In this document: in pieces, positions 1 through 64,000 of the stretch
Position numbering within the stretch: position 1 is the first letter of the stretch
Layout: the number at the start of each line of letters is the position of its first letter
Origin: a virus
Lineage: Duplodnaviria > Caudoviricetes
Virus record (IMG/VR): IMGVR_UViG_3300027986_000008
Coordinates: 1-64,000 of that record
Reading direction: 5' to 3' (one strand)
DNA: 64,000 bases
The notes under the pieces: generated by a model
Databases searched by the model: none
Told to the model about the DNA's origin: nothing
What the model saw: only the letters and a program-made list of their open reading frames with translations
Made by a program: the position numbers and the translations under genes

Positions 1-155
1 GCACCGCTCAGGTCGGCACCGCGCAGGACGGCATCGCGCAGGACGGCACCGCTCAGGACGGCACCGCTCAGGACGGCACCGCTCAGGTCGGCATCGCGCA
101 GGTCGGCATCGCGCAGGTCGGCACCGCTCAGGTCGGCATCGCGCAGGTCGGCACC
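1..155. repeat. 15-bp tandem repeat encoding pentapeptide units
   Basis: About 10 copies of gcaccgctcaggtcg / gcatcgcgcaggacg variants with no spacers. Confidence 0.95.
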
Positions 156-251
156 CCCTGCATAGGCCTCCAGCACCGCGGTGCCAATTGTATCCGCTGT
201 TTCGCTGTGTCGTAGGATTGCTCTCGTCCAGCGGTTGATGATGTCTATCAT
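1..251 (-). CDS. Pentapeptide-repeat protein, runs off the window edge
   Basis: ATG at 251 with GGAG upstream; translates MIDIINRWTRAILRHSETADTIGTAVLEAYAGG then ADLRD/ADLSG/AVLSG/AVLRD repeats. Absent from the ORF track because it is truncated. Confidence 0.9.
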   Translation of the reverse strand, partial: MIDIINRWTRAILRHSETADTIGTAVLEAYAGGADLRDADLSGADLRDADLRDADLSGAVLSGAVLSGAVLRDAVLRGADLSG

Positions 252-552
252 TTTGTTCTCTCCATTTGCTCCATCTCTTCCACCGTGCTGGCCGCGCCGC
301 CTAGTCGCAGGACGGAAGGGTCAACACCGGCCAGTAGCGTCCAAGTACCAGGGATTGACGCAGCGGCCGTCTTTGCCGCATCCGCACGACCCCGTTAAAA
401 CCGCTAATTTCACGCTCATGTCGTTGCCTCCGCTTTCGCCTTCGCATCTTCGTAAGGTGTTTGGGTCCAGAGTGCGGAAGCACCGCGGACACCGCAACGG
501 ACGGAGCGCTCCTCTGTCGCTCCGATCTCCTCTCCACAATCTAAGCAGTTCC

Positions 553-2070
553 TCATACTACTCCGATCTCCAAGTTCGCGCGGCTCCTCGCGGCTCCTTC
601 CTTCTCCGGCAGCTTATAGACTCCCGGATAGGAAGCACTGATGTAGTTTCCGTCGGCCTGCTGGCGGAGGCACTCGATGTCCTGCCTCGCAGACCTGCCA
701 ACGGGTACGATGTACGTGGCAGCCTTCTTGAGCGGGATGCGGAGGTTCCACGCGTTGTCAACGCAGTTCCGGATGTCGGCTCCGGCCCAGCCGTTGTCCT
801 CGGGGATCTCTGCCTCCTTGCTCTTCGCGTTGAGGCCGTACTTCTTGACGTAAAGCTTCCAGATCGACTCGCGCTCCTCCCTCGTCGGGAGGTCGAAGAA
901 GAAGAGGCCGCGGTTGAAGCGGCGTCGCATCGCGGCGGAGATCGTAGCCATCGAGTTGCACGTAGCGATGAACAATGGCCGTCCTTGAGCGACGGAGTCC
1001 ACGACCTTGAGAGCTTGCCGGATACGAGCGTTGCTCTCTCCGACGAGACTCCCTTTCATTGCACCGATGTCGAACTGAATCGTCGGCACTCCTGCTGCTG
1101 CTCCGGTTGCCTTAGCGATCAGGCTCTTTCCGCTTCCCGGAACTCCGAGGAGGATGACTCCCTTCGCATCGTGATCCTCCATCCAGGAGAGCAGCGTGCC
1201 TTCCATCTCGGTCGAGACTCCGGACGTATCCGTGCCGGTCCCGGCGAGACCCTTGTCGATCTCGTCACACCACACCACCCCGCGCGGGCGAAGTTCTCCG
1301 CCGATGAGAGCATTCATGAACTCCTTCGTATTCTCATAGCCGCGGACGTCGGAGAACGTCTCCGAGCCTCTCCAGACCTTCAGGCCGGGAGTCTGCTCGA
1401 CGAGTTCTCGCTTCCGTGTCCAGAGAGCCGGAAGGTCGAGGCCGGACTTCGTGAGGCTCATCGCGCAGGATTGCTCTGCCGGAAACGAAGAGAGGCCGGA
1501 GAGCGCATCGACGGCTCGATCCTCGACTTCCTTATCGGGAGCTTCGAGGCGAGCGTTCTTGTAGGTCTCGCGGATAATTCCGGCGAGTTGCTCCTGAGTC
1601 GGTAGAGGCTCGTCGATGACGAGGACGTCCTGCTGGATCTCCGTCGGAAGTTCGATCATCGGGCAGAGGAGGACGATCGTGCGGTGGGTGCGCTTGAACG
1701 AATCGCGGAGGTTCCAGAGAGCCTGAGAAACCCCGTTCTCCTGAATGACGCGGTGGAAGTTCATCATGAAGAGGATCGTCGCATTAGCCTGCGACTCCGG
1801 ATCACCGGGAAGCTCCTCGGCTCCCTGGAGAGTCGCGATCGGAGATACGGTCTGCTCCGGATCTCCGACCGAGGCGACGGCAACCTTCGCCTTATCGTTG
1901 AGAGACCGGAGGCCGCGAACGATGTCCCAGTTCGCCATGGGAGGAGCCGAGCCGTTATAGGACTCAGCGATGGAGGTGATGGTAACCGCCGGGTCAGCAG
2001 TGCGGATCGCGATGAGCGGCACGCTGCGTGACCTGGCGAGAAGGAACTGCTTAACGAGTGACGGTTGCAT
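553..2070 (-). CDS. AAA+ ATPase, Ycf46/SpoVK-like, with a degenerate N-terminal and an intact C-terminal AAA domain
   Basis: Walker A GVPGSGKS, SLVGES pore loop, FIATCN sensor, RRRF arginine finger, FFFDLP and GADI motifs; AGGAG upstream of ATG 2070. Confidence 0.85.
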   Translation of the reverse strand: MQPSLVKQFLLARSRSVPLIAIRTADPAVTITSIAESYNGSAPPMANWDIVRGLRSLNDKAKVAVASVGDPEQTVSPIATLQGAEELPGDPESQANATILFMMNFHRVIQENGVSQALWNLRDSFKRTHRTIVLLCPMIELPTEIQQDVLVIDEPLPTQEQLAGIIRETYKNARLEAPDKEVEDRAVDALSGLSSFPAEQSCAMSLTKSGLDLPALWTRKRELVEQTPGLKVWRGSETFSDVRGYENTKEFMNALIGGELRPRGVVWCDEIDKGLAGTGTDTSGVSTEMEGTLLSWMEDHDAKGVILLGVPGSGKSLIAKATGAAAGVPTIQFDIGAMKGSLVGESNARIRQALKVVDSVAQGRPLFIATCNSMATISAAMRRRFNRGLFFFDLPTREERESIWKLYVKKYGLNAKSKEAEIPEDNGWAGADIRNCVDNAWNLRIPLKKAATYIVPVGRSARQDIECLRQQADGNYISASYPGVYKLPEKEGAARSRANLEIGVV

Positions 2071-2452
2071 CCGTTTTCTTTCTCCTGTCTTTGGCGGCAA
2101 AGCCGCGGAGTTTTCTTACTACTGCCTTAAGTTCGACGTGCTCCTGGCGCTGCTCTAGGGAGGTGAATAGCTCCTTGCCGCAGCACTCGCACTTATTACT
2201 GCTCGTGTCGAGGTCGGCCATGTGCTCCTCGATGAGCCGTACCGCAAGTTCGAGGATGTGCCTCGTACCGAACGGTCCGACGGATCTGATCTGCTTGAGC
2301 CAGCATTCGGCCTCCGGTCCGTGAAAGCTTTGACAGACGTAACAGAACGGTACCGGATGAGGCACGTATCCAGCGGCGTGGCATACTTCGCATTTAGTGC
2401 GAAGCGCTCCGTTACCGCACGAAGGACACGGAGTATACGCGACTCGCGTCAC
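2051..2452 (-). CDS. Hypothetical Zn-finger protein
   Basis: GTG start coupled to the upstream gene; CPSC, CEVC, CYVC and CECC pairs. Confidence 0.6.
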   Translation of the reverse strand: MTRVAYTPCPSCGNGALRTKCEVCHAAGYVPHPVPFCYVCQSFHGPEAECWLKQIRSVGPFGTRHILELAVRLIEEHMADLDTSSNKCECCGKELFTSLEQRQEHVELKAVVRKLRGFAAKDRRKKTDATVTR

Positions 2453-2823
2453 GAGACCTCCTTGTTGTGAGATTTCATCGAGGCCCGAACCTCTTCGAGC
2501 GTGCAGCCGGATTCGGCGAGGATCGACAAACGAGTCGCCGTCTCCGCATCTGCCGGGTCCGGAGTAGCGATACATTCCGCGTCCGAGGCGAGCATCTTGT
2601 TGATGCAGGAACGGCACCACATCGCCCCTTCGAACGCTACGCCGTGAGCGGTGCAAAACGTTCCGCCGCAGTCGCACGAGAAGCGGGAGCACTCAGAGCA
2701 GAGATTCTCTCCGCACTCTCCGCACGGTACGGTCTGGATGTAGGCGTATCCTCCGCGCTCGTCTTGCTCTACCGATACGCGATGGATGGATCGGCAGGTT
2801 GGGCATTCTACCGGGACGGTCAT
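2449..2823 (-). CDS. Cys-rich Zn-finger protein
   Basis: Multiple CxxC pairs; ATGA overlap with neighbour. Confidence 0.65.
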   Translation of the reverse strand: MTVPVECPTCRSIHRVSVEQDERGGYAYIQTVPCGECGENLCSECSRFSCDCGGTFCTAHGVAFEGAMWCRSCINKMLASDAECIATPDPADAETATRLSILAESGCTLEEVRASMKSHNKEVS

Positions 2824-3485
2824 AGGCCGAAGACCTCCGCCGCGTCCTTCGAAAACTTCTCGACGTCCTGCGCTGCCTTCCGCTTCTTCTCCTCTTCTGC
2901 CGCAACCTCTTCGGCGAAGAGCACGCTGTTGAGGTTCTGGCCGACGGGGAGCCAGAGGAAGTTCTTGGACAGGACCCGCGGAATTATGACGTACGTCTTC
3001 CCCGGCTCACCGTTCTTCCGGAGAAGCCGGATGATCGACTGCCCTATGCTGGCACGAGCATAGTACGCGATGTTCTCCGGATGCTCCGTCTCTCGCGTGA
3101 CGATTTCGACCTTTCCCTTCGCGCCAGTTAAGCAGACCCGTTCTCCCGGCTTCGAGACGTACCGATCTCGATGCTTCCACTCGGCCATCCACTCGGCCAT
3201 CAGAGTGCCGACAGGCCACGGAGAGGTAGCCTTCTCCAGAGTGATCCGGTCCTGCTCGTCTCGGAGAGCCTTCTCGGCATCTCTCTGTGCGGCCTCGGCA
3301 TCCTTGAGCCGCTGTCCGAAGAGTTCGTTCAGAGTCTTGCTCATCTCGGCTTCGAGGACCGACTTCTTCTTGCTCATCTCGGCTTCGAGGACCGACTTCT
3401 TCGCGTAGCACTCGCTGTTGATCTTGTTGAGAGCAAGCATCGCTTGCTCGGCCTTGTGCCGCAGTTCGTTCAAGAGTTCACTCAT
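2820..3485 (-). CDS. Hypothetical protein with N-terminal coiled coil
   Basis: AAGGA SD before ATG 3485; contains a 33-bp tandem duplication. Confidence 0.7.
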   Translation of the reverse strand: MSELLNELRHKAEQAMLALNKINSECYAKKSVLEAEMSKKKSVLEAEMSKTLNELFGQRLKDAEAAQRDAEKALRDEQDRITLEKATSPWPVGTLMAEWMAEWKHRDRYVSKPGERVCLTGAKGKVEIVTRETEHPENIAYYARASIGQSIIRLLRKNGEPGKTYVIIPRVLSKNFLWLPVGQNLNSVLFAEEVAAEEEKKRKAAQDVEKFSKDAAEVFGL

Positions 3486-3486
3486 T

Positions 3487-3735
3487 TTAGTTCCTTTCGA
3501 CGACGCGATAGAATCCGTCGTCTCTCTGTCCTTCGATGTCCTTGAGTTGGGGCACGATCTCGTCGAGCCTCCGGAATCCACTCCAGTCGTAACCACCGTA
3601 GTGGCTGACGATGAGGAAGTTCGAGGAGCCGGGGTTGATCGGCTCCTGAACCTTCACGAATAGTCCGCGCGACTGCTGGTAGATCACGCGGTCGAGGGAA
3701 ATCTCGTAGTCTGATGTCATCGGACCTCCGTCCAT
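3487..3735 (-). CDS. Hypothetical protein
   Basis: Packed in the leftward operon; GGAGG before the internal ATG at 3720. Confidence 0.55.
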   Translation of the reverse strand: MDGGPMTSDYEISLDRVIYQQSRGLFVKVQEPINPGSSNFLIVSHYGGYDWSGFRRLDEIVPQLKDIEGQRDDGFYRVVERN

Positions 3736-3788
3736 GAGGCGGAGCGATTGCAGTGACGAGAGTCGGCCTGACTATAAACGTTAAGCAT

Positions 3789-4739
3789 TCAGCATCCGCA
3801 ATACCAGTCGCTTTCGATTACCCGGAAGTCAAATTTGGATTCTGGTGCCGGACCGAAACCGACGCTGCTGAGAATCGTTCCCGCCGGTACGCTGGCCAAG
3901 CTGGCCGTTTGCTGTTCACGAACGCACTCGGCATAGACCTCTGGGGACATCCTCATTTCCCGCATTTCATCGTCCAGTTCACCGAGGATCTTGGTCCGAC
4001 CACATTCCCAGCAGCGCTTCACCAACACCACGTGGTAGCCCTGCGCACGGCGCTCTTTGTGTGCCTGAATCTTGCGTGCCCGTTCCGTCTGTGCCGCTTG
4101 GCTGGTGCGGATCGCGGCGGCAAGGTCCTTGCATTCTTCCCGACCGTCAACCTTCAGCCGAAGGTCGCTAAGCAGACTTTGAAGCAGTGCATATTCTACG
4201 GCCTTCTCCTGTCCAGGGAGGGTAACTCCGCAAACTTGCAGGTGCGGGTAATCGCAGCCGACCTCGCTCACGTTAATAGCTGCCGTGCCATCCAGGATCG
4301 CGGAGAGGAGTTCGGCTTTGGCGTCGGCAATCAACTTACTGCACGCAGCCTGCTCCTCCGCCGACAACAGGAACCACGAATCGTAGGTGTTTTTGTGGAG
4401 CCGTCCCTGCTCCGTCAGGTTCGCGATCAGCGCATCGTTGCTGCCGTTTGTGTACTGGATGATGGTCGCGTTGCTGTAGCCAGCGCACACATACGCAGAG
4501 CCAAGACCGTTGACGGCAAACTTGACCGTCAACGCAGCGTTGCTACTGCTGATTCGAAGGTCCGTCAGTCGCATACCCTCCGGCGCAACCTCCTTCGGCT
4601 GTTCCGTCTTCGGCGTGGCAGCCGATTTGCTCTTACCGCAGGAAACTACCCATTTCCCGCCTTTCTTGACCAATTCGCCATGGTTGGCGCGGACCGAGCG
4701 TCCGCAATCAACGCAGTAGCCTGGATAACTGTTTGCCAT
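3789..4739 (-). CDS. Hypothetical protein with N- and C-terminal Cys motifs
   Basis: AAGGAG SD; CVDC, CWEC and terminal YCGC. Confidence 0.7.
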   Translation of the reverse strand: MANSYPGYCVDCGRSVRANHGELVKKGGKWVVSCGKSKSAATPKTEQPKEVAPEGMRLTDLRISSSNAALTVKFAVNGLGSAYVCAGYSNATIIQYTNGSNDALIANLTEQGRLHKNTYDSWFLLSAEEQAACSKLIADAKAELLSAILDGTAAINVSEVGCDYPHLQVCGVTLPGQEKAVEYALLQSLLSDLRLKVDGREECKDLAAAIRTSQAAQTERARKIQAHKERRAQGYHVVLVKRCWECGRTKILGELDDEMREMRMSPEVYAECVREQQTASLASVPAGTILSSVGFGPAPESKFDFRVIESDWYCGC

Positions 4740-4884
4740 TGTTTTCTCCTTCTCTTTCGTTCTCGTCAAAGTTGGAAAGGTCTACGTGCCACAGGCCGGG
4801 GAATGTGTTGACTCGATAAACTTCATTGTCCGAGTTTCATAGTTGGCTCCTAGCTGAGTTCCGAGATTCCCGCGTGAGACTCAT

Positions 4885-5118
4885 TTAGAATGCACCTCCG
4901 ATCCGGAGGACCACGACGGAGTCCGTCGCGGAGATGAGCCGAGCGGTCCGGAAGGCTTCCGGCCTCGCGGCGAACTTGCTGAGGACGTTCGCGGGTATCT
5001 TCTTCATCCGGCGAGTCGATACGTCCGGGAGAGGCTCTCCCTGCTCGCGGCGGAGCGTGACCATCGTCTTCGCCATGCGGCGAGCGTCTTCGCGATTGTA
5101 CAGAGCAGTGATCTTCAC
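4885..5118 (-). CDS. Small basic hypothetical protein
   Basis: AGGAG SD then GTG 5118. Confidence 0.55.
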   Translation of the reverse strand: MKITALYNREDARRMAKTMVTLRREQGEPLPDVSTRRMKKIPANVLSKFAARPEAFRTARLISATDSVVVLRIGGAF

Positions 5119-5119
5119 G

Positions 5120-5614
5120 TTAGTTCTCCTTTCCTTTCGAAACGACCTTCCAGCCATGGCAAACGGAGTCGGCGCAATCTTCTCCGCACGGAACGACCTC
5201 GAAGCCTTCGGCATCGAGGACCTTCTGACCTCCGTACTTCTCGATCCACTCGGCCTTCGAGAGCTTCCATCGGATCGGATTGCCGAGCCGGTCTCGAACC
5301 GTGTTGCAAATCTCTCGGTTCCAGTCGTCTGCCGTCCACGGCTCCGGAGCCGTCCAGAGTCCGCGGATGCCTCCGAAGCCGGAGACGAAGATGTTGTCGT
5401 TGTTGTAGCCGTTCTCCCGAGACGTGTCGCGGTAGATGTGCCAGACGTAATCGTTTCGGTCATCCTTGATTCCGATGGCGTCCGGATAGTTCGCCATCAC
5501 CAAAGGAACGACGGTGCCATGAGTGTGCTCGTATGCGAACACGATCTCGACCTTCAGGCCGGGAGCGAGGTCCTTCAAGAGGACGGAGGAGAGGTCGATC
5601 TTCTTCGTCTCCAT
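5120..5614 (-). CDS. Hypothetical protein
   Basis: AGGAGG SD; operon packing. Confidence 0.7.
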   Translation of the reverse strand: METKKIDLSSVLLKDLAPGLKVEIVFAYEHTHGTVVPLVMANYPDAIGIKDDRNDYVWHIYRDTSRENGYNNDNIFVSGFGGIRGLWTAPEPWTADDWNREICNTVRDRLGNPIRWKLSKAEWIEKYGGQKVLDAEGFEVVPCGEDCADSVCHGWKVVSKGKEN

Positions 5615-5616
5615 AG

Positions 5617-5784
5617 CTAGTTGACCTCCTTCTTCGCAGTCAGGATCTCGGCGATCGTCGCCGTGGCAGGCTTCCGGACCGGCGGAACGAGAGGACCGCG
5701 GCGGTCGTTGATGAGGTTCTTGGTGGACATGAGGATCAGCGCGAACTGCGCGTCCAGGATGCGGTTGTTCATCGATGCTTTCAT
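5617..5784 (-). CDS. 55-aa hypothetical protein
   Basis: GGAG SD; MKASMNNRILDAQF...KKEVN; below the ORF-track cutoff. Confidence 0.55.
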   Translation of the reverse strand: MKASMNNRILDAQFALILMSTKNLINDRRGPLVPPVRKPATATIAEILTAKKEVN

Positions 5785-5833
5785 GGTGATCTCCGTTTCT
5801 GTGGCCCCACTATGGAGGCTAGAGATTTAGCTT

Positions 5834-5896
5834 TCGCCTAACGCGGGAAGCAATCCCGCGTTTTCGTCCGGCAGCCATCCGGACTCGTCAGGGCGA
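5834..5896 (-). ncRNA. Type I hammerhead ribozyme
   Basis: UCGCC-CUGACGA-GUCCGG(auggcug)CCGGAC-GAA-AACGCGGGA(uugcu)UCCCGCGUU-A-GGCGA: complete catalytic core, three perfect stems, UUA cleavage triplet. Confidence 0.93.
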
Positions 5897-6856
5897 TTAA
5901 AGGTTCTTCGCTGCCTTGAAGCAGGCTGCGCGCGAATCGAGGATGCGAACGACGAGACCGTTCTCATCGTTGCGTATGACGATGCCGAACCACTCCGATT
6001 CGTTCCGCCGCCGTCCGCGCGAGTTCGTATCGAAGCCACCGCCCTGGATGCAATCTCCGCGCTTGAGATCCTCGACCTTGAACGTGTGCTCGCCGCGCGG
6101 CGAATCGAGGAACTCCGCGACTCCCTTCGGCTCGGTGAAGATTCCGACCCACCGGCGCGATTGACCGCCGCCCGACCAGAGATTGAAGCCGAGGAAGTTG
6201 CAGAAGCCGCCCTCCGGCTTCCAGAGGTATCCGCCGTACTCCTCGATCATCTTCGTGTGCTGTTCCTCCTTCGCTTTCGCGGCGGCTTCCTTTACGGCCT
6301 TCTCAGCCGATTCGCGAGCTGCGACCACCTTTAGCGTGCGCTGCCACTGCTCGTCAGTAGTAGTGAGAATGGTACCGTAGCGGTCGTAGAAATAATGGTA
6401 TGAAACGACCGGCATTCGGAGGTCCGTCTTTGCGAGCGGATCGAGTGCTTCGAGTTCGGCGAGGATCTCTTCGACGACCGGGAAGTCGCGAGCGGCCTTG
6501 GCTTCTTTTTCTTCCCGCTCTTTCTGTGCGCGCGCGGCCTCCTCCTGCTCTTCCTCCGCGATCTTCGCATCTACGCGTGACCGGAGGGTGGAGTAAGCGT
6601 CGATCACTTCCGCGACGTTCTGCGGAGGCGCATCAAGAGCGAGCGTCTCGTGAATAGCCCATCTGCCGTACTGCTTGGTTACGTCTAGCGCGAGCGAACC
6701 GTCGGGACCGATCGAGATCTTATCGAGGAGCACCGGGTTGTCGAGCGCCATCATCTCGGTAACGGTTTGGCTGGCGGGACGGCCAGCAAGGAGAGCGGCC
6801 TTCTGTCCGGCGGCGCTCAAGCGATAGGTCACGGTTACGTTCATCGTCGTAGTCAT
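5897..6856 (-). CDS. Hypothetical protein, first gene of the leftward operon
   Basis: 319-aa ORF with a central coiled coil. Confidence 0.75.
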   Translation of the reverse strand: MTTTMNVTVTYRLSAAGQKAALLAGRPASQTVTEMMALDNPVLLDKISIGPDGSLALDVTKQYGRWAIHETLALDAPPQNVAEVIDAYSTLRSRVDAKIAEEEQEEAARAQKEREEKEAKAARDFPVVEEILAELEALDPLAKTDLRMPVVSYHYFYDRYGTILTTTDEQWQRTLKVVAARESAEKAVKEAAAKAKEEQHTKMIEEYGGYLWKPEGGFCNFLGFNLWSGGGQSRRWVGIFTEPKGVAEFLDSPRGEHTFKVEDLKRGDCIQGGGFDTNSRGRRRNESEWFGIVIRNDENGLVVRILDSRAACFKAAKNL

Positions 6857-6874
6857 AGTCGTTATCTCTTTTCT

Positions 6875-7335
6875 TGCTCAATCAGTTGGATATCTAGTCG
6901 CGCCACGTAGAGGCTTGAGCATGCGACCGAGGGAACGTTTTACCGTTCCCCTTGCTTTTCCTTCGTCCGCGATCTTGTGTCGTGAGTTGAGGTCGCGTCC
7001 GTTCCTGCTTCCGCCGTCCTTCCCGTCGGACCGTGATCGAGCGTCATCGCGCTCGCGTCTCTGATCGGGTTTTCTTCCGGCTTCTTCGGCGCTTCCGGTT
7101 TCGGCTATTCCGGGGTGCTCGGATCTCTCCATCTCGTCCCGTTCTCGATTCCCCCGTGCGGCGGGAGTACTGTCGCATGGTGATCGGGTTCGGCCACGGC
7201 AGCCCGTTTCGCCTATTCCCTTGGCTATACTCGGCTCAGCGCCTCGAACTGCGAGGTTCGTTTCCCCGGCCTCTCGCCGGTGAACTCCGCTGCGCCTGAT
7301 TTTCAAGGACCTCGTGAGCCTCAAATCCCGCTCAC
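6875..7335 (-). ncRNA. Putative ~460-nt structured 5' leader with a hairpin and boxA-like site
   Basis: Lies between a promoter and the first gene; many hairpins; GUCCUUGAAAAU follows the first hairpin. Confidence 0.5.
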
Positions 7336-7341
7336 GTAAAT

Positions 7342-7370
7342 AGGATATACCATTCCTAAGCGGTTGTCTA
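7342..7370 (-). promoter_or_regulatory. Sigma70-type leftward promoter
   Basis: TAGACA-N17-TATCCT in an AT-rich divergent intergenic region. Confidence 0.6.
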
Positions 7371-7482
7371 TAGAAATCTAGACGTTTACCGTAAATATAT
7401 TTACCTTAAAATCAATACTTTAGAGACAGAGATCGAAGAAAAAGGCGGTTTTTTAGGACTAGTAGTATAGTAGAGACGGAAG

Positions 7483-7806
7483 ATGGGGAGAAAAACGAAG
7501 GAGAAGACTCCGGCTATGCACCAGGAGGAGATGGACTGCCCGAATTGCGGATATGCGATCCCGGCAGAGGTCCTTCCGGAACCTTTCGTGAGGACGGCCC
7601 GCGCGAAGATCAATAACCGGAAGGTGAAGGTTCATCGCGGGCGGAAGAAGATTCCGACGGCATGCCGGAAGTGCGGAACGAGATGTGACGGACGAAGAGA
7701 AGCGCTCTCTCACTGCAAGAAAAATCCGAAGGCGCAGGAGGCCGCGAGGAAGCGATGGGAAGATCGTCGGAAGAAGGAAGCCGTGCGGAGAAGGAGCGCA
7801 GCATGA
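7483..7806 (+). CDS. Basic Zn-finger protein, possible regulator
   Basis: CPNC and CRKC...HC motifs; first rightward ORF. Confidence 0.55.
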   Translation: MGRKTKEKTPAMHQEEMDCPNCGYAIPAEVLPEPFVRTARAKINNRKVKVHRGRKKIPTACRKCGTRCDGRREALSHCKKNPKAQEAARKRWEDRRKKEAVRRRSAA

Positions 7807-8321
7807 TTCCGTTCGAGTGCCGAGTCTATATAGCGATCAATCAGTCCGAAGACGTTATTAAGATCGGAGCGACGGAGCAGCCGTTTCTCGCGCATAAGCT
7901 ATGGGCGCTTAAGCACCACTGGGGATACACCGGTGGGCCGTTCCGGTTTCTCTCGGTTTATAAAGGTTCACGAGTAGAGGAGCGCCGTCTTCATAAGCTC
8001 TTCGTCAAGCACCTGATCTACGGTCGAGAATGGTTCCGTCCGGTCGAAGAGATCCGTGAATACGCGTCTTTGATTGGCCTCCGTGACGTAGACGAATCGA
8101 ACGTCGTCGATATGAAGACCGGCTCCCAGCTTCGTCAATGCGAATACTGGGATTACATGATCGAGCGCGGAGAGTTCCCGGCCCTGTGGCCTCCGACTAA
8201 AATCTCCGGACCGATGTGGATACGATTCGAATCGAATAATGTTAAGATTCCTCCTAAGTTCTGGACGCGAATAAAATTCAGCCGTACGGCGATTGAGTAC
8301 GGAGCGAGGCTCGCTGCGTGA
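7803..8321 (+). CDS. GIY-YIG / T5orf172-like protein
   Basis: VYIA...IKIG.T...ERRLHKLF...GREWF. Confidence 0.8.
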   Translation: MIPFECRVYIAINQSEDVIKIGATEQPFLAHKLWALKHHWGYTGGPFRFLSVYKGSRVEERRLHKLFVKHLIYGREWFRPVEEIREYASLIGLRDVDESNVVDMKTGSQLRQCEYWDYMIERGEFPALWPPTKISGPMWIRFESNNVKIPPKFWTRIKFSRTAIEYGARLAA

Positions 8322-8866
8322 AAATCTGCTTCACGGATATCGATGGCGTTCTAAACAACCGCTCCTGCTACTTTCCCGGAAATCAACATCCGAAGTACGG
8401 ACGGAATCCAGATCCGAAGTGCGTCGCGGCGCTGAATTGGCTGTGTGAGAAGACCGGAGCACAAATCGTCGTCTCCTCGACGTGGAGGATCGGTGGATTA
8501 GATCTCATGCGCGAGACGATCAACTCGCATTGGGGAGTAAATGGCCCGGTGATCGACGTGACGCCTCGACTGCTCGACTATCGCGGAGATATCACACTGT
8601 CCGTTCCGCGCGGTAGAGAAATCCAAGCGTGGCTCGATCGAAGAAAGCAGGACTACGCTCACTGCGGTGGACATTGGGGAGACGTCGATCGCTTCGTGAT
8701 CCTCGACGACGATTCGGATATGGAACACCTCCTTCCGCATCTCGTTAAGACGGACTTCGAACACGGCCTTACGATGGAAAAGGCAGCCGATGCTGCGAAG
8801 GTCCTCGATGGATTTAAGACGTGCGGAGGGAGAGGTCTCGTATGGCCGGAAAAGCGAGCAGTATGA
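8318..8866 (+). CDS. HAD-family phosphatase (Swiss-Army-knife RNA-repair type)
   Basis: DIDGVLN, IVVSSTWR, RGREI and FVILDD motifs. Confidence 0.85.
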   Translation: MKICFTDIDGVLNNRSCYFPGNQHPKYGRNPDPKCVAALNWLCEKTGAQIVVSSTWRIGGLDLMRETINSHWGVNGPVIDVTPRLLDYRGDITLSVPRGREIQAWLDRRKQDYAHCGGHWGDVDRFVILDDDSDMEHLLPHLVKTDFEHGLTMEKAADAAKVLDGFKTCGGRGLVWPEKRAV

Positions 8867-9237
8867 TTCGACGCTCCGTTGCTCCGAAGAGATCCTCGAA
8901 GATTCGGAAGAAGAGGAGAGGACCTCCGCGAAATGGCCGCGTGAAAGATCCAGACTTCATGGAGTTCGTGGCCGGAGACGGAGAGTGCATCGTTTTTGAG
9001 CACGGATGGATCTTAAGCTGCGGAGGAGGTCCGACTCTCCACCACGTCAAGGCCGGACCGGGAGCGCAGAAGGATGACCGTCGAGTCGTGAGGCTCTGCC
9101 AAGCGCACCATCTTCACGACTTCGGGCTACTCTCGATCGAGCGGCTCGGTAAGGCGGGCTTCGAGAGGAAGTGGGAGATCGACCTCGAAGCAGAGATCCG
9201 GAAGAATAACGAGCGATATGAGAACCGAAAAGTTTAA
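8863..9237 (+). CDS. HNH-like (Ref/DUF968-type) nuclease
   Basis: C...C...HHVK....DD..VVRLCQAHH. Confidence 0.65.
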   Translation: MIRRSVAPKRSSKIRKKRRGPPRNGRVKDPDFMEFVAGDGECIVFEHGWILSCGGGPTLHHVKAGPGAQKDDRRVVRLCQAHHLHDFGLLSIERLGKAGFERKWEIDLEAEIRKNNERYENRKV

Positions 9238-9436
9238 GCCGGGAGATCGGGTTCGCTATCGATGGGCGCACCGATCGATAGGAACGATTCTAAAGCCGAC
9301 GAGAAGCGGACGAGACTCTCTAAAATCCGGAGATTGGGTAATTCGTTTCGACGGACCTCCGGAGTGGAAATCATCGGCCTGGGAGGAGAACCTGGAAATC
9401 ATCGAATCAAACGTTACCACGAAGAGGCCATCGTGA
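9218..9436 (+). CDS. Small SH3/KOW-like protein
   Basis: FKPGDRVRY...GTI...EENLE pattern. Confidence 0.55.
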   Translation: MRTEKFKPGDRVRYRWAHRSIGTILKPTRSGRDSLKSGDWVIRFDGPPEWKSSAWEENLEIIESNVTTKRPS

Positions 9437-9597
9437 GATCGAAGTACAAAGAGCGAATAGCCGAGGCCCTCGAAGGCTTCAAGGAGCGCTGCGTACAGAG
9501 GGATGCCGCGAGGGATCTTCAAACGAAGCAGGGCCAACTCTATCGGCTTCGCCGTGACGCTCTGCGTTATCGGGATGGAGTTCACGTATTATCCTAA
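9433..9597 (+). CDS. Hypothetical protein
   Basis: GTGA overlap with the upstream gene and GAGG SD. Confidence 0.4.
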   Translation: MRSKYKERIAEALEGFKERCVQRDAARDLQTKQGQLYRLRRDALRYRDGVHVLS

Positions 9598-9683
9598 CGG
9601 GCAACTCGCTCGCGAGGAGCCTTCGAAGGCTTTCCAGACGTTGGTTGGGGAGCAGGAGAGTATATTCGGATGATTACCCGACT

Positions 9684-10250
9684 ATGAGCGATTCCGTGAA
9701 GCTTCGCGTTGTTCCGTGCTCGCTTCGAAAAGCGAATGACTTCGTAGAAGTGTTCCATCGCCACAATCTGAGAACGTCTCGCGATGGAGGGAAGTTCGCC
9801 GTAGCTGTAGCGTCCGGCGTCGATGTGGTCGGAGTAGCGATAGTAGGCAATCCGCTTTCTGCCACATTGATGGACGGATTAACTGCGGAAGTCCTCCGAG
9901 CGTGCGTACTGCCGGACGCTCCGCGTAACTGCAACTCGTTGCTTTACGGAGCCTGCCGCCGCGTCTGGTTCGCGATGGGCGGTCGGAAGATTATTACGTA
10001 CACGCTAACCGAGGAGTCCGGCGCGAGCGTTCGCGGAGCCGGTTGGACGCTCGCCGCTGTCGTCAAAGGACACGATACGGCTACGTGGGGTAAGCAGGAT
10101 CATCTCCGGCGTCGCGAGCAAGCGATTCTCGGCCAATCGAAGCGAAGGTGGGAGGCGATCAATTCGACGGCCGTCGAAACTCCGGTATCATGGCCAGAGA
10201 AAGTAGCGGAGATCCAGGAAGGTACGATGTTCTCCGGAGTCGAATTCTGA
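9684..10250 (+). CDS. XF1762-like GNAT-fold protein
   Basis: ANDFV..HRH, VGVAIVG.P, EVLR, NSLLYGAC.R, ITYTL.EESGAS motifs. Confidence 0.75.
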   Translation: MSDSVKLRVVPCSLRKANDFVEVFHRHNLRTSRDGGKFAVAVASGVDVVGVAIVGNPLSATLMDGLTAEVLRACVLPDAPRNCNSLLYGACRRVWFAMGGRKIITYTLTEESGASVRGAGWTLAAVVKGHDTATWGKQDHLRRREQAILGQSKRRWEAINSTAVETPVSWPEKVAEIQEGTMFSGVEF

Positions 10251-10450
10251 TGTCGGTTACGATCGAGCACTCGCTTCGCCGCATGGCCGAGAACTCAGTA
10301 TATGACGATATCGTCTCCGCCGAGAAGGACGCGGCGAATCACGCGCTCTCTTACGTTAGGTTCTATGAGAAGCCGTGCCACCTGACGGTAAATTTGGGCT
10401 TCGGATCTCCGGACCTTCCGGAGGACGAATGGGCCGAATGGAGGATGTAG
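10250..10450 (+). CDS. Hypothetical protein
   Basis: TGATG coupling and GGAG SD. Confidence 0.5.
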   Translation: MSVTIEHSLRRMAENSVYDDIVSAEKDAANHALSYVRFYEKPCHLTVNLGFGSPDLPEDEWAEWRM

Positions 10451-10900
10451 ATGAAGTGCATATCGTTGTGGCAGCCGTGGGCGACTCTCTGGCTCCTCTC
10501 CGATCCGGATGAGAAGGTCTTCGAGACGAGAGGATGGTATACTCCTCACCGCGGTCCTTTGCTCGTACACGCGGCGAAGAAGAGAGACGGAGAGGTCAAG
10601 GAAGCTCTCGCCTCCGGACCGATGGTGACGGCTCTCCTTCAGCACGGCTTTCGCGCCGACGATCAGAAAGGACTCCATCTCTCCTTCGGAGCGATCATCG
10701 GAAGAGTCGATCTGATCGGCTGCTGCAAGATGAGCCGGATGCCTCCTCCGTCTACGAAAGAGGCAATGTTCGGATGCTGGGAGCCGGAGCGATACGCGTG
10801 GGAGAGGGGATCTTATCCGAGGCTATTCTCGAAGCCGATCCCGTACCGCGGAATGCAGACGATCTTCGAGGTGCCGGAGTACTCGGCGGGTTGGGATTAA
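10451..10900 (+). CDS. ASCH domain protein
   Basis: ISLWQPWA, K.FETR.W, RGPLLVHAA, GAIIG.V, PIPYRG motifs. Confidence 0.9.
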   Translation: MKCISLWQPWATLWLLSDPDEKVFETRGWYTPHRGPLLVHAAKKRDGEVKEALASGPMVTALLQHGFRADDQKGLHLSFGAIIGRVDLIGCCKMSRMPPPSTKEAMFGCWEPERYAWERGSYPRLFSKPIPYRGMQTIFEVPEYSAGWD

Positions 10901-10957
10901 AAAAGGGGAATTATATAGATGACTACCGAAAATCTTTTCCCGACCCTCATTTTTCGC

Positions 10958-10986
10958 TTGACAAGCGTGAGGGAGTCAAGTACACT
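10958..10986 (+). promoter_or_regulatory. Outer IS promoter overlapped by an inverted repeat
   Basis: TTGACA-N17-TACACT; CTTGAC...GTCAAG palindrome. Confidence 0.75.
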
Positions 10987-11031
10987 GAAAGAGTAGCAAA
11001 CATCAAGATCCCCTTTGAGAAGGAGAAGCCA

Positions 11032-11256
11032 ATGAAACACAACGGAAGCTGCGATAAAACCTGCGGGCACATGCTCGACATGACGACCGTCCCGTACACC
11101 CAGGCCGTCCAACGCCTTTTGGACCGCGACCCTCGCGTCGTTGAATACCGCGAGATTGACAGCGAATGGCTGGAAGTCGTCTATGCTTGCCACCGTCCCG
11201 TGGCTGCGATCTACCGCGCTAGCGCCGCCCAACTCGGCATCCAGGAGCTTGCGTAA
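11032..11256 (+). CDS. Outer IS cargo gene 1, hypothetical
   Basis: AAGGAG SD, ATG 11032. Confidence 0.7.
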   Translation: MKHNGSCDKTCGHMLDMTTVPYTQAVQRLLDRDPRVVEYREIDSEWLEVVYACHRPVAAIYRASAAQLGIQELA

Positions 11257-11481
11257 ATGACACGCGTACAGTACAGCGTATTCGATTCGCGCGAAGCGGC
11301 CATTGCCGCCGGATGGGCAGACGCCGAATTTGGCGACTGGCAGGAAAGTCTGAATGGGAAAATCCGCAAGGGATGGATAGCCCTGGACTTTCTCACCGTC
11401 GAGCAAGCAAGAGAGGATCACAGAGATTGCAGATCAAGCCGCCCCACGGTCGCCAGCCGCTACTCTGAACGTAAACAGTGA
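11257..11481 (+). CDS. Outer IS cargo gene 2, hypothetical
   Basis: TAAATG junction and AGGAG SD. Confidence 0.6.
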   Translation: MTRVQYSVFDSREAAIAAGWADAEFGDWQESLNGKIRKGWIALDFLTVEQAREDHRDCRSSRPTVASRYSERKQ

Positions 11482-11488
11482 GTCGAAA

Positions 11489-11773
11489 ATGGCTTGGCTG
11501 GAAGTCGTGCTGCCGGGTCACGGTAGTGATTGGGATGCACGTGAAGAGGATCTCCGCATGGAAGTCGAAGAATACCTCGGCACGGAGTACGATGCCGTGC
11601 TGAGGGAGGCGATCCAGGACGCGGATGGAAGGTTTTGGACGAACATCGAAATTCGGATTAGTGAGCCATCTGATCCGCCCGTCGAGCAAGAAATCTGCTG
11701 CATGAGCACATGGGAGCGTGGTTGCCGCTGCGATCAGTGCACGGCCAATCATGACGAAGAGGGGGGTCTCTAG
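11489..11773 (+). CDS. Outer IS cargo gene 3, acidic with Cys/His tail
   Basis: Operon packing. Confidence 0.6.
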   Translation: MAWLEVVLPGHGSDWDAREEDLRMEVEEYLGTEYDAVLREAIQDADGRFWTNIEIRISEPSDPPVEQEICCMSTWERGCRCDQCTANHDEEGGL

Positions 11774-11950
11774 GTGCAAACCATCCACATCACCATCGAA
11801 AGGGGAATTATATAGATGACTTCCATCGCTAGCCCCGCGCCTTTGCTTTCTTTCGCTTGCGTGCGCGAGCCTTCCCCTTTGCCGATTTCCCTTTCGGGTG
11901 GTAGGCCAACACGAGGTCTACCACCTTGTCCAGAATCTTGGGTGCGTCGC

Positions 11951-12868
11951 TCATCGGATGAGCCTCTTGTAGGTGAGCCGCTTTCCGGCACTGGCCACCA
12001 CGAAGCTGTCCAAGCGCTCCATCGTGTGTCGCGCGACGTTCCCCTCGTTGAGGCGAAACGTAAATTCATCGACGTAGCGGAACAGGTGCTTTTTGCTGGC
12101 GTGATGGTAGACGCCATGCAGCCCGCGTTTCAGGACGGCCCAGACACTCTCGATGGAGTTAGTGGAGACCGGACCACGGGCAAACTCTCCGGCGCTGTGG
12201 TTGACCCGCTCGTGACGATAGAACAGGCCGTCCAGGTCGTTGTACGCGCCGTACTCATCGGTGTAGATCGTAGAGCCAATTTCCACCGCGCCGTGGATCT
12301 CGTTTTGGATAGTGTTGATGCCGGTCGCGTCAACCACCATGGCGACGGTACGGCCTCCGCGTTCCCGCATTCCCAGCACGGCGGTTTTGCCGACCGACCC
12401 ACGGCCCGCGTTCAGCTTTTTGCAGGCGTGCTTGTTGCCTTCTTTTCCGCCGATGAAAGTCTCGTCAATCTCGACAATCCCGCGAAGCGTTTCCAGCTTA
12501 CCTCCGCAAGCTTCGCGGAGACGGCCCAGAACGAACCACGCGGACTTTTGCGTGATGCCGATCTCTTTAGCGAGTTGCATCGAGGAAATCCCCTTCCGCG
12601 CCGTCACGAGCAAGTACATAGAGTACAGCCACTTGTGCAGCGGAACGTGGGATCGCTCGAAGATGGTGTTCGTGCGGACGGTGAATATTTCGTTGCACGG
12701 GTTGCACCGGTAGTAGCCTCCGGCGCGGGCGGGAACGCAATCGCCAGCCGCGCAGAAGGGACACTTGACACCAGTCGGCCAGAGCCGCGCTTCGAGGTAA
12801 AGTCTCGCGGATTCGGCATCTGGGAACAACTCGAACAGTTGGAACGTGCTGATGGTGGAGCGAGACAT
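11951..12868 (-). CDS. tnp: IS1595-family DDE transposase
   Basis: Zn ribbon CPFC/CNPC, VEIDETFIGG, IYTDE, TNSIESVW, YVDEFTFR motifs. Confidence 0.95.
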   Translation of the reverse strand: MSRSTISTFQLFELFPDAESARLYLEARLWPTGVKCPFCAAGDCVPARAGGYYRCNPCNEIFTVRTNTIFERSHVPLHKWLYSMYLLVTARKGISSMQLAKEIGITQKSAWFVLGRLREACGGKLETLRGIVEIDETFIGGKEGNKHACKKLNAGRGSVGKTAVLGMRERGGRTVAMVVDATGINTIQNEIHGAVEIGSTIYTDEYGAYNDLDGLFYRHERVNHSAGEFARGPVSTNSIESVWAVLKRGLHGVYHHASKKHLFRYVDEFTFRLNEGNVARHTMERLDSFVVASAGKRLTYKRLIR

Positions 12869-13090
12869 CTATTCGACCTCCGAACGCAGGCGAAGATAGG
12901 GGTCGGAAGCGATGATTTCATCGGAGTCCGTGACGACCACTATGTCGGAATCGGAGAGCGTTCCGTCACAGTCAGCCTCAGGGCACGGAGCATTCAAGTA
13001 GCCCTCGTGAATCGGTTGGCTAGCTCCACACTTCGGGCACACGGCCACACCTTGCGGACAGCCAATCTGCTCTGCTCTTTCGCGTGTCAT
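12869..13090 (-). CDS. Inner IS cargo, Zn-binding hypothetical protein
   Basis: AGGAG SD; CPKC and CPEADC. Confidence 0.65.
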   Translation of the reverse strand: MTRERAEQIGCPQGVAVCPKCGASQPIHEGYLNAPCPEADCDGTLSDSDIVVVTDSDEIIASDPYLRLRSEVE

Positions 13091-13114
13091 GGCTTAGAAG
13101 CTCCTTTTTGCATA

Positions 13115-13366
13115 TTATTCAATCTCCAAGAACGCCGATGCGCGAACGTCGGGGTTCTCCACCGTCTGAATTTCATCTTTCCACACCAAGTCTCCAAAGA
13201 GCGCTTCAGCCTCGCGCTTTGCGCCGACTACGCTCTGACAATTCCGGGTGCTCATGAGCAATGCTGGCGCACCCGGTTGAGCACGAACCTTGACGCGAAA
13301 CCTTGCACCCTCGCGGGAGGAGCGGGATTCCCGCTCCCTTTCGATGGTGATAAAAATGGTCTGCAT
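13115..13366 (-). CDS. Inner IS cargo, paralogue of the split outer gene
   Basis: MQTIFITIERERESRSSREGARFRVKV...; internal palindrome. Confidence 0.85.
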   Translation of the reverse strand: MQTIFITIERERESRSSREGARFRVKVRAQPGAPALLMSTRNCQSVVGAKREAEALFGDLVWKDEIQTVENPDVRASAFLEIE

Positions 13367-13876
13367 TTACTTCGCCACCCGTGGAAGATAGCGGAACCAA
13401 TACCCGTCATCATCCTGCGCGATCCAAGTCACGTCGCCAGTGTCGAACGTGGCAAGAGCGGACTGCGCCATTTCCAGCGTGTCTTCCACATCTTTCCGCT
13501 GGTGGTCAAAGAGTTGATTCCAGGTTTCTGGCGACTCCATGACGCCTTCCATTTCTTCGATGATTTCTTGGAGTTCGAATCGCGTGGCGGGAGAGAACGG
13601 ATTGGAGCATCCGGCGATGAAGGCCATCAACACGCCTTCCTCTACTTCGCCGCCTACTTCCGCAATCCAGGCGCGGAGCTCCAGAGCCTCTTCGTCGCTG
13701 AGGCGATTACGGGTTTCCAGCGACATCGTGACGCGCGTCGTACCGTCCGGCTGGGGTTCGTAGTCGTCGCGCCATTCTCCGATGCACCCAAATTCCTGCA
13801 CGGCGCTGATGAGCGACTTCGGATCGTCGTCTTCCAAGTCGTATTGCGCTTCGGTGATAGACAGTTCAATGTTCAT
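13367..13876 (-). CDS. Inner IS cargo, acidic hypothetical protein
   Basis: AAGGAG SD before ATG 13876; leader resembles that of outer cargo gene 1 (CCCTTTGAGAAGGAGAA). Confidence 0.7.
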   Translation of the reverse strand: MNIELSITEAQYDLEDDDPKSLISAVQEFGCIGEWRDDYEPQPDGTTRVTMSLETRNRLSDEEALELRAWIAEVGGEVEEGVLMAFIAGCSNPFSPATRFELQEIIEEMEGVMESPETWNQLFDHQRKDVEDTLEMAQSALATFDTGDVTWIAQDDDGYWFRYLPRVAK

Positions 13877-13921
13877 GGTGTTTCTCCTTCTCAAAGGGGA
13901 CAAGATGTTTGCTACTCCTCA

Positions 13922-13950
13922 ATAGTAGCGGAGTTTTCCATGGAAGTCAA
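13922..13950 (-). promoter_or_regulatory. Inner IS promoter with -35 inside the terminal IR
   Basis: TTGACT-N17-TACTAT. Confidence 0.7.
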
Positions 13951-14179
13951 GTATATAATTCCCATCGAAAGGGAGCGGGATTCCCGCTCCTCTCGCGACG
14001 GCGCACGCTTCCGGGTGAAGGTCCACGCGCAACCGGGTAGCCCAGCACTCCTCATGAGCACGCGGAATTGTCAGAGCGTCGTCGGCGCGAAGCGCGAAGC
14101 CGAGGCCATCTTTGGCGACCTCGATTGGCGCGACGAAATGGGCGAGATTCGATCCTCTGCGTTTCTGGAGATGGAATAA

Positions 14180-15205
14180 ATGAGTCGATCCACTATCAGC
14201 ACCTTCGAGCTTTTCGACCTCTTCCCCGACGAAGAATCCGCCCGCGTCTATCTCGAAGGGCGACTCTGGCCGAATGGCACGGTCTGCCCGACGTGCCAAG
14301 CGCAGGATCGCATCACTCCCCGCGCCAAGGGGTACTATCGCTGCAACGCCTGCCAGCTTGATTTCACCGTCCGCACTGGGACGATTTTCGAGCGTTCGCA
14401 TGTCCCGCTGCACAAGTGGGTCTATGCCATGTATTTGCTCGTCACGGCCCGCAAAGGCATCTCCAGTTTGCAACTGGCAAAAGAGATCGGGGTCACTCAG
14501 AAAACCGCGTGGTTCGTCCTGGGACGCTTGCGCGAGGCATGTGGTGGCGAGATCGAGAAGTTGCAGGGCACAATCGAAATCGACGAAACCTTCGTCGGCG
14601 GCAAAGAGCGGAACAAGCACGAATCGAAAAAGCTCAAGGCTGGACGAGGGTCTGTCGGTAAGACCGCAGTCTTGGGTATGCGAGAGCGTGGGGGACGGAC
14701 CATAGCCATGGTCGTACCGTCCACGGACCTGGGCACCGTCCAGAACGAAATCCATGGTGCAGTCGAAGTCGGTAGCCAACTCTACACCGATGAGTTCGGA
14801 GCGTACACCGACCTCGATGGATTGTTCTTTCGTCACGAGACGGTCAACCACAGCGCCAAAGAGTTTGTCCGAGGCGCGGCTCATACGAACGGTATTGAGA
14901 GCGTCTGGGCCGTCCTGAAGCGCGGGCTGCATGGCGTCTACCATCACGCCAGCCCGAAGCACCTGCACCGTTACGTCGATGAATTCACCTGGAGGCTGAA
15001 TGACGGGAATGTGAAGCGTCACAGCCTGCGAAGGCTGGATAGCTTCGTGGACGCGACGAAAGGCAAGCATCTCACATACAAGACGGCTCTGCCGATGAAA
15101 CCCGTTCCACCGATCCTCGATAAGATGGCCGATTTGGTGCTGAATTATCGACCAAAAGACAAAGCCAAAACGCCGCGAAAGCGGAAGAAGGCGAAGCGCT
15201 CGTAA
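14180..15205 (+). CDS. tnp: IS1595-family DDE transposase with basic C-terminal extension
   Basis: Same motifs as 11951-12868. Confidence 0.95.
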   Translation: MSRSTISTFELFDLFPDEESARVYLEGRLWPNGTVCPTCQAQDRITPRAKGYYRCNACQLDFTVRTGTIFERSHVPLHKWVYAMYLLVTARKGISSLQLAKEIGVTQKTAWFVLGRLREACGGEIEKLQGTIEIDETFVGGKERNKHESKKLKAGRGSVGKTAVLGMRERGGRTIAMVVPSTDLGTVQNEIHGAVEVGSQLYTDEFGAYTDLDGLFFRHETVNHSAKEFVRGAAHTNGIESVWAVLKRGLHGVYHHASPKHLHRYVDEFTWRLNDGNVKRHSLRRLDSFVDATKGKHLTYKTALPMKPVPPILDKMADLVLNYRPKDKAKTPRKRKKAKRS

Positions 15206-15264
15206 GTGACTGGAAATTATGAGAGTAGGTAGTCATCTATATAATTCCCTAAAAAAGGATCTAA

Positions 15265-16485
15265 ATGGATGAGCGAATTAACGGATTTTCTCTTTGTGCC
15301 GGAGTCGGAGGACTCGATCTCGGAGTCGAGATTGCTTTCCCACGATACCGATGTATCGCAGCCGTCGAAAACAATCCGGAGGCCGCAAAGCGATTCCGTC
15401 TCCGCTTTCCAGAGGCGAAGGTCTTCCGAGATGTCGTGGGATTCGATGGACGACGAATCAACGGTATTGTGGATTGCGTTACTGCGGGCTGGCCGTGCCA
15501 ACCGCATAGCATTGCCGGAAAGCGGCTTGGAACCGCAGACGAGCGATGGATCTGGGGAGATATCGCTAGAATCCTCGGAGAAAGCGGAGCGCCTCTCTTC
15601 TTTGGTGAGAACGTATCGGGACTCCTGCGAGACGCCGACGGCGGTACTGAGGAAGGAGCCGACGGAGAAGTGGACGACGACTCAGACGGATCTATGGGGG
15701 GAATGGGAACCGTTTTGCGGGATTTGGCCGCGATGGGGTTTATCACTGTATGGGGAAGTCTACGAGCTTCCCAAGTGGGAGCCTCGCACGGAAGACCGAG
15801 AGTTTTCGTGTTGGCCTACAAGCCGACGGGAGGATTCCGAATCGACTGGTGCTCATCGAGGATATGCGGATACGCTAACGAGCGCAACGGAAGCGTGGAG
15901 TACGCCGAGAAGTCAATCGGCTCAATCCACCGGGCCGAGCAGAATAAAGAATCGCGAGGATATACAGACTCAAGCGGAGAAGTGGAAATCGGATCTTACG
16001 AAGGCAGATTATTTTTGGGGAACTCCGACCTCGCGAGACTGGAAGGACGGAGCATGCGAGAACTCGGAGGTTCCGGTGAATCGTCTGCTAGGCCGGGAAG
16101 TAGTGAAATGGAAGACTCCTCACGGTCTCTCGTTCCGACCGGAAGCGGGAGATCCAGGTGGAGGAGGGGAATTCGCAGAGCAGGCGACGAATTGGGGATC
16201 TTCGCGCCCGGCCCAAACTCTCCCGATTGGCCTGCAATTCTCGATCATAATTACCTGCTTCGCCCCTCTCTTTCTATATTTGAGCAATGCCTTACCGAGT
16301 CCCTACAACAAACTGGAGTCGATGTTCAAGAGGCGGTTGAATCCGAACTTCGTAGACTGGATGATGGGCTGGCTCGTCGATTGGTCGAGCGAAGGCCGCG
16401 TCTTTCGTGCGGCGGAAATGGAGTCGTACCTCTTCAAGCAGCGGCATGCTTTACTATCCTTGCTCGGAGAATCGGACTAATCTAA
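15265..16485 (+). CDS. C5 DNA cytosine methyltransferase (alpha-like chain)
   Basis: Motif I LCAGVGG, IV GWPCQ, VI ENV, VIII H.RPRVF, X GNGVVP. Confidence 0.9.
   Translation: MDERINGFSLCAGVGGLDLGVEIAFPRYRCIAAVENNPEAAKRFRLRFPEAKVFRDVVGFDGRRINGIVDCVTAGWPCQPHSIAGKRLGTADERWIWGDIARILGESGAPLFFGENVSGLLRDADGGTEEGADGEVDDDSDGSMGGMGTVLRDLAAMGFITVWGSLRASQVGASHGRPRVFVLAYKPTGGFRIDWCSSRICGYANERNGSVEYAEKSIGSIHRAEQNKESRGYTDSSGEVEIGSYEGRLFLGNSDLARLEGRSMRELGGSGESSARPGSSEMEDSSRSLVPTGSGRSRWRRGIRRAGDELGIFAPGPNSPDWPAILDHNYLLRPSLSIFEQCLTESLQQTGVDVQEAVESELRRLDDGLARRLVERRPRLSCGGNGVVPLQAAACFTILARRIGLI
15269..16480 (+). CDS. Fully overlapping +1-frame ORF, putative MTase beta chain
   Basis: 403 open codons; repeated W.TP motifs and motif-IX-like RLNPNFVDWMMGW. 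Confidence 0.65.
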   Translation: MSELTDFLFVPESEDSISESRLLSHDTDVSQPSKTIRRPQSDSVSAFQRRRSSEMSWDSMDDESTVLWIALLRAGRANRIALPESGLEPQTSDGSGEISLESSEKAERLSSLVRTYRDSCETPTAVLRKEPTEKWTTTQTDLWGEWEPFCGIWPRWGLSLYGEVYELPKWEPRTEDREFSCWPTSRREDSESTGAHRGYADTLTSATEAWSTPRSQSAQSTGPSRIKNREDIQTQAEKWKSDLTKADYFWGTPTSRDWKDGACENSEVPVNRLLGREVVKWKTPHGLSFRPEAGDPGGGGEFAEQATNWGSSRPAQTLPIGLQFSIIITCFAPLFLYLSNALPSPYNKLESMFKRRLNPNFVDWMMGWLVDWSSEGRVFRAAEMESYLFKQRHALLSLLGESD

Positions 16486-16486
16486 C

Positions 16487-16831
16487 GTGGCTCGACACGG
16501 CAGAGCCGTCGTTCCGTTCGGAAAGAAGTACAAGGGAGTTCAGGTCCGCTTCCTTCCGGATCATTACCTGACGTGGCTCGCCGGTTGGCTGGCTGAGGAG
16601 CCGGAGAAGGCGAAAAGGTTTGATTTCCTCCTCGAGTCGATCCAGAGTGAGCTGCGGCATCGAGGCTTAATGGAAGTAGAAGTCGAAGTGAAGCAGGAGC
16701 CGTTCGTCTGCGAGTGCATCTACTGCGACCTGGAGGCCGGAGAGTGCCCCTGCTCGTGCCACGCAGATAAGGAGAAGCGACAGGTTCGAAGCCGAGCGAT
16801 CGACCTCGAAGAGCTTGGGGGAGAATTATGA
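16487..16831 (+). CDS. DUF3820/ExoX C-terminal-like protein
   Basis: PFGKKYKG....LPDHYLTWL. Confidence 0.6.
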   Translation: MARHGRAVVPFGKKYKGVQVRFLPDHYLTWLAGWLAEEPEKAKRFDFLLESIQSELRHRGLMEVEVEVKQEPFVCECIYCDLEAGECPCSCHADKEKRQVRSRAIDLEELGGEL

Positions 16832-16841
16832 CGGCATACGA

Positions 16842-17555
16842 ATGGGTGGTTCCTCGTTGGACGAAATTCCGGCAGGAAGGGCCGAGAAGAAGGAACGAAA
16901 GTACGAGAACGGCTTCGAGAGAGCCTACCGTATGGCTGTTCAGTCACAAGATTTCGAATTAGCCTTGGGAATGCGAAAGAAACTCAACGGAAAGAAAATC
17001 GTGTATGCAAGCTCTAGAAGAAAAGGAATAGTGATGGATCACTCCGACGTCTTCCTGGTTCTCTCTGAGATGATTCGGAAGTCCGCCGAGGTAGAGTATC
17101 CGTCCGTTCCGACGTTAAAGCTCCGTTGCTTGATCGTATCGTTCGCTCTCTTCGATTGCTCTCGAAAGCTCGGAATAACCGGAGCAAAGCTCATCGGAGG
17201 ATGGTATCGCTTTGAGCCTCCACCGACCGGCAGGCCGGTTTTCGGGGACCAATCCTGGATTCAAGTTGCGAAGATGTATCGAGATGAAAAGGACCGTCAC
17301 GCCTGGGTTGAGTACGACGAAAAGATTTGGGATTTAACGAGAACCCAGTACGGAAACTTTCCCGATGTCTCTATCGCGACGGTCCCGAACCCTCACTATA
17401 TCGCAGATTGCATATCGATGGACGGAGAACTCGTTCGTCATCTTCTTCAGTCATGCGGAAACGACGGTCCCGGAGAAGCCTTCCGAATATCCAGCCGAGT
17501 TATAGCTGAATTTGGTGCGCTAGGCGGGATTCGAACCCGCAACCAAGGAGCTTAG
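16842..17555 (+). CDS. Hypothetical protein with transglutaminase/papain-like motif; start uncertain (alternative 17034)
   Basis: C..VS.AL...HAWVEYDEKIWDLT; 3' end overlaps the antisense tRNA. Confidence 0.5.
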   Translation: MGGSSLDEIPAGRAEKKERKYENGFERAYRMAVQSQDFELALGMRKKLNGKKIVYASSRRKGIVMDHSDVFLVLSEMIRKSAEVEYPSVPTLKLRCLIVSFALFDCSRKLGITGAKLIGGWYRFEPPPTGRPVFGDQSWIQVAKMYRDEKDRHAWVEYDEKIWDLTRTQYGNFPDVSIATVPNPHYIADCISMDGELVRHLLQSCGNDGPGEAFRISSRVIAEFGALGGIRTRNQGA

Positions 17556-17590
17556 ATTTCCCTGCTCTGACCAGTTCGAGCTACTAGCGC
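17513..17590 (-). tRNA. tRNA with CUA anticodon (amber-reading)
   Basis: GCGCTAG/CTAGCGC-A-CCA acceptor; GCTC/GAGC D arm; anticodon loop ATCTAAG; GCGGG-TTCGAAT-CCCGC T arm. Confidence 0.9.
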
Positions 17591-18089
17591 TAATCACGAT
17601 AGAAATTGGTTCCGCGGGAAGGGTTCGAACCTCCGACCTCTCCGAGGCTTTAAGGGCTTCGGATCGCTCTGCCGACTGAGCTACCGCGGATCGATTGAAC
17701 TCGACCGGCCTCCAGAGCCGGTAATTCTTCAGCGCCTGCTTCCTCTCTCGATCGAGAGGCTCCGTGATCAATGACGTGAAGCCGAGACCTCCGTCCGGCT
17801 CGATCCACGCGAAGTACTCGATACCGGCATCGACGAGCTTCTGCTTCGCCTTCGAGAGAGACCGCTCGTCCGGAACTCCGACCACGACGAGGTTCGGAAC
17901 TCCGTCGATCTCGCTCCAGGAAGCGAGCGTGAGAGATGCATGGTTGGATTGAACGATCTGATTCGCCAGAGTCATGTCCTGACGCACGAAGAGGAAAACG
18001 TAACGGTCGGATGGATTATCGTGGAGGTCTTGATCGATCTATCCAGAGAGACCGACCCGCTGAACTTCTTCCGTAGCTAAAATTGCCAA
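17520..18089 (-). CDS. Pth2-like peptidyl-tRNA hydrolase with in-frame TAG at codon 17 (18039-18041); frame continues through both tRNAs
   Basis: YVFLFVRQDM...QIVQSNHA, LVVVGVPDE..L, WIEPD, TSL..EP match the Pth2/PTRHD1 pattern. The only upstream start-type codons (TTG 18089, ATT) precede the TAG. Confidence 0.75.
17607..17690 (-). tRNA. Atypical tRNA with extended anticodon arm and UUA at the loop centre (ochre-reading)
   Basis: TCCGCGG/CCGCGGA-A-CCA acceptor; normal D and T arms; arm TCCGA-A-GC-[CCTTAAA]-GC-C-TCGGA. Confidence 0.8.
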
Positions 18090-18211
18090 TTTAGAATTAC
18101 TATTGTCTTAGGTCGTACCGTCGAGACCTGTCTCACTTTACCAACCGACGGGCTGGCGCGGAGCCTCTCGGCTCCTCCGCAGCTTCCCGGAACTCAGGAA
18201 GATCACCAAAC

Positions 18212-18580
18212 GTGTCTCTCATATCGATAGAACTCGCCATACGCCTCTTCTCCCTCACAGATCCGTCCGCCAAGATCAAGGTGATAGACGAATCCGGCAA
18301 GTACCAGGGAGAAACGACGGCCACCGTCGCCTTCGCTCTCGTCCAGGGAGGAGGGGTGCTCGTGGGAGGAACGAAGTATAAGGTAAAGTACGTTCGCTAC
18401 GCGGTCGCTCACAGCTATCCGTCGCGAGCTGAGCCGGTCTGCCCGATCAAGTCTCCGCGCCAGATCTGGGACGAGACGATGGAGAGCTGGCACCAGAAGA
18501 GGGGCATACTCTCTCCTTCACCGTCCTGGCTGGGAAGCATGGGATACGAATTGAAATTCGGCATGGGCGAGAGGTCATGA
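18212..18580 (+). CDS. Hypothetical protein
   Basis: AGGA SD, GTG start. Confidence 0.55.
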   Translation: MSLISIELAIRLFSLTDPSAKIKVIDESGKYQGETTATVAFALVQGGGVLVGGTKYKVKYVRYAVAHSYPSRAEPVCPIKSPRQIWDETMESWHQKRGILSPSPSWLGSMGYELKFGMGERS

Positions 18581-18984
18581 CCAGCCACAGAGGCAAAGTT
18601 CTCATGGTCATTCACGATCTCCTGAGTCGAAGCGGTCCGATGACTGCCAAGGAGATCGTGATCGCCACCGGCCAGAACATGAGGACCGTCCAGCAGATGA
18701 TCCAATACCTCGTGAAAGCAAGGAAGGTCGAGCGCGTCGGAAGCCGGAAGATCTCCCCTTTCGTGGACGGATACGGCAACTGCGCGCGTTCGATCGCAGT
18801 GTACGGGATTAGCGAGTACCAGCCTATTCAGCACCAGCCTATTCCTCAGGATGGCCGGAGCAAGCTGACTACGGCAGGCTCGACCGAGCGGCTGAGGAGT
18901 TTCATAGATCGGAGAAAGCGAGCGTGGGCGGAGGATACGGTCCGAAGAGGAGCTTGCTTTCCGATGAGTGAGGTAGAGCCGTGA
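18577..18984 (+). CDS. Winged-HTH DNA-binding protein
   Basis: GPMTAKEIVIATGQNMRTVQQMIQYLVKARKVER. Confidence 0.7.
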   Translation: MTSHRGKVLMVIHDLLSRSGPMTAKEIVIATGQNMRTVQQMIQYLVKARKVERVGSRKISPFVDGYGNCARSIAVYGISEYQPIQHQPIPQDGRSKLTTAGSTERLRSFIDRRKRAWAEDTVRRGACFPMSEVEP

Positions 18985-19211
18985 CCGGATCGACGAGGGG
19001 AGCCGTCCACGAGGCCGAGACGCGGATCTGGATGGCGAATAACTACGGTACTCTGATCCGTCCAGCCAACGCGGGCTTCAGCGAAGTCCTTCGTCAGGCC
19101 GGGACGTTCGCCGAGACCGCGCTCAGGCACACCGACGACCCGCTAGGGTTCTTGGCGAGGCTCGCAGAGTTCCGTTCTAAACTTCGGAGGATCGACCTAA
19201 ATGAACGCTGA
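18981..19211 (+). CDS. Hypothetical protein
   Basis: GTGA coupling and GAGG SD. Confidence 0.5.
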   Translation: MTGSTRGAVHEAETRIWMANNYGTLIRPANAGFSEVLRQAGTFAETALRHTDDPLGFLARLAEFRSKLRRIDLNER

Positions 19212-19419
19212 ACAAATCACGTATATGGTTAATCGGTTTTTGCAATGGAAACTACCAAAGGATTTCAACCCCGACTGCGGCATTCACTTCGATGCAAATG
19301 CTGCCACGAAACTGAATCCCAATAATCACACATACGAACCAGTCGGTACGAATCTTCTCTCGGCAGATCAGGCAACGGAAATGGTCCGCTTTATGATCGA
19401 CGGATTGAGTGACCTATGA
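19201..19419 (+). CDS. Phage-type hypothetical protein
   Basis: GGAGG SD; MVNRFLQWKLP.DF.PD.GI...P.GTNL. Confidence 0.7.
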   Translation: MNAEQITYMVNRFLQWKLPKDFNPDCGIHFDANAATKLNPNNHTYEPVGTNLLSADQATEMVRFMIDGLSDL

Positions 19420-19667
19420 AGAGGATCTTGGCTAAGGCGACGAACTGGGAATACCGGTGGATTTGACGTCAATGCCGGAGTCCTTAGAGTTTTCGTCTCC
19501 GGCGAAGACGAAGGCCATGCCCCGCGCCCCCAGCCAGACGATCAGAAATCGTGATGACTCCGTTCTGCCAAGTGTGCGGACCGATTAGAAAGAACCGGGT
19601 ATCCCGGCCGAAGACGAGCATCCACATCAGAACCGAACATACGATCCGAACTTCCGGCATACGCCTT

Positions 19668-19925
19668 TTACGCAGCCTCCGGCCACCAGAGCACTTTGTC
19701 CCTCTCCGGCCCTTCCCCTCCGACGAGCAGGCTTACCCCGAGAGCCTTCGCCACCTGCCTCAGCTGCGATCCCGTCAGGTCCTCCAACCTCAGCACCGTC
19801 GCATCCTCCGCAAGCTCACGAGCCAGCAGGATCACCGCTCCTACATCCGTCCCCATCCTCTCGGCCTCCGCGCGAATCCGATCCGCGAGCGTGAAGCCGC
19901 GATCTGCATTCTGCTCCGTCTTCAT
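19668..19925 (-). CDS. Small HTH-like regulator with its own promoter
   Basis: AAGGAGG SD; TTCACA-N16-TATTAT upstream; LTGSQLRQVAKALGVS. Confidence 0.6.
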   Translation of the reverse strand: MKTEQNADRGFTLADRIRAEAERMGTDVGAVILLARELAEDATVLRLEDLTGSQLRQVAKALGVSLLVGGEGPERDKVLWWPEAA

Positions 19926-20112
19926 GTCGTGGGTCCTCCTTCCTCTGCTTTTAATAATACTAGAAACTTAGGATTTGTGAACCGCGAGTTTTCGCGTTAC
20001 TGATGAAGTAAATGAGTGATCGTAATTTTATAAAAGTACTCTTTCTATCCATTTCCCGACCTTATGGTGGTTGTCACCCCATGGTGATGATCATTGTTTC
20101 CTCTCTCTCCTG

Positions 20113-20856
20113 ATGCAATGCACGGCTCATAATCGTCAAGGCAAGCAATGCGGCAGAGCCGCGATCAAGGGATCGAACATCTGCTACAAGCACGGCGGCA
20201 ACGCTCCGCAGGTGATAGCGGCAGCACGTCGACGCCTCCTCGCGATGGTCGATCCGGCCTTGGCGATCATGGAGCAATCGATCCACCTCGCGACGAAGGA
20301 CAGGCTGAAGCGAATCAAGTCGTTGGAAAAGCGAATCGAAGACCTCCAGCACGTGAGAGACGAGCGAGCGAAAGCCTGGGAGAAGGCGCAGACCGATTGG
20401 GAATACTCTCAGATGGCGTCGCTGCACGGGGGCGGTAACGACGACGGCAACGGAGAAGCCTTCGCAGAGCCTCCCATGAAGCCTCCTCCCGGCTACTCCC
20501 GCGGCGACATAGTGATGAGAGAGAAGGCCGTCGGAACGAAGATCGTCTACGAGTTCTTCCTCGATCGCTCCGTCCTCGAAGAGCTTCGTGAGCATGAAAA
20601 GCAGCTCCGCGTCGAACTGACCGACTCGGCTCCGATGATGAACGTCGTGAAGGACGTCCTGGCCCGCGTCGGCCTCGGCCCGGTGGAGAATGCAGAAGCT
20701 CCGGAGGACAGGCTCAACGAGCTGCTCGAACTCGCCAAGAACGGGCCGTACCGAGAGCCGGAGCCTGCTGGAGAGGGCGGCGGCGGCTCGGCAGGGATAG
20801 GAATAGGGGAGCCTCCTGACGGAGTCTCAGAAGAAGAAGAGAGCCAAGGCTCGTGA
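20113..20856 (+). CDS. terS: Terminase small subunit-like protein (HGG motif)
   Basis: CTA....GKQC......GSNICYKHGG; upstream of terL. Confidence 0.65.
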   Translation: MQCTAHNRQGKQCGRAAIKGSNICYKHGGNAPQVIAAARRRLLAMVDPALAIMEQSIHLATKDRLKRIKSLEKRIEDLQHVRDERAKAWEKAQTDWEYSQMASLHGGGNDDGNGEAFAEPPMKPPPGYSRGDIVMREKAVGTKIVYEFFLDRSVLEELREHEKQLRVELTDSAPMMNVVKDVLARVGLGPVENAEAPEDRLNELLELAKNGPYREPEPAGEGGGGSAGIGIGEPPDGVSEEEESQGS

Positions 20857-21137
20857 CGATCATAGATAGAAACGGAGAGCGGAAGGTCTGCGACCGGTGC
20901 CGCCGATCGAAGTCGGTGAAATTCCGGATCGGCTCCGTCTGCGAGGCTTGCCGGGAGATGGACCGGAAGGCTCGTAATCAAGCTCGCTCGTTCTTGAGAG
21001 AGGCAAAGGTCCTCTCGATGGAGTATCGCCCAACGGCCCGCTTCCGAAGGTACTCCGGCCATCATTACTGGTGCGATTCTTGCAGGCTCGGACATGCCAC
21101 TCAGCAGTGTCCGGTCGCTCGCTTAAAAGCTGTCTAG
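20853..21137 (+). CDS. Cys-rich hypothetical protein
   Basis: Three CxxC pairs. Confidence 0.5.
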   Translation: MTIIDRNGERKVCDRCRRSKSVKFRIGSVCEACREMDRKARNQARSFLREAKVLSMEYRPTARFRRYSGHHYWCDSCRLGHATQQCPVARLKAV

Positions 21138-21152
21138 AGAGGTATATATAAC

Positions 21153-21572
21153 GTGTACCAAAAAATGGTACGGAAACCGTACCAGAAATTGGTACGGTCC
21201 GGCGAAAACGTCGGAACGTACGCTCGATTACCGGAATCCGTTCTCCGTGATAAACGGCTCTCAGCTTCTTCTCGATGCGTCTACGCTGAACTTGCGCTCG
21301 GAGTCTGGCAGTGTACCACGATCTCTCTCGGCCAGCGGCTCATAGGGAAGCGTCTTGGCTTGAGCAAAACTACGGTGAACGCTGCGATATCCGAATTGGC
21401 AGAGCACGGGCACATAGAGGTGAAGAGCCTCGGAGGTCAGAGATTCACGTATCACCTAACGTCGAACGTCTTCGGCCAGAAGCAGAGAGACGGAGAGTAT
21501 GAAGTTGCGACCGGACCGTCCGGAGGGAAGCGGATCGTCTCTATGCCGAAGGGCGGAAAACGATCAGCATGA
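21153..21572 (+). CDS. wHTH protein resembling the N-terminus of phage replication initiators
   Basis: LPESVLRDKRLS....VY...Q..IGKRLGLSKTTVNAAISELAEHGHI. Confidence 0.75.
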   Translation: MYQKMVRKPYQKLVRSGENVGTYARLPESVLRDKRLSASSRCVYAELALGVWQCTTISLGQRLIGKRLGLSKTTVNAAISELAEHGHIEVKSLGGQRFTYHLTSNVFGQKQRDGEYEVATGPSGGKRIVSMPKGGKRSA

Positions 21573-21793
21573 GAACCGTTTTGGGTCCACCAATCCACGT
21601 CCCCAAACGACGTTTATAAAAATATTACTTTACGCTTTTAGGCACCGGTACTAAAGTAAGAATCAGTAGGAGCATGTTGTTCCATTGAGCTAACGGAGCG
21701 GTTCGAGGTGAGGATGGCGAATCTTATGTGAGGTGTCATCCGGGCTGAGGATCGCTCCTCATTCTTTACGGTACTCGTCCTGAGAATTATCTT

Positions 21794-22127
21794 ATGCTGA
21801 CGACGGTAATGTTGGTTGCGATTCCGGCAGGTCCTGAGGCAAAAGCTTCCCCGGCTACACTCCGGGAGATTTCCGAGAGACTCTGCGCTGATCAGTGCGA
21901 GCCTCAGGAGTACAGATGCTTCGACTGCCACCTATCCTGGGAGGCCGGACCAAAGCTCTGACTATCGAACGGTGAGTTGCTCGAACTGCTACTCGGATCA
22001 CGTCATCATCACGAAGATCTGGCTCGGCTTCGAGGACTGGGGACCTCAGAACGGAGGAGCCGAGGAGCAGAAGGCTCGATGGGAAGCCGCAGTCAAGGCC
22101 GGAGAAGAATCGAGCGTACCTCTATGA
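21794..22127 (+). pseudogene. Zn-ribbon gene split by a +1 frame change near TGA 21959
   Basis: EYRCFDC in one frame and CSNCYS in the +1 frame. Confidence 0.45.
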
Positions 22128-22391
22128 GCGGAGAAGCAGTGCCCACTGACGAGGAGTTGATCTGTAGTTTCATGGAAGACTGGTTTACAACCGTGGAGTT
22201 AGAGCCGCTCGTGGCCGTGCTCGCCAAACTGGACGCCGCAGCTATGGAGGGGAAGCCGTGAGCCTTCTGCATGCGTTCCTTCTTGGATTCGGGATCGTAG
22301 TGTGCGCTTGGGTTATGCTTGTTCTGATTCTGTTCGTCGTGCTCTGCGGAATATCTTTCTTTGATCCTCCGCAGAGATCTCACTTCGGCCA

Positions 22392-23675
22392 ATGATAGCC
22401 TCATCTCCTCCGGCTTCCTCTCGTCCTCCGAAGCTCCGGCCTTTCGGACGGAAGGCCCACGAGTTTGCCTTCCGGCTTCCGATCGAGGATGCGTGGCTGA
22501 ACATCCTCTGCGGAGAGGTCCGCTCCTCGAAGACCTGGAGCACCTTTCCGAAGATCGTGATGCTCTGCAAGTACGAAGTCGAGGGTGATCGCGTCCTCTT
22601 CGGCAAGACGAAGGAATCGATCTATCACAACATCCTGACGGACCTCTTCGATATCGTAGGGACGAGAGGCTACACGTACAACCGGCAGAGCGGAGAACTT
22701 GACCTCCTCGGCTCGAAGTGGAGAGTGATCGGAGCGAACGACGAGAGGTCTGAGCAGATGATTCGCGGCTCGACGGTCGGGGTGGCGGTGGGAGACGAAT
22801 TGACGCTCATCCCCAAATCCTTCCTCATGATGCTCCTCGGCCGCATGTCGCCGGAGGGATCGAGGCTCTACGGCACGACGAACCCGGACGTTCCCACCCA
22901 TTATCTGAAAGAGGAGATCATCGACAACAAAAGGTTCACGCACGGCCTCCGCGGAGCTGACCTGAACTACATAACGTTCACGATGGACGACAACCCGAAC
23001 CTCGACCCGGCCTTCAAGGACAAGATCAAGCGGAGCTACACGGGCGTGTTCTACAAGCGGTTCGTCCTCGGCCTTTGGGTGATGGGGACCGGCTCGATAT
23101 ACGCCGACGTGCTGACGGATGACGCGTGGTACGACGACGCGTCGAGGCCGATTAACCTCTACTCGCGGCACGGCCACGTCGATCACTTTCTGGCGCTCGA
23201 CTACGGAACGGCGAACGCGCTCGCGTGCGGAGACTACTACGACGACGGCTTAACGATCTGGTGCGACGATGAGTTCTACTACGACAGCCGCATCGAAGGG
23301 AAGCAGCTTACGGACGGTCAGTATGCGGACCGGATCGTCGAGTGGCTGGCGCGAAAGGGATTTCACCAGAGGAACTGGCCGGGAGTGATCATCGATCCAT
23401 CGGCCGCGAGCTTCCGCGCGGAGCTTATCTCCCGCGGCTTCTACGTGGGCGACGCGGTGAACGACGTGAGCGACGGCATCCGGAGAACGTCTACGATGCT
23501 CGCGAACAAGAAGCTCCGGATCAACAAGCAGAGATGCGTGAACGGTGTGAAGTTCATGCAGAGCTACTGCTGGGAGGAAGGCAAGGAGAAGCCGAAGAAG
23601 GAGGGCGACCACTGGCCGGACCAGTGCCGGTACGCGATCGCCTCGAAGGTTCCGGATTGGAGGTTAGCAGCATGA
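22392..23675 (+). CDS. terL: Terminase large subunit, PBSX family
   Basis: GEVRSSKT Walker A variant, VGDE Walker B, TTNPD, DNP.L, LDYG, IDPSA and DH..D..RY motifs. Confidence 0.95.
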   Translation: MIASSPPASSRPPKLRPFGRKAHEFAFRLPIEDAWLNILCGEVRSSKTWSTFPKIVMLCKYEVEGDRVLFGKTKESIYHNILTDLFDIVGTRGYTYNRQSGELDLLGSKWRVIGANDERSEQMIRGSTVGVAVGDELTLIPKSFLMMLLGRMSPEGSRLYGTTNPDVPTHYLKEEIIDNKRFTHGLRGADLNYITFTMDDNPNLDPAFKDKIKRSYTGVFYKRFVLGLWVMGTGSIYADVLTDDAWYDDASRPINLYSRHGHVDHFLALDYGTANALACGDYYDDGLTIWCDDEFYYDSRIEGKQLTDGQYADRIVEWLARKGFHQRNWPGVIIDPSAASFRAELISRGFYVGDAVNDVSDGIRRTSTMLANKKLRINKQRCVNGVKFMQSYCWEEGKEKPKKEGDHWPDQCRYAIASKVPDWRLAA

Positions 23676-23941
23676 AGGTCCGCTACCACAAGGTCAGTTC
23701 GGCGCGGAAGGCATATGCTTCTCCGGAGGCTTCGAGAGGCGAGACATACTCCGGCTCGAAGAGAGCGCAGAGTATGGAGCGCGCTGCGATCCTCGGGGCC
23801 TGCGACCGATTCCAGGAGCAGCAGGACTGGATCAACGCTCAAGGGCGGACCGTTCAGCACGTTAAGGACGGCAAGGCAATGACGGAGCACGGAGCGAAGC
23901 TACTCGGAGTTCCGTGGAAGAGCCAGGAGGATCTATTCTGA
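23672..23941 (+). CDS. Hypothetical protein
   Basis: ATGA coupling and GGAGG SD. Confidence 0.55.
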   Translation: MKVRYHKVSSARKAYASPEASRGETYSGSKRAQSMERAAILGACDRFQEQQDWINAQGRTVQHVKDGKAMTEHGAKLLGVPWKSQEDLF

Positions 23942-24285
23942 CAACCGAACCAAAGACGTTAAAAGAACTCGTAGAACTCGCGCTGCAATTGAAGCCAGGA
24001 TGGCGTGAAGCTATCGTAGAGCTAGAGGATTTCTGTAGTGAGCCGGTTCGCCTTAAGAACATGGTAGCTGCTGCCGACCAGCTGGATGACTGGGCCAAGC
24101 AGGCGCAAAGACTGCTTGCCGTACATCTACCGGTAGCGGACGGAGGTAGAAGTTTAGACGTATGGCGACGGCTGGTCGAAGATGCCGAAGCGGAATTAGC
24201 CCAGGCTGTCGAACGCGTGCAAAAACTGAAGGCCGCAATACAGATATTTCGGCAGAACGCAGAGAGTATAGAATTAAAGCCATGA
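23914..24285 (+). CDS. Coiled-coil hypothetical protein; start uncertain
   Basis: Fills the operon gap; helical. Confidence 0.5.
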   Translation: MEEPGGSILTTEPKTLKELVELALQLKPGWREAIVELEDFCSEPVRLKNMVAAADQLDDWAKQAQRLLAVHLPVADGGRSLDVWRRLVEDAEAELAQAVERVQKLKAAIQIFRQNAESIELKP

Positions 24286-24446
24286 CGATACTTATCCCGC
24301 TGCTCTTCGCGCTTGCGGGAGCGCTCATCTACGGTCTCTCTTCTAATCCGAAGGTGGTCGAACTCGGTCGGATCATGTTCTGGTGCGGCCTGCTCGTGAC
24401 GCTCTTCCGCGTAGACTCGGCTTCGATCTCGCTCCTCGGAAAATAA
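24282..24446 (+). CDS. Small two-TM protein, holin candidate
   Basis: MTILIPLLFALAGALIYGL...IMFWCGLLVTLF; close to the endolysin. Confidence 0.55.
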   Translation: MTILIPLLFALAGALIYGLSSNPKVVELGRIMFWCGLLVTLFRVDSASISLLGK

Positions 24447-24452
24447 AAACCG

Positions 24453-24698
24453 ATGGCCCCGAGGCTTCATTGGAAGAGGATCGAAGGCGAGTGGTGGCTC
24501 GCCAATGAGATGAATCAGAAGATCACGAAGGTCTCGTATGACGACGATGCGGCGCAGTACGTGGACTCCTCCGGCCGGAAGCTCGGGAAGACTTTCGACG
24601 GCGCGCGAGAGGCCGCGGAGACGGCTCACATAGCTCCTGAGACCGGCAATGCTCGTGAGGCCGTCGAGAAGATCCGGAAGAGCAAAGAAAAAAACTGA
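24453..24698 (+). CDS. Hypothetical protein
   Basis: 81-aa ORF. Confidence 0.55.
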   Translation: MAPRLHWKRIEGEWWLANEMNQKITKVSYDDDAAQYVDSSGRKLGKTFDGAREAAETAHIAPETGNAREAVEKIRKSKEKN

Positions 24699-24853
24699 AA
24701 CAAAAAACGTACGTTTTGTATTATATTGAAGCTACGGACGGGTAGCTTCATTACGGTCCGGCTGGCGGATCACGTCCTCGAACCCGGTTCGAGCAACGGT
24801 CTCCGTCTCTTCTCTTCAGTTAGGCTCCTTTCCGGGGCTTCTCTCTTCATAAC

Positions 24854-25348
24854 ATGAGCGACGTAGAGCTTGAGATTCCTCTCCTCCTCGCGAACGAGTC
24901 GGATGAGGTAATTCCGGATGACAACGGTCGCGGGCCTTCGAAGTACGGCGTAACGCTTGAGACCTACCGATTTATAAGCAAAGATCCGGCCATCCCTCCG
25001 GAGGCCATCTGGGACTTGACGCTTGATGAGGCGAAGAACTTCTATCGCCTCTGGTGGAAGCTCTACCACATCGGCTTGATCGAGGACCAGGCTCTCGCGG
25101 GAAAGTTGATGGACTTCGGATTTAACGCCGGACCGGGCCTGGCTACGAAGATCCTCCAGAGGATCGTCGGAGTGAAGGATGATGGGATCTTAGGGCCGGA
25201 AACCGCGGCTTCCGTAAACGGTCGAGATCCGGCGGCTCTACTGGCTTCATTTAAGCAGGACATCGTCACTCACTACGAGGCTTTGGCCAGCTCGAATCCT
25301 TTACTTCGAAAGTACCTCGAAGGCTGGAAGAAGAGGGCGCTGGCGTGA
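24854..25348 (+). CDS. Endolysin, GH108 with peptidoglycan-binding C-terminus
   Basis: E....D..G.SKYGVT, D.GFNAG, LQR.VGV.DDG.LGP.T, GW..R. Confidence 0.9.
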   Translation: MSDVELEIPLLLANESDEVIPDDNGRGPSKYGVTLETYRFISKDPAIPPEAIWDLTLDEAKNFYRLWWKLYHIGLIEDQALAGKLMDFGFNAGPGLATKILQRIVGVKDDGILGPETAASVNGRDPAALLASFKQDIVTHYEALASSNPLLRKYLEGWKKRALA

Positions 25349-25518
25349 TCCCATATTCCTCTATAGCTAAAGCCTCTCCGGAAGCTTGCAGGCGATATGC
25401 CGATATGAAACCTCAAGCGTGCAATAGAGGACCTCCGGCTCGCATCAACCTGGCTTCCGGCAATCACCATATTCTCTGCCATGGCCATCGTATTCCTCGT
25501 GGTCTCCTTACTCTTCCG

Positions 25519-26331
25519 ATGATCTTTCCGTCGTGGCATAGGTTGGTCGAGCAGTATCGGAAGCGAATGAATCGCCTGCTCTCTCCGCAGTTGTTCGACC
25601 TCATAAACCATCCGGAACTAGTCCAGTCCGCGAAGTTCCAGAAGGCCGCGTACGACGTGGCGCGCATGATGGCGGCAGAGGTTGCGGCCGTCAATGAGAA
25701 GTCCTGGAGAGCGGCTGCGATGAAGTCGAGCCGCGCGCGGAAAATCTTCGAGGCTCTCCGTGAAGAGATCGAAAGCCAGCATTTCGGCCACCATCTCTCG
25801 GCGATAGCCAAGCAAAACGCCGAGCTGATCTCCTCCGTCCCATTGGAGATCGGACAGAAGATAACGGCGCGGGCTGCTGAACTGAGGCTCCGCGGCGCTC
25901 GGTCCTCCGAGGTCGATAAATATATCCGGAAGCTCGCTCCCAAGCTCGTAGACAGCCGGATCAGGCTGATAGCGCGCAATGAGGTGAGCAAGTCCGAGAC
26001 GGATCTGACGAGGGAGCGCTCGGAGCACATCGGCATCGACTGGTATCAATGGGCCTCCTCTCGCGACTCTCGCGTCCGGGCCTCTCACAAGAACATGGAC
26101 CGAGTGCTAGTGGCCTGGGGCGATGCTCCAGATCCGGAGACGCTCGCCGGAGAGAAGTCGAGCGCCGGTCACTATCATGCCGGGCAGACGTACAATTGAA
26201 GGTGCGTTGCCCTGCCGGTGGCAGCGCTCGATGAGGTGAAGTGGCCAGCACGCGTCTACTCCGGTGGATCGATCAAGACGATGACGCGAGCGGCGTTCGT
26301 CAAGAAGTATGGCGAGAAGATAGCGGCATGA
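25519..26331 (+). CDS. Minor head protein (MuF / SPP1 gp7) with in-frame TGA at 26197-26199
   Basis: LIARNE, YQW.SS.D.RVR.SH, HAGQTYN*RC.ALP; the frame continues 43 codons past the TGA. Confidence 0.85.
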
Positions 26332-26503
26332 TGATCTGCACCAATTCCCCCCGTCTCCTCCGAGCGGGTGGAACTCCAGCCAGCGCAGCCGAGGTGGCAA
26401 ATCTCGGGGGAGGTGGTCGTCGAGGTTGCGCGCGGCTGGATCGTTTTGAACTGGTAAGGCCGCTGGCGGCATAAACTTTAAAACGAAGGACGGGGATATC
26501 TGG

Positions 26504-26788
26504 GTGCAAGGGGTCGCAGAGGTTCTTCCGTTTCTCAACACCGGAGTCGGTGGAGCTGTTGCAGTCGTCATAATTCTCCTCTGGAGAGCAGAGCGAAAGG
26601 ATTCTCGGGAACGAGAGCAGAAGACGCGCGAGCAGGCTGACAAGATGTATGGAGAACTCGCCCTGAACTTTCGGAAGATCGTAGAGGAGAACACGGAGGC
26701 CATAGCTCTCCTCCGGAGCACATTAGAGCGCGGAGTGACCGATTGTCCGTATACTTACGACGCTCGCCATCGCAGCAGCGGTGGCTAA
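26504..26788 (+). CDS. Single-TM coiled-coil protein (BhlA-like holin candidate)
   Basis: GVGGAVAVVIILLW followed by ERKDSRERE. Confidence 0.55.
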   Translation: MQGVAEVLPFLNTGVGGAVAVVIILLWRAERKDSREREQKTREQADKMYGELALNFRKIVEENTEAIALLRSTLERGVTDCPYTYDARHRSSGG

Positions 26789-26920
26789 ATGACTTCCAAG
26801 CCTAGATTGCACGTACTGGTCAGCCGGAGGCGAGGAATTCCGGTAAACCGTCACAAGAGACGCTAGTTGCGACCTGAAGAGTTTCCTGAAAAATGTCCGT
26901 GGGAACTAGGCTAAATTCTA

Positions 26921-27085
26921 ATGACTCTCTCCGAGCAGATCACGTGCGACTTCATCTGTAACGGCCAGTCCGTCCGAGCGCGCATAGGAATGAATCCGAC
27001 GTTCTCTCGCAGCTGGACGCAGTTCTTCCTATGGGTGGCCGATCTCGGAAGGAGAGAGGGATTGTTCCTCCGAGAAGTGAGATGA
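26921..27085 (+). CDS. 54-aa hypothetical protein
   Basis: MTLSEQITCDFICNG...; below the ORF-track cutoff. Confidence 0.35.
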   Translation: MTLSEQITCDFICNGQSVRARIGMNPTFSRSWTQFFLWVADLGRREGLFLREVR

Positions 27086-27104
27086 TGGCTATATCCAAGG
27101 ACGC

Positions 27105-27362
27105 GTGAGCATGAACGTTCCTCTCGCCTCTCTCAATCCGGTTATCTATCCCAACGGGATGATCGTCTTCGATTGTCCGAACTGCGCGGGAGACGACTTT
27201 CATAAGATCCGCGTGCCGGTAACGAAGGCGACGGCGAACCGGCACGGCTGCTGGTGGAAGATGTCCGGATCGTACGAAAACATCACGCTCGCTCCGAGCA
27301 TCGACGCCGGTTGCTGGCACGGGTACGTGACGAACGGCATGGTAACGCAGGTGAACGGATGA
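27105..27362 (+). CDS. DUF6527-like Zn-binding protein
   Basis: F.CP.C...W..SG...ITLAPSI...CWHGYVTNG. Confidence 0.7.
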   Translation: MSMNVPLASLNPVIYPNGMIVFDCPNCAGDDFHKIRVPVTKATANRHGCWWKMSGSYENITLAPSIDAGCWHGYVTNGMVTQVNG

Positions 27363-29947
27363 GCGCATTCCCGGTCATCTATCCCAGCGGCCTCGGCTGC
27401 CGCGTTAAACGGAAGACTCACGGCACCTGGGCGTCCCAGGGCGACGCCGACGCGTTGAAGGCGGGTCTAGTCCATCCAGGATTATCGGGAAGAATCTCGG
27501 CCACAGACTTCTTCGTCAACGCGGCCGCGCGCATTGGCTGGGGAACTCCCAGCGTGCCCGAGGGAGCGGACTATAAACTCGTCCGCCTCTCGAATAACTA
27601 CTGGTTGATGATCACCCTGTATCGCAACCACTGGATCACGAGGCGGATCATCGACGGTCCGGCCACGGACATGGTGCGAGCGTGGCCGAAGATCGTATCG
27701 GAGATGGACCCAGGCGACATCTCTAAGGTCGATCGACTGATTCAGCATACGCAGACGCGCCGCAACATACTCACGACGTTGAAGTGGGCGCGACTCTTCG
27801 GAGGAGCCGGTGCGCTTATCGTGATCGATGGCCACGAGGGAATGCTGGATAAGCCGCTCGACCTCGATACGGTAGAACTCGGAAGCTATCGAGGGTTGAT
27901 TCCTTTCGACCGGTGGACTGGCATAGTTCCGAGCGCCGAGATTTCGACGGACGTCACGAAACCGAGGGAGTTTAACCTTCCGGTGAGATATGACGTGACT
28001 CCGATCGGCGGTGGATCGCGGTTCACGGTCCACGCGAGCCGCATCCTCCGGTTCTGCGGACCCGAGGTGCCGTCGCCGGAATACCAGGCTCAGCAGTACT
28101 GGGGAATCTCCGTCATCGAGCCAGCATACGAAGAGATGAGGAAGCGCGACAACATGTCGTGGAACATCCTCGCCATGACGTTCCGCGCCTCGATCATCGC
28201 GATGAAGGATAAGAACCTCGCCCAAATGCTCTCCGGTGTCTCGATGAATCAGAACGCTCTCGTCCAATTCCAGGCGCGGATGCAGGCTATGAACGAGCTG
28301 CTGAGCAACCAGAGCATGCTGATCGTTCCGGAAGAGGGCGGCATGGATCACATCAGCTACTCCCTGACCGGATTCGCCGACGTCTACCAACAGTTCCAAC
28401 TCGACATCGCCGGTGCTACTGGAATGACGGTGACGCGGCTATTCGGCCGCACGATCACCGGCCTCGGGCAGACGAACGACGCGGATGAGCGCCTCTACGA
28501 AGAGCGGATCGCGATGGATCAGGAGGAGCAACTCCGACCGCAGATCGAGAAGCTCTATTCCGTGATCATGATGAGCGAGGTCGGAAAAGTCCCCGATGAC
28601 CTCCAGTTGAAGTTCCCTAGCGTCCGAGTCCTCTCCGAGGAGGAGAAGTCGAAGATCGCGACGGACTTCACGGCTAACGTCACCGGCATGGTGAATGCCG
28701 GAATCATGAATAAGCCTCAGGCTCTGAAGGAGATTCGTCAGCAGAGCGACCTGACCGGTTTCGGCTCGAACATCACCGATGAGGACGTCGAGCAGGCCGA
28801 GAGAGATGAGGAGTTGGGGCTGGCCGAGCCTCTCGGCGAGGAGGTCCGCAAGGAAGAGGTCCGCATGGGGGCCGACCCGGATGCGGATGAAGCCGAGAAG
28901 CACGATGCTGAGTCGATCGCGAATCTCGGTAAGGCCGGAGCAAAGGACTCGAAGGTCATCGACCACATCTCGTTTCATGGCGTTCCGATATCGATCGAGC
29001 ACAAGGCCGGGACTCGCCGCACGATCAGGAATGATCGCGGTGAGGTCGTATATGACCGCCTGCTTTCTCACGATTACGGCTTCATCGACAACACGACCGG
29101 TAGGGACGGAGACGAGGTAGACGTCATCCTCGCGAATCCTCCGGCCGCAAGCACCCGCAGCATATTCATCGCGAGCATGATCGACCTCGGTCCGGACGTT
29201 GAGAAGCGCAGCGACGAGGATAAGATCCTGATCGGTTTCCGCAATCTCGACGAGGCCCGCCGCGCATTCCTTTCGATGTATCCTCCGGAGTTCCTCGGCG
29301 GAATCGGACGGATGACGACGGACGAGCTGAAGGCTATCGTCGAAGATCCGAAATCGAGCGATCCGAAAGATCCTTTTGCATTTGCCTTCGATTCTGGTTT
29401 AACGGATGACGAACGCCGATTACAAAGACTGACGGATCGATTTGAGGAATCCGAGCATCCGCGCGAACGATCTGGGCAGGAAGCAGGACAGTTCACCAGC
29501 AAAGGCAGTGGAGGAGGCGAAGGTTCTTCGAAATCCGGTCACCAAAGCGAACGTGTTCAGCGCGCTATCCAGAGCCAAGTCCGCACCGGCCAACATGAGC
29601 AAGCTATCGCGGATCGAAGCGAAAAGGTTCTCAGCAAGCATATCGGCATCCCGCGCACGCGTGACAATTCCGCGTTCGACCTCCGCAACGATGAATATGG
29701 CATCGAAGTGAAGACTCTCGTGAATGGAAAGAACGAGAAGATCACGATGTCGAAAGCCGCGCTTGGACGTAAGCTAGCGGAGCAGCGAGCGGACGGAATC
29801 AAAGCATTTACCGTCGTTGTAGATAGGCGTTCTGGTGGCTTGACTGGAAACGCAACGTACTATGTGAAGGAAGGACTTGGTTCCTTCCGCGTATCCAGTA
29901 TGAAGAAGATGTCTATCTCTGATCTTAGGGAATTGGTATCGCGATGA
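27359..29947 (+). CDS. Portal protein (DUF1073 type) fused to a PPase-like domain and a C-terminal PD-(D/E)XK nuclease
   Basis: LYR..W..RRIID.PA.DM, WARLFGG, WG.S, RLFG..GL portal motifs; DYGFI..T.GRDGDEVDV and DEDK; HPR..GQF; AFDL...IEVKT. Confidence 0.88.
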   Translation: MSAFPVIYPSGLGCRVKRKTHGTWASQGDADALKAGLVHPGLSGRISATDFFVNAAARIGWGTPSVPEGADYKLVRLSNNYWLMITLYRNHWITRRIIDGPATDMVRAWPKIVSEMDPGDISKVDRLIQHTQTRRNILTTLKWARLFGGAGALIVIDGHEGMLDKPLDLDTVELGSYRGLIPFDRWTGIVPSAEISTDVTKPREFNLPVRYDVTPIGGGSRFTVHASRILRFCGPEVPSPEYQAQQYWGISVIEPAYEEMRKRDNMSWNILAMTFRASIIAMKDKNLAQMLSGVSMNQNALVQFQARMQAMNELLSNQSMLIVPEEGGMDHISYSLTGFADVYQQFQLDIAGATGMTVTRLFGRTITGLGQTNDADERLYEERIAMDQEEQLRPQIEKLYSVIMMSEVGKVPDDLQLKFPSVRVLSEEEKSKIATDFTANVTGMVNAGIMNKPQALKEIRQQSDLTGFGSNITDEDVEQAERDEELGLAEPLGEEVRKEEVRMGADPDADEAEKHDAESIANLGKAGAKDSKVIDHISFHGVPISIEHKAGTRRTIRNDRGEVVYDRLLSHDYGFIDNTTGRDGDEVDVILANPPAASTRSIFIASMIDLGPDVEKRSDEDKILIGFRNLDEARRAFLSMYPPEFLGGIGRMTTDELKAIVEDPKSSDPKDPFAFAFDSGLTDDERRLQRLTDRFEESEHPRERSGQEAGQFTSKGSGGGEGSSKSGHQSERVQRAIQSQVRTGQHEQAIADRSEKVLSKHIGIPRTRDNSAFDLRNDEYGIEVKTLVNGKNEKITMSKAALGRKLAEQRADGIKAFTVVVDRRSGGLTGNATYYVKEGLGSFRVSSMKKMSISDLRELVSR

Positions 29948-30231
29948 GCGTGGAACTGGCGAACGAGAAATATCTCGACGGCGATGAGGACGGATTGCTC
30001 GGACAGTTTGCGAGCAACCAAGGTTATACGTCTCTGATTAGCGCGGCACGGGGATACGAAACCCTTTCGCGGTTCTTCGCGGATGGTGCAACCGAAGATG
30101 TCGATCAGGTACGCGAGGAGTTAGAAGACCTCGCGGCTAGCGGACCTTCGGACGTTCGCTCGACCGCGAAGGCGCTACTCGACTTAACCGATGGTCAGGA
30201 CTGTCTGATTATCACAAACGGCGGATCATAG
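29944..30231 (+). CDS. Small acidic protein, putative immunity protein
   Basis: ATGA-coupled to the nuclease-tipped portal; rich in D and E. Confidence 0.55.
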   Translation: MSVELANEKYLDGDEDGLLGQFASNQGYTSLISAARGYETLSRFFADGATEDVDQVREELEDLAASGPSDVRSTAKALLDLTDGQDCLIITNGGS

Positions 30232-30251
30232 TCCGCGTCTGGAGAATCCCC

Positions 30252-31634
30252 ATGAAAAGATTTCTCACTGTCTTTCTATTCGTTGCGACCTCTATCGCAG
30301 TTGCTCAACCTGCGCCCTATCAGAACTGGGGCGGAGTCAATCAGTTTACCGGATGGCTCGACGCGACGATGGCCGGTCACTCGATGCCGTTTCGTACCGG
30401 AACCGGTTCGCCGGTATCGCGCGATGCGTGCATCCGAACGGGAGAGCCGTACTTCCAGACGGACGCCGCTGCGGGCCAGAATGTTTTCTTTTGCACCGCT
30501 GCCGGAACTCCGGGAACGTGGTTTCAGACGAACGTGCTCTTCGCTGGCGCGACCGGCGCTCTGAATCCGAAGACCGCGACGTATCAGGTGACCGCCAGCG
30601 ACTTCGCGAATCTATCCGTCATCCCCGTAGCATCCGGAACGTTTACCATCACTCTCGTGGCGAGCACCGCTCAACCGGCGGCAGGGCAGTACATCACGAT
30701 CTCGAACTACGGAACCGGTACGGTGACCGTCGCACGCAGCGGGCAGAACATCAACGGTGCTACCACGTCCCTCAGCCTTCCTCCGGCTACATCGGGGCAG
30801 AAGCCGATCTCCGTCCAGGTCTGGTCTGACGGCACGAACTACTTCGCCTCTGGAATCGCTGGTGTACCGGCTTCCCTTCCGGCTACCACGAGCGTGAACA
30901 GCACAACGATCCCAGCGTCCGCAACTCTCGCGACCGGTCCGGGGACTTCGACTGCGCATGATCTCACGGCCTTCGCAGACACGGGGGGAGCGACTACGGA
31001 AGACAGCGGCATCCTCACAGCGAATGTGGTAACTGCAGCCTCTGCCGCCGGAGCGGCGAAGCAGGTATGCACGGCGAGCGGGGCGTCGAAGTCGTGCAGC
31101 TATATCGATTTTCCGGAATCTAAGTTTTTCGGATCGGCGACGTGCAATAACGCGACCGCTACGGGATTATGGTCTACTCCCGCTTCTGGCGTGACGGCGG
31201 CATGCAGGGGCGGCACGAACAATAAGATCGGCGTGCTTCAGTTCGCCGCGTCAGGGGCAGCGCAACTCGCGATACATCTTCCGCTCGATTGGGATACCGC
31301 CACTAATCCCTACCTCAGCATCGACTTCACGCAAGGAGCGAGCACCACTACTGGACAGACGATCATCATGCAAGCGCAGGTCGCGTGCGGCGTCACCGAT
31401 GACACGGCGTTCAACACGGCTCAGGCGTTCGCTACCGCGACGAGTACGGCTACGGCGCACACGGAGTTCACGAAGACCGTGCAACTGAACAGCACGAGTA
31501 TGACGAACTGCGTAGCTGGATCATGGATGAACTTGCAGATCGTACGAAGCGGCAGTGACACGGCGACCACCGCCCCGAATGTGTACGGCGTGACGGTGAC
31601 GATTCCGCGATTGCTCACGGTTCAGGCAAATTAA
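30252..31634 (+). CDS. Signal-peptide-bearing Thr/Ala/Gly-rich fibre-like protein
   Basis: MKRFLTVFLFVATSIAVA-Q; shares domains with the 38958 and 59088 proteins. Confidence 0.75.
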   Translation: MKRFLTVFLFVATSIAVAQPAPYQNWGGVNQFTGWLDATMAGHSMPFRTGTGSPVSRDACIRTGEPYFQTDAAAGQNVFFCTAAGTPGTWFQTNVLFAGATGALNPKTATYQVTASDFANLSVIPVASGTFTITLVASTAQPAAGQYITISNYGTGTVTVARSGQNINGATTSLSLPPATSGQKPISVQVWSDGTNYFASGIAGVPASLPATTSVNSTTIPASATLATGPGTSTAHDLTAFADTGGATTEDSGILTANVVTAASAAGAAKQVCTASGASKSCSYIDFPESKFFGSATCNNATATGLWSTPASGVTAACRGGTNNKIGVLQFAASGAAQLAIHLPLDWDTATNPYLSIDFTQGASTTTGQTIIMQAQVACGVTDDTAFNTAQAFATATSTATAHTEFTKTVQLNSTSMTNCVAGSWMNLQIVRSGSDTATTAPNVYGVTVTIPRLLTVQAN

Positions 31635-31647
31635 ACTACGACGCAGA

Positions 31648-32055
31648 ATGATTCCGGTCCAGCAGAACCGAACGGGAATGTCCGGCACGTGCTTCTCTGC
31701 GTGCCTTGCCTCGATCCTCGAAGTTGGGTTAACGGCCATTCCGGAGTTCGGAGGAGATGACGTTTGGCTTCAGAACGTGACGGCCTTCCTCAGCGACTAT
31801 GGCCTGTATTACGTTCAGGTTCCGCCGGACGATCCGATTCTCGGCATCGTCTTCCGTCACGGCTTGACGTGGCATACGGTAGAGGGGATCAGCAACCGCG
31901 GAGGCCCGCACGCAGTGGTCGGTTGCAACGGCGACATAGTCCACGACCCTCACCCCGGCGGTAACGGCCTGAAGAAAGTCGAGTGCTTCGGATTGATCTG
32001 TAATAGGATGACGTCTTCCTTCCCTCGACAAAACGGGACGGGGATGTACTTATGA
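31648..32055 (+). CDS. C39-like cysteine peptidase
   Basis: Q......C..ACLAS, HAVV, HDP triad pattern. Confidence 0.7.
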   Translation: MIPVQQNRTGMSGTCFSACLASILEVGLTAIPEFGGDDVWLQNVTAFLSDYGLYYVQVPPDDPILGIVFRHGLTWHTVEGISNRGGPHAVVGCNGDIVHDPHPGGNGLKKVECFGLICNRMTSSFPRQNGTGMYL

Positions 32056-32414
32056 AGTTGACGGATCTCGACGCCACGTTCGTGAGATACGGCGAGAGCC
32101 TGCATGAGGTCGACACGACTAGCGGAAAGCGTACGATCATGCTGGAGCGAGAGATCCACGTAGTAACCCTCGGAGAGGCTCAGGGAATCCGATTCCAGTG
32201 CCCTCGGTGCTTCTCGACGTCCGGCCACTACGTCGGAGTATCGTTCGAAGGTCGAGGAGTTCCGGATCACCTGGGGTCTCAGGGAAGAAATGGTAAGCCA
32301 TCTCGATGGACGGTGTCCGGTACCGGGATCGAGGATCTATCGCTCTCTCCTTCGATCGACATCAGCGAGTCGTGCGGATGGCATGGTTTCGTCACGAATG
32401 GAGTAGCCTCCTAA
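32052..32414 (+). CDS. DUF6527-like Zn-binding protein (second paralogue)
   Basis: FQCPRC...WTVSG...LSLSPSI....CGWHGFVTNG. Confidence 0.7.
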   Translation: MKLTDLDATFVRYGESLHEVDTTSGKRTIMLEREIHVVTLGEAQGIRFQCPRCFSTSGHYVGVSFEGRGVPDHLGSQGRNGKPSRWTVSGTGIEDLSLSPSIDISESCGWHGFVTNGVAS

Positions 32415-32458
32415 TGCGAGGGCGGCAGCGCAAACTGAAGTACGGAGGATTTTGATCT

Positions 32459-32779
32459 ATGGCACTTTCTGGATTCGCTGTATCTGGAGCGGTGACGGTG
32501 GCGGTTCCTCCTCCGGTGGCGACCGGATTGGGAGAGCAGCCCGCAACGTTGGCTCCGATCCAACTCTCGACGATCGGCTCTGGTGCGACTCTCCTGGTGA
32601 CGAATATGGGCAGCAGCCCAGTGTTCGTGGCACTCGGTAGCTCCTCGGTCGCCGCAACACCACAGTCCGTGGTCGTTCCGTTAAACTCATCGCTGCCTCT
32701 GACAATCGGATCGAATACCTACGTGGCGTTGCTGGGAGCGCACGCGGGAAGCCAAGTTAACCTCGCGATCGGAACATAA
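32459..32779 (+). CDS. Small beta-rich virion protein
   Basis: GGAGG SD; LVTN.G..PVFV pattern. Confidence 0.6.
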   Translation: MALSGFAVSGAVTVAVPPPVATGLGEQPATLAPIQLSTIGSGATLLVTNMGSSPVFVALGSSSVAATPQSVVVPLNSSLPLTIGSNTYVALLGAHAGSQVNLAIGT

Positions 32780-32782
32780 TCC

Positions 32783-32983
32783 ATGCCTTTGACCGAGAAG
32801 GGCCGGGAGATCATGAGTTCGATGAAGAAGGAGTATGGAGAGAAGGAAGGCCAGCGCGTATTCTACGCGAGTACGAACTCCGGTCGCATCACCGGAGTCC
32901 ACGATGACGCCTCTGCCGATGCCTTCCGTAGTCGAATGCACCAAGCTCTCGACAGATTCCTCGATCTCGTCAAGGCTCGCTGA
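32783..32983 (+). CDS. Small head-associated protein
   Basis: MPLT.KG..IM..M..EYG...G..VFYAS.N.G.I.G motif. Confidence 0.65.
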   Translation: MPLTEKGREIMSSMKKEYGEKEGQRVFYASTNSGRITGVHDDASADAFRSRMHQALDRFLDLVKAR

Positions 32984-32989
32984 ACTCTG

Positions 32990-34543
32990 ATGGACTACTA
33001 CGTCGAAGAGATCCTCTCTGACAACATCGGACGGACGCCGGAAGGCTATCTGATCTGCCGCGACGTCGTTCTCGGCAGAACGGGCTTCCAGACGTACTCC
33101 GTCGGAGAGTTGCTCGATGCTGGCATCGAGCGCAACGAGCTTGAAGGACTTGGCATAGGCATGTCTGATCCGCGTTCGCCGGTCGACGTGTACCGCAGCG
33201 CAGATGAGGTCTTCTCTCCCGAGACGCTGGCATCAGCTCAGGGGAAGAGCGTGACTAACGATCATCCTCCCGGCGATCAGTACGTCAAGCCGGAGAACGT
33301 GGCGACGCTCGAATTCGGGCACGTCCAGGATGTCCGCCGCGGCGACGTTCCGTTAGAGACCGGAGATTGGCCGATGATCGGAGACCTGATCATCAAGCGC
33401 GAGCCTCTGATCTCTATGGTCGAGTCCGGACGGAAGCGCGGGACTTCTTGCGGATATAGTTACGAGCTTGACCGTGTCGGCGACAAGCTCGTACAACGAA
33501 GCATCATAATCAATCACGTAGCAGTTGTGCAGAAGGGCCGAGCAGGAGCAGAGGCCCGGATCAATGACTCAGCGCCTCCTGAATCGCATGAGGTGTTGGG
33601 AGACAAGGCCGGAACTAGCTCCACCGGCGAGAAAAAGGAGAAAGCCAAGATGGCAAAACCCAAAAACGTGTCGTGGGTCAATTATCTCCTCGGGCGCGGC
33701 CTGAAAGCGATCGCAGCGGACGCCGAGCCGGAGGAACTCGCCGAAGCGATGGACGCCATGAAGAAGGCGGACGACGACTTCCCCGAGAACCTGAAGAAGG
33801 AGAAAGAGGACCGCGAAGCGGAAGACCGGAAAAAGGCAGACGATGCGAAGCGCGCGGAAGATGCCAAGAGAGCGGAAGACGCAAAGAAGGCCGAGGATGC
33901 CAAGAGGGCAGACGACGCCAAGAAAGCGGACGACGCAAAACGAGCCGAGGATGCGCGAAGAGCCGAAGACGCGAAGCACGGATTTGACCGCGCGAAGCTC
34001 CACGACTCTCTCGACAAGATGATCGACCGGATGGTCCAGAAATCCAGGGACGATCACCAACTCGAAGAGGTTCCCGTGGAAGGCGAGGATGCAGATCTCG
34101 CGATGCTGCGCGAACTCCTCGACGAGTACTTCGGGGAAGAGCAGCAGGAGCCGGAGCATGCCGACGACGCACGTCCGCGAGCCGCCGACTCTCGCCGTGG
34201 CGGAGACGGCTTCGTACGGCCGGTTCCGGAGACTGGAGACCTGGTCGAGATGCCGCGACGCGGCACCGATCGGATGGCTCTCCTGAACGAGCTTCGCCCG
34301 CTCGTCGTGAAGTCGAAGGACTCGGCCATAAAGAAGGCGTTCAACGCCATCTTGAGAGCTGAGACGCGCGGCTCCGGCCGAGGAGACGGAACGTATGGAG
34401 GTTTCGCCTCCGCGGCACGGACGCTGGCTCATGACACCGGCTATGATCCGGAGTCTCGCACCGACAGACGCTCCGAAGGAGTAGACAAGCTCCAGGAAGC
34501 ATATGACCGGGAGCATTCCGGAAAGAAAGAGGGAGGTAAGTAA
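32990..34543 (+). CDS. Prohead protease/scaffold (DUF2213 type)
   Basis: TPEGYL, RTG.Q.Y, EVF, T.DHP, SCGY, NHVAVV..GRAG; charged C-terminal scaffold. Confidence 0.9.
   Translation: MDYYVEEILSDNIGRTPEGYLICRDVVLGRTGFQTYSVGELLDAGIERNELEGLGIGMSDPRSPVDVYRSADEVFSPETLASAQGKSVTNDHPPGDQYVKPENVATLEFGHVQDVRRGDVPLETGDWPMIGDLIIKREPLISMVESGRKRGTSCGYSYELDRVGDKLVQRSIIINHVAVVQKGRAGAEARINDSAPPESHEVLGDKAGTSSTGEKKEKAKMAKPKNVSWVNYLLGRGLKAIAADAEPEELAEAMDAMKKADDDFPENLKKEKEDREAEDRKKADDAKRAEDAKRAEDAKKAEDAKRADDAKKADDAKRAEDARRAEDAKHGFDRAKLHDSLDKMIDRMVQKSRDDHQLEEVPVEGEDADLAMLRELLDEYFGEEQQEPEHADDARPRAADSRRGGDGFVRPVPETGDLVEMPRRGTDRMALLNELRPLVVKSKDSAIKKAFNAILRAETRGSGRGDGTYGGFASAARTLAHDTGYDPESRTDRRSEGVDKLQEAYDREHSGKKEGGK
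33830..33976 (+). repeat. Degenerate 18-bp tandem repeat (KKADDA/KRAEDA, about 8 copies)
   Basis: Visible in the translation of the scaffold region. Confidence 0.85.
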
Positions 34544-34548
34544 CCACC

Positions 34549-35559
34549 ATGCCAGCACCAGTGAGTTTCGGCCAAGCCCTGCCCGTCCTCGGGCTGAACA
34601 ACGGCTTTCCGGGAACGTTTTCCCGGCTCCACCCAACGATCGCGTCTCGGCAAGTACTCTCGACGACGCCTAACAACCTTCTATTCGGCGCTCCGTGCGT
34701 CATCATCGCGGACTCGCAAGGAGGAACCGTCCAGTCCGTGGCAGACTTCATCGCCGCGGCTGCCGGTAATTCCGGCAGCGTATACGGACAGTTCGGCGGC
34801 ATCGCGGTGCGCGAGGTTAAGACGGTCCTCACGTACCAGAACGGCCTAACTCCAGGAACGCAGCAGACCGGCTTTTTCGCTCCCGGCGAGATGGCCGATA
34901 TCCTGGAGGCCGGGTCGGTCTGCGTCCCGATCGTTGAAGGCACTCCGGTCAGTCAGGCTCCGGTCTACGTTCGCGTGTTCGCGAATACCTCGACCGGAAC
35001 ATTCACTGCCAACACCGCAGTCGGCAGTAACGTGCTCTTATCGGTGTCATCCTTCACCGGAGTCCAACTCGGCCAGGGATTGAGCGGCACTGGCATTCCG
35101 TCCGGTACGATCGTCGGAGCCGTCAACACTACGGCGAGCACCATCACGATGGTCTTCCCCGGTGGCCTTCCCGCTCTCGCAACCGCGGCCGGAACCGGCA
35201 CTACTGTAACCTTCTCGAACACCGTCACAGCCGTCGGAGACCTGGAGGCGGAAGATGACGTTGCCGCCACCACGACCATGACGGCGGTGGCTGCGTCCGC
35301 AAACATTACGGTGGCCTCGGCAACCGGAATTAACGTCGGCCAGATCGCAGTCGGAGGATCGATTCCTCCGGGGACCGGAGTTACCGTCGTGAGCGGTACG
35401 ACTATCACTCTCTCGGTGGCTGTGCCGACGGTTGCTGCGCCCGGTACTGCCGTCACGTTCCATAACACCCTGGCTTTGCCGCTGACGGTGTTCCGGACCG
35501 GCAACCTCGACGCCAACTTCGTGGCGGAGATCACGCTGAAGGCTCGCGTAGCGGCCTAA
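34549..35559 (+). CDS. Capsid decoration/cement protein with inserted beta domains
   Basis: Between protease and MCP; G.PG, G.AVR and VYVR motifs. Confidence 0.75.
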   Translation: MPAPVSFGQALPVLGLNNGFPGTFSRLHPTIASRQVLSTTPNNLLFGAPCVIIADSQGGTVQSVADFIAAAAGNSGSVYGQFGGIAVREVKTVLTYQNGLTPGTQQTGFFAPGEMADILEAGSVCVPIVEGTPVSQAPVYVRVFANTSTGTFTANTAVGSNVLLSVSSFTGVQLGQGLSGTGIPSGTIVGAVNTTASTITMVFPGGLPALATAAGTGTTVTFSNTVTAVGDLEAEDDVAATTTMTAVAASANITVASATGINVGQIAVGGSIPPGTGVTVVSGTTITLSVAVPTVAAPGTAVTFHNTLALPLTVFRTGNLDANFVAEITLKARVAA

Positions 35560-35589
35560 GTCAATAAAGGAAAGGAAGATCAGACAATC

Positions 35590-36696
35590 ATGTTTCGCCA
35601 ACCACGCTTTGCTTCCAATACCGATCGCGACATCGCCGCTCTCGCTGCCGTACTCGGGCACCGCGACTTGAACGGACGCCGCGGCGCTCGGGCTGCCGAC
35701 GCGCTCCGCATCCGCGCCTTTGACGCCGGAGGAGCCACCGGCCTCGCTTGGCTTGAATCTCAGTTGGAGCTGATCGATCCGAATCTGGTCGAGCCGCTCC
35801 AGCAGTATTACCATCCCAAGGCTATCACAGTGAAGACCGGCGGTGGCTTCGTCGAGTTCATCTCGGCGTTCGCCTCGAACTATGCCTCCACCGGCAACCA
35901 GTTCTACGGCCTCCAGGGCACCGCGAACACGGACATCCCGGAGATCCAAGCCGACGTGCAGAAGGGCGTCTGGAAGACCTTCAACTGGGCCTCGGCGATG
36001 ACTCTCCGGTATCTGGACCTCCAGAGACTCGAAGCATCCTCGCGGCTCGGCCAGCCCGCCCCGTTCTCTCTTCAGGACCTTCTGAAGAAAGCCTGCACCG
36101 CGAATTGGAACAAGGCGCTCGACTACGTGACGTTCAAGGGATTTCTCGGCCAGCCGGGAATCGTCAACAACCCGAACGTCGCGGAGTTCGTCGCCCCGCT
36201 CGGTGCCGGAGGCTCCGCTCTGTGGTCGAAGAAGACGCCTCAGGAGATCCTGAATGACGTCAACCTCGCGCTCAACACGGTAGCGAGCAACGTCTCCTAC
36301 GCGATCGACGGCGGAATGCCGAACCGGATGCTCATCCCGTTCACGCACCACGCCTACATCACCAATCCATTCACCCTCTCCGGAGTCGGTAACGGATTCA
36401 CCTCGATCAAGGACTACGTCGAGAAGAATTGCGTCGCCGCCGGAGCGACCGACTTCCGCATCGACCGCATCCCGAATCCGTGGATCTCCGGCCAGGGGGC
36501 CAGCGGGACGGACCGCGGAGTCGTCTATCGCGATGACGAGGAGGACCTCTACCTCCAGATCACGCAGCCGATGACTCAGGGCATGAGCGTGCCGACGACC
36601 CGCAACGGTGGATCGTACGAGACCATCTACTACGGGTGCGTCTCTCAGGTCATATGGAAGCGCACGATCACGGCAACCTACATCGACGGCATCTAA
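35590..36696 (+). CDS. Major capsid protein (DUF2184 type)
   Basis: LESQLELIDP.L.EPL, G..N.P.V, W..KTP.EIL.D.N, terminal YIDGI. Confidence 0.92.
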   Translation: MFRQPRFASNTDRDIAALAAVLGHRDLNGRRGARAADALRIRAFDAGGATGLAWLESQLELIDPNLVEPLQQYYHPKAITVKTGGGFVEFISAFASNYASTGNQFYGLQGTANTDIPEIQADVQKGVWKTFNWASAMTLRYLDLQRLEASSRLGQPAPFSLQDLLKKACTANWNKALDYVTFKGFLGQPGIVNNPNVAEFVAPLGAGGSALWSKKTPQEILNDVNLALNTVASNVSYAIDGGMPNRMLIPFTHHAYITNPFTLSGVGNGFTSIKDYVEKNCVAAGATDFRIDRIPNPWISGQGASGTDRGVVYRDDEEDLYLQITQPMTQGMSVPTTRNGGSYETIYYGCVSQVIWKRTITATYIDGI

Positions 36697-36720
36697 TGGC
36701 CGTCGCGTTGGGAAACTGGG

Positions 36721-36757
36721 GCGCGGAATTATCTGGTAGACGATTCCGCGCCTCTAT
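36721..36757 (+). terminator. Hairpin after the MCP gene
   Basis: GCGCGGAAT...ATTCCGCGC stem with a weak U tract. Confidence 0.5.
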
Positions 36758-36788
36758 CCTACGGTAAAGAATAAAAGGACTCTCGAAA

Positions 36789-37121
36789 ATGGAAAACCAA
36801 AAGCAAATCAAGATCATCCTATTCCGCAGCAAGACGTTCATTCCGGTCGACGCGTCCGGCCTCGCGATTCCCGGCGCTCAAGCAATCACGGTCGGAACCT
36901 CCGATGATCGAAAGCCGGTAGCTGTTCCGGAGTGGGTCAAGGGAACGCCGACGTTCGCACTCGGAGTTCAGGACGGCAGCATCATCGAGGTTATCAGCCC
37001 GGTGCCGGTCGCTCCGGCGGCAAAGCAGGAAGATGCCGCGCCGGAAGTTCCTCCATCCGATGAACCCGAACCCGAGCCGGAGCTGGCAGCAGCTGGCGCA
37101 AAGAAGTCGAAGAAGGCATAA
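36789..37121 (+). CDS. Head-associated hypothetical protein
   Basis: AAGGA SD; follows the MCP. Confidence 0.7.
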   Translation: MENQKQIKIILFRSKTFIPVDASGLAIPGAQAITVGTSDDRKPVAVPEWVKGTPTFALGVQDGSIIEVISPVPVAPAAKQEDAAPEVPPSDEPEPEPELAAAGAKKSKKA

Positions 37122-37135
37122 GGGAGTAACGAGAA

Positions 37136-37885
37136 TTGTTCCCGAACATCCAGCTCTGGCTGGATCAGACATGGGGATTCGGTCCGGAGATCGTAGCTAG
37201 GATATCGGCTGCGTCAAACGTCGTCGTCGGATCGAACCCCGCGTATACCGCCGCAGACTTCTTCACGTTTTATCCGAAGTATGCGCGGACTCCCCAGGTC
37301 TACAGCGGAGCTACGACCGTGAACGGATCTCCGACCGTTCTCCTCCCCACTTCTCCCGGCTTTCCCACCATCGTCGCTCCTGGGCAATGGATAACCGGAG
37401 ACGGCATCCCGTACTCTCCGAACTCTATGCCGGTCGGAGGAACGTTCGTGAAGTTAGTAGATAGCACCGGCCAGATCACGCTGACGCAGAATGCGACTGT
37501 AAGCTCTACCAGTGCGCAAGTCCAGATCTATTCGATTCCTCTCCTTCCTATGGCGGTAGTCAACGCGTACGTTGCGCTCGCGTCATCTCATTTAGTGCAG
37601 GCGAGATGGCAGGACACGTGGACGATCGCCATGGGGTATTTCATCGCTCACTTCGCCACTCTTTGGTTGAAGTCGGATGGCGTTCGGTCGAGCGTACCCG
37701 GAGTAGCGGCGTCCTCCGGATTAGCCCGCGGAATCGTCGTGGCGAAATCGGCAGGTCCGGCGAGCATGAACTTCGAGCGGACTCCTGGACTCGACGAGTG
37801 GGCCGCGTGGAACGAGACCGATTACGGGAAACAGCTGGCGACTCTCGCGAAGTGCTTCGGAGCCGGTCCGATGTTCCTATGGTGA
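37136..37885 (+). CDS. Head-tail adaptor (DUF4054 type) with inserted domain
   Basis: F...YP, AHF.TL, S.G..S, W..T.YG.Q. Confidence 0.8.
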   Translation: MFPNIQLWLDQTWGFGPEIVARISAASNVVVGSNPAYTAADFFTFYPKYARTPQVYSGATTVNGSPTVLLPTSPGFPTIVAPGQWITGDGIPYSPNSMPVGGTFVKLVDSTGQITLTQNATVSSTSAQVQIYSIPLLPMAVVNAYVALASSHLVQARWQDTWTIAMGYFIAHFATLWLKSDGVRSSVPGVAASSGLARGIVVAKSAGPASMNFERTPGLDEWAAWNETDYGKQLATLAKCFGAGPMFLW

Positions 37886-37889
37886 CGAG

Positions 37890-38363
37890 ATGCCTGCGAC
37901 CGTAAAGAAGTTCGGACCGGGGATCGCAGCGATCATGAAGGACCTGGCACGGGTGAAAAAGTCGGAGGTCTTCATTGGGATTCCGGCGGACAAGACTCAG
38001 CGAAAGTCTGATGATATAAATAACGCCAGCCTCCTCTTCATCCATACGCATGGCTCTCCGATCAATAATATTCCAGAGAGGCCGGTTCTCGAACCAGCAG
38101 TTGCCGCGAACAAGGCGGTGATCGCTCAGCCTCTCGGCTCGGCAGCTCAAGCGGTGTTCGCCGGGGACGCAAACAAAGCCGCGAGGAATCTGGATCGAGC
38201 CGGAGTGGTGGCCTCTAACGCAGCTAAGCGATGGTTCACAGATCCGAGAAACGGATGGGAGCCGAATGCTCCGTCTACCGTCGCTCAAAAGGGCAGCAGC
38301 CGACCTCTCATAGACACCGGAGAGCTGCGTCGTTCGATCACGTGGGTCAGGACGCAGAAATAG
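37890..38363 (+). CDS. Neck / tail completion protein
   Basis: IP.RP.L, PNAPST...KGS..PLIDTG.LR.SI. Confidence 0.85.
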   Translation: MPATVKKFGPGIAAIMKDLARVKKSEVFIGIPADKTQRKSDDINNASLLFIHTHGSPINNIPERPVLEPAVAANKAVIAQPLGSAAQAVFAGDANKAARNLDRAGVVASNAAKRWFTDPRNGWEPNAPSTVAQKGSSRPLIDTGELRRSITWVRTQK

Positions 38364-38398
38364 CTAAGGAAAGGATGGCGCGGTAGAATTCCCAGAGC

Positions 38399-38435
38399 GA
38401 CTTCGGCTCTTACCTGATCAGTAGGAGCCGAAGTC
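38399..38435 (+). terminator. Strong intergenic hairpin
   Basis: GACTTCGGCTC...GAGCCGAAGTC. Confidence 0.45.
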
Positions 38436-38455
38436 ATAACTCCCGCTCTCCTCCG

Positions 38456-38968
38456 ATGCCTAGTTGGTCTCTGTCTGATCTCGCTCTCGATCCGGATCTC
38501 GGCGAGGCACTAACGATAGTCCGCTCAACCGGCTCCTTCGCGGCCGGAGGCTTTCAGAGCAGCACGGTATCTCTCGATTGGTGGGGGATACTGGCCGTCG
38601 CGGAAGATGAGATTCTCCGCCAGTTCTCTGAGGGAGATCGGATCACCGGGGACCTAATTCTTTTCTCAGCAGATCCTCTCTATGAGACCTCTGAGCAGAG
38701 ATCCGGATTAAGCGACCAAGTTGCGTGGAACCAGGGTCTCTATCGCATCGTCAAGGTCGGACCGTGGAAGGATTGGGGATTTTATGCCGCAGTGCTGACG
38801 AGGATCGGAGATTACACCCCTCCTCTTCCGACGTTCGACGAGCAGCCAGGCACGTTCGACTTCCAGCAAGGAACGTTCGACGAGGCCGGAATGCCGTCGT
38901 ATGACGAGCATGCTGGCTACCATGATCAGGCGGAGGGAACTTTCGATGAGGCTCAAGATGAAAATTAA
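38456..38968 (+). CDS. Head closure protein with C-terminal TFDExxG repeats
   Basis: L....EGDR..G, D...W....YRI....W...GF. Confidence 0.75.
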   Translation: MPSWSLSDLALDPDLGEALTIVRSTGSFAAGGFQSSTVSLDWWGILAVAEDEILRQFSEGDRITGDLILFSADPLYETSEQRSGLSDQVAWNQGLYRIVKVGPWKDWGFYAAVLTRIGDYTPPLPTFDEQPGTFDFQQGTFDEAGMPSYDEHAGYHDQAEGTFDEAQDEN

Positions 38969-41900
38969 GATCGCCCTAATTTCATTAGCGTCTGCTATAG
39001 CAGCAACCGCTCAGATCCAAGTCATTCCCGACACGACGTTTCCGACCGTCCGGTCCCTCCTCAACTCGAACTTCGGATACATCAGCAATCAGTTAGGGCT
39101 GAAGCAGGGCCTGATCTCCGGCGCTCCGTCCGTCTGGCCGAATATCTACTATCAGACGGTAAAGGTCAACGGGAGCATCCAACCTCAGCAGCCGACGATC
39201 AACTTCGTTCCAGGAACGAACATCGCCTTCAGTTGCACGAACAATATCGGACTGAGCCAGAGTGACTGCACGATCAGTTCCACGGCCGGAGGAAACGTCA
39301 CCAGCATCGGCATCGCGGTTCCGGGATGGCTCTCCGTGTCCGGATCTCCGGTTACTAGTGCGGGGACGATCACGATCTCCGAGGCTTCGGCCCAATCTCC
39401 GCATCAGGTTATCGGTACGTGCGGAGCGAATACGTCCTTCGGACCGTGCGCGCTTGCGATCTCCGATCTTCCGGCCGGACTCCTCCAGTCGGGAAATAAT
39501 CTCTCCGAACTTTCGAGCGCGTCTGCCGCGAGGACGAATCTCGGTCTGACGTCTACGGCCACCGCCTCTCTCGTCACTACGGTAGGAAACCCTGGAAGCA
39601 ACCTGAACGTTCCGACCGAGGCCGCTGTGAGAGCAGCCGTCGGTGCGGCGGGATTCGTAACGAGCGTCGGATTGGCTGCTCCGACGTGGTTGACGGTGTC
39701 CGGCTCTCCGGTCACGGCCTCCGGCACTCTAACCTTTGCTGCCGCGTCCGGACAGACATCTCACCAAGTAATCGGCACGTGCGGATCAGCGACGTCCTTC
39801 GCGCCCTGCTCTCTCGTTCTCGCGGACCTTCCAGCCATCACTACGGCGAACGTCTCCGAGAGCGGTAACCTCTACTTCACGAATGCGCGAGCCATCGCAG
39901 CCTTTTCCGCTACTGCTCCGATCCTCCTCAACTCCGGAGTGATCTCCTGCCAGACTGCCTCCGGTCTTCAGGCCGGTTGCCTCACGTCTACGGATTGGTC
40001 AACCTTTAACTCTAAGCAGACGGCTATCTCCGGCGCTCCGGGAACGTGGCCGACGACGTTCGCTCCTCCGGCTCCGACTCCGTCTACCTTGGGAGGATTG
40101 TTCTCTGCGACCGCGGCCTCCCATCGGTGGGTAACGAACATCGACAATACCGGAACGCAGCAACTCTCTCAGCCGTCTTGCGCAGACCTCAGCAACTCCT
40201 CTGCGAGTTGCTCGACCGATGCGACGAATGCCGATAACATCGCCAGCGGCACCATCGGAGCCGCTCGGCTCCCTCAATTCACCGGAGGAGATGCCACGAC
40301 GGCCGGAGTAGGATCTACTGCTCTTAGCGTAATTAAGGTGAACGGAGCCGCGGTTCCGGCCTCCGCTGCAGCTCTTGCGTCGAACGTGTCGAGCCAATTA
40401 GTCGCGGCCGCTACGACAGGCTCCGGCAGCACGGTCGTTCTCTCGACGTCTCCGACTATAACCAATCTAAAAGCGACGGCTATCCAGGATGCGAACGGCA
40501 ATCCTTTCTTCACGTCCAGTGCGACCGCTTCGGCTGTAGATTCCGTAACGGTAACGAACGCAGCGACAGCGAATCCGGCAACGGTAAGCGTCGGCAGCAG
40601 CGGAAGCGACGGGAACATAAACCTGAATCTAACCTCGAAGGGAACCGGAGTCATTCAACTGAACGGCTCTCCGGTGGTCGCGTCTGCAACTACGGATGCC
40701 ACGAATGCGAGCAACATAAGCAGTGGTACTCTTCCGAACGCGAGGCTCTCAGCGGTTCCGAATTCTGCTCTGGCCAACTCATCTACTACGCTCAACGGTC
40801 AGACTGTGGCTCTCGGAGCGACCGGAAACGTGAATGCCGGGGCAGCAGCTCACTCGGTATCGATCAACCAAGGTGCCGGATCTGCCATCTCTGGCGTGGC
40901 TATCGGAACAGCCGGACGAGTCCTTATAGACCAAGGAGTCGGAGCTGATCCTGCCTTCGACGCGGTATCGGGAGACGGAGCACTAAACGGCTCCGGCTCT
41001 TTGACGGTGACGAAGACTAACGGAGTCGCCTTCGCGACCTCGGCGACTACCGACGCGACGAACGCGACGAACATAACGAGCGGTACTCTGCCGACCGCTC
41101 GACTGGTATCGGTCCCTAACACCTCTCTCGCTAATTCGGCCACGACGGTGAATGGGCAGACTTGCACGTTAGGGTCATCCTGCACGGTGACTCTCTCCGC
41201 GGTGAACCCTCAATCGGCTACGTACCAAGTTCTTGCCGCGGACTTCTCGAACTACAAGACGATCGTCGTCTCATCCGGGACGTTCACCATCACCTTAGTG
41301 GCATCCGGATCGCAACCTCCGGCGGGTCAATACGTCACCATCATTAACTACGGTTCTGGTCTGGTGACGATCGCGAGGAGCGGCCAGAATATCAACGGCG
41401 GGACTTCCTCTCTGACTCTTAATGCGGCCTCGGCAACGTCGCCGACGTCGTCGTACGTCATATCGGACGGCACGAACTATTTTGCTTCTATGAACTCCGC
41501 GGCATCTAGCCGCACGACGAACCTCTACTACGCGCCTGGTGCGAAGACGGTGAACGGCGTCGGAGCCTCCGTCTTTCAATGCAACACGAGCTGCCCCACG
41601 CCGACAGCAATTACGGGAGGAACCGATGTAACGGCATCCCTCCACTTCGCTGGAGCAGGAAGCGTATTCGACGAGTTCGTGATTCCCACGAACTACGCAA
41701 ACCAAACGATCACGATCGAAGTGATGGCTCGAAGCGCCGATAACGGAGCGCATAGTGGAACGGTCACGTTCACGAGTAGCCAGATCGGAGCGAACGGAGA
41801 CGTATCTAATCCGACGCTCGCGAATTCGACGGCGATCACCTTTACTCCTTCAGGGACGGCCAGCGGCTTAGTGATCGCAACGGGAACGTTTACGCCGAGT

Positions 41901-42002
41901 TGGACGGCGGGCAATCGCGCCTTTTGGAAAGCAGCAGTCGCCCTCGGCACTCTCACGTCTGATCTTGAAATCGTATCGGTTCGTTTCTATGCGACGTTTT
42001 AG
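38958..42002 (+). CDS. Large signal-peptide-bearing fibre-like protein
   Basis: MKIKIALISLASAIAATA-Q; repeats VTS.G...P.WL.VSGSPVT and TDATNA.NI.SGT; many Cys pairs. Confidence 0.8.
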   Translation: MKIKIALISLASAIAATAQIQVIPDTTFPTVRSLLNSNFGYISNQLGLKQGLISGAPSVWPNIYYQTVKVNGSIQPQQPTINFVPGTNIAFSCTNNIGLSQSDCTISSTAGGNVTSIGIAVPGWLSVSGSPVTSAGTITISEASAQSPHQVIGTCGANTSFGPCALAISDLPAGLLQSGNNLSELSSASAARTNLGLTSTATASLVTTVGNPGSNLNVPTEAAVRAAVGAAGFVTSVGLAAPTWLTVSGSPVTASGTLTFAAASGQTSHQVIGTCGSATSFAPCSLVLADLPAITTANVSESGNLYFTNARAIAAFSATAPILLNSGVISCQTASGLQAGCLTSTDWSTFNSKQTAISGAPGTWPTTFAPPAPTPSTLGGLFSATAASHRWVTNIDNTGTQQLSQPSCADLSNSSASCSTDATNADNIASGTIGAARLPQFTGGDATTAGVGSTALSVIKVNGAAVPASAAALASNVSSQLVAAATTGSGSTVVLSTSPTITNLKATAIQDANGNPFFTSSATASAVDSVTVTNAATANPATVSVGSSGSDGNINLNLTSKGTGVIQLNGSPVVASATTDATNASNISSGTLPNARLSAVPNSALANSSTTLNGQTVALGATGNVNAGAAAHSVSINQGAGSAISGVAIGTAGRVLIDQGVGADPAFDAVSGDGALNGSGSLTVTKTNGVAFATSATTDATNATNITSGTLPTARLVSVPNTSLANSATTVNGQTCTLGSSCTVTLSAVNPQSATYQVLAADFSNYKTIVVSSGTFTITLVASGSQPPAGQYVTIINYGSGLVTIARSGQNINGGTSSLTLNAASATSPTSSYVISDGTNYFASMNSAASSRTTNLYYAPGAKTVNGVGASVFQCNTSCPTPTAITGGTDVTASLHFAGAGSVFDEFVIPTNYANQTITIEVMARSADNGAHSGTVTFTSSQIGANGDVSNPTLANSTAITFTPSGTASGLVIATGTFTPSWTAGNRAFWKAAVALGTLTSDLEIVSVRFYATF

Positions 42003-44781
42003 CCTGTGGTTCTTCATCGCCTGCGCGTGCTCCCTCGCGGCTGGCAACACCTGCACGCTGAAGGACGGCGGCGGTGGGTCCTGCACCGGGTCCAATCCAA
42101 CAGTCTGCTCGTTGGCCTCTATCGCCGCAGATAGCACGCACAGTTACTGGACGGGGACCGGGTGCACGGCGAATGGCTACACGCCATCCAGCGATTATCT
42201 GGTAGTGCCCGAACCTTTCGTGCTCAAGTTCGATCAGGCAGCAGGGAGCACGGCTGGTAACTCGACCGCGCCCATTTATCCGTATGTCGTTTCGCTGAAC
42301 GTCACGAACGGCGGGACGCTTTGCGGCAGCGCAACGGCGGCCATGACAATCGGCAGCGCGTCTGCCATCGCGAATGGCTCCATCACGTCGTTTCCGCACA
42401 TCACATTGGTCATCTCCGGCGGCGTAGTGCAGTCGGCTTACATGGAGGCGAGCGGCGGCGCGGGACGGCCTCGATTCGCGCCCGGCAGCGCGGCCCCGAC
42501 CGTCACAGTCAGCGGCTGCACTGGCACGACGGCGGTAATCTCTCCCAACTTGGTGACCGGCAGCGGGACGGCAGCGATCGAGATCTCCGGTGCGGCAGGC
42601 GGCACGGCGTACGGCGGAATCCAGGTGACCACCAGTTTGACAATCAAAGGAGACGTCAGCATCGGCAACACTTCGGGCGGGGCGAGTACGAGCACGCCGA
42701 TTGTGCAGAAGCGCGGCTCGACGATCACGTTCGACTCCTCGGCCAGCGCGGACGGATTCTCTGGGCACTACATTTACGGCCTCGTGCCGATCTCCGGGTA
42801 TAACGGATTCGGCGGCGGGAAGTGGAAGTACGACAGCAGCGATTGCACCTCTGCTCAGCAATGCACCCTGACGGCGAACGCGGCGGGAGCAAATACATAC
42901 TTCGATTATTCGAGAGTCGCGGATTGGGTAGTCAACGCCACGTATACCAATTTCTCATACGTCGGGAGCTACCTGGATTTCTTGCTCAACGACGGTCGCG
43001 AAGACTGGACGGTGACGCACTCGACGTTCAGCCACCACGGATTGACGCTCATCGGTGTTGCAGCGACCAACAACATCGTACATCAGTACAACAGTTATTC
43101 GAGTCCGGCATCCTTCGGAGATCTGGCCGTCAATGATTCCTCGATCGCGTATGTGAGCGGTACGCGCAACGTTTCGTATAACGTCTTTAACTTATGCGTC
43201 AACGCGACCCAAGCGAACTCTGGGAATCTAACGCCGTCTCTCGCAGGCTGTAATTCCACTGGTCAGGTATCGCCTGCTAATTTCACTTGGACCGGGAACT
43301 ACTTCCCAACCGTGCCTACGGGACTCGGGACGAATTCTACCGCCACAAATAACTTCTTCATCTTTCCGCTTAGTTGGGGATCTGTGTCTGGAGCCGGAGC
43401 GCGCAGCGCGAACTACTTCTGGTATCCGGCCATCGCGTTTAATCCTCACCTGACGGCTCTCGGCAACGGGCAAAACAGCACTGGAGATATCTTCGATATT
43501 ACAGAGGACGGAACCGGAGGAGGGGACGCCTCTCCGGTCCTTGGTCCGCAGTCGGGATCAGGAACGAATAATCTTTACAACGAAATCATTCTTCCGTCTA
43601 AGCAGGGTCACGGTAATGGGTGGGCCTCGTTGATCTATGACGGATCGTATCCGAGCGGCAACACACTAAACATGAATCATGCCACGTTCTGGGGGCGGAG
43701 CTATACCGCTGGAAACGGCCAGAATTCGGTGCTCGCGAACGGTCACAACTCGAACTGCGGCGGAGTCGGCACGGTAGGTTCATTCAAAGCGAACCTCGTC
43801 TACGGTCTAGGAGGATCGAATACGACTTTTAAGTTCGCGACGATCCTTCCGGCAGCTACGGCTTGTTTGGACCTCTGCACGGCTTCGACGTGCGACTACA
43901 ATGCGGCCTACAACTTCACGCTGACGGCGACGTGCGTATCGTGCAACCCAGCCGGAGGAGGGAGAGGATACCTCAGCAACACGACGAGCGGAGTCCTTCC
44001 AGGACCTCACGATCTCGATGTCGTTTTGAATCCCGGTTCTGCGGTAGGCGTCAATCCGAGTTTCGCAGACAGCAATCGTAATGCTTATCTATGGGATACG
44101 AAATACCTCGGCCACGCTCTGAATGCGGCATGGGTGACGAGCACTTCCTATACTGCCGGAAGCTCTGCCGTGTCGGATTCTCACGCCGGAGTCTACGGCA
44201 ATGCGGGAATCAATTACAGTTGCATCCTCAGCCATACGTCCAACGCGCAGACGGAGCCGGAAGCCGCGCCACTGGAGACGAGCGATATCGGCTCTGGGTT
44301 GACGAGCATCGTGGTATCCGGGGGGATCGCAACCGTCACGACTGCGGCAGCTCATCAGCTCGCCGTTGGATCAGAGGCGGTCATCGTCGTATCGTCTGCT
44401 CCGGCCGCTTTCGGAGCTTCTGTTCTGAGCGTACCGTCAAGTACCACGTTCACGGCTAACGTAAGTTGTTGCCTTGCGGATGCGACCTATACGACCGCGA
44501 GCAAGCTTTACCTCTGGCAAGCATTTTGGGAGCCTGCGTCGCTGGTCTCTCTTCGAAGTGCCATCGCGGCCGGGACTCTATATACAGACGTCTCTCTCGG
44601 GGACTCTTCTACTCACCTCGCCGTTGATGCTTTAGTGAAGTGGGTCTCGGCGGGATTAGCTCCTCAGAATCCGGCGTTTTACTACACATTTCCAGGGGAT
44701 ACGAATTCCGTCACGAACGTTGGAGCAGTTCAGATGCTCGATCGCACGAAAGTCGGCGGGATCGCTCCGATGATCCAGTAA
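41989..44781 (+). CDS. Large signal-peptide-bearing beta-helix-like protein with a carbohydrate-binding-like module
   Basis: Hydrophobic N-terminus; Asn/Gly-rich repeats; AW....SY..G..V...Y.C...HTS....P. Confidence 0.7.
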   Translation: MRRFSLWFFIACACSLAAGNTCTLKDGGGGSCTGSNPTVCSLASIAADSTHSYWTGTGCTANGYTPSSDYLVVPEPFVLKFDQAAGSTAGNSTAPIYPYVVSLNVTNGGTLCGSATAAMTIGSASAIANGSITSFPHITLVISGGVVQSAYMEASGGAGRPRFAPGSAAPTVTVSGCTGTTAVISPNLVTGSGTAAIEISGAAGGTAYGGIQVTTSLTIKGDVSIGNTSGGASTSTPIVQKRGSTITFDSSASADGFSGHYIYGLVPISGYNGFGGGKWKYDSSDCTSAQQCTLTANAAGANTYFDYSRVADWVVNATYTNFSYVGSYLDFLLNDGREDWTVTHSTFSHHGLTLIGVAATNNIVHQYNSYSSPASFGDLAVNDSSIAYVSGTRNVSYNVFNLCVNATQANSGNLTPSLAGCNSTGQVSPANFTWTGNYFPTVPTGLGTNSTATNNFFIFPLSWGSVSGAGARSANYFWYPAIAFNPHLTALGNGQNSTGDIFDITEDGTGGGDASPVLGPQSGSGTNNLYNEIILPSKQGHGNGWASLIYDGSYPSGNTLNMNHATFWGRSYTAGNGQNSVLANGHNSNCGGVGTVGSFKANLVYGLGGSNTTFKFATILPAATACLDLCTASTCDYNAAYNFTLTATCVSCNPAGGGRGYLSNTTSGVLPGPHDLDVVLNPGSAVGVNPSFADSNRNAYLWDTKYLGHALNAAWVTSTSYTAGSSAVSDSHAGVYGNAGINYSCILSHTSNAQTEPEAAPLETSDIGSGLTSIVVSGGIATVTTAAAHQLAVGSEAVIVVSSAPAAFGASVLSVPSSTTFTANVSCCLADATYTTASKLYLWQAFWEPASLVSLRSAIAAGTLYTDVSLGDSSTHLAVDALVKWVSAGLAPQNPAFYYTFPGDTNSVTNVGAVQMLDRTKVGGIAPMIQ

Positions 44782-44794
44782 ACGACTTCCTCAA

Positions 44795-45724
44795 ATGTCT
44801 AGCGTCACGTGGCCGAACGGCCAAACATTCGCCTCTTCGGCGCTATCTCCGGACGGATTCAACGTCTTGATGCAGCCGCTCGTCGCTTCGATCCTTGGAA
44901 TCGACCCGGTAGCAAATCCGAACGCGGCGTATAAGACCGTCCGCGTGGCCTGGCAGACGCAGGGTCAGCCGGAGTGGGCCGTAGACGAGGACGTCTGCGT
45001 CGTGCGTTCGACTCTGAAAGATACCGGCTTCTCTCGCACTCACGACAACATCCGCGGACAGAACGACTCGACCTCTCTTGCTGATGTTTCTTCATTCACT
45101 CAAGTATGGAACTTTCGCTGCGTGCTTTACGGGCCGAACTCGGCAGATAAGGCGCGCTTGATCCTGTCAGCGATACGAGAGGATTGGGCAGCTCAGTGGA
45201 TCGTATCTCCAATTACGGATTGCTCTGTAGTCGCTCCCGGCATCAATTATCAGGTGGGAGACGTCGTCGGAGTCGTTCAGCCCGGAGCCTTCGGAGGTTC
45301 TCTTAAGGTGACCTCTTTAGGTCTCAACGGAGCCGTTGCCGGACTCGCGTTGGTTCCGGCCCAGCAAGGATATGGCTATCAAACGACGGGAACTATCGCG
45401 GCGATCTTCGACGAGACTCTCGGAACGTTCGATGAGCACTCAGGAAACTTCGATGAAGCTACCCAAGCTCTCTCAACGACTGGCGGCTCCGGAACCGGTC
45501 TGACGGTGAACATAGTGGCAAGCAACGTGTTTTTGGTTCCCGGTCCGCGCAGGCCGACGTACTCCGGAGAACCTTTCAAGAGTTTGTGGTTTAAGCGGGC
45601 TGACATCGAGATCGAGTTCAACGAACTCGTGATCGAATCGCTCATCAATCCGTCGGCAGCAGGATTAGACATCGTTCTCCTCAAGGATACCGGACTCTCG
45701 ACGACGCTCGTCCTGAGGCCGTAA
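44795..45724 (+). CDS. Tail terminator / neck protein with inserted domain
   Basis: VR..WQ..GQP, YGP.S...A, W..RAD; precedes the sheath. Confidence 0.7.
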   Translation: MSSVTWPNGQTFASSALSPDGFNVLMQPLVASILGIDPVANPNAAYKTVRVAWQTQGQPEWAVDEDVCVVRSTLKDTGFSRTHDNIRGQNDSTSLADVSSFTQVWNFRCVLYGPNSADKARLILSAIREDWAAQWIVSPITDCSVVAPGINYQVGDVVGVVQPGAFGGSLKVTSLGLNGAVAGLALVPAQQGYGYQTTGTIAAIFDETLGTFDEHSGNFDEATQALSTTGGSGTGLTVNIVASNVFLVPGPRRPTYSGEPFKSLWFKRADIEIEFNELVIESLINPSAAGLDIVLLKDTGLSTTLVLRP

Positions 45725-45743
45725 AGAAAGGAAGCACCATCAA

Positions 45744-47171
45744 ATGTCGTTACCTCTTCCACTCTCTAACATATTGAGCGTCGCCACGTTCGTATCGCCT
45801 GCTGCGGCTCCCACGCCGAGCTTTAACCAGGCCTTGATCGTCGGAGACAGCACCGTTATTCCATCGGTCGGAGCGAACTCGCGGACGAGGCTCTATCAAT
45901 CGCTCTCTGCGATCGCATCCGACGGATTCTCCACGTCGAGCGCGGAGTATCTCGCCGCTGAGCAGTACTTCGGCCAGACTCCGCAGCCGCTCAACCTGTG
46001 GCTCGGACGTAGGGATCAGACGGCGATCAATACTGCGATCATTCACACCGGCGCAGCCGGGACCGGATACGCAGTCGGGGACGTCGTGACGGTGGTTCAG
46101 GGAGGAGCTTCCGGAGGCCAACTCCAAATCACCACCGTCAGCTCCGGAGTCGTCACCGGATTCCAGATCATATCGACGGCGCGCGGCACCGGCTATTCCG
46201 TGGCATCGGCGTTGAGCACGACCGGAGGGACCGGGACCGGTCTGGAGGTCGACATCACCGTCATCGGAGAGACGCCTCTGATGGCGGTTCAGGCGTGCCG
46301 CCTCACGAATCCTCAGTGGTACTGCTGCGAGTTCGTCGGCACCGCGGTTGATTCGGACCACATCTCTATAGCCGGTGCGATCGAGGCATTTACTCCCGCA
46401 TCCACCTATTTCATTACGAGCGGAGAGACTGCGGTCCTCAATGCGGCCGCCAACAACCTCTTCGCTTCTCTTCAAGCCCTCAAGTACCGGCGCACCTTCT
46501 CCGTGTATTCGACCACGCAGGGCGGCAACTTCCCGAACAATGCGTACTCAGCTGCCGCGGTCATGGGGGTCGCGATGGGGAGGAATACCGGCGCTCCCGG
46601 CTCGTACTTCGATATCATGTTCAAGCCGATTGCCGGAGTGGCTCCCGAGCCTCTGACCGAATCTCAGGTCAACGCGATCTGCGGAACGATCGACCGGACG
46701 AGCGTCGGACTCTGCGGAAACCTGATCACCCTTTACCAGGGGAACTATACATGGACGCAGCTGGCGGTGATGGCGAGCGGAGACTTCTTCGACGAGGTGC
46801 TGAACCTCGACATGCTCGCCGCAGACATCCAGAACAGCGGCGTCGCTCTCTTGACGTCTGTTCCGGCTCTCCCGATCACAGAGGGCGGGATGACCTCGAT
46901 GAAGGCCACGGTCGCCGGAGCCTGCGACCGCGCCCAGCTTCGCGGATTCATCGCTCCGTCCGGAGTCTGGCTCGGAGTCACGATCGGAGCCGGAAACGGA
47001 GCCATCGTTAACGGACAGGCACTCCCCCACGGTTACGAGATGTACTCTCAGCCGGTGAGCCAGATGTCTCAGACTCAACGGGCGTCGAGGGTGCTACCTC
47101 AATTGACGGTGGTCCTCGTCGAAGCCCAGTCCGGCCACATGCTGAGCGTGACGGTCCAGGTGCAGAAGTAA
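45744..47171 (+). CDS. Tail sheath protein (DUF3383 type)
   Basis: R.Y.S.......F...S.EY.AA..YF.Q.P.P, FK...GV, G.FFDE. Confidence 0.9.
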   Translation: MSLPLPLSNILSVATFVSPAAAPTPSFNQALIVGDSTVIPSVGANSRTRLYQSLSAIASDGFSTSSAEYLAAEQYFGQTPQPLNLWLGRRDQTAINTAIIHTGAAGTGYAVGDVVTVVQGGASGGQLQITTVSSGVVTGFQIISTARGTGYSVASALSTTGGTGTGLEVDITVIGETPLMAVQACRLTNPQWYCCEFVGTAVDSDHISIAGAIEAFTPASTYFITSGETAVLNAAANNLFASLQALKYRRTFSVYSTTQGGNFPNNAYSAAAVMGVAMGRNTGAPGSYFDIMFKPIAGVAPEPLTESQVNAICGTIDRTSVGLCGNLITLYQGNYTWTQLAVMASGDFFDEVLNLDMLAADIQNSGVALLTSVPALPITEGGMTSMKATVAGACDRAQLRGFIAPSGVWLGVTIGAGNGAIVNGQALPHGYEMYSQPVSQMSQTQRASRVLPQLTVVLVEAQSGHMLSVTVQVQK

Positions 47172-47206
47172 ACGCTAAAATCCATTCGCGAAGGAGACTG
47201 ATTTAA

Positions 47207-47668
47207 ATGTCCACAAACATCTTAGGAACTTACAGCGCGAAGGACATGACCTTCACGTTCACGCATCCTCTCATCGGAATCATCGAGGGAGGAGGCATCC
47301 AGGAGAAGGGTATCGACGAGATCGTGGTCCGCTTGCTGACCGACAGGACCACGATGAAGATCGCCGCAGACGGCGGAGTCGTTCCGAGCGCGGTACCCGG
47401 AAATAATGGAGAAGTTGACCTCAAGTTCTTCCAGACGTCTACCCTCCAGAGCGACTTCATCGCCTGGTTCAACGCGATGATCGCAGCGGCCGATGCCGGA
47501 GACGTCTCGACGTGGGCTGCGGGAACTCTCCTCATTAAGAACACCGTCGATGGTTCCGGCCACTACTGCCGTGGAGTAGCTCCGAAGAAGCCTGCGGACA
47601 AGAGCTATCAGGCCGAGGCACAAGCCTTGACCTGGACTATGGCGTGCGCCGATATCACGAATTTATAA
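47207..47668 (+). CDS. Tail tube protein (DUF3277 type)
   Basis: TYS.KD, ADG, QTS and W...C motifs; follows the sheath. Confidence 0.85.
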   Translation: MSTNILGTYSAKDMTFTFTHPLIGIIEGGGIQEKGIDEIVVRLLTDRTTMKIAADGGVVPSAVPGNNGEVDLKFFQTSTLQSDFIAWFNAMIAAADAGDVSTWAAGTLLIKNTVDGSGHYCRGVAPKKPADKSYQAEAQALTWTMACADITNL

Positions 47669-47721
47669 AAAGCATTCCCACGTCCGAAATAAAAAGGAGC
47701 GGACGCTAAACACTCACCACA

Positions 47722-48114
47722 ATGTCAGAGAAATCGAAAGACGTCACGATCGGCGAGCGGAGATTTCGGATAGACCTAGTTCCTGCCGACGTCGGCAATT
47801 GGATCGTGCTCCAGATCGGCAGCGGAAAGATCATCCAGGAGGACGTATTCGCGAAGATCCAGAGCCATCTCCTGAGCCGTTGCTCGATCTATCATGATGA
47901 CGAGACGCCGGTCCGGATCTATCAAGACGGTAAATGGACTGACCCCAAGCTCGGTCTCCAGTATGACCTCATCACCGTCAACGACCTGATGACAGAGGCC
48001 ATGGCTTTTAACTTCGACCCTTTTTTCGCCGAGATGCAGCGCCGCAATCCGGCAGCCTTCAAAGGCGGCGAAGCAGCCTCGGCTACACTCCAGTTAACTT
48101 CCCAGACCACCTGA
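47722..48114 (+). CDS. Tail assembly chaperone
   Basis: Between tube and tape measure; ends near NFDPFF. Confidence 0.8.
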   Translation: MSEKSKDVTIGERRFRIDLVPADVGNWIVLQIGSGKIIQEDVFAKIQSHLLSRCSIYHDDETPVRIYQDGKWTDPKLGLQYDLITVNDLMTEAMAFNFDPFFAEMQRRNPAAFKGGEAASATLQLTSQTT

Positions 48115-48269
48115 GTCCATACCTCTGGAGGCCGGTCGTGGCTGGCCTCTGGAGGCAAAGCGAACTCAGCCTCTACTCCATCCACGATCTCTATGATGTA
48201 AACCTCGTCATAGACGTGCTCGAAGAGAACCGCTGGCGCGCAGCGGATGCCGCAAGGCAGAAGAAATAA
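48018..48269 (+). CDS. -1 frameshift extension of the tail chaperone (G-T type)
   Basis: Slippery C CCT TTT TTC at 48018-48027; the -1 frame gives YLWRPVVAGLW...SIHDLYDVN...EN. Confidence 0.8.
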   Translation, partial: PFFRRDAAPQSGSLQRRRSSLGYTPVNFPDHLSPYLWRPVVAGLWRQSELSLYSIHDLYDVNLVIDVLEENRWRAADAARQKK

Positions 48270-48272
48270 TAA

Positions 48273-50396
48273 GTGAAGAACGTAATCCAGGAATATCTCG
48301 TCAAGATCGGCTTCGATTCAGACGACCCGTCTCTGCGAAAGATGACGGGTACGCTCGAACACGTCGACAAGTCCGTCACCTCTCACACCGGAGGCATGAC
48401 GAAGAGAATCCTGGAGTTCCAAGGTACGATCGTCGGAGCATTCACCTCCGTCTCCGCGGCGATCATCGGTACGGTCGATAAGGTCGCCATGGCCGATCAA
48501 TCATACCGGCTCCTCGGCCTCCGGATGTTGATGACGACGGACAGCGCGCGCAAGATGGACATGATCACCAAGGCTCTCAGAGCAGACCTTGCGGAGATCG
48601 TGTGGGACCCGGAGCTTCATGCGCGAGCAGTTCAGATGGCTCAAGATATCGATCGGTGGAAGGAGTCTCTCGGAGGAGACTTTGAGGAGAAGATGCGCGG
48701 ACTCCGCGATATCCGATTCGAGATCTCCCGGCTTTCTATAGCTGCCAAGTTCCTCTCGATGAGCTTCGTATCTCACCTTGCCGAGAGACTAGGTATCGGA
48801 GACCTGGGAGCGAAGCTCCGTCAGTTCGTCGACGGATTAGATCCGGAGAAGATCAGCAAGTTTGCCGATATGCTCGCCTCTTATGCCGTTCCGGCACTGA
48901 AGGCGACGTGGACCATGATCACGCAGATGGTCGAGGTGCTGAAGTCTGCCGGATTGATGTTCACGAATTTCGTTGGCCTCCTCTCCGGAGACCGATCGAT
49001 TCAAGGAGCCGAGTTCAGCTTCGAGCACTTGGCTGGGGCTATCGCTCACGTCGGCTCGTGGATGTCTCGGCTGTTCGGATGGATCGCTCACGCAGAGGAG
49101 ATGCTAGCTCACTTCGCTTCCGCGCTATCTCTGACCTTATCCGGAAAATTCGGAGAAGCCGCCACAGAATTCAAGGCCGGTCTAAAGGACTTGACCGGTG
49201 GAAGCGGCTTACTCACCGGGATGGTGGGAGGAGCGGGAATCGGAGGATTGATCGGAACTCTTCACGGAGGAGCGGCCGGAGCAGCGGCTGGAGCCTTCTT
49301 GGGGCCTCCTGGAGCGATCGTAGGGGGACTCATAGGAGCAGGGACCGAGGCGACGGTTGGAACTGTTGCCGGGAGTGCTATCGGAGCCGGAATCGGAGCA
49401 GCTCTCGGAAAATTAAGGAAATGGTCCGGCATCGGCTCTACCGAGCAGCAACCCTCCCCAAGCCAGTCTTCAGTGGCTCCGGCCATCAAGCCTGCTCCGA
49501 CCGTTCCGACTCCGGTAATATCCGGACCGCCGCAGCTGGAATCTCCGACCTTTCGCATCCTCGTTGCTCCTCCGGAGCAGCCGACAGCCGTTAAAAGTAC
49601 TCCGGTTGAGCCGGAGAGGACGTATACGGCTGCGGAAGCCGTGCGGACCTCCGGAACTACGGACGGTCTGGTCGATCGAATATCGGCTGCTATAACGCGG
49701 TACGAAGCCGGTACGAAGCCGAATCCGATCAGTATCAGGAACAACAATCCTGGGAATCTGCGGCCTTGGTGGAAAGGCTCCGGTCCGTTCCCCGTCGACG
49801 AGCACGGCTTCATCAAGTTTCCGGATTGGGATACCGGCATGCGCTACCTGCGAAAGCAGGTCGAACTCAACGCATCACGAGGACTGACTCTGCGTGAGTT
49901 TTTCGGAGGAAAACGAGGCGTCTATTCGGGATATGCTCCGGCCGCTGACCGGAACAAGCCGGAGACGTACGCAGCTACGGTCGGAGATTGGGTCGGCATA
50001 GACGTTAATACTCCGCTTAACCGTCTGATGAACTCATACTCTTCGGGCCTCGAAGCCTCACGTGCTCCGGCTCAAAAGATCTCTCAGTCTCCGATCGCCG
50101 CATCCTCTTTCGTCGCTCCAGACGATCGCCGAAATATTCAAGGTCCTAGCCCGATTCCGGCCCTGGATAGAGATTGGAGGTCCGTCATGGAAGACTTCCA
50201 GAGGCCGATCCCCTCATCATCTAATTCGAACGTTTCGAATAACCGTCAGGAGGTCCACGTGGACGTCGGCGGAATCCACATAATGAATCCTGGCGCAAAT
50301 CCGGCTGAGATCAGCCGCGCCGTCGAGGATGGAGTGAAGCGTGCCTTAGACGGCCAGCTTTTGTCGGACATGACGCAGCTCTCTCCTCAGTTCTAG
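48273..50396 (+). CDS. Tape measure protein with lysozyme-like domain
   Basis: I.EYLV.IGF N-terminus; helical and Gly-rich regions; RNNNPGNL...YAP..D.N. Confidence 0.88.
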   Translation: MKNVIQEYLVKIGFDSDDPSLRKMTGTLEHVDKSVTSHTGGMTKRILEFQGTIVGAFTSVSAAIIGTVDKVAMADQSYRLLGLRMLMTTDSARKMDMITKALRADLAEIVWDPELHARAVQMAQDIDRWKESLGGDFEEKMRGLRDIRFEISRLSIAAKFLSMSFVSHLAERLGIGDLGAKLRQFVDGLDPEKISKFADMLASYAVPALKATWTMITQMVEVLKSAGLMFTNFVGLLSGDRSIQGAEFSFEHLAGAIAHVGSWMSRLFGWIAHAEEMLAHFASALSLTLSGKFGEAATEFKAGLKDLTGGSGLLTGMVGGAGIGGLIGTLHGGAAGAAAGAFLGPPGAIVGGLIGAGTEATVGTVAGSAIGAGIGAALGKLRKWSGIGSTEQQPSPSQSSVAPAIKPAPTVPTPVISGPPQLESPTFRILVAPPEQPTAVKSTPVEPERTYTAAEAVRTSGTTDGLVDRISAAITRYEAGTKPNPISIRNNNPGNLRPWWKGSGPFPVDEHGFIKFPDWDTGMRYLRKQVELNASRGLTLREFFGGKRGVYSGYAPAADRNKPETYAATVGDWVGIDVNTPLNRLMNSYSSGLEASRAPAQKISQSPIAASSFVAPDDRRNIQGPSPIPALDRDWRSVMEDFQRPIPSSSNSNVSNNRQEVHVDVGGIHIMNPGANPAEISRAVEDGVKRALDGQLLSDMTQLSPQF

Positions 50397-50408
50397 GACA
50401 AAATCCCG

Positions 50409-51206
50409 ATGGGAACTCCTTCCGTAACGGCTCTCTCGGCATTCAGCCAAATCTATTACGCAAGCGGCTCTGGGTTTGCGAACTCTATTCTCGGAGCGTT
50501 CGCATATCGTCCTCCGCAATGGGTTAAGTCTCAACCGGCTCTAGTTATGACGGTAGCCGATCAGACCTCCGGAACCATAACGGCCTACGTCTTCGACGGC
50601 ACTGAGAGAGCGGAGCATGAGCAGAGAGCCGTCATCACCCAGAATCCGATTCAGACCGGCGCGTCTCTCTCAGACCACATGTACACCCTTCCTCCGGTCG
50701 TCACCGCCAACATCCTGATGAGCGACTGTATGCAGTCCTTCATCGCTGGACAGTTCGCTTCCGGTCCGTCAAGGAGCGTATCGGCATACCAAACTCTCGT
50801 CGATCTTCAGCAGAATCGGAAGCCGGTCTCGATCTCCACGCGGTTGAAGCAATACGACAATATGATGATCTCTTCGATCATCACGGAAGAGACGAAGGAT
50901 ACCCTCTATGGACTGAGGGCGACGGTCACTTTCCAGAAAATCCTCACGGCCTCAATCGAGATCGTATCCTCGACGGTAAACTTCAACGTCAACCCTCTCA
51001 CTTCCGAATTTCCGCAGCAGACCGGAGCCACGATCGGAGGTCAAGCGCAATCGACTCAGGTTCCGACTGGGATCTTCAACCAGAACAACGTATCGGGTTT
51101 GCTCGCGACAACGTTGGCATCCGTTCCGAAGGTTCCGGGAGCCGGAGTATGGACGAGCACCGGTAGCGGAGTTCTCACGCAAATGGTGTCTGGATTGGGA
51201 CACTAA
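50409..51206 (+). CDS. Dit-like / tube initiator protein
   Basis: E.H....IT.NPI.TG...SDH, AYQ.L..LQ, Y.NM.I. Confidence 0.75.
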   Translation: MGTPSVTALSAFSQIYYASGSGFANSILGAFAYRPPQWVKSQPALVMTVADQTSGTITAYVFDGTERAEHEQRAVITQNPIQTGASLSDHMYTLPPVVTANILMSDCMQSFIAGQFASGPSRSVSAYQTLVDLQQNRKPVSISTRLKQYDNMMISSIITEETKDTLYGLRATVTFQKILTASIEIVSSTVNFNVNPLTSEFPQQTGATIGGQAQSTQVPTGIFNQNNVSGLLATTLASVPKVPGAGVWTSTGSGVLTQMVSGLGH

Positions 51207-51541
51207 TGTCGGCTCAACTCGTCCCGCTCACCATCGCTCCAAACCAGAGTTTTCCGGTGAGCCTCAGCGTCAACGGAAACGTAATCATCCTGAATCTCAA
51301 GTTGAGATATAACAGCCAGGGTCAGTTCTGGACCCTCGACATCGCGGACAGGCTGAACAATGCTCTCATCTCCTCGGTGCCTCTAATCACTGGAGTGTGG
51401 CCCTCCGGTAATATCCTCGGTCCGTTCGAGTACATGCAGATCGGCTCGGCATTCATCATAAACGCGAACGGAGCGCTCACCGATTGGCCGGACGACTCTA
51501 ACCTCGGGAGCGGATTCGTCCTGCTCTGGGATGACAATTAA
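51206..51541 (+). CDS. Small baseplate protein
   Basis: PNQ.F...L, W..DI, PL.TG. Confidence 0.75.
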   Translation: MSAQLVPLTIAPNQSFPVSLSVNGNVIILNLKLRYNSQGQFWTLDIADRLNNALISSVPLITGVWPSGNILGPFEYMQIGSAFIINANGALTDWPDDSNLGSGFVLLWDDN

Positions 51542-51544
51542 CCC

Positions 51545-52645
51545 ATGGCTTCTCCGGCTCAACCATCTCCGGCCCAGGCTGTTCCGTTCTTCGGCCGCGC
51601 TTGGTCGATCGGAATCGATACTGCTGACGGTAGCCATTACGTGGTTCGCAGCTCCGTCGGAAAGGGGGAAGACCCTCTCCGCGTCAGGTTCTCGGTGAAC
51701 ACCTTCATGCTTCTTGCGTACTGGACCGCCGATGTGACGATCTATAACATGAGGTCGGACGTTGCGCAGAGCATCATAAGCCAGGGATCTATCGATCTCC
51801 AAAACTTTTGGAAGTATAACCAGAACGTCCAATTGGGGGACTCTCTGACGTTGAGTGCTGGTTATAGCGGAGACTCCGGAACGACCTTCGATGCGGATGC
51901 CAATCTTCTCTTCTCCGGGCAGGTCATCCAGCCTGTGTGGACGAGGGAGAGGGTTGTCGATTTCTGCTTGACGCTTCGCTGCGTCACCGGTCTCCTTCAG
52001 GATGCCTTCAACTATGCCAGTTTCCCTCTCTCTAAGGGAGCGACTGCTTACGACACGGTAACGAAGCTCTGCAACCAGTGCAGCATTTCTCAAGAAAATA
52101 TCGATCCGGCCTCGAAGGCCGCTCTTACTCAGTCCAAGGCACCTCGCGGACAAGTCGTATTCGGTCGTCCATACGAGACCATCCGCCAGATCGCGAAGCA
52201 GAATAACCTCTCCGCATGGATAAGTCCGAACGGGCTGAACATTAGATCATTTGATCCGAAGAAGCCACCTCCAGATCCGGACTATGCGTATGGACCGGCA
52301 AATTTAAGCGGAGCCTATACGACGTCCGGAACCCAACAGGGAATCGTGAAGAATACACTGCTCGGAACTCCGGAGCAGACTCAGAATGGCGTGATCTTTC
52401 GAGTTGAGCTTGACTCCTCCGTCAAGATCGGAGACACGGTTCAGCTGGCTCCTGGAACTCTCATAAGCCCGTTTCCGGTTCAGATCGGAGCATTGCCTCC
52501 GGTGCCGAGCCGAAATGGAATTTACGTCGTAGCTGGCGTCAAGCATTCCGGTGATTCGAGGGGACGTGGAGATGATTGGGTGACGGAGATAACCGGAGTT
52601 ACGATGGACTTCTTCGCAGATTTCTTACAGGCGCACAATGGGTAG
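51545..52645 (+). CDS. Baseplate hub protein
   Basis: A.VTIYN, L.AGY, G.PEQT, Y.V....H.GDSRG..W. Confidence 0.85.
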   Translation: MASPAQPSPAQAVPFFGRAWSIGIDTADGSHYVVRSSVGKGEDPLRVRFSVNTFMLLAYWTADVTIYNMRSDVAQSIISQGSIDLQNFWKYNQNVQLGDSLTLSAGYSGDSGTTFDADANLLFSGQVIQPVWTRERVVDFCLTLRCVTGLLQDAFNYASFPLSKGATAYDTVTKLCNQCSISQENIDPASKAALTQSKAPRGQVVFGRPYETIRQIAKQNNLSAWISPNGLNIRSFDPKKPPPDPDYAYGPANLSGAYTTSGTQQGIVKNTLLGTPEQTQNGVIFRVELDSSVKIGDTVQLAPGTLISPFPVQIGALPPVPSRNGIYVVAGVKHSGDSRGRGDDWVTEITGVTMDFFADFLQAHNG

Positions 52646-53324
52646 CGGAAATTTTGGACTCGGACTAGATCAGAGGCTCTTGCCTTCGATCGCACGTTCT
52701 CAACGATTCTTAGATTCCCTCCTTCAAGCCATGAGGTGTGCGGTTCCGGCGATCGTCCAGTCTTTCTCGGCCGGACCTCCGGCGACGGTATCGGTAGTCA
52801 TCGCGACGAATGAATTGGTCACGAAGGCATTAGATGACGATCCGTTCTCGGTGCAGAGCGAGGCTCTTCAGATTCCGGTTCTTACGGACGTTCCCATTTT
52901 GATTCCCTCTGCTGGAGGCTTCAGCTTTACGGTTCCGATAACGCAGGGTGACGAGGTTCTGCTAGTATTCTCAGATACGGAGATCGACTCGTGGCTTCAA
53001 TCCGGAGGAATGAATAACCATCCGACGTCCCAGAGAAGGCATAATCTTTCAGACGCCGTCGCAATAGTCGGATTGAGATCTGCTCCGCGAGCGCTCTCCT
53101 CCTACTCAACCACTTCTGCACAGGTGAGGAGCGACGACGGCACGGTGGTAATCGACCTTAAGCCGGATCAGATCTCTGTAACAGCCCCCACGGTGCTTGT
53201 GACCGGGAGCACGACCGTTACGATCTCGGGAAACAACACTACCTCGATCGACGGTAAAGATTTTCTTCTCCACAAGCACAGCGGAGTTGCGGCCGGTTTA
53301 GCGACGACCGGGCCGGTGGTATAA
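52638..53324 (+). CDS. Baseplate spike (gp138/gpV-like)
   Basis: P.L.DVP, P...GDE.L.VF, R.H.LSD and HKH tip. Confidence 0.88.
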   Translation: MGSGNFGLGLDQRLLPSIARSQRFLDSLLQAMRCAVPAIVQSFSAGPPATVSVVIATNELVTKALDDDPFSVQSEALQIPVLTDVPILIPSAGGFSFTVPITQGDEVLLVFSDTEIDSWLQSGGMNNHPTSQRRHNLSDAVAIVGLRSAPRALSSYSTTSAQVRSDDGTVVIDLKPDQISVTAPTVLVTGSTTVTISGNNTTSIDGKDFLLHKHSGVAAGLATTGPVV

Positions 53325-53705
53325 ATGGCGACGATCATCGTGAGAGCGCTCGACAAAAACGGAGATCCACTCCGCGGTAACGGGCTTGCCAACTTCGTTT
53401 CAGATTCCGATGCTATAGCGCAGATCATCTCGACTCGGCTCCAGCTTCTCCAGGGCGAATGGTTTGAGAACACGGCCGACGGAACTCCGTTGTTTCAGCA
53501 ACTTCTCGGACACCCGATCACGTCGGAAGCCGTCGCTCTGATTCTCCGGACGCGCATCCTCGGTACGCCGTACGTAACCGAAATCTCGAACATCTCAGTT
53601 CAGTATGGGAGGGCGAGGAGAACATTCGCTTTCTCTGCTCTCGTTCAAACACAGTTCGGTCTCGTAAGCGTAACGAATCAGATTCCATCATTGACGAATT
53701 CGTGA
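53325..53705 (+). CDS. Baseplate wedge (gp25-like)
   Basis: R.LD..GD, TRL.L..GEWF, IL.T..V, T.FG. Confidence 0.85.
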   Translation: MATIIVRALDKNGDPLRGNGLANFVSDSDAIAQIISTRLQLLQGEWFENTADGTPLFQQLLGHPITSEAVALILRTRILGTPYVTEISNISVQYGRARRTFAFSALVQTQFGLVSVTNQIPSLTNS

Positions 53706-53712
53706 AAAGCTA

Positions 53713-55284
53713 ATGAGCTACGTTCCTCCCGCAATCGGCTCGTCCGGCCTGACGATTCCGCAATATACAGAAGTCCGCGACAACTTGGTCGCGTCATTTC
53801 TGTCCATATTCGGATCAGCCTCATACCTCGGTAATGACTCGCTCGACTACCAAGATATTGCCGTCAGGGCCAAGGCTATATCGGACGTCCTCCAGGCTCT
53901 TCAGGCCGTCTATCTCTCGTATAATCCGCAGACGGCGATCGGAACGAACCTCGATCTTATCGGCCGATTGATAGGAACTCCGCGAAAGGGGGCGTCGTTC
54001 TCAACCGTCGTTCTGACGCTCTCTGGGACTGCCGGTTCAGTGATCACGAACGGGATCGCGAAGGACATAAGCGGACAATTCTGGGACCTTCCATCATCGG
54101 TGGTGATCGGTGGAGGAGGGACGGCGACGGCAACCGCGACGGCTCAGAACATCGGAAACGTCACGGCCAACATCGGAGACGTTCAGATCATCGCGACTCC
54201 GACTCTCGGATGGACGAGCGTCACGAACGCGGTTCCGGCCGTGGTCGGATTGCCGGTTGAGCCGGACTCGACCTATCGAGCGCGCCTGCTGATCTCTCAG
54301 GCCGAGCCTTCGCTTACGCTTTTGGCTGGCTCCGTCGCTGGAGTAGCAGCCGTTCCTGGAGTAACGCGCTCCGTCGTATACGAGAATCCGCAAGGGTTCA
54401 CGGCAAGCTCCGGACTATGCAGTACCTCCGGAACGTCCGTAACCGGCTTGACCGGCTATCCAACCGATTCTTCCGACGATGCGCAGAGTATAACGATCAG
54501 CGGAGTATCGTACACGATATCTGCGGCCTCCGGATCATCTCTTACGCTCACGTCATCCGCTGGCACTCAGACATTAGTTCCGTACTCGATCGGATCGGCT
54601 GGAACACTCGGACCGGCTCACTCGATAACAGCCGTAGTCGAGGGAGGAGCATCCTCAGCGGTCGCTCAAGCGATCTACAATAATCGCGGAATCGGTTGCC
54701 TCACCAATGGGACGACGAGCGTGACCGTCACTGATCCTCTGAATCCGGCCATAACGATGGTGATCTCTTTCGACGTGGTGGCCTATCTACCGATATGGGT
54801 TCAGATCCTCGTCCATCCACTTCCCGGATTCACGAGCGCTACTCAAGCAGCCATTGCTCAGGACGTAGTGAACTATCTAAATTCGCTTAGTATTGGTGAG
54901 AATGTCGTCTTCAGTGAGGTATACGGCTCCTGCTTGAATGCTCGACCGAACCCTACCGTTCCTCTTTTTTCGATCCGCGGCTTCGGCGTCTCCGCGATGG
55001 TCGTGGAGACGACCGGCACACTCAACGGAACGACGGCTGTTACGCTCGCGAGCGGAACCTCTACGGCAAATGGTCAGATCGTCTCCGGCAACGGGATCGT
55101 TCCCGGAACGACGGTCGCATCCGGAGGAGGAACGACGTCAATCGTGTTGAGTGCGGCGGCAACGATAACGGCCTCCGGAGTTCCGCTTCAATTCTTCACT
55201 CCTCTCGGAGTCATAGACATATCAATGCCATTTAACTCGGCAGCGCAAGGAACTCTTCTCAACACGTTGGTGTCGACTACGTAA
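53713..55284 (+). CDS. Baseplate J-like protein
   Basis: P..A.G..LD, GW.SVTN, E.D...R.R, YEN, HSI..VVEGG. Confidence 0.9.
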   Translation: MSYVPPAIGSSGLTIPQYTEVRDNLVASFLSIFGSASYLGNDSLDYQDIAVRAKAISDVLQALQAVYLSYNPQTAIGTNLDLIGRLIGTPRKGASFSTVVLTLSGTAGSVITNGIAKDISGQFWDLPSSVVIGGGGTATATATAQNIGNVTANIGDVQIIATPTLGWTSVTNAVPAVVGLPVEPDSTYRARLLISQAEPSLTLLAGSVAGVAAVPGVTRSVVYENPQGFTASSGLCSTSGTSVTGLTGYPTDSSDDAQSITISGVSYTISAASGSSLTLTSSAGTQTLVPYSIGSAGTLGPAHSITAVVEGGASSAVAQAIYNNRGIGCLTNGTTSVTVTDPLNPAITMVISFDVVAYLPIWVQILVHPLPGFTSATQAAIAQDVVNYLNSLSIGENVVFSEVYGSCLNARPNPTVPLFSIRGFGVSAMVVETTGTLNGTTAVTLASGTSTANGQIVSGNGIVPGTTVASGGGTTSIVLSAAATITASGVPLQFFTPLGVIDISMPFNSAAQGTLLNTLVSTT

Positions 55285-55310
55285 ACGCTTAATCTGGAGA
55301 AACGATCATC

Positions 55311-55718
55311 ATGGGCAACACGCAACTTGCAGACGCGTCCGCGAATGCCGGAGTTAATGCTCTCGCAGCTCTCGCGAATAGCGGCTTTCTGAAGATCTAC
55401 ACCGGACCGCAACCGGCAAACGGAAACACGGCGATAACGACGCAGACGCTCCTCGCATCGCTCGCTTTATCCGCGACCGCATTCGGCTCTGCTGCGGCTG
55501 GAGTCGCGACGGCAAATGCGATTACGAATGCCGTAGCTGCGGCCACCGGAGCTGCCGCGTGGTTCCGAGTATTTAAGTCGGACGGCACGACGGCCTTATG
55601 GGACGGAAACGTCTCAACGTCGGGCGCGAACTTGAACCTCAACTCAACCTCTATCCAGTCCGGAGCTACGGTCTCGGTGACGTCGTTCACGTTCACGCTT
55701 CTCGAAGCCGGGAGTTAA
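55311..55718 (+). CDS. Virion structural protein
   Basis: L.IY.G..P, G.A.WFR, DG.V pattern. Confidence 0.7.
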   Translation: MGNTQLADASANAGVNALAALANSGFLKIYTGPQPANGNTAITTQTLLASLALSATAFGSAAAGVATANAITNAVAAATGAAAWFRVFKSDGTTALWDGNVSTSGANLNLNSTSIQSGATVSVTSFTFTLLEAGS

Positions 55719-55733
55719 TACCCTTAAGATCCC

Positions 55734-56726
55734 ATGTCATCTCAAACGTGGAGTGCGGCCGGAAGTTATACCTGGACCTGTCCGTCCGGCGTGACTCACG
55801 TTCAGGTAGAGTGTTGGGGTCCGGGAGGAAACGGAGGAAACTTTCAGTTAGTCGGAGGCGTCGGTCCGCTTGGTTTCGGTGGTGGAGGTGGTGGAGGTGG
55901 TGGATATGCAAAGGTCAATGCGGCTTCAGTGGTTCCCGGTACCGTTTACTCTGTGTTCGTTGCCGGAGCCGGTAGCGGCCAACAGACCTCGTTTGCCTCG
56001 ACCGTCTGCATAGGAGATTTCGGCCTCGTTGGACAAATCGGAACCGATAACAATCCGGACGGAGGTTTCGGAGGTTCCGGGGGAACGAACAATACCGGAG
56101 ACTCTACGATCAACGGAGCCTCTGGAACGAACGGAGGAGGCCGCGGACAATGGGGCACCGGTAATCAACAAGGAGGAAACGGAGGAGCTGGAGGCAATGG
56201 AGGTAATGGAGGAGCCGGAGGCGGAACTCTCGGAACGAATACCCCGCAACCCGGTGTATCTCCCGGTGGCGGAGGTGGCGGTGGCGATGCTGATTTCAGT
56301 ACCCTCGGAGCCTCCGGTTCAGACGGACAGATAACGCTTACATGGACCCAGGTATTCTCAGGTCCAGCCTCCTCGACCACAGCTTCGCAGACTTCTGGTT
56401 CTGGCCAAGAGATCTTCGCTGGAGCCGCGGACTCACGGACGTCTACTGCCGTTGTCGCGTCTGGCCAAGAGACGTTCTCCGGAACGGTTCATAGCGTTGC
56501 CTTAGTTCAGACTTCCGGCTCTGGAGGTATACCTGGGTTGGTGTTGGGAGCGGGAGGATCAACTATTTCTTGTTCATCCTCTGGAACCGGGACGTACACT
56601 TCGCTCGCGATATCAGGAACGGGAGCGAGCAGTATATCACCGTCCCAATCAGGAGTCGGGAGAAGTTCGAACCTTTCTCGGTGGATCGACCTCATAACAT
56701 CGGAGTATCAGATTGCCAGCTCCTAA
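55734..56726 (+). CDS. Glycine-rich tail protein ending in a DUF2612-like N-terminal segment
   Basis: WTCPSGVT.V.VECWG.GG.GG; ends WIDLITSEYQ. Confidence 0.75.
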   Translation: MSSQTWSAAGSYTWTCPSGVTHVQVECWGPGGNGGNFQLVGGVGPLGFGGGGGGGGGYAKVNAASVVPGTVYSVFVAGAGSGQQTSFASTVCIGDFGLVGQIGTDNNPDGGFGGSGGTNNTGDSTINGASGTNGGGRGQWGTGNQQGGNGGAGGNGGNGGAGGGTLGTNTPQPGVSPGGGGGGGDADFSTLGASGSDGQITLTWTQVFSGPASSTTASQTSGSGQEIFAGAADSRTSTAVVASGQETFSGTVHSVALVQTSGSGGIPGLVLGAGGSTISCSSSGTGTYTSLAISGTGASSISPSQSGVGRSSNLSRWIDLITSEYQIASS

Positions 56727-57231
56727 AAATATCGCGTGGCTCGCTGCGAACCTCCAGCCATTGGACGACATCCTAAATTGCCTGCTCCAATTTCCGGCTG
56801 CGTTCGACATCAATACAGCTATCGGAGTTCAACTCGACACGATAGGTGTGATCGTCGGACAGTCACGCACGGTGGGATTCCAGCCGAGCGGATCGGTCAG
56901 TCCGACTCTCGATGATCCTACGTACCGTCTACTTCTCCGAGCAAGGATTTATCAGAATCACTGGACCGGTAAGATGGACGCCCTCCTCAACATCTGGAGG
57001 AATCTATTCCCAGGAGGAACGCTCATCGTCAACGATCACCAGGACATGACGGTTGCGATCTTCGTTGCCGGATCATTCAGCTCGATCATTCAGGACCTAA
57101 TTCTGAATGGCTATATCATTCCTCGTCCTCAGGGAGTCCTCTACACGATAACGATGGCAACGCTTCCGATGCTCGGATTCGATCGCAACGATGCCTACGT
57201 TGCCGGTTGGGACACCGGAAAGTACATCTAG
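56713..57231 (+). CDS. DUF2612-type baseplate protein (N-terminus in the previous frame)
   Basis: FDI.TA.G.QLD.IG..VG..R, L.D..YR, N.W.G, D.QDM, PRPQGV. Confidence 0.85.
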   Translation: MPAPKNIAWLAANLQPLDDILNCLLQFPAAFDINTAIGVQLDTIGVIVGQSRTVGFQPSGSVSPTLDDPTYRLLLRARIYQNHWTGKMDALLNIWRNLFPGGTLIVNDHQDMTVAIFVAGSFSSIIQDLILNGYIIPRPQGVLYTITMATLPMLGFDRNDAYVAGWDTGKYI

Positions 57232-57232
57232 T

Positions 57233-58144
57233 ATGTCATCTAATTTTTTGCAGTGGAATCCGACGGCGGCGAATCAGGAGAGCGACTCGACGTACAACGC
57301 AGACGCGCTAAGAACCGGAGGGGCGACGACCGGAGCGATCCTGCCGTCTAATCTCGACAACAAGTTCCGCTTCCAGACCTCCACATTCGTCGCCGCTCTC
57401 GCTCAGGCTCTGGCGAACAAGGGCTATAACCTGTCCGACGCCGTCTTCTCGACACTCGTCACCGTCCTCTCAAACATAAAGACGTCGGCTGATTTTCCGG
57501 CCTCTCAGATTCTCGTTCCCTATGCCACGTCGATGGTGTTCGACGCAGCCCAGTCGTTTCAGTTCGTCGTAGCGCTTACCGGGAACGTGTCCGCCGCGTC
57601 TCTAATAAATATAGCCGTCGGGCAGCAGTTGCTCTTCATCTGGGAGCAGGATGGCGTCGGCTCCAGAACGTTTCCCACGATGACGGCATCTGGATATACC
57701 TGGGTCGGCCAGGGAGCTATCTGCCCGATCGCGAGCAGCGTCAGCCTCCAATTCTTTGACGTCGTCTCAGGAACCGGCCTCGAAGGTCCGCTGATCATTC
57801 CGATAACACCTATGATGTGGCTTTCCGGAGGCGGCATCATCACGCTCACCGATACGTCCGTCATATCGACGAGCGTTAGCGGAACGGTCGCGTCTGGGTT
57901 CCGAGAGATCACGGAGAAGGTAGATGCGAGCGGCGGTACCGTCACAAGGACGTTCTTTTCGGCGAATCCATCGCGCACTGGCGTGAAGATCAATATAAAG
58001 AAGATGGACTCATCGCAAAATGCCGTGGTGCCGACAGCGGCAGGCGGACAGTTCATCGACGGAGCGTTCGCAAACTTCCCGATCTCCGTCCAGTACAATT
58101 CTCTCACGTTCCAATGCGACGGTTCCGGCTGGATTCTGATTTGA
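57233..58144 (+). CDS. Tail fibre protein
   Basis: NF..W.....N......Y, S...NK...Q.S....A baseplate anchor; QD..G.RT. Confidence 0.75.
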   Translation: MSSNFLQWNPTAANQESDSTYNADALRTGGATTGAILPSNLDNKFRFQTSTFVAALAQALANKGYNLSDAVFSTLVTVLSNIKTSADFPASQILVPYATSMVFDAAQSFQFVVALTGNVSAASLINIAVGQQLLFIWEQDGVGSRTFPTMTASGYTWVGQGAICPIASSVSLQFFDVVSGTGLEGPLIIPITPMMWLSGGGIITLTDTSVISTSVSGTVASGFREITEKVDASGGTVTRTFFSANPSRTGVKINIKKMDSSQNAVVPTAAGGQFIDGAFANFPISVQYNSLTFQCDGSGWILI

Positions 58145-58154
58145 GGATAACGTC

Positions 58155-58892
58155 ATGAGCTTCATAACCGGCAAGACTCCGAAGCAACAAATTTTCGCCA
58201 CGAGTGGCACGTTCATTCCCTCGACGGCTCTCCTGATCAATTCTCAGGGTTGGATAGAGGTAACGGTCGTAGGAGGAGGAGGAGGAGGAGGAGGAGCGAG
58301 CGGCTCGTTTCCCGGAGGAGGAGGCGGCGGTGGACAGTACTCTCGCAAGAAGGTCCAGATAGCCGGAAATATCACCGTCACGATCGGTGCCGGAGGAGCC
58401 GGAGGAACTGGAGGGGGATCTACACCGACTGCAACTCAGGGAACTCAGGGCGGCACGAGTTCGTTCGGAGCCTTCGTCTCGTCCACCGGAGGTTTTCCGG
58501 GAAGCGCTGCCACCAATAGTCCGTCAGTCCTCAACGGTGCTGGCGGAAACTGCGGAGACGGAAGCGGCGGGCTGATCTGCCCCGGAGCTTCAGGAGGAGC
58601 GGTTTCCGGTGGTGGAGGAGGAGCCGGAGGAGCCGCCTCAACTCCCATCGGTAACGTCGGATCTGCGGGAGGTCCTGGAATAGCCGGAGTCGCTGGAGGA
58701 GGAGGCGGAGGAGCCGGAGCAGCCCCCGGTCCTGGAAGCTCGGGAGGCGGCGGCGGAGGTGCTAACAGCCTCTCGGGCGGAACCAACGCCAATCCTAATA
58801 GCGGTTCCGGCGGAGGAGGAGCCGGAGGGCCAGGGACCGCGAACGGAGGAAGCGGAGGAAGCGGCGTGGTTATCATCGATTGGTGGGAGTGA
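58155..58892 (+). CDS. Glycine-rich tail fibre protein
   Basis: F..SGTF, V.VVGGGGGGG, GGSGVVII.W. Confidence 0.8.
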   Translation: MSFITGKTPKQQIFATSGTFIPSTALLINSQGWIEVTVVGGGGGGGGASGSFPGGGGGGGQYSRKKVQIAGNITVTIGAGGAGGTGGGSTPTATQGTQGGTSSFGAFVSSTGGFPGSAATNSPSVLNGAGGNCGDGSGGLICPGASGGAVSGGGGGAGGAASTPIGNVGSAGGPGIAGVAGGGGGGAGAAPGPGSSGGGGGGANSLSGGTNANPNSGSGGGGAGGPGTANGGSGGSGVVIIDWWE

Positions 58893-58894
58893 CG

Positions 58895-59053
58895 ATGTAC
58901 GCCATAATTCAGAATGGAGAAGTCGAGAACGTTATCGTAGCTGCTAGCATAGTAGCCGGAGAATTATATCCGGGATCAGTCAGGATCGATGATTTGAATC
59001 CGATTCCTGGAATTGGATGGACGTATTCGGGCGGAACTTTCTCTCCGCCTTAA
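58895..59053 (+). CDS. Small tail-fibre assembly-like protein
   Basis: MYAIIQNGEVENVIVA...PGIGWTYSGGTFSPP; below the ORF-track cutoff. Confidence 0.75.
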   Translation: MYAIIQNGEVENVIVAASIVAGELYPGSVRIDDLNPIPGIGWTYSGGTFSPP

Positions 59054-59087
59054 GGGACCTTTCCCACCTTTGATTTAAAAAAGGAAC

Positions 59088-61940
59088 GTGAACATGAAAC
59101 GCTCTTTAGGGTTATGGGTTCTATTTGCGCTTTCGTTGCCTCTGTTCTCTCAGCCGATTCAGCAACAGGTATTCCAGGAGACAGACGCCCCGAAGCTCTC
59201 TCCTTCTCAGGGCTTCTCAATTTGCTGGTTCGACAACGCTGATCACCAATTCGAGTGCATAAATTGGGCAGGGACCGTCGTTAAGCTCGGTTCTGGGTAT
59301 TCTTACGTGGGAACCTTTGCGGAGCGTCCTACGAGTCCCGCAACCAACTCTACGGCGCTGTTTACGGACGCAACCGTCACTGGAGCTTGTCCTCCGACCG
59401 GCGGAGGGTCGAATTTCTCGATCTGTGCATGGAGCGGATCGGCTTGGGTTCAGGTGGCTTCCGGATCTTCGTCGGGATCAGCGAACGTAACGGCTACTTG
59501 CAACGGAACGACGACGTCATGTGCTGTTACGATCTCGTCTCTTAACTTGACGGTGTTTGATCCTGCTCTAGCTCAGTGCCATACCGGATCGGCCTTCGTT
59601 CCGCTTACAGGGTACTCTACTACTGGATCGTCTCCTATAACGAGCGTTGCGTTAACCTACAGCAGCACGGTGGGCCCGGTAATCTGCGCCGTCAACAGTA
59701 GCGGCGCGACAGGTCCTGCTGGTGCCGCTGGTGCCACTGGAGCGGCCGGACCGACAGGAGCAACGGGCGCTACCGGCGCGACTGGCCCAGCTGGTCCTAC
59801 CGGAGCAACGGGAGTCGCCGGTCCTACGGGCGCAACAGGCTCAGCGGGCACGGCTGGACCTACCGGCGCAACTGGCGCGACCGGACCTGCTGGAGCCACA
59901 GGACCAGCAGGACCAACCGGAGCGACGGGAGCTACCGGAGCAACTGGCGCGACTGGGCCTGCGGGGTCAAGCGCATTTAGTGCTCTGACGAGTTCTACGA
60001 ACACGACGGCCGCAATGGTTGTTGGCTCCGGAGCCTCACTGGCCACTTCCGGAACAGGATCAATCACGGCAAGCGCTGCCGTCACAAGTATTCCTCTGAC
60101 CACTCCTAAGATCACTACCGGTATCACGGACGCGAACGGGAATGTGTTCGTGGCGACATCTTCTACCGCGTCGGCGGTTGATTCAATCACCGTCACGAAT
60201 GCAGCGACGGCGAACCCGGCGACGGTGGCAGTGAGCGCAACGGGGTCGGATTCGAACATTAACCTAAACATTGTTTCCAAGGGAAGCGGTGTGGTGGAGT
60301 TGAATGGAACGGCAGTCGGAACTGCGTCCACACAAAATACCGGCACGAGCGGCGCGACGCTCCCATTTCTCAATGGCGCGAATACCTGGAGCGGTAGAAA
60401 CACTTATGGCGGCGGTAATCTATTCGCTGCCGGAGTGAACGCGCAGACTGGAACAACCTATACGATTGTGACTACGGACGAATTCAAGCTCGTCACGTAT
60501 AGCAATGCTCTGGCAATTGCCGTCACGCTTCCGGTTGCGACCACGGCTGGATTCGGAGCCGGGGCCTTATTCCCGCAGAAGAACATCGGAGTCGGTACCG
60601 TCACGATCACGCCGACTACCAGCACGATCAACGGGAACGCGACGTTGGTTTTGACAACTAACCAGGACGCGACGATCTACTCAGATGGGACGAACTATTT
60701 CGCGACGGTGGATACCGGAACCGGAAATACAGTGACGGGCGGAACCTGCACCAATCAATTAGCCTCGGCTATCGCGGCGGTGACGGGAGTGCCTACCTGC
60801 TCGACGGTCGTATCAACGATGACTGATTCGTCCATTGCCCATACCGGTGTGGACGTGAACACCTCCTATCAAGTGACGGCAACACATTTGGCGGCGGCGC
60901 TCCCGATTAACCAAGGCGGTACGGCTACGACTACAGGCGTGGCGGGTGCGATACCGAATTCTTCTACGACTTCGGCTGCGACCTGGACGGCAACACCAAC
61001 CCTCGGTGCTTCTGGCACTCTTGGCTCCGTCACGATGGGGAACGCAACGAGCGGACTACTGACTCTGGAGCCTGCAACCGGGGCGCTTGGGACCGTTACG
61101 GTATCTATTCCAGCCGCTACCGACACGCTGGTCAATCTCGCTGGTACTCAAACTCTCAGCAATAAGACTTTCGTGGCTCCGGCACTCGGGACTCCCGCAA
61201 GCGGCGTAGCAACCAACCTAACTGGGACCGCAAGTGGGTTGACGGCGGGAACCGCAACTAACGTCGCGGGAGGAGCAGCAGGCGAGATCCATTACCAGAC
61301 TGGATCAGGAACCACGGGATTCTCTGCGGCGGGGACGGCAAACCAGATCGCACTTTCTGGAGGAACGGGAGCACCAACGTTCATCGACTTTCCGGAGCGC
61401 TTCTATATACCGGCCGCAAACTGCAACAACACCACGGCAGGTGCAGGATGGTCCATCGGGTCGGGCGGTACAGTCACATGCCGCGCCGGAACCAACAATC
61501 TTGGCGGGTACATCACAATCACCGATACCTCTTCCACGTTCGCTCAATTTACCCTTACTCTTCCGGAGGATTGGGACACAGCCACGCGTCCCTATATTCG
61601 GTTCTTCTTTTCGTCCGCGACCGACACGACGAACGGGCACACAGTCATTCCGCAGATCAAGGTATCGTGTCCGACCGCGGCAGACGGAAGCGTCTCGGAC
61701 GATGCCACGTTCTCAGCGGCGCAGTCCTCCAGCACGGTGACTTTCGGAGCAAGTGCAGTTGCAAATGGGTTCTATAACGGATCTAACGTCCAGATTGGCT
61801 CGACGCAAATGACGGGCTGCATTGCGGGCGGTCTGATGATCGTTCAAGTTGGCCGTGCCACGGATACGGCGACCGGAAACATCAACTTCTACGGCGCTGC
61901 CGTGACATTACCACGGTTGCTGGCGGTACAGGCAAACTAA
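59088..61940 (+). CDS. Signal-peptide-bearing collagen-like fibre protein
   Basis: [20 protein letters not shown]; about 29 Gly-X-Y triplets; C-terminus homologous to the 30252 protein. Confidence 0.82.
59940..60165 (+). repeat. Direct repeat, copy 1
   Basis: About 226 bp with 6 synonymous differences from 63775-64000. Confidence 0.92.
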
Positions 61941-61942
61941 AG

Positions 61943-63490
61943 ATGAAGCTGAAACTTTTAGCCATTTTGCTCACCGGGACTTCGTTCGCGTCCGCCACTC
62001 CCAGCTGGAGTGCTTATCAAATGCTGCGGGAGTTGCTATCCCCGTTCTTTCCGCAGTGGGTGCCGACTATTCCAGCTACGTCATCCGCCGCAGCTGGCAC
62101 ATGGACTATCGTTCAAGGCCCAAAGTATTGCACTGTATCTAGCGGTGCAAATAGTTGCACTATCACTCTGGCAAGCGCCTTGGTCGCGGGAAATTTATAC
62201 GCCTTGGTTGGTTACGCCAACAACGGAGGATCAGGCGAATCTAAAATATCAAGTCTGTCACCATCGGTCGGAACACTTGTAACCGAGGTCGGCTGTACTG
62301 GATTCATCCCTGGTGGCGTAAACTTCATGCCGTTGTGCGCTTATGTGCTGCCGTCTGCATCTACAGGTATGGCTGGAACTTCTCTTACTGTCAACCTGGA
62401 TAATAACACGGGAGGAGTGGCCACCGAAATATCAATCTGGGAAGTCCACCCAAGCGCCAATGGAGCAAATGTGGCTCTCGACAATTCAGGCGCTATTGCT
62501 TATACGTCCTCTACTACGTCGCAAACCGGCCCATCATTCACGGTATCTGGCACCAACGACGTTTCATTTGTCGGCTGGGGTCCTGGGACCGCGTACGTCC
62601 ATATAAGCTCTGTTAGCGCTCCATATAACACCCTCGAACACTTTGAGTCGTCAAATAGCTACTGGGGATCATCGGCGTCTATATCCACGTCAACTCCTAC
62701 TTGGACTCCAGTCTCAAGCGTAAATGGGCTACCAGTATCATTTTCCTTCGGCTGGAATCCCACCGCTGGCAAAGAGGAACAGTTCAATGATTTTGAAGGG
62801 GGCACGAGCGGATCAACTGTTACTGCATCGGCAATAACCACATCAGCGCGTGGGTGGCAGGGTTGCACCTACACGCTAACGGGGACAATAACGTGGAACA
62901 CGTCGGCCAGTCTTCCTTTGCTAAACACTTCACCTAGGCTATATGGCAATGGCCTCACTTATGCTTCGGGAGCAGGGACGCTTGGCGTAGTGCAAACCGG
63001 GTCTGGCGCATCAACCGCTAACCACATAGATTGCAGCGTTACGTATAGCAACCTACAAAAAGTAAGTGATAGCGTTAACTTTCAGTCAAGCCTTGCCGTC
63101 AATGATTCAACGAGCGTAGATATCTTCTACATCAAAGGTTCGGCAGCAGCGGTAAATTTTATGTTCAAGGGAAATGGCGCTAACAGGTACGTACAACTTG
63201 AATGTAACGATACATCTACGGTCTCCAGTGGTACGGTAACGATTGCTCCAAACACCGAGTATACGCTAGAGATTCTCTTTGATTCCGCTGGCGGGACTCA
63301 CAGGGGTCGTGTCTATAGCGCATCTCAGTCTTTGGTCGGAAGTGAGATGACTTGTTCCGCATTATCCAGTAACCGTTTTGCGGGATGGTCAATTGGAAAC
63401 ACCGGAGCACAAGTCGTTACGAATGGCGCAACTAATTTGTTTGATAGTTTGCAGGTTGATCTTTCTGGAACGTGGCCGATAATCCAATGA
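61943..63490 (+). CDS. Signal-peptide-bearing beta-rich protein, possibly with a lectin-like C-terminus
   Basis: MKLKLLAILLTGTSFASA; visibly lower GC than its flanks. Confidence 0.7.
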   Translation: MKLKLLAILLTGTSFASATPSWSAYQMLRELLSPFFPQWVPTIPATSSAAAGTWTIVQGPKYCTVSSGANSCTITLASALVAGNLYALVGYANNGGSGESKISSLSPSVGTLVTEVGCTGFIPGGVNFMPLCAYVLPSASTGMAGTSLTVNLDNNTGGVATEISIWEVHPSANGANVALDNSGAIAYTSSTTSQTGPSFTVSGTNDVSFVGWGPGTAYVHISSVSAPYNTLEHFESSNSYWGSSASISTSTPTWTPVSSVNGLPVSFSFGWNPTAGKEEQFNDFEGGTSGSTVTASAITTSARGWQGCTYTLTGTITWNTSASLPLLNTSPRLYGNGLTYASGAGTLGVVQTGSGASTANHIDCSVTYSNLQKVSDSVNFQSSLAVNDSTSVDIFYIKGSAAAVNFMFKGNGANRYVQLECNDTSTVSSGTVTIAPNTEYTLEILFDSAGGTHRGRVYSASQSLVGSEMTCSALSSNRFAGWSIGNTGAQVVTNGATNLFDSLQVDLSGTWPIIQ

Positions 63491-63510
63491 GAGTGAGACG
63501 GACATAATTC

Positions 63511-64000
63511 ATGACCACGCGATATAGCCTCATCGCCGTGCTGTTGTGCGCTGGCGCTCTCCACGCGCAGCCTACGACGGTTGAGGTGAAGGATACTGTC
63601 TATCGCGCCGTGGATACGAACAGCGGAACCGGAACACATGCCGATTGGAATATCAACCTCGCAGGTAACGTAGGAGCAACCGGAGCGACAGGAGCGACAG
63701 GGCCTTCCGGACCCACAGGACCCGCCGGTCCTACTGGAGCAACGGGCGTTGCTGGACCAACCGGCGCAACCGGCGCAACTGGCGCGACCGGGCCTGCGGG
63801 GTCAAGCGCATTTAGTGCTCTGACGAGTTCCACGAACACGACGGCCGCAATGGTTGTTGGCTCCGGAGCCTCACTGGCCACCTCCGGAACAGGATCAATC
63901 ACGGCAAGCGCTGCCGTCACAAGTATTCCTCTGACCACTCCTAAGATCACTACCGGTATCACGGACGCGAACGGGAATGTCTTCGTGGCAACGTCTTCTA
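63511..64000 (+). CDS. Signal-peptide-bearing collagen-like protein, truncated by the window edge
   Basis: [20 protein letters not shown]...[13 protein letters not shown]; no stop before 64000. Confidence 0.8.
63775..64000 (+). repeat. Direct repeat, copy 2 (may extend beyond the window)
   Basis: Matches 59940-60165. Confidence 0.92.

What the first reader, a model, noticed from the sequence alone, without database searches (positions are those of the whole stretch)
10898..15257. Nested IS1595: the inner element inserted into the homologue of its own cargo gene, beside a palindrome both share
Seen: a 2161-bp inner element (TSD ATCGAAAG) lies inverted within an outer element (TSD TAAAAAAG), and the two have near-identical IRs. 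The target is codons 8-10 of the outer MQTIHITIERER gene. The inner element carries an intact paralogue with the same ATCGAAAG followed by the palindrome GGAGCGGGA(A/T)TCCCGCTCC. Known: IS1595 elements make 8-bp TSDs and can carry passenger genes. Inference: the palindrome may be a transposase or cargo-protein binding site that recruits relatives, as a decoy, competition or homing-like targeting device, rather than this being a chance hit.
Basis: partly seen in the sequence, partly recalled or inferred. Interest (0 to 1): 0.7.

Follow-up and report, generated by a model that had tools for sequence, protein, structure and literature searches.

The report
Nested cargo-carrying IS1595 transposons in phage
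Two related jumping genes of a known kind sit one inside the other in a soil phage genome; the landing spot looks like an ordinary hit on an A/T-rich patch rather than homing, but the palindrome beside it is part of a hairpin that the small passenger gene keeps across its relatives.

Summary
A 2161-bp element (11803-13963) lies inverted inside a 4344-bp element (10906-15249). Each has perfect 8-bp target duplications and near-identical 22-bp ends. The insertion splits codons 8-10 of the outer copy of a small gene that the inner element carries intact.

Both are passenger-carrying ("transporter") IS of the IS1595 family, in a 102-kb phage contig. This scan has noted nested elements of this kind in phages on other DNA before.

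The homing or decoy reading has little support:
- About 20 other DNA copies and 48 protein clusters of the cargo family show no second insertion at this position.
- 81 independent insertions of the same IS group define a generic A/T-rich target bounded by G/C.
- The outer element itself landed at a site with no palindrome.
- At least five other nestings in this IS group lie near element ends, not in cargo genes.

The palindrome is nevertheless real biology. A roughly 9-bp stem at codons 9-16 is kept far beyond codon constraint, with compensating changes, in IS-free phage copies too. That makes it a feature of the gene, not of the transposon.

Most likely this is a chance hit that is tolerated because the inner element brings a spare gene copy. 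Interest is modest.

The parts
10898..10905 (.). Left copy of the outer 8-bp target duplication (TAAAAAAG). It contains the stop codon of the upstream phage gene 10451-10900.
10906..10927 (+). Outer element, inverted repeat at the end far from the transposase gene
   Evidence: I7, 22/22 complementary
10958..10986 (+). Sigma-70-like promoter facing inward, ahead of the outer passenger operon
   Evidence: 10 of 12 matches
11032..11773 (+). Three outer passenger ORFs (11032-11256, 11257-11481, 11489-11773) with no family match
   Evidence: a homologue of the first one is in L256 and in the IS-free phage contig L259
11774..11802 (+). 5' stump of the outer cargo gene (codons 1-9 plus two bases of codon 10). 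Its last 8 nt are the left copy of the inner duplication ATCGAAAG.
11803..11824 (+). Inner element, inverted repeat at the transposase end
   Evidence: I5, I8
11829..11954 (-). 41-aa basic ORF. It matches the C-terminal tail that is fused to the outer transposase.
11951..12868 (-). Inner transposase, 305 aa (zinc ribbon plus DDE domain)
   Evidence: PF12762 9.6e-43, PF12760; NF033547
12869..13090 (-). 73-aa cysteine-rich passenger ORF found only in the inner element
13115..13366 (-). Intact inner cargo gene (83 aa). The palindrome is at 13319-13337.
13367..13876 (-). 169-aa acidic passenger ORF of the inner element
13922..13950 (-). Sigma-70-like promoter of the inner passenger operon. Its -35 box lies inside the inverted repeat.
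13942..13963 (-). Inner element, inverted repeat at the far end
   Evidence: I5, I10
13964..13971 (.). Right copy of the inner target duplication (ATCGAAAG)
13972..14179 (+). 3' part of the outer cargo gene, with the palindrome at 13972-13990. An ATG at 13940 inside the inner repeat is in frame and gives a 79-aa hybrid ORF (13940-14179).
   Evidence: P0010
14180..15205 (+). Outer transposase, 341 aa. Its start directly follows the cargo gene's stop codon.
   Evidence: (PF12762 6.5e-47, PF12760)
15228..15249 (-). Outer element, inverted repeat at the transposase end
   Evidence: I7
15250..15257 (.). Right copy of the outer target duplication, 7 nt before the start of the C5 methylase gene (15265)

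Best explanation
Two diverged transporter IS of the IS1595 family lie nested in a phage genome. Their DNA is about 63% identical over aligned ungapped columns, and 60-97% in 40-nt windows across the shared cargo and transposase genes. Each is a single operon: a promoter at one end, then passenger genes, the about 80-aa cargo gene, and the transposase as the last gene.

The transposase has a zinc ribbon and a DDE domain. It makes 8-bp staggered cuts at short A/T-rich octamers of the form N-W-W-n-n-W-W-N bounded by G/C.

The inner element landed on one such octamer. In this allele of the outer cargo gene the octamer exists only because of two synonymous codon choices (GAA AGG where most relatives have GAG CGG).

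The hit was probably not aimed. It persisted because it is harmless. It lies inside another mobile element, and the incoming element brings an intact paralogue of the gene it breaks. The outer ends and the outer transposase stay whole.

The palindrome next to the site belongs to a hairpin that the cargo gene family maintains for its own, still unknown, purpose. That purpose is most likely an mRNA or cis-regulatory element.

Shown: the anatomy, family membership, the target rule, the lack of recurrence, and conservation of the hairpin. Inferred: neutrality or survivorship as the reason the arrangement persisted, and the role of the hairpin.
For: Anatomy and family.

Target rule: 81 non-redundant reconstructed empty sites give more than 93% A/T at duplication positions 2, 3, 6 and 7, with G/C-rich positions just outside.

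Site quality: the inner site ranks in the top 3.4% of contig positions and at the 11th percentile of true sites. The contig holds 3425 sites that score as well or better, 79 of them inside the outer element. The outer element is 2.2% of the contig and holds 2.8% of the target propensity.

Other nestings: at least five occur among 242 loci with these ends (L024, L035, L154, L226, L163). Four of them lie 20-50 bp from an outer end, and L163 carries an extra internal right end.

Octamer and palindrome register: both are present only in the two window copies and L004, out of 20 copies.

No other interrupted copy.

Hairpin kept beyond codon constraint: 9 of 20 copies have perfect arms of 9 bp or more, against 2-4.4% under resampling of synonymous codons. 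The closing pair occurs as G-C x8, C-G x4, A-U, U-A, G-U and U-G, and no shuffle in 500 reached the observed covariation score. The hairpin is present in IS-free copies L003, L008, L012 and L261.
Against: The site is only a mediocre match to the target rule. It directly abuts one of only about 10 strong palindromes in 100 kb. By a naive estimate of mine (not a tool output), the chance of that is about 1 in 1000.

A 36-nt block around the site is 35/36 identical between the two window copies and 36/36 between the inner copy and L004, while the rest of the gene is 74% and 65% identical. A permutation test gives p = 0.0009 for the inner copy against L004 and p = 0.027 for the two window copies. 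Something beyond plain descent therefore shaped this block.

The neutrality argument is an inference. This is a single event and cannot be tested statistically on its own.
Confidence: 0.7

Rival explanations
1. Structure-assisted targeting that is generic and not specific to relatives. A G/C-rich palindrome that can distort or extrude makes the adjoining A/T-rich octamer a better substrate for strand transfer. The hairpin would then have raised the odds of this hit without being a device of any kind.
For: In 82 other sites with 80-nt flanks, 7 of 14 palindromes with arms of 7 bp or more touch the duplication. Three are centred on it and four abut it (L061, L070, L180, L112). My rough binomial estimate from those counts is p about 0.015 for the four that abut. 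The window site scores low on sequence alone.
Against: L061 and L112 read as G/C hairpin plus T-run, that is, terminator-like, and L070 as a hairpin plus an A/T-rich tail. Their A/T tail is simply the preferred target and is a neutral place to land. L180 does not clearly fit that reading. No site among the 81 has arms of 9 bp or more. The numbers are small and the test is post hoc.
Confidence: 0.15
2. The palindrome is a binding site for the transposase or the cargo protein, and it draws related elements in as a form of homing, decoy or competition.
For: The palindrome contains the first six bases of the element's end on each strand (read). The insertion cuts the outer operon between its promoter and its transposase, which would hamper a rival. 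The hairpin is under selection.
Against: There is no recurrence. The hairpin is also kept in IS-free phage copies. Its register and spacer vary (1 nt or 5 nt), which suits a fixed dimer site poorly. The end-like hexamer is not enriched at 81 other sites (2/81 against 3.5% in controls, and both are true nestings). The outer element's own target has no palindrome. Another IS-borne copy (L262) lacks both the motif and the stem.
Confidence: 0.05
3. The shared block is a result of the nesting and not a cause of it. Gene conversion between the two inverted paralogues, or with an L004-like relative, copied the octamer-plus-palindrome block into the inner copy. This can hold together with the best explanation.
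For: The inner copy's nearest relatives over the rest of the gene (L253 84%, L254 79%) have the other register. In the 36-nt block the inner copy matches L004 and the outer copy instead. Sawyer-type tests give p = 0.0009 and p = 0.027. The shared changes include GAA AGG, which lies outside the palindrome, so selection for pairing alone does not explain them. The two copies are 178-nt inverted repeats only 614 nt apart (I3).
Against: The tract is very short. The p-values do not survive correction over all 171 pairs. The block is the most conserved part of the protein. The central base differs between the two window copies.
Confidence: 0.3

Closest known systems
Transporter IS (tIS) of the IS1595 family, ISNwi1-type subgroup
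   Same: A zinc-ribbon plus DDE_Tnp_IS1595 transposase, 8-bp duplications, ends starting with GG, and passenger genes between the inverted repeats. PMC8101967 gives the family definition. The TnCentral preprint (10.1101/2021.05.26.445724) states that tIS are restricted to the IS1595 and IS66 families.
   Different: The passenger set here (the cargo gene and small acidic or cysteine-rich ORFs) matches no described family. Assignment to the ISNwi1 subgroup rests on my memory of the ISfinder end consensus and was not checked.
Palindrome-specific insertion sequences such as IS1397 and ISKpn1 (IS3 family), which insert into REP/PU loops (from my own knowledge)
   Same: A DDE element lying next to a G/C-rich palindrome.
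   Different: Those elements insert in the loop, and do so again and again at many copies of the repeat. Here the insertion is at the foot of the stem, it happened once, and the IS group as a whole follows an A/T-rich rule.
End-targeting by IS30 and IS911, which insert beside sequences resembling their own inverted repeats (from my own knowledge)
   Same: Relatives nest in each other. In this group several nestings lie 20-50 bp from an element end.
   Different: The window event is about 900 bp from the nearest outer end. The end-like part of the palindrome is only a hexamer, and it lies 13 bp from the junction.
Conserved mRNA hairpins inside coding regions, seen as synonymous-site constraint
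   Same: A stem kept through compensating third-base changes. It even dictates the Asp/Glu choice at codons 11 and 13.
   Different: No function, partner or strand is known. Sense and antisense folds are equally stable.

Membership tests
IS1595 family | DDE_Tnp_IS1595 catalytic domain | tested here: met
   PF12762 at 9.6e-43 and 6.5e-47, nearly full profile length (2-153 and 1-153 of 153). NF033547 at 191 and 206 bits against a cut-off of 75.
IS1595 family | N-terminal zinc-ribbon domain (absent only in the IS1016 group) | tested here: met
   PF12760 above its cut-off in both proteins.
IS1595 family | 8-bp target duplications and terminal inverted repeats starting with GG | tested here: met
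   87 related element pairs also have perfect 8-bp duplications.
Transporter IS (tIS) | IS-like structure with passenger genes between the inverted repeats and a single transposase gene | tested here: met
   33 of 88 duplication-flanked relatives are 1550 bp or longer and carry extra ORFs.
ISNwi1 subgroup | ISfinder end consensus and placement in the transposase tree | not testable with these tools
   ISfinder is not available. The ends fit the consensus as I remember it. This is a lead only.
Site-specific or homing-type insertion | Repeated insertion at the same position of the same target gene in independent genomes | tested here: not met
   None of about 20 other DNA copies and none of 48 protein clusters shows a break at codons 8-10. 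Power is low, since only 3 alleles carry the octamer.
Palindrome-loop-specific IS (IS1397-like) | Insertion within the loop of a repeated palindrome, as a family-wide habit | tested here: not met
   The insertion is at the foot of the stem. Of 81 sites, 0 have arms of 9 bp or more, and 5 have arms of 7 bp or more against 2.6% in controls.
Own-end targeting (IS30 / IS911-like) | The target carries a sequence resembling the element's inverted repeat, directly at the junction | tested here: not met
   Only a hexamer matches, 13 bp away from the junction. There is no enrichment at other sites.

The most novel reading that the evidence does not exclude
The hairpin kept at codons 9-16 of the cargo gene would be a functional nucleic-acid element that also serves as a landing pad. 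Related transporter IS would then preferentially nest at its foot and cut a rival's promoter off from its transposase. This would be a form of competition between transposons inside phage genomes.
Probability: 0.07. Interest if true: 0.6.

Novelty: new member of a known kind. Interest (0 to 1): 0.3.

Why it matters
The analysis shows that a striking coincidence (a transposon sitting in the homologue of its own passenger gene) needs no special mechanism once three things are measured: the element group's target rule, its habit of nesting, and the harmlessness of the hit.

Two by-products may be useful:
- A target-site rule for a very widespread group of IS1595-type elements that ferry genes through phage and bacterial genomes. 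Six of the ten largest passenger ORFs I scanned in relatives are DNA methyltransferases.
- A small phage gene family whose coding sequence hides a hairpin strong enough to dictate amino-acid choice. This can be tested directly with synonymous mutants.

Tried and rejected
Searches that led nowhere:
- Function of the cargo protein. There was no Pfam, PHROG or NCBIfam hit. The AlphaFold model is confident (pLDDT 90.4), but Foldseek against the PDB gave nothing at E of 0.001 or better. The wide structural search peaked at Z 5.2, which is noise level. The protein atlas returned only viral hypothetical proteins.
- Megablast of the whole region against phage records gave no match.
- An exact search for the palindrome allele in IMG/VR gave none.
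- The scan of genome contigs for the cargo gene gave none.
- An empty-site search through relatives of the upstream phage gene failed because the neighbourhoods differ.
- Sense against antisense stability of the hairpin showed no strand preference, so RNA and DNA roles cannot be told apart.

A reading I held and then dropped:
- My first pass scored the palindrome only in the window's register and concluded that it was not conserved. RNA folds of the relatives showed a shifted register, and I reversed that conclusion.

Explanations considered and rejected:
- An alternative parse of the four ends into two side-by-side elements. Only the nested parse gives matching duplications and restores the gene.
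- The 23-nt identical run as proof of conversion. A longer 33-nt identical run lies in the transposase gene.
Full report
OBSERVATION.
- The outer element spans 10906-15249, with 22-nt ends that are 22/22 complementary and an 8-bp duplication at 10898-10905 and 15250-15257.
- The inner element spans 11803-13963 (2161 bp), is inverted, and is flanked by a second perfect 8-bp duplication at 11795-11802 and 13964-13971.
- Removing the inner element and one duplication copy rejoins an open 78-codon gene (11774-11802 plus 13972-14179). This gene is homologous to the intact 83-codon gene at 13115-13366(-) of the inner element.
- The 19-nt palindrome follows the duplication directly in the outer gene (13972-13990) and sits at the same codons of the inner gene (13319-13337).
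- The assembly is a single 102,276-bp contig holding only these two elements and these two palindrome copies. Earlier notes of this scan call it an uncultured soil phage. I did not retest that, but the neighbouring genes match phage families.

WHAT THE ELEMENTS ARE.
- Both transposases carry the IS1595 zinc ribbon and the full DDE_Tnp_IS1595 domain and match NCBI's IS1595 model. With 8-bp duplications and GG-initial ends they meet the family definition in PMC8101967.
- Because passenger genes lie between the ends, they are transporter IS, a class reported only for the IS1595 and IS66 families (bioRxiv 10.1101/2021.05.26.445724).
- Each element has one sigma-70-like promoter, at the end far from the transposase and facing inward (10958-10986 on the plus strand; 13950-13922 on the minus strand). 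After it come the passenger ORFs, the cargo gene and the transposase, mostly with zero-spacer junctions.
- The two elements share only the leader, the cargo gene and the transposase. Overall identity over aligned ungapped columns is 63%, with 60-97% in 40-nt windows across those shared genes. The other passengers differ.

THE IS GROUP AND ITS TARGET RULE.
- Among these loci, 87 pairs of ends have perfect 8-bp duplications. Sizes run from 110 bp (transposase-less miniatures) to 3.7 kb.
- 81 non-redundant reconstructed empty sites give a clear, symmetric rule. Duplication positions 2, 3, 6 and 7 are more than 93% A/T, the middle positions about 75% A/T, and the bases just outside are G/C-rich.
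- Scored with this matrix, the inner element's site is ordinary to mediocre. It is in the top 3.4% of contig positions and at the 11th percentile of genuine sites, with 3425 sites that score as well or better in the contig and 79 inside the outer element.
- The outer element is 2.2% of the contig and holds 2.8% of the predicted target propensity.
- Nesting recurs in this group. L024, L035, L154, L226 and L163 also carry one element inside another. In the first four the insertion lies 20-50 bp from an outer end, which is where the matrix also scores highest; L163 carries an extra internal right end.
- This scan has also noted nested cargo-carrying IS1595 elements in phages on other DNA (I did not check these notes).

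THE CARGO GENE FAMILY.
- The family is small: 31 clusters at 90% identity and 48 at 50% identity, all from metagenomes or viral contigs.
- The gene sits directly upstream of an IS1595 transposase in L001, L002, L004, L251, L255, L256/L257 and L262/L263. Two of these are complete elements with their own duplications.
- In L003, L005-L012, L253, L254 and L258-L261 no transposase or element end is in reach. L259 carries a terminase gene and L261 carries resolvase and nuclease genes.
- In L259 the gene sits next to a homologue of the outer element's first passenger. I infer that the passenger block was taken up from phage DNA.
- None of these copies, and no protein in either search, is broken at codons 8-10. 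The only aberrant N-terminus of that kind is the window's own hybrid ORF.
- The protein folds with confidence (pLDDT 90.4) into a small sheet-plus-helix domain that has no convincing structural or sequence relative. The palindrome encodes its least confident loop.

THE PALINDROME.
- In the window's register (a 1-nt centre) only the two window copies and L004 are perfect, and only these three have the A/T-rich octamer (GAA AGG where others have GAG CGG).
- Folding the relatives showed that most keep a stem with the same core in another register. The left arm comes from codons 9-11 instead of 11-13, there is a 5-nt loop, and the right arm is the same.
- Nine of 20 copies have perfect arms of 9 bp or more, and three more have 7-8 bp. 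Resampling synonymous codons for the same peptides gives arms of 9 bp or more in only 2-4.4% of trials.
- Counting pairs on the alignment gives compensating changes at all three third-base pairs. The closing pair occurs as G-C (8), C-G (4), A-U, U-A, G-U and U-G. At the protein level this is a swap of Glu/Asp between codons 11 and 13. No shuffle in 500 reached the observed covariation score.
- The stem is therefore selected at the nucleotide level, and it is present in IS-free phage copies. It is a property of the gene, not of the transposon.
- Sense and antisense folds are equally stable, so an RNA role and a DNA role cannot be told apart. The change of spacer argues against a rigid dimer binding site.

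THE SHARED BLOCK.
- Over most of the gene the inner copy's nearest relatives are L253 and L254. In the 36 nt around the insertion point it is 36/36 identical to L004 and 35/36 identical to the outer copy.
- Permutation of polymorphic sites gives p = 0.0009 and p = 0.027 for these two comparisons.
- The shared states include GAA AGG, which lies outside the palindrome. Selection for pairing alone therefore does not explain the block.
- A short recombination or conversion tract between co-resident relatives is the simplest reading. The two copies are inverted repeats only 614 nt apart. If so, sharing the palindrome may be partly a result of the nesting.

PALINDROMES AT OTHER INSERTION SITES.
- Within 48-nt reconstructed sites, palindromes with arms of 7 bp or more occur in 5 of 81 sites against 2.6% of controls. 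None has arms of 9 bp or more.
- With 80-nt flanks, 7 of 14 such palindromes touch the duplication. Three are centred on it, as the symmetric target rule predicts, and four abut it.
- L061 and L112 read as a G/C hairpin followed by a T-run, and L070 as a hairpin followed by an A/T-rich tail. They look like terminators, whose A/T tail is both the preferred octamer and a harmless place to land. L180 does not clearly fit that reading. The window site has the same architecture on its bottom strand.
- A real structural preference cannot be ruled out, but the numbers are small.
- The first six bases of the element end occur inside the palindrome. That hexamer is not enriched at other sites.

SYNTHESIS.
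- The most likely course of events is as follows. The outer element inserted between two phage DNA-modification genes without damaging either one. Its duplication holds the upstream gene's stop codon and lies 7 nt ahead of the methylase gene's start.
- A second, diverged relative from the same host pool later hit an A/T-rich octamer in the outer cargo gene.
- The event survived because it disrupts only another mobile element. The incoming copy replaces the broken gene, and the 4.3-kb composite keeps intact outer ends and an intact outer transposase.
- A side effect, which I infer, is that the outer transposase is now separated from its promoter by 2.1 kb of antisense DNA.
- I give this reading 0.7, generic structure-assisted targeting 0.15, and a dedicated recruiting, homing or decoy site 0.05.

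NOVELTY. The elements are new members of a known kind. The nesting is ordinary for this group. The conserved coding-region hairpin in the cargo family and the target rule derived here are modest new observations.

Noticed in passing
L251:267-300 and L252:240-260: Two independent truncated cargo copies break at the same place, between codons 29 and 30. L251 joins a malate-synthase-like N-terminus to cargo residues 30-83 plus a transposase and a right end. L252 joins cargo residues 1-29 to unrelated DNA that I read as the end of a TonB-dependent receptor gene. This could be a recombination hot spot or an assembly chimera.
   Followed up: partly
L070, L212, L088, L082, L019, L162 (elements with duplications): Six of the ten largest passenger ORFs in relatives of this IS group are DNA methyltransferases (N6, N4/N6 and C5 types). 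L082 may carry a whole restriction-modification set. Earlier notes of this scan report the same theme on other DNA.
   Followed up: partly
L013-L250: The 19-nt end sequence is conserved exactly in more than 238 loci from many bacterial phyla and viral contigs. 38 of 88 duplication-flanked elements are under 1 kb and have no transposase (miniature derivatives as small as 110 bp).
   Followed up: partly
window 13940-14179 (+): The inner element's end supplies an in-frame ATG, so the broken outer gene reads as a 79-aa hybrid in which seven N-terminal residues are replaced by eight coded by the inverted repeat. Gene callers list it (P0010). Whether it is made is unknown.
   Followed up: no
window 11829-11954 (-); L251:1376-1500; L256:2225-2350: A 41-aa, very basic ORF overlaps the transposase stop (ATGA) in the inner element, in L251 and in L256. 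The same sequence is fused as the C-terminal tail of the outer transposase (residues about 305-341) and of the L002 transposase. It may be a detachable DNA-binding or localisation tail.
   Followed up: no
window 15265-16485 (+): The C5 cytosine methylase gene next to the outer element has two overlapping 1.2-kb ORFs in different frames. The Pfam match covers only the N-terminal half (profile positions 3-163 of 324). The other frame holds what I read as methylase-like C-terminal motifs, so a frameshift or a sequencing error is possible. Pfam did not confirm the second frame.
   Followed up: partly
L259:4794-5252 and L260:500-958: In an IS-free phage contig with a terminase gene, a homologue of the outer element's first passenger lies directly upstream of the cargo gene. 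This suggests that the transposon's passenger block was captured from phage DNA.
   Followed up: no
L253:574-1228: Two cargo paralogues (37% identical) lie about 190 bp apart, with a small ORF between them, on a short contig with no IS in reach.
   Followed up: no
window 9645-10900: The outer element sits in a cluster of DNA-modification genes: a Mom-like gene (phrog_1384), a gene matching phrog_3193, then the C5 methylase.
   Followed up: no

What the first reader, a model, noticed from the sequence alone, without database searches (positions are those of the whole stretch)
17513..18089. Stop-codon tRNA + Pth2 cassette: a candidate undescribed translation termination/rescue system
Seen: a compact unit on the minus strand, opposite to all neighbouring genes. 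It comprises a Pth2/PTRHD1-like ORF, an 84-nt tRNA with UUA at the loop centre and a 78-nt tRNA with CUA, both with encoded CCA. Known: UAA and UAG are the two codons read by RF1, and Pth enzymes hydrolyse peptidyl-tRNA off the ribosome. Ordinary genes in this window still end in TAG or TAA, so this is not simple code reassignment. Inference, three options: (a) the tRNAs decode stops, accept the chain and drop off, and Pth2 frees the peptide, acting as an RNA+enzyme substitute for RF1 when it is inhibited or limiting; (b) a controlled readthrough switch with Pth2 as clean-up; (c) a toxin-antidote or defence module in which the stop-reading tRNAs are the toxic part. I do not know of a description of this combination.
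Basis: partly seen in the sequence, partly recalled or inferred. Interest (0 to 1): 0.95.

Follow-up and report, generated by a model that had tools for sequence, protein, structure and literature searches.

The report
Amber-gated phage Pth2 and suppressor-tRNA cassette
A standard-code phage has a small tRNA-hydrolase gene that needs a UAG stop read through, next to its own UAG-reading tRNA and an odd long-stemmed tRNA-like RNA; over 80 phages share the layout, which gives the puzzling stop-reading tRNAs of such phages a conserved target.

Summary
On the minus strand lie a canonical amber-suppressor tRNA (CUA, 17513-17590), an 84-nt tRNA-like RNA with UUA in its loop (17607-17690), and a Pth2-fold ORF (17691-18038). 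These are the only tRNA genes in this 102-kb phage, which uses the standard code.

Three points go beyond the finding.
- **In-frame TAG.** The Pth2-like domain has no start of its own and sits directly behind an in-frame TAG. In 87 of 91 diverged loci that stop is TAG. In 84 a short ATG leader precedes it, usually ATG-NNN-TAG. The base after it is a purine in 85 of 87. Seven cultured phages keep both this gate and a CUA tRNA.
- **The "UUA tRNA".** It is not a normal decoder. It has a 9-bp anticodon stem supported by covariation, and C33 instead of U33.
- **No stop.** The ORF has no stop before the tRNAs, here and in the four closest relatives.

Best reading: the hydrolase is made only when UAG is suppressed. 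The enzyme's substrate and purpose are inferred.

This scan has reported the amber-gated Pth2 pairing before on other DNA. I found no published description.

The parts
18042..18089 (-). Candidate leader: TTG (18089-18087) plus 15 sense codons, in frame with and ending at the amber codon. The start codon is uncertain in this phage.
   Evidence: Searches show TTG as the only canonical start between the preceding TAA and the TAG, with no clear Shine-Dalgarno sequence. The simple sigma-70 scan found no promoter. In relatives the leader starts with ATG in 84 of 87 loci.
18039..18041 (-). In-frame amber codon (TAG), the 'gate', directly in front of the Pth2-like domain and followed by ATC.
   Evidence: The same in-frame stop is TAG in 87 of 91 unique related loci, against a background of 0.28 for other ORFs in the first 31 loci. 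The next base is a purine in 85 of 87.
17691..18038 (-). Pth2-fold ORF (P0001, 116 codons between the TAG and the tRNA-like RNA). The folded domain is about 17709-18002. The first canonical start after the TAG (GTG 17987) lies inside strand beta-1.
   Evidence: AlphaFold pLDDT 93.6. Foldseek top hits are all Pth2. The family has 815 representatives. R19, H33 and D82 are invariant. PHROG matches are phrog_34073 and phrog_1866, both of unknown function.
17607..17690 (-). Long-anticodon-stem tRNA-like RNA (84 nt). It has a normal acceptor, D and T arms and CCA, a 9-bp anticodon stem, and the loop CCUUAAA (UUA at 34-36, C33). It starts one base after the last codon of P0001, 18 nt after the last residue of the folded domain.
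   Evidence: The same architecture abuts the ORF in the four closest relatives: L002, L005, L049 and L129. Six of 9 stem pairs show compensatory changes.
17513..17590 (-). Canonical amber-suppressor tRNA (78 nt, loop AUCUAAG with U33, CUA and A37, encoded CCA).
   Evidence: CUA tRNAs accompany the gated gene in 47 of 75 loci with at least 400 nt of downstream flank in view, and in 7 of 7 cultured phages that have the gate (papers).
17520..17522 (-). First in-frame stop (TAG) of the Pth2-like reading frame. It lies inside the 3' acceptor strand of tRNA-CUA, so there is no stop between the domain and the tRNAs.
   Evidence: The frame stays open through the whole tRNA-like RNA in the window and in all four closest relatives.

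Best explanation
This is a self-contained phage module in which translation of a Pth2-fold tRNA-ester hydrolase depends on amber suppression.

The gene is a short leader, then an in-frame UAG in a suppression-friendly context (UAG followed by a purine), then the Pth2-like domain, which has no start codon of its own. The amber-suppressor tRNA(CUA) lies on the same strand just downstream, and probably on the same transcript. Ribosomes that start on the leader either terminate at UAG through RF1 or, if the phage tRNA-CUA is made and charged, read through and make the enzyme. The hydrolase dose therefore follows the level of UAG readthrough in the infected cell.

The most likely purpose is inferred. 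The enzyme recycles peptidyl-tRNAs that build up when a suppressor tRNA is active in a standard-code cell, through readthrough into 3' ends, non-stop stalls and drop-off. The same logic would explain why many relatives carry a phage tmRNA gene beside the cassette.

In this phage and its closest relatives two further features are added. A tRNA-like RNA with a 9-bp anticodon stem abuts the ORF, and there is no stop codon before it. RNase P processing would therefore leave a non-stop mRNA. By analogy with ArfA, this could be a second sensor, making the protein's fate depend on trans-translation.

Shown: the parts, the fold, the conservation of the gate and its linkage to CUA tRNAs, and the standard code.

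Inferred: readthrough itself, charging of the tRNA, the enzyme's substrate, and processing of the transcript.

My odds are about 0.8 that the gate works by suppression and about 0.35-0.4 that the enzyme's role is suppression-coupled clean-up.
For: - **Gate conservation.** In 87 of 91 unique loci the in-frame stop directly before the domain is TAG. In 84 an ATG leader precedes it, and 58 are exactly ATG-NNN-TAG. TAG makes up 0.28 of such stops for other ORFs in the first 31 unique loci.
- **Start signals.** A Shine-Dalgarno sequence or a TTGACA/TATAAT-like promoter sits at the right distance from the leader ATG, not from the domain.
- **Context.** The base after TAG is A or G in 85 of 87 loci. 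From my recollection of Bossi 1983 and Miller & Albertini 1983, this is the classical favourable context for amber suppression. Terminal TAGs of this phage's ordinary genes are followed by a pyrimidine in 14 of 24.
- **Linkage to CUA tRNAs.** They lie on the same strand in 21 of 32 IMG/VR loci, often abutting. More were found with wider flanks or with Rfam.
- **Cultured phages.** ME3, BF, CBB, XbC2, Arash, XacN1 and RsoM2USA have both the gate and a CUA tRNA. RaK2 has an ATG after the TAG, and no CUA tRNA was found in its tRNA region.
- **Annotation gaps.** In several cultured phages the gene is unannotated or truncated, as expected if callers stop at the TAG.
- **Genetic code.** The phage uses the standard code.
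- **Fold.** The ORF has a Pth2 fold.
- **Neighbours.** Phage tmRNA genes lie 1.4-2.5 kb upstream in seven relatives.
- **No stop.** There is no stop before the tRNA-like RNA in 5 of 5 of the closest group.
Against: - Nothing here is experimental. Expression, charging and readthrough are not shown.
- In the window itself the leader has no ATG, only a TTG 16 codons upstream without a clear Shine-Dalgarno sequence, and no promoter was found. This copy could be weakly expressed or use another start.
- The phage shows no adaptation to strong amber readthrough. Backup stops after TAG-ending genes are not enriched: the median distance is 33 codons, against 19-20 for TAA and TGA genes. The suppressor must therefore be weak, brief or costly.
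- Many relatives carry two or three different CUA tRNAs, more than one small gate would seem to need.
- The canonical Pth2 'GK' lysine region appears shortened in this family (alignment), so the substrate may differ from classical peptidyl-tRNA.
- The no-stop layout occurs in only about a fifth of the family.
Confidence: 0.55

Rival explanations
1. Negative-feedback governor. The Pth2-like enzyme acts specifically on the suppressor tRNA's own aminoacyl or peptidyl ester. More readthrough then makes more enzyme, which lowers suppression. This would be a set-point controller, analogous to RF2 autoregulation through the in-frame UGA of prfB.
For: The sensor codon is UAG in 87 of 91 loci (two others use TAA), the codon the linked tRNA reads. 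The gene and the tRNAs are tightly linked and often share a transcript-like layout. The phage is not adapted to strong readthrough, so a limiter would make sense. The active-site region differs from classical Pth2.
Against: There is no evidence of specificity for the suppressor tRNA. The linked CUA tRNAs are diverse in acceptor stem and discriminator base, which argues against one co-evolving recognition surface. Classical Pth2 enzymes are general, from established knowledge.
Confidence: 0.2
2. Termination-reinitiation coupling without suppression. The mini-leader only loads ribosomes. They terminate at UAG and restart at the next codon (ATT, ATC, ATG or GTN), so the tRNA-CUA is irrelevant to this gene.
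For: The codon after TAG is ATT, ATC, ATA, ATG or GTG in 43 of 87 loci. In the window it is ATC. Stop-start coupling is common in bacteria, from established knowledge.
Against: Thirty-six of 87 loci have GTT, GTA or GTC and 8 have other codons such as GGG, GAA, AAG and CTG. These are not known initiators. Coupling would work with any stop codon, yet TAG is used in 87 of 91 loci. The model does not explain the linkage with CUA tRNAs, or their absence in ungated RaK2.
Confidence: 0.08
3. One reading: an RF1-independent termination or rescue device. Stop-anticodon tRNAs, or the long-stem tRNA-like RNA, enter ribosomes waiting at stop codons or at mRNA ends, take the nascent chain and leave. The Pth2-like enzyme then frees the peptide.
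For: The long-stem RNA keeps an intact acceptor arm, T arm and CCA but cannot decode normally. Its loop holds UUA or UCA in 4 of 5 relatives. It is always next to the hydrolase in this group. tmRNA genes are neighbours in other relatives.
Against: The CUA tRNA is a canonical elongator and would extend the chain, not release it. No known ribosome accepts a tRNA whose anticodon stem is 4 bp too long. One relative has AUA in the loop, not a stop anticodon. No identity element for charging, such as G3:U70, was seen.
Confidence: 0.07
4. Code-switch timer, as in TAG-recoded phages. The suppressor reassigns TAG late in infection, and the Pth2-like gene is just one of many TAG-containing late genes.
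For: Recoded phages carry CUA suppressor tRNAs, as described in papers surfaced. Several relatives are jumbo phages with several CUA tRNAs.
Against: ORF coverage of this genome is 0.913 under code 11 and does not rise with TAG recoded (0.906). TAG ends 24 ordinary genes. Leader-plus-TAG ORFs are not enriched elsewhere: 20 of 126 for TAG, 12 of 124 for TAA and 23 of 184 for TGA. Related loci gain no more from TAG recoding than from the TAA control. The cultured carriers are annotated with the standard code.
Confidence: 0.05
5. Toxin-antidote or defence module, or a decaying pseudogene next to leftover tRNAs.
For: A suppressor tRNA can be harmful to a cell, from general knowledge. The window's copy lacks the usual ATG leader.
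Against: The domain is under clear purifying selection across 815 representatives, with invariant residues. The TAG is conserved in position, unlike a random nonsense mutation. Only the hydrolase and a few relatives' neighbour ORFs were screened (Pfam and PHROGs), and they matched no named toxin or defence family; the defence-system library (PADLOC) was not searched. The context is translation RNAs.
Confidence: 0.05

Closest known systems
Phage-encoded suppressor tRNAs in stop-codon-recoded phages (TAG read as an amino acid, 'code 15': crAss-like, Lak and other gut phages)
   Same: The phage carries its own CUA tRNA, and an in-frame TAG inside a phage gene must be read by it.
   Different: This phage and the cultured carriers use the standard code. 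The TAG is confined to one conserved position at the 5' end of one gene family. TAG still ends 24 ordinary genes here.
prfB (RF2) autoregulation through an early in-frame UGA
   Same: An early in-frame stop in a translation-termination-related gene makes the gene's own synthesis report how that stop is being decoded.
   Different: The bypass here would be by a dedicated suppressor tRNA, not by +1 frameshifting. The product is a Pth2-fold esterase, not a release factor. Feedback onto UAG decoding is not shown.
ArfA synthesis from a non-stop mRNA (sensor of tmRNA capacity in E. coli)
   Same: The ORF has no stop before an RNA-processing site, here the 5' end of a tRNA-like RNA. The product would therefore come from a non-stop mRNA, and its fate would depend on trans-translation.
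   Different: Processing would be by RNase P at a tRNA-like element, not by RNase III at a hairpin. The layout occurs in only about a fifth of the family. Nothing about processing is shown.
Phage lambda bar minigenes (AUG-AUA-stop), toxic in Pth-defective hosts
   Same: Most relatives start with a two-codon mini-ORF followed by a stop (ATG-NNN-TAG, 58 of 87). From established knowledge, this is the kind of ORF that favours peptidyl-tRNA drop-off, which is the substrate of Pth enzymes.
   Different: Here the mini-ORF is in frame with a Pth2-like domain and is linked to a suppressor tRNA. The window's own leader is 16 codons long and starts with TTG.
PTH2 genes of jumbo phages (Iyer et al. 2021, PMC7824862)
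   Same: This is the same superfamily. That paper noted PTH2 in jumbo phages and proposed a role in ribosome rescue.
   Different: That paper mentions neither the in-frame amber codon nor the link to suppressor tRNAs. This phage is 102 kb, not a jumbo phage.

Membership tests
PTH2 peptidyl-tRNA hydrolase superfamily (PF01981) | Alpha/beta Pth2 fold (four-stranded sheet with flanking helices) | tested here: met
   AlphaFold model has pLDDT 93.6. The Foldseek top 10 are all Pth2 structures, with TM 0.64-0.72 and probability 1.00.
PTH2 peptidyl-tRNA hydrolase superfamily (PF01981) | Sequence match at Pfam's gathering score | tested here: inconclusive
   P0001 scores 15.3 bits against a cut-off of 23. 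Sixteen of 60 relatives match at E <= 0.01 and match no other family. A PDB Pth chain matches the family profile at E 0.009.
PTH2 peptidyl-tRNA hydrolase superfamily (PF01981) | Catalytic residues of archaeal Pth2 (a Lys in the GK loop and an Asp, as I recall from mutagenesis of the Sulfolobus enzyme; I could not check the paper) | tested here: inconclusive
   R19, H33 and D82 are invariant and Q27 is nearly so. In the alignment the GK region is two residues shorter and Lys is replaced. An Asp equivalent is plausible (D82) but was not mapped residue by residue.
PTH2 peptidyl-tRNA hydrolase superfamily (PF01981) | Hydrolysis of N-acyl-aminoacyl-tRNA | not testable with these tools
   Needs an enzyme assay or complementation of a pth(ts) strain.
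Amber-suppressor tRNA (17513-17590) | Cloverleaf with a 5-bp anticodon stem and a 7-nt loop holding U33, CUA and a purine at 37 | tested here: met
   Rfam tRNA 52.3 bits. The ARAGORN structure has loop AUCUAAG.
Amber-suppressor tRNA (17513-17590) | Aminoacylated and able to decode UAG | not testable with these tools
Needs acid-urea gels and a reporter assay.
Ochre-suppressor tRNA (17607-17690) | Normal anticodon arm (5-bp stem, U33) presenting UUA | tested here: not met
   The stem is 9 bp and the loop is CCUUAAA with C33. The long stem is conserved with compensatory changes in 6 of 9 pairs across five phages.
Stop-codon-recoded phage (code 15) | Poor coding density under code 11 that recovers when TAG is read as sense, with in-frame TAGs in many genes | tested here: not met
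   Coverage is 0.913 under code 11 and 0.906 with TAG recoded. There is no excess of leader-plus-TAG ORFs.
prfB-like autoregulatory recoding site | Conserved early in-frame stop in the regulator's own ORF | tested here: met
   87 of 91 loci have TAG 1-11 codons before the domain.
prfB-like autoregulatory recoding site | The product changes decoding of that same stop codon | not testable with these tools
   Needs readthrough reporters with and without the enzyme.
ArfA-like non-stop mRNA sensor | ORF without a stop before an RNA-processing site | tested here: met
   This holds in the window and in L002, L005, L049 and L129. Only 18 of 84 family loci have a tRNA abutting the domain end. Cleavage itself was not tested.

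The most novel reading that the evidence does not exclude
The long-anticodon-stem tRNA-like RNA, together with the anticodon-less, tetraloop-capped tRNA-likes seen in related loci, is the working partner of the Pth2-like enzyme in an RNA-based ribosome-release pathway. A chargeable tRNA body that cannot decode enters ribosomes stalled at stop codons or at mRNA ends. It takes the nascent chain, leaves as peptidyl-RNA, and is stripped by the phage hydrolase. This would be a tmRNA-like rescue without tagging, switched on only while the phage's amber suppressor is active.
Probability: 0.07. Interest if true: 0.95.

Novelty: new variant of a known kind. Interest (0 to 1): 0.8.

Why it matters
**A target for orphan suppressor tRNAs.** Suppressor tRNAs in phages that use the standard code have had no known target. 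The XacN1 and RsoM2USA papers say so explicitly. This cassette supplies a conserved one: an early UAG in a Pth2-like gene. The result would be a natural suppressor-tRNA-dependent gene switch tied to peptidyl-tRNA recycling.

**Testable in the lab.** Cultured carriers include Arash, BF, CBB, ME3, XacN1, XbC2 and RsoM2USA.

**Annotation gap.** Gene callers truncate or miss this gene because of the TAG.

**A structured tRNA-like RNA.** The window adds a minimal version, in which these are the only tRNA genes of a 102-kb phage. It also adds a conserved long-stem tRNA-like RNA and a no-stop junction whose roles are unknown. Together these point to a class of structured tRNA-like RNAs in phages that cannot decode.

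Tried and rejected
- **Recoding.** ORF coverage and paired-ORF scans of the genome show no TAG or TAA recoding. There are no further amber-gated genes and no backup-stop enrichment.
- **DNA similarity to known phages.** None found.
- **Locus scans.** The first scan with the single protein found nothing, and the 60-sequence alignment was too diverse to search with. A 12-sequence alignment worked.
- **Promoter.** The simple sigma-70 scan found none upstream in the window.
- **TAA-gated variants.** L121 and L125 were found. Their contigs could not be searched for UUA tRNAs, and a scan for relatives returned only TAG-gated loci. Gate-anticodon covariation is therefore not tested here.
- **Initiator idea.** I considered that tRNA-CUA might initiate at UAG. 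I rejected this because G1-C72 is paired and the three G-C pairs of initiator anticodon stems are absent, and leaders with ATG and a Shine-Dalgarno sequence are the rule.
- **Intron idea.** I considered an archaeal-type intron in the UUA RNA. I rejected this because the insert is only 8 nt and the phage has a peptidoglycan-directed lysin, which implies a bacterial host.
- **Downstream neighbours.** They have no Pfam family and only PHROGs of unknown function.
- **Pth2 catalytic residues.** They could not be checked in the papers held.
Full report
**1. Observation**

The window is the first 64 kb of a 102,276-bp virus record that CheckV rates as complete. ARAGORN finds only two tRNA genes in the whole genome, both on the minus strand. 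They are 17513-17590 with anticodon CUA and 17607-17690 with UUA. Rfam's tRNA model scores them at 52.3 and 46.9 bits against a gathering score of 29. Both end in an encoded CCA.

Directly upstream lies a 116-codon open frame, 17691-18038 (P0001). The unit is antiparallel to its neighbours. Those neighbours include IS1595 transposases, a cytosine-methylase-like gene, and further on a terminase, MuF, portal and lysin. This is a tailed phage of a bacterium.

**2. The protein**

Pfam PTH2 is only a weak hit for P0001 (E 0.023). An exhaustive profile search finds 815 representatives of the family. A 60-sequence alignment gives an AlphaFold model with pLDDT 93.6. Its best structural matches are all Pth2 enzymes: AF2095, MJ0051, human Bit1/PTRH2, PH1539 and Sulfolobus Pth2, with TM 0.64-0.72. 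Sixteen of 60 relatives hit PF01981 and nothing else.

R19, H33 and D82 are invariant. The loop that carries the canonical 'GK' lysine looks shortened. The fold is therefore Pth2, but the chemistry or substrate may be modified. PHROGs files the family as 'unknown function'. PTH2 genes in jumbo phages were noted by Iyer et al. 2021, who mention neither an amber codon nor suppressor tRNAs.

**3. The genetic code**

Greedy ORF coverage is 0.913 under code 11 and 0.906 if TAG is read as sense. The chosen ORFs end in TGA (64), TAA (37) and TAG (24). Leader-plus-stop ORFs are no commoner for TAG than for TAA or TGA. TAG-ending genes have no nearby backup stops. The phage is not recoded.

**4. The gate**

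The conserved first strand of the domain (RYVFLFV) lies upstream of the first canonical start after the preceding stop, and that stop is TAG (18039-18041).

I collected related loci from IMG/VR, metagenomes and MAGs. That gave 91 unique loci with the N-terminus of the domain in view.
- In 87 the in-frame stop just before the domain is TAG.
- In 84 of those an ATG lies 2-20 codons upstream with no intervening stop, and 58 are exactly ATG-NNN-TAG.
- The base after TAG is a purine in 85 of 87.
- The next codon is ATH, ATG or GTN in 79 of 87.

In the first set of 31 unique loci, TAG makes up 0.28 of such upstream stops for other ORFs of at least 100 codons. For that first set, 33 of 34 loci with TAG gives a nominal p of about 1e-17, not corrected for relatedness.

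A GGAG-type Shine-Dalgarno sequence, or a TTGACA-N17-TATAAT-like promoter that would place the transcript start at the ATG, precedes the leader and not the domain.

Cultured phages show the same layout.
- Acinetobacter ME3: ATG ACT TAG.
- Serratia BF: ATG ACG CAC TAG.
- Pectobacterium CBB: ATG GCA CAA TAG.
- Xanthomonas XbC2: ATG GCT CAC TAG.
- Salmonella Arash: ATG CTG TAG.
- Ralstonia RsoM2USA: ATG TTG TAG.
- Xanthomonas XacN1: ATG AAG TAG.

In their records the gene is truncated, split or missing.

The window's own leader is atypical. It has no ATG, only a TTG 16 codons upstream (18089-18087), without a clear Shine-Dalgarno sequence or promoter.

**5. Linkage to amber-suppressor tRNAs**

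In 21 of 32 IMG/VR loci ARAGORN finds at least one CUA tRNA on the same strand, often two or three, and often starting within a few bases of the domain's end. Rfam and wider flanks add L008, L018, L030 and L035. Across all loci with at least 400 nt downstream, 47 of 75 show a CUA tRNA within the short flanks held.

All seven cultured carriers of the gate have a CUA tRNA. For XacN1 and RsoM2USA it is from their papers.

Klebsiella phage RaK2 has an ATG three codons after the TAG and no upstream leader. ARAGORN typed eight tRNAs in its tRNA region and none is CUA; Rfam listed nine hits there, one of which was not typed.

The CUA tRNAs have canonical loops (U33, CUA, A37) but varied acceptor stems and discriminator bases.

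The XacN1 and RsoM2USA papers state that no target gene for their suppressor tRNAs could be named. This gene is a conserved candidate.

**6. The 'UUA tRNA'**

Rfam aligns 15 nt where the 7-nt anticodon loop should be. The RNA has normal acceptor, D and T arms. Its anticodon stem is 9 bp, with the first pair mismatched, and its loop is CCUUAAA with C33 in place of the universal U33.

The four closest relatives of P0001 (L049, L129, L005 and L002, 52-59% identical) each have the same kind of RNA close behind the ORF. Their loops are CCAUAAA, CGUCAAAA, CCUCAAAA and CUUAUCC. On their alignment the long helix keeps 84% of cells paired, and 6 of 9 pairs change on both sides. No shuffle and no slid register comes close.

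The long stem is therefore selected. A stem 4 bp too long and the lack of U33 make normal decoding very unlikely. This is an inference from ribosome geometry. The loop triplet is a stop anticodon (UUA or UCA) in four of five and AUA in one. In four of the five a canonical CUA tRNA follows; L002's contig ends first.

Other relatives carry tRNA-like genes whose anticodon arm is a 7-9-bp stem closed by a GNRA or other tetraloop. A pattern scan shows that such long-arm tRNA-likes are widespread in phage contigs, mostly away from Pth2-like genes.

**7. No stop codon**

In the window the frame runs from the domain through the whole tRNA-like RNA and the spacer. It ends only at a TAG inside the 3' acceptor strand of tRNA-CUA (17520-17522). 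The same holds in all four closest relatives, in two different frames, so the tail is not a conserved peptide.

If RNase P cuts at the 5' end of the tRNA-like RNA, the message becomes a non-stop mRNA. In the wider family only 18 of 84 loci have a tRNA abutting the domain. Many have an ordinary stop codon. This feature belongs to a subgroup and is not the core of the system.

**8. Mechanism**

The core, which I hold at about 0.8, is that the domain can be made only by reading the UAG, and that the co-encoded tRNA-CUA is what reads it.
- Reinitiation at the next codon cannot explain GTT, GTA, GTC, GGG, GAA and similar codons in half the loci. It also cannot explain the exclusive use of TAG or the linkage with CUA tRNAs.
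- Recoding of the whole genome is excluded (section 3).

What the enzyme is for is inferred. The reading I favour (about 0.35-0.4) is that it recycles peptidyl-tRNA in step with suppressor activity.
- From my own recollection of E. coli work, suppressor tRNAs drive ribosomes past stops to mRNA ends and load the tmRNA system. Phage tmRNA genes sit beside the cassette in seven relatives.
- From established knowledge of lambda bar minigenes, a two-codon leader followed by a stop favours peptidyl-tRNA drop-off.

A negative-feedback governor of suppression is the main rival (0.2).

**9. Prior notes and novelty**

Other notes of this scan on the same window saw the in-frame TAG and the missing stop (e1-5922290, e1-5922291). 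Follow-ups on at least eight other genomes reported an amber-gated Pth2-like gene with a suppressor tRNA. Within this scan the pairing has therefore been found before on other DNA. I reached the same result independently, before reading those notes, and tested it on my own loci.

Five literature searches found no published description.

New in this window:
- a minimal form, in which these are the only tRNA genes of a non-jumbo, standard-code phage;
- the covariation-supported long-stem tRNA-like RNA with C33;
- the stop-less junction shared by its subgroup.

Noticed in passing
L121:1390-2020 and L125:1396-2030: Two AT-rich metagenome contigs carry the same gene gated by TAA instead of TAG. The layout is a Shine-Dalgarno sequence, ATG, four codons, TAA, ATT, then the domain. 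No tRNA lies within 1.5 kb. Whether they encode a UUA tRNA could not be checked because the contigs are not held.
   Followed up: partly
L014:3537-3612, L031:3394-3463, L016:4034-4115, L082:547-625, L100:2902-2977, L028:4119-4207: These are tRNA-like genes with intact acceptor, D and T arms and CCA. Their anticodon arm is a 7-10-bp stem closed by a GNRA or other tetraloop, so they have no anticodon. They recur in loci with the gated Pth2-like gene. A pattern scan found 32 more long-arm tRNA-likes in phage contigs, mostly elsewhere.
   Followed up: partly
L037:952-1803 (XacN1 ORF364), L039:1815-2378 (ME3_194), L047:5311-5847 (Arash gp83c): A domain of about 175 aa with HD-like motifs (phrog_14850, no Pfam hit) is fused in front of the Pth2-like domain in XacN1, behind ATG-AAG-TAG. 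In ME3 and Arash it is the overlapping downstream gene. This is a fusion-type hint of a functional partner. It is absent from this window's genome.
   Followed up: partly
L013, L020, L024, L025, L026, L030, L035 (1.4-2.5 kb upstream of the gene): Phage-encoded tmRNA genes, one matching Rfam's permuted tmRNA model, lie on the same strand just upstream of the gated Pth2-like gene.
   Followed up: no
L028:912-1399: A GOLLD RNA (Rfam RF02032, 194.5 bits) lies 1.6 kb upstream of the gated gene in a 360-kb phage contig, with a tRNA call (979-1051) inside its coordinates.
   Followed up: no
L047:6310-6384 (Salmonella phage Arash): The tRNA annotated as tRNA-Phe in the record is read by ARAGORN as a CUA (amber-suppressor) tRNA. 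The Pth2-like gene there is annotated as a 50-aa fragment.
   Followed up: no
window 15265-16485: Two same-strand frames that start 4 nt apart are both open for about 400 codons across a cytosine-methyltransferase-like gene.
   Followed up: no
window 11800-15260: Two IS1595-family transposase genes lie close together on opposite strands, with long antisense open frames.
   Followed up: no
L013:3350-3425 and L021:3329-3404: The tRNA that abuts the gated gene is called Thr(AGU) by ARAGORN but has a non-canonical loop (C33, C37). This is another aberrant tRNA-like in the abutting position.
   Followed up: no

What the first reader, a model, noticed from the sequence alone, without database searches (positions are those of the whole stretch)
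17520..17720. Pth2 ORF has no stop before the tRNAs, so tRNA maturation should create a non-stop mRNA
Seen: after the apparent domain end (...LKNYRLWRP) the frame stays open for about 60 codons through both tRNA genes. It ends only at a TAG inside the acceptor stem of the CUA tRNA (17520-17522). Known: RNase P cuts at tRNA 5' ends, and ArfA is made from a truncated non-stop mRNA so that tmRNA destroys it unless rescue is saturated. Inference: a second control layer couples Pth2 to ribosome-rescue status, and ribosomes reading through could also block tRNA folding.
Basis: partly seen in the sequence, partly recalled or inferred. Interest (0 to 1): 0.75.

Follow-up and report, generated by a model that had tools for sequence, protein, structure and literature searches.

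The report
Stop-less phage gene running into tRNAs
A small phage gene for a peptidyl-tRNA-hydrolase-like protein has no stop codon of its own and runs straight into two stop-codon-reading tRNA genes; a whole clade of related phages keeps this layout, so cutting out the tRNAs should leave a message without a stop, though no RNA or protein data yet show it.

Summary
On the minus strand, the Pth2-fold ORF has no in-frame stop between its last conserved residue (W, 17712-17714) and tRNA(UUA) (17607-17690). It stays open for 63 codons, to the TAG at 17520-17522 in the 3' acceptor strand of tRNA(CUA) (17513-17590).

This is not an assembly slip: two other assemblies are identical.

The layout is not peculiar to this phage. 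In a protein tree of 46 family loci, a well-supported clade of 23 holds 20 members with the same stop-less junction to a tRNA. A few of these abut a 50-nt tRNA-like element instead. The sister group of 23, which includes cultured jumbo phages, always has a normal stop 2-42 codons after the motif.

In all 11 loci where a tRNA starts within 21 nt, the ORF frame is open through the whole first tRNA. The background rate for this is 11-51% per frame.

RNase P maturation must therefore produce stop-less messages. That step is inferred, and I saw no RNA data. Whether the purpose is ArfA-like coupling to ribosome rescue, or ribosome invasion throttling tRNA maturation, remains open.

Published analogues exist: arfA, plant-mitochondrial t-elements, selB-selC and Carsonella smpB-ssrA.

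This scan found the same layout before on other phage DNA (e1-5807930, e1-5734782, e1-3754324, e1-5729430).

The parts
17691..18089 (-). Pth2-fold ORF as far as the tRNA boundary: candidate TTG start at 18089, in-frame TAG at codon 17, domain, then the 7-codon linker RPVEFNR. There is no stop codon.
   Evidence: translation; coding score; homologues; 1482 representatives at E<=1e-3.
18039..18041 (-). In-frame amber codon upstream of the first beta strand. It gates translation of the whole ORF.
   Evidence: The same early TAG is present in 49 of 53 family loci.
17712..18005 (-). Conserved Pth2-fold domain (R29 to W126 of P0004).
   Evidence: AlphaFold2 with 48 sequences gives pLDDT 87.4. Foldseek top hits are Pth2/Bit1 structures with probability 1.00 and TM 0.56-0.69. 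Pfam PTH2 is only sub-threshold.
17690..17691 (-). Predicted RNase P cleavage site. 17691 is the last base of the message (end of codon CGA) and 17690 is tRNA(UUA) base +1.
   Evidence: tRNA 5' end from ARAGORN and Rfam. The cleavage itself is inferred, not observed.
17607..17690 (-). tRNA with anticodon UUA (ochre-reading), an extended anticodon arm and encoded CCA. It is read through in the only one of its three frames that has no stop.
17591..17606 (-). 16-nt spacer between the two tRNAs, also open in the ORF frame.
17513..17590 (-). tRNA with anticodon CUA (amber-reading) and encoded CCA.
17520..17522 (-). First in-frame stop (TAG) of the ORF, inside the 3' acceptor strand of tRNA(CUA), 63 codons after W126.

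Best explanation
The Pth2-fold gene and the two suppressor tRNA genes form one transcription unit with no stop codon and no room for a promoter or terminator between them. tRNA(UUA) can only get its mature 5' end if RNase P cuts between 17691 and 17690. That cut removes every in-frame stop from the upstream message. Each transcript therefore has two exclusive fates.

(a) Cut first. The message is stop-less. Ribosomes that passed the early amber codon stall at its 3' end and need rescue. tmRNA would tag the protein for destruction, whereas ArfA/ArfB-type release would free an untagged protein ending ...EFNR.

(b) Translated first. Ribosomes run through tRNA(UUA), the spacer and most of tRNA(CUA). 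This adds a 63-residue junk tail and keeps the tRNAs unfolded meanwhile.

I take the layout to be selected, not accidental. Its most likely effect is that the yield of intact Pth2-like protein is kept low and depends on the cell's ribosome-rescue load, an arfA-like logic with RNase P in place of RNase III. In that logic the long tRNA-encoded tail would play the part of the destabilising C-terminus of full-length ArfA.

Shown: the anatomy, its conservation and the open frame through the first tRNA.
Inferred: co-transcription, the RNase P cut, stalling, tagging and any regulatory benefit.
For: There is no stop before the tRNA in the window, and the sequence is identical in two other assemblies.

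The same junction occurs in 16 related loci by ARAGORN. Rfam confirms the abutting tRNA in 10 related loci, 8 of them among the 16, and in the window itself. Four further loci are supported by Rfam or by a translated-tRNA tail.

Among the best family representatives whose C-terminal motif is recognisable, most have tails of 15 to over 100 residues. Many of these tails carry translated-tRNA signatures such as VAQ and GSNP/GSSP.

The tree shows one starred clade (97/95) with 20 of 23 members stop-less, at 31-57% protein identity to the window gene and GC from 40 to 58%.

The gap between the last conserved residue and tRNA base +1 is 0-21 nt in 11 loci. In three of them the tRNA starts directly after the Y codon. 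No promoter can fit there, so the tRNA leader must be the message.

Where the gap is longer, the ORF abuts a roughly 50-nt tRNA-like element ending in NCCA, with compensatory changes in its outer stem. That is another likely RNase P substrate at the ORF end.

The first in-frame stop sits at no conserved place: 5-41 nt past the first tRNA, or inside the second tRNA. This is what one expects if that stop is not the functional end.

Precedents: a single RNase P cut separates secG mRNA from leuU, after which the mRNA is rapidly degraded (PMC2241853). arfA is expressed from an RNase III-made non-stop mRNA under tmRNA control, and its full-length product is unstable through its C-terminus (PMC3989581). 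The ccmC and nad6 mRNAs end inside their ORFs at RNase P-cut t-elements (PMC1920247).
Against: I found no RNA or protein data. No RNA-seq holder is listed, so neither the cut, nor stalling, nor tagging has been seen.

All stop-less loci descend from one ancestor. Their conservation is retention, not repeated invention.

The linkers are so short (about 22 codons summed over the abutting loci) that the absence of a stop in them is not improbable on its own.

Three clade members (L003, L046, L047) have regained a stop. So has the whole sister group, so the protein does not need a stop-less message to function.

A message cut by RNase P has no protective 3' hairpin and may be degraded before it is translated much, as happens with secG.

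RNase-P-made non-stop messages alone do not predict the open frame through the whole first tRNA.

The window gene lacks the usual ATG-NNN-TAG leader, and its start codon is uncertain.
Confidence: 0.45

Rival explanations
1. Ribosome invasion acts as a homeostat for the suppressor tRNA. The early amber codon senses the amber suppressor. When it is scarce, ribosomes stop at codon 17, the RNA downstream is bare, the tRNAs fold and RNase P matures them. When it is plentiful, ribosomes read on. Because there is no stop, they plough through the tRNA sequence, keeping it unfolded and unprocessed while they make the Pth2-like protein. The stop-less junction would then exist to let ribosomes into the tRNA. 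Non-stop messages would be a side effect.
For: The ORF frame is open through the entire first tRNA in 11 of 11 loci where the tRNA starts within 21 nt, and also in L037. Among 80 other tRNAs of the same loci, the three frames are open in only 39%, 11% and 51% of cases (4 of 21 for frame 0 of CUA tRNAs). Counting about 7 independent events gives p of roughly 1e-3. The frame closes again 5-41 nt after the tRNA. The first tRNA is the amber suppressor in 12 of 16 loci, which is the tRNA that reads the conserved early TAG (49 of 53 loci). A comparable competition was proposed for the selB ORF that contains selC (PMC8124441).
Against: In the window itself the first tRNA is UUA, not CUA. In L016 and L032 it is an ordinary Lys or Arg tRNA. 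The abutting tRNAs are mostly orthologues, so the frame statistics rest on few independent events. The sign of the feedback is uncertain, because early termination at TAG could also expose the RNA to Rho and lower tRNA output. A ribosome terminating just before the tRNA would also cover its 5' strand, so the total absence of a stop is not strictly required. There are no RNA data.
Confidence: 0.3
2. This is a tolerated accident of tight packing. An ancestral deletion or tRNA insertion removed the stop. The tRNA-encoded tail, or the occasional stalled ribosome, costs little, and the arrangement has simply been inherited. It has no regulatory role.
For: The layout has a single origin on the tree. 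The linkers are too short for a new stop to be expected often. Stops were regained three times without loss of the gene (L003, L046, L047). CDS-tRNA overlaps occur at low frequency in bacteria, about 1 in 15,000 CDSs, mostly as a few lineage-specific events (PMC4131195). Another note of this scan (e1-5815298) judged tight packing the better explanation for a different phage tRNA island.
Against: The layout is retained in 20 of 23 members across deep divergence, with path lengths around 1 change per site. During that time the linker length (0-21 nt), the reading phase and even the identity of the first tRNA changed (CUA, UUA, CUU, UCU). Every phase change landed on a frame that is open through the tRNA. 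The tRNA or tRNA-like element starts within 0-21 nt of the last conserved residue in most loci, which is more regular than drift would give.
Confidence: 0.2
3. The feature is an artefact or a dead gene. Either the missing stop is a sequencing or assembly error, or the ORF is a decaying pseudogene next to a tRNA pair.
For: The window gene lacks the ATG-NNN-TAG leader of its relatives and has no Shine-Dalgarno sequence before the only upstream start (TTG 18089). Its terminal branch is rather long (0.58).
Against: Three assemblies are identical, one at depth 26. All invariant family residues are kept (F34, R36, H50, D99). The coding score is strong. The same junction is found in 19 other loci.
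Confidence: 0.03

Closest known systems
E. coli arfA: a programmed non-stop mRNA controlled by tmRNA (PMC3989581)
   Same: An endonuclease site lies inside or at the end of the ORF, upstream of any stop. The cut message is stop-less. The product of the uncut message carries a C-terminal extension that makes it unstable. The gene product belongs to peptidyl-tRNA and ribosome-rescue biology.
   Different: The nuclease would be RNase P acting on a real tRNA, not RNase III acting on a hairpin. The downstream piece is itself a functional product, a suppressor tRNA. There is an extra amber gate at the 5' end. This is a phage gene with a Pth2 fold, not ArfA. Nothing has been shown experimentally.
Plant-mitochondrial t-elements at the ends of ccmC and nad6 (Forner et al. 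2007, PMC1920247)
   Same: tRNA-like structures inside the ORF end direct RNase P cleavage, so the major mRNA 3' ends lie upstream of the stop codon. This has been mapped experimentally. It is the best match for the loci where a 50-nt tRNA-like element follows the ORF.
   Different: That system is organellar. The t-elements are not functional tRNAs. It has no link to suppressor tRNAs or to an amber gate.
selC (tRNA-Sec) nested in the selB ORF of Alphaproteobacteria (Mukai 2021, PMC8124441; also counted in PMC4131195)
   Same: A protein ORF reads through an entire same-strand tRNA gene whose product is the protein's functional partner. The proposed effect is that folding and processing of the tRNA represses the full-length protein. 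It too is a bioinformatic prediction only.
   Different: selB continues to a defined end that overlaps the next gene. That case is cellular, not phage. The tRNA reads UGA as Sec with SelB and is not a general suppressor.
Carsonella smpB running into ssrA (Hudson, Lau and Williams 2014, PMC4131195)
   Same: A CDS without its own stop extends into a tRNA-like RNA gene, with random tail residues. [quoted passage not shown]
   Different: It is confined to half of the strains of one reduced endosymbiont, and the authors regard it as rare. Here a deep and diverse phage clade keeps the layout.
E. coli secG-leuU co-transcript (Mohanty and Kushner 2007, PMC2241853)
   Same: An mRNA is followed directly by a tRNA on one transcript. 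A single RNase P cut makes both the tRNA 5' end and the mRNA 3' end, and the mRNA is then degraded rapidly.
   Different: secG has its stop codon 14 nt before the cut, so the message is not stop-less.
Animal mitochondrial tRNA punctuation (from my own knowledge: Ojala, Montoya and Attardi 1981)
   Same: ORFs abut tRNA genes, and tRNA excision defines the mRNA ends.
   Different: There, incomplete stops (U or UA) are completed by polyadenylation. Here the message would end ...AAU CGA, which cannot be completed to a stop.

Membership tests
Pth2 peptidyl-tRNA hydrolase (PF01981) | Pth2 alpha/beta fold | tested here: met
   The model has pLDDT 87.4. The twelve best Foldseek PDB matches (ranks 1-12) are Pth2-type chains (MJ0051, AF2095, Bit1, PH1539, Sulfolobus Pth2 and others) and Atu0240, with probability 1.00 and TM 0.56-0.69.
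Pth2 peptidyl-tRNA hydrolase (PF01981) | Sequence match above Pfam's gathering score (23 bits) | tested here: not met
   The scores are 13.3 and 14.8 bits. Seven of 15 close relatives match only at E 0.001-0.1. PDB sequence searches give nothing useful. This is best called Pth2-fold or Pth2-like (PHROG 1866 / 34073, function unknown).
Pth2 peptidyl-tRNA hydrolase (PF01981) | Catalytic residues and hydrolase activity | tested here: inconclusive
   Invariant H50 and D99, and conserved T105/T109, lie where I recall Pth2 having its His and Asp/Thr motifs. The Lys of the Pth2 GK motif appears to be replaced by Q44. There is no residue-level structural alignment and no assay.
arfA-type programmed non-stop gene | An endonuclease site upstream of every in-frame stop | tested here: met
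   At sequence level, the tRNA 5' end at 17690 precedes the first stop at 17520-17522. The same holds in 19 related loci.
arfA-type programmed non-stop gene | The cut message exists in vivo and its product is tagged by tmRNA | not testable with these tools
   No RNA holder is listed. Only DNA contigs could be laid.
arfA-type programmed non-stop gene | The product of the uncut message is unstable | not testable with these tools
   The tail is 63 residues of translated tRNA. Its stability is unknown.
Mitochondrial-type tRNA punctuation | The ORF abuts the tRNA and an incomplete stop is completed by polyadenylation | tested here: not met
   The ORF abuts the tRNA after 7 linker codons, but the terminal bases are CGA (17691-17693). 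No U or UA is available to complete a stop.
Ordinary bacterial mRNA-tRNA co-transcript (secG-leuU type) | A stop codon upstream of the RNase P site | tested here: not met
   There is no in-frame stop between 18038 and 17523.
Canonical tRNA (RF00005) | Covariance-model score above the gathering score, with cloverleaf and CCA | tested here: met
   The scores are 46.9 and 52.3 bits against 29, and ARAGORN also calls both. tRNA(UUA) has a 15-nt stretch where the model has a 7-nt anticodon loop, which I read as an extended anticodon arm.
Stop-codon-recoded phage (code 15 or similar) | The reassigned stop is used as a sense codon throughout the coding genes | tested here: not met
   All three stops end regions with a strong coding score (TAA 23, TAG 11, TGA 29). 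No TAG has coding signal on both sides at that threshold.

The most novel reading that the evidence does not exclude
This is a self-sensing translation-control cassette. The phage's suppressor tRNA reads the amber codon at the head of an ORF that runs, without a stop, through that tRNA's own gene. Ribosome flow then both makes a Pth2-like enzyme and blocks maturation of further suppressor tRNA. Transcripts cut by RNase P become stop-less and tie the enzyme's yield to the host's ribosome-rescue capacity. This would be a natural homeostat for stop-codon read-through, built from one transcript.
Probability: 0.3. Interest if true: 0.85.

Novelty: new variant of a known kind. Interest (0 to 1): 0.7.

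Why it matters
Programmed stop-less messages are known from very few cases: arfA, two plant mitochondrial genes, and predictions for selB and Carsonella smpB. Here a diverse clade of soil and freshwater phages keeps a stop-less junction between a tRNA-hydrolase-like gene and the very tRNAs that override stop codons, on top of an amber codon at the gene's head.

If the layout is functional, it would show how a phage that otherwise uses the standard code keeps a dangerous suppressor tRNA in check, or how it copes with the stalled ribosomes that suppression creates. It would also give the orphan suppressor tRNAs of cultured jumbo phages a natural target. For example, the XacN1 authors could find none (PMC5852040).

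There is a practical side too. Gene callers report these genes truncated at the 5' end and with junk C-terminal tails, so the family is systematically mis-annotated.

The cassette is about 600 bp long and could be tested directly in E. coli.

Tried and rejected
- **Genome-wide recoding.** ORF statistics under alternative codes are uninformative at 57% GC. Same-frame ORF pairs are not enriched for TAG or TAA. The codon-score test shows all three stops in use. I rejected a recoded genome.
- **Promoter and terminator scan of 17200-18500.** No promoter-like site was found. The single terminator-like hairpin lies inside the convergent ORF.
- **Searches that failed at first.** A single-protein search of viral contigs found nothing. 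The 48-sequence alignment was too diverse for pattern search, but the 15-sequence alignment worked.
- **Structure prediction.** The first prediction, with 3 sequences, was useless (pLDDT 42).
- **PDB sequence searches.** These gave only chance hits.
- **Missing DNA.** DNA for P0005 and P0084 was not available.
- **RNA evidence.** No RNA holder is listed. The laid runs were DNA contigs only, and X2 covers only about 32 nt of the tRNA(CUA) region.
- **Prokaryote genomes.** Only two MAG contigs matched, and one is identical to L032 over the 600 bases compared. No cultured host is available.
- **Cultured phages.** INPHARED holds only the version with a normal stop. No lab phage with the stop-less junction was found.
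- **Rfam.** It finds no family for the tRNA-like element or for the GC hairpin in L002-L004.
- **Literature.** Searches for a stop-less gene-tRNA junction in phages found nothing.
- **Ideas considered and dropped.** The tail as a functional protein domain: its sequence is dictated by the tRNA and it ends at random places. Completion of a stop by polyadenylation: the message ends in CGA. A tethered enzyme releasing its own nascent chain: the ester bond lies buried in the ribosome.

Full report
**Setting.** The window is the first 64 kb of a 102,276-bp virus record rated complete, with 57% GC. The whole genome holds only two tRNA genes, and both read stop codons. tRNA(UUA) lies at 17607-17690 and tRNA(CUA) at 17513-17590, both on the minus strand. 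ARAGORN and Rfam call both, and both encode CCA. The genome is not recoded: TAA, TAG and TGA all terminate regions with a strong coding score (23, 11 and 29 cases), and no TAG has coding signal on both sides.

**The observation.** The minus-strand ORF listed as 17520..17987 reads ...LKNYRLWRPVEFNR up to base 17691. It then continues in frame through tRNA(UUA), the 16-nt spacer and 68 nt of tRNA(CUA). It ends at the TAG at 17520-17522, which lies in the 3' acceptor strand. That is 63 codons after the conserved W. The codon-usage score is high in this frame from about 18050 to 17780 and collapses inside the tRNAs. So the gene is real and the tail is not coding-like. An ENA contig is identical over 3.5 kb, and a Logan contig at depth 26 is identical over the 751 bases laid. 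The finding is therefore confirmed as written.

One correction is needed. The conserved first strand (DRYVFLF) lies upstream of GTG 17987 and behind an in-frame TAG at 18039-18041.

**What the protein is.** Pfam PTH2 matches only below threshold (13-15 bits against 23). With 48 relatives, AlphaFold2 gives a confident model (pLDDT 87.4). Its twelve best PDB matches are Pth2-type structures plus Atu0240 (MJ0051, AF2095, Bit1, PH1539, Sulfolobus Pth2), at probability 1.00 and TM 0.56-0.69. I call it Pth2-fold; catalysis is untested.

The family is large: 1482 cluster representatives at E<=1e-3. It is essentially viral, with only two hits in one genome each of 185,579 prokaryote species, both on MAG contigs.

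**Do homologues lack the stop?** I collected 53 loci:
- the window;
- five metagenome contigs;
- nine regions of public phage records, eight of them cultured phages;
- 39 IMG/VR loci.

For each I tabulated the N-terminal context, the distance to the next in-frame stop, and the tRNAs.

Sixteen loci have a same-strand tRNA starting 0-169 nt after the last conserved residue, and none has a stop before it. Rfam confirms the abutting tRNA in ten related loci, eight of them among the sixteen, and in the window itself. Four more loci (L020, L030, L031, L034) show it through Rfam or a translated-tRNA tail. Many of the best database representatives also have long tails with signatures such as VAQ (GTAGCTCAG) and GSNP/GSSP (GGTTCGAATCC).

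By contrast, the cultured jumbo phages end 2-9 codons after the motif: ME3, Arash, XbC2, GAP32, RaK2, RsoM2USA, Kaldavass and Xoo-sp13. A second group of uncultured phages ends 1-42 codons after it.

A maximum-likelihood tree of 46 non-redundant loci splits cleanly (97/95). One clade of 23 holds 20 stop-less members and three that regained a stop. The other 23 all have stops. The stop-less junction therefore arose once and has been kept across deep divergence.

**Junction anatomy.**
- In 11 loci the tRNA starts 0-21 nt after the last conserved codon. In three it starts directly after it.
- Where the gap is longer (L002, L018, L046), the ORF abuts a roughly 50-nt tRNA-like element: a 7-bp stem, two hairpins, then NCCA. 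Its outer stem shows compensatory changes.
- The first tRNA is the amber suppressor in 12 of 16 loci. In the window it is the UUA tRNA.

**A new point.** In all 11 abutting loci, and in L037, the frame in which the ORF enters the tRNA has no stop anywhere in that tRNA. Among 80 other tRNAs of the same loci, the three frames are open in 39%, 11% and 51% of cases. Allowing for shared ancestry, I count about seven independent events, which gives p of roughly 1e-3. This is suggestive, not decisive. After the first tRNA the frame closes within 5-41 nt, or inside the second tRNA where the spacer is short.

**Mechanism.** The strong inference is structural. With 0-21 nt between ORF and tRNA, the tRNA's 5' leader is the message. 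RNase P must cut at tRNA +1, and that cut leaves a message without any stop. In E. coli, a single RNase P cut separates secG mRNA from leuU and the mRNA is then rapidly degraded (PMC2241853). In plant mitochondria, RNase P cuts at t-elements give ccmC and nad6 mRNAs that end inside their ORFs (PMC1920247). I put the chance that stop-less messages form in vivo at about 0.8.

What the layout is for remains open. There are three readings:
This fits the anatomy. It can absorb the open-frame result if the long junk tail destabilises the product of uncut transcripts, as the C-terminus does for full-length ArfA (PMC3989581).
- **The ribosome-invasion reading.** This ties together the early amber codon, the missing stop, the open frame through the tRNA and the fact that the first tRNA is usually the amber suppressor. 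Its sign is uncertain, and the window's first tRNA is UUA.
- **Neutral inheritance.** This cannot be excluded, because the layout has a single origin and the linkers are short.

**Known analogues and novelty.** CDS-t(m)RNA overlaps as sources of non-stop messages were surveyed by Hudson et al. at about 1 in 15,000 CDSs. Their survey includes Carsonella smpB-ssrA and Rhizobiales selB (PMC4131195). Mukai predicted selC nested in selB, with a similar competition idea (PMC8124441). I found no paper describing the phage Pth2-like/suppressor-tRNA case. The XacN1 authors could not find targets for their CUA tRNAs.

This scan has met the same stop-less layout on other phage genomes (e1-5807930, e1-5734782, e1-3754324, e1-5729430, e1-5378572). 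I read those notes only after my own tabulation. They supplied three literature leads, which I then checked myself.

**Verdict.** It is conserved in one deep clade. The mechanism is plausible but unproven. It is a new variant of a known, rare kind.

Noticed in passing
window 18039-18041; L002-L055: An in-frame TAG sits just upstream of the first beta strand in 49 of 53 family loci, usually as ATG-NNN-TAG. This includes cultured jumbo phages (ME3, Arash, XbC2, GAP32, RaK2, RsoM2USA, Kaldavass). In those records the gene is therefore annotated truncated, split (Arash gp85c/gp84c) or not at all.
   Followed up: partly
L002:587-638, L018:1807-1896, L046:1811-1866: A tRNA-like element of about 50 nt lies directly after the ORF, ahead of the tRNA(CUA) or other tRNA that follows. 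It has a 7-bp stem with compensatory changes, two hairpins and then NCCA. Rfam is silent on it.
   Followed up: partly
L002 about 718-770; L003 about 1337-1395; L046 about 1868-1920: The 3' half of a long GC-rich hairpin is conserved (...ATCTTCAGTGRYTCYCCGCCYACCA). It follows the tRNA(CUA) in L002 and the tRNA-like element in L046, and lies downstream of the gene in L003. Its nature is unknown. It may be a 3'-processing element of the kind reported next to phage suppressor tRNAs (theta ribozymes, PMC10879173), but I did not test that.
   Followed up: no
window 17607-17690 (-): tRNA(UUA) has an anticodon arm extended to about 9 pairs (15 nt where the model has a 7-nt loop) and C at position 33. 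Its acceptor, D and T arms resemble the tRNA-Lys(UUU) of L003:2143-2214. This suggests a Lys-derived ochre suppressor.
   Followed up: partly
window 16815-17555 (+): The convergent 246-aa ORF ends inside the tRNA(CUA) gene on the opposite strand, with a 43-nt overlap. It has no PHROG match, so its real end is uncertain.
   Followed up: no
window 53322-53324 and 35557-35559 (+): The TAA at 53322 is followed in frame by 125 codons that match a baseplate wedge family from profile position 58. The TAA at 35557 separates a virion structural protein ORF and the major head protein in the same frame. These may be targets of the ochre-reading tRNA, or simply adjacent genes.
   Followed up: no
window 18042-18089 (-): Unlike its relatives (…VMT-TAG-I…), the window gene has no ATG just before the TAG. 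The only in-frame start upstream is TTG 18089, 16 codons before the TAG, and it has no Shine-Dalgarno sequence.
   Followed up: partly
L015, L022, L028, L033 and others: Many cassettes carry two tRNA(CUA) genes in tandem, 1-67 nt apart. The ORF always covers the first and usually stops before the second.
   Followed up: partly
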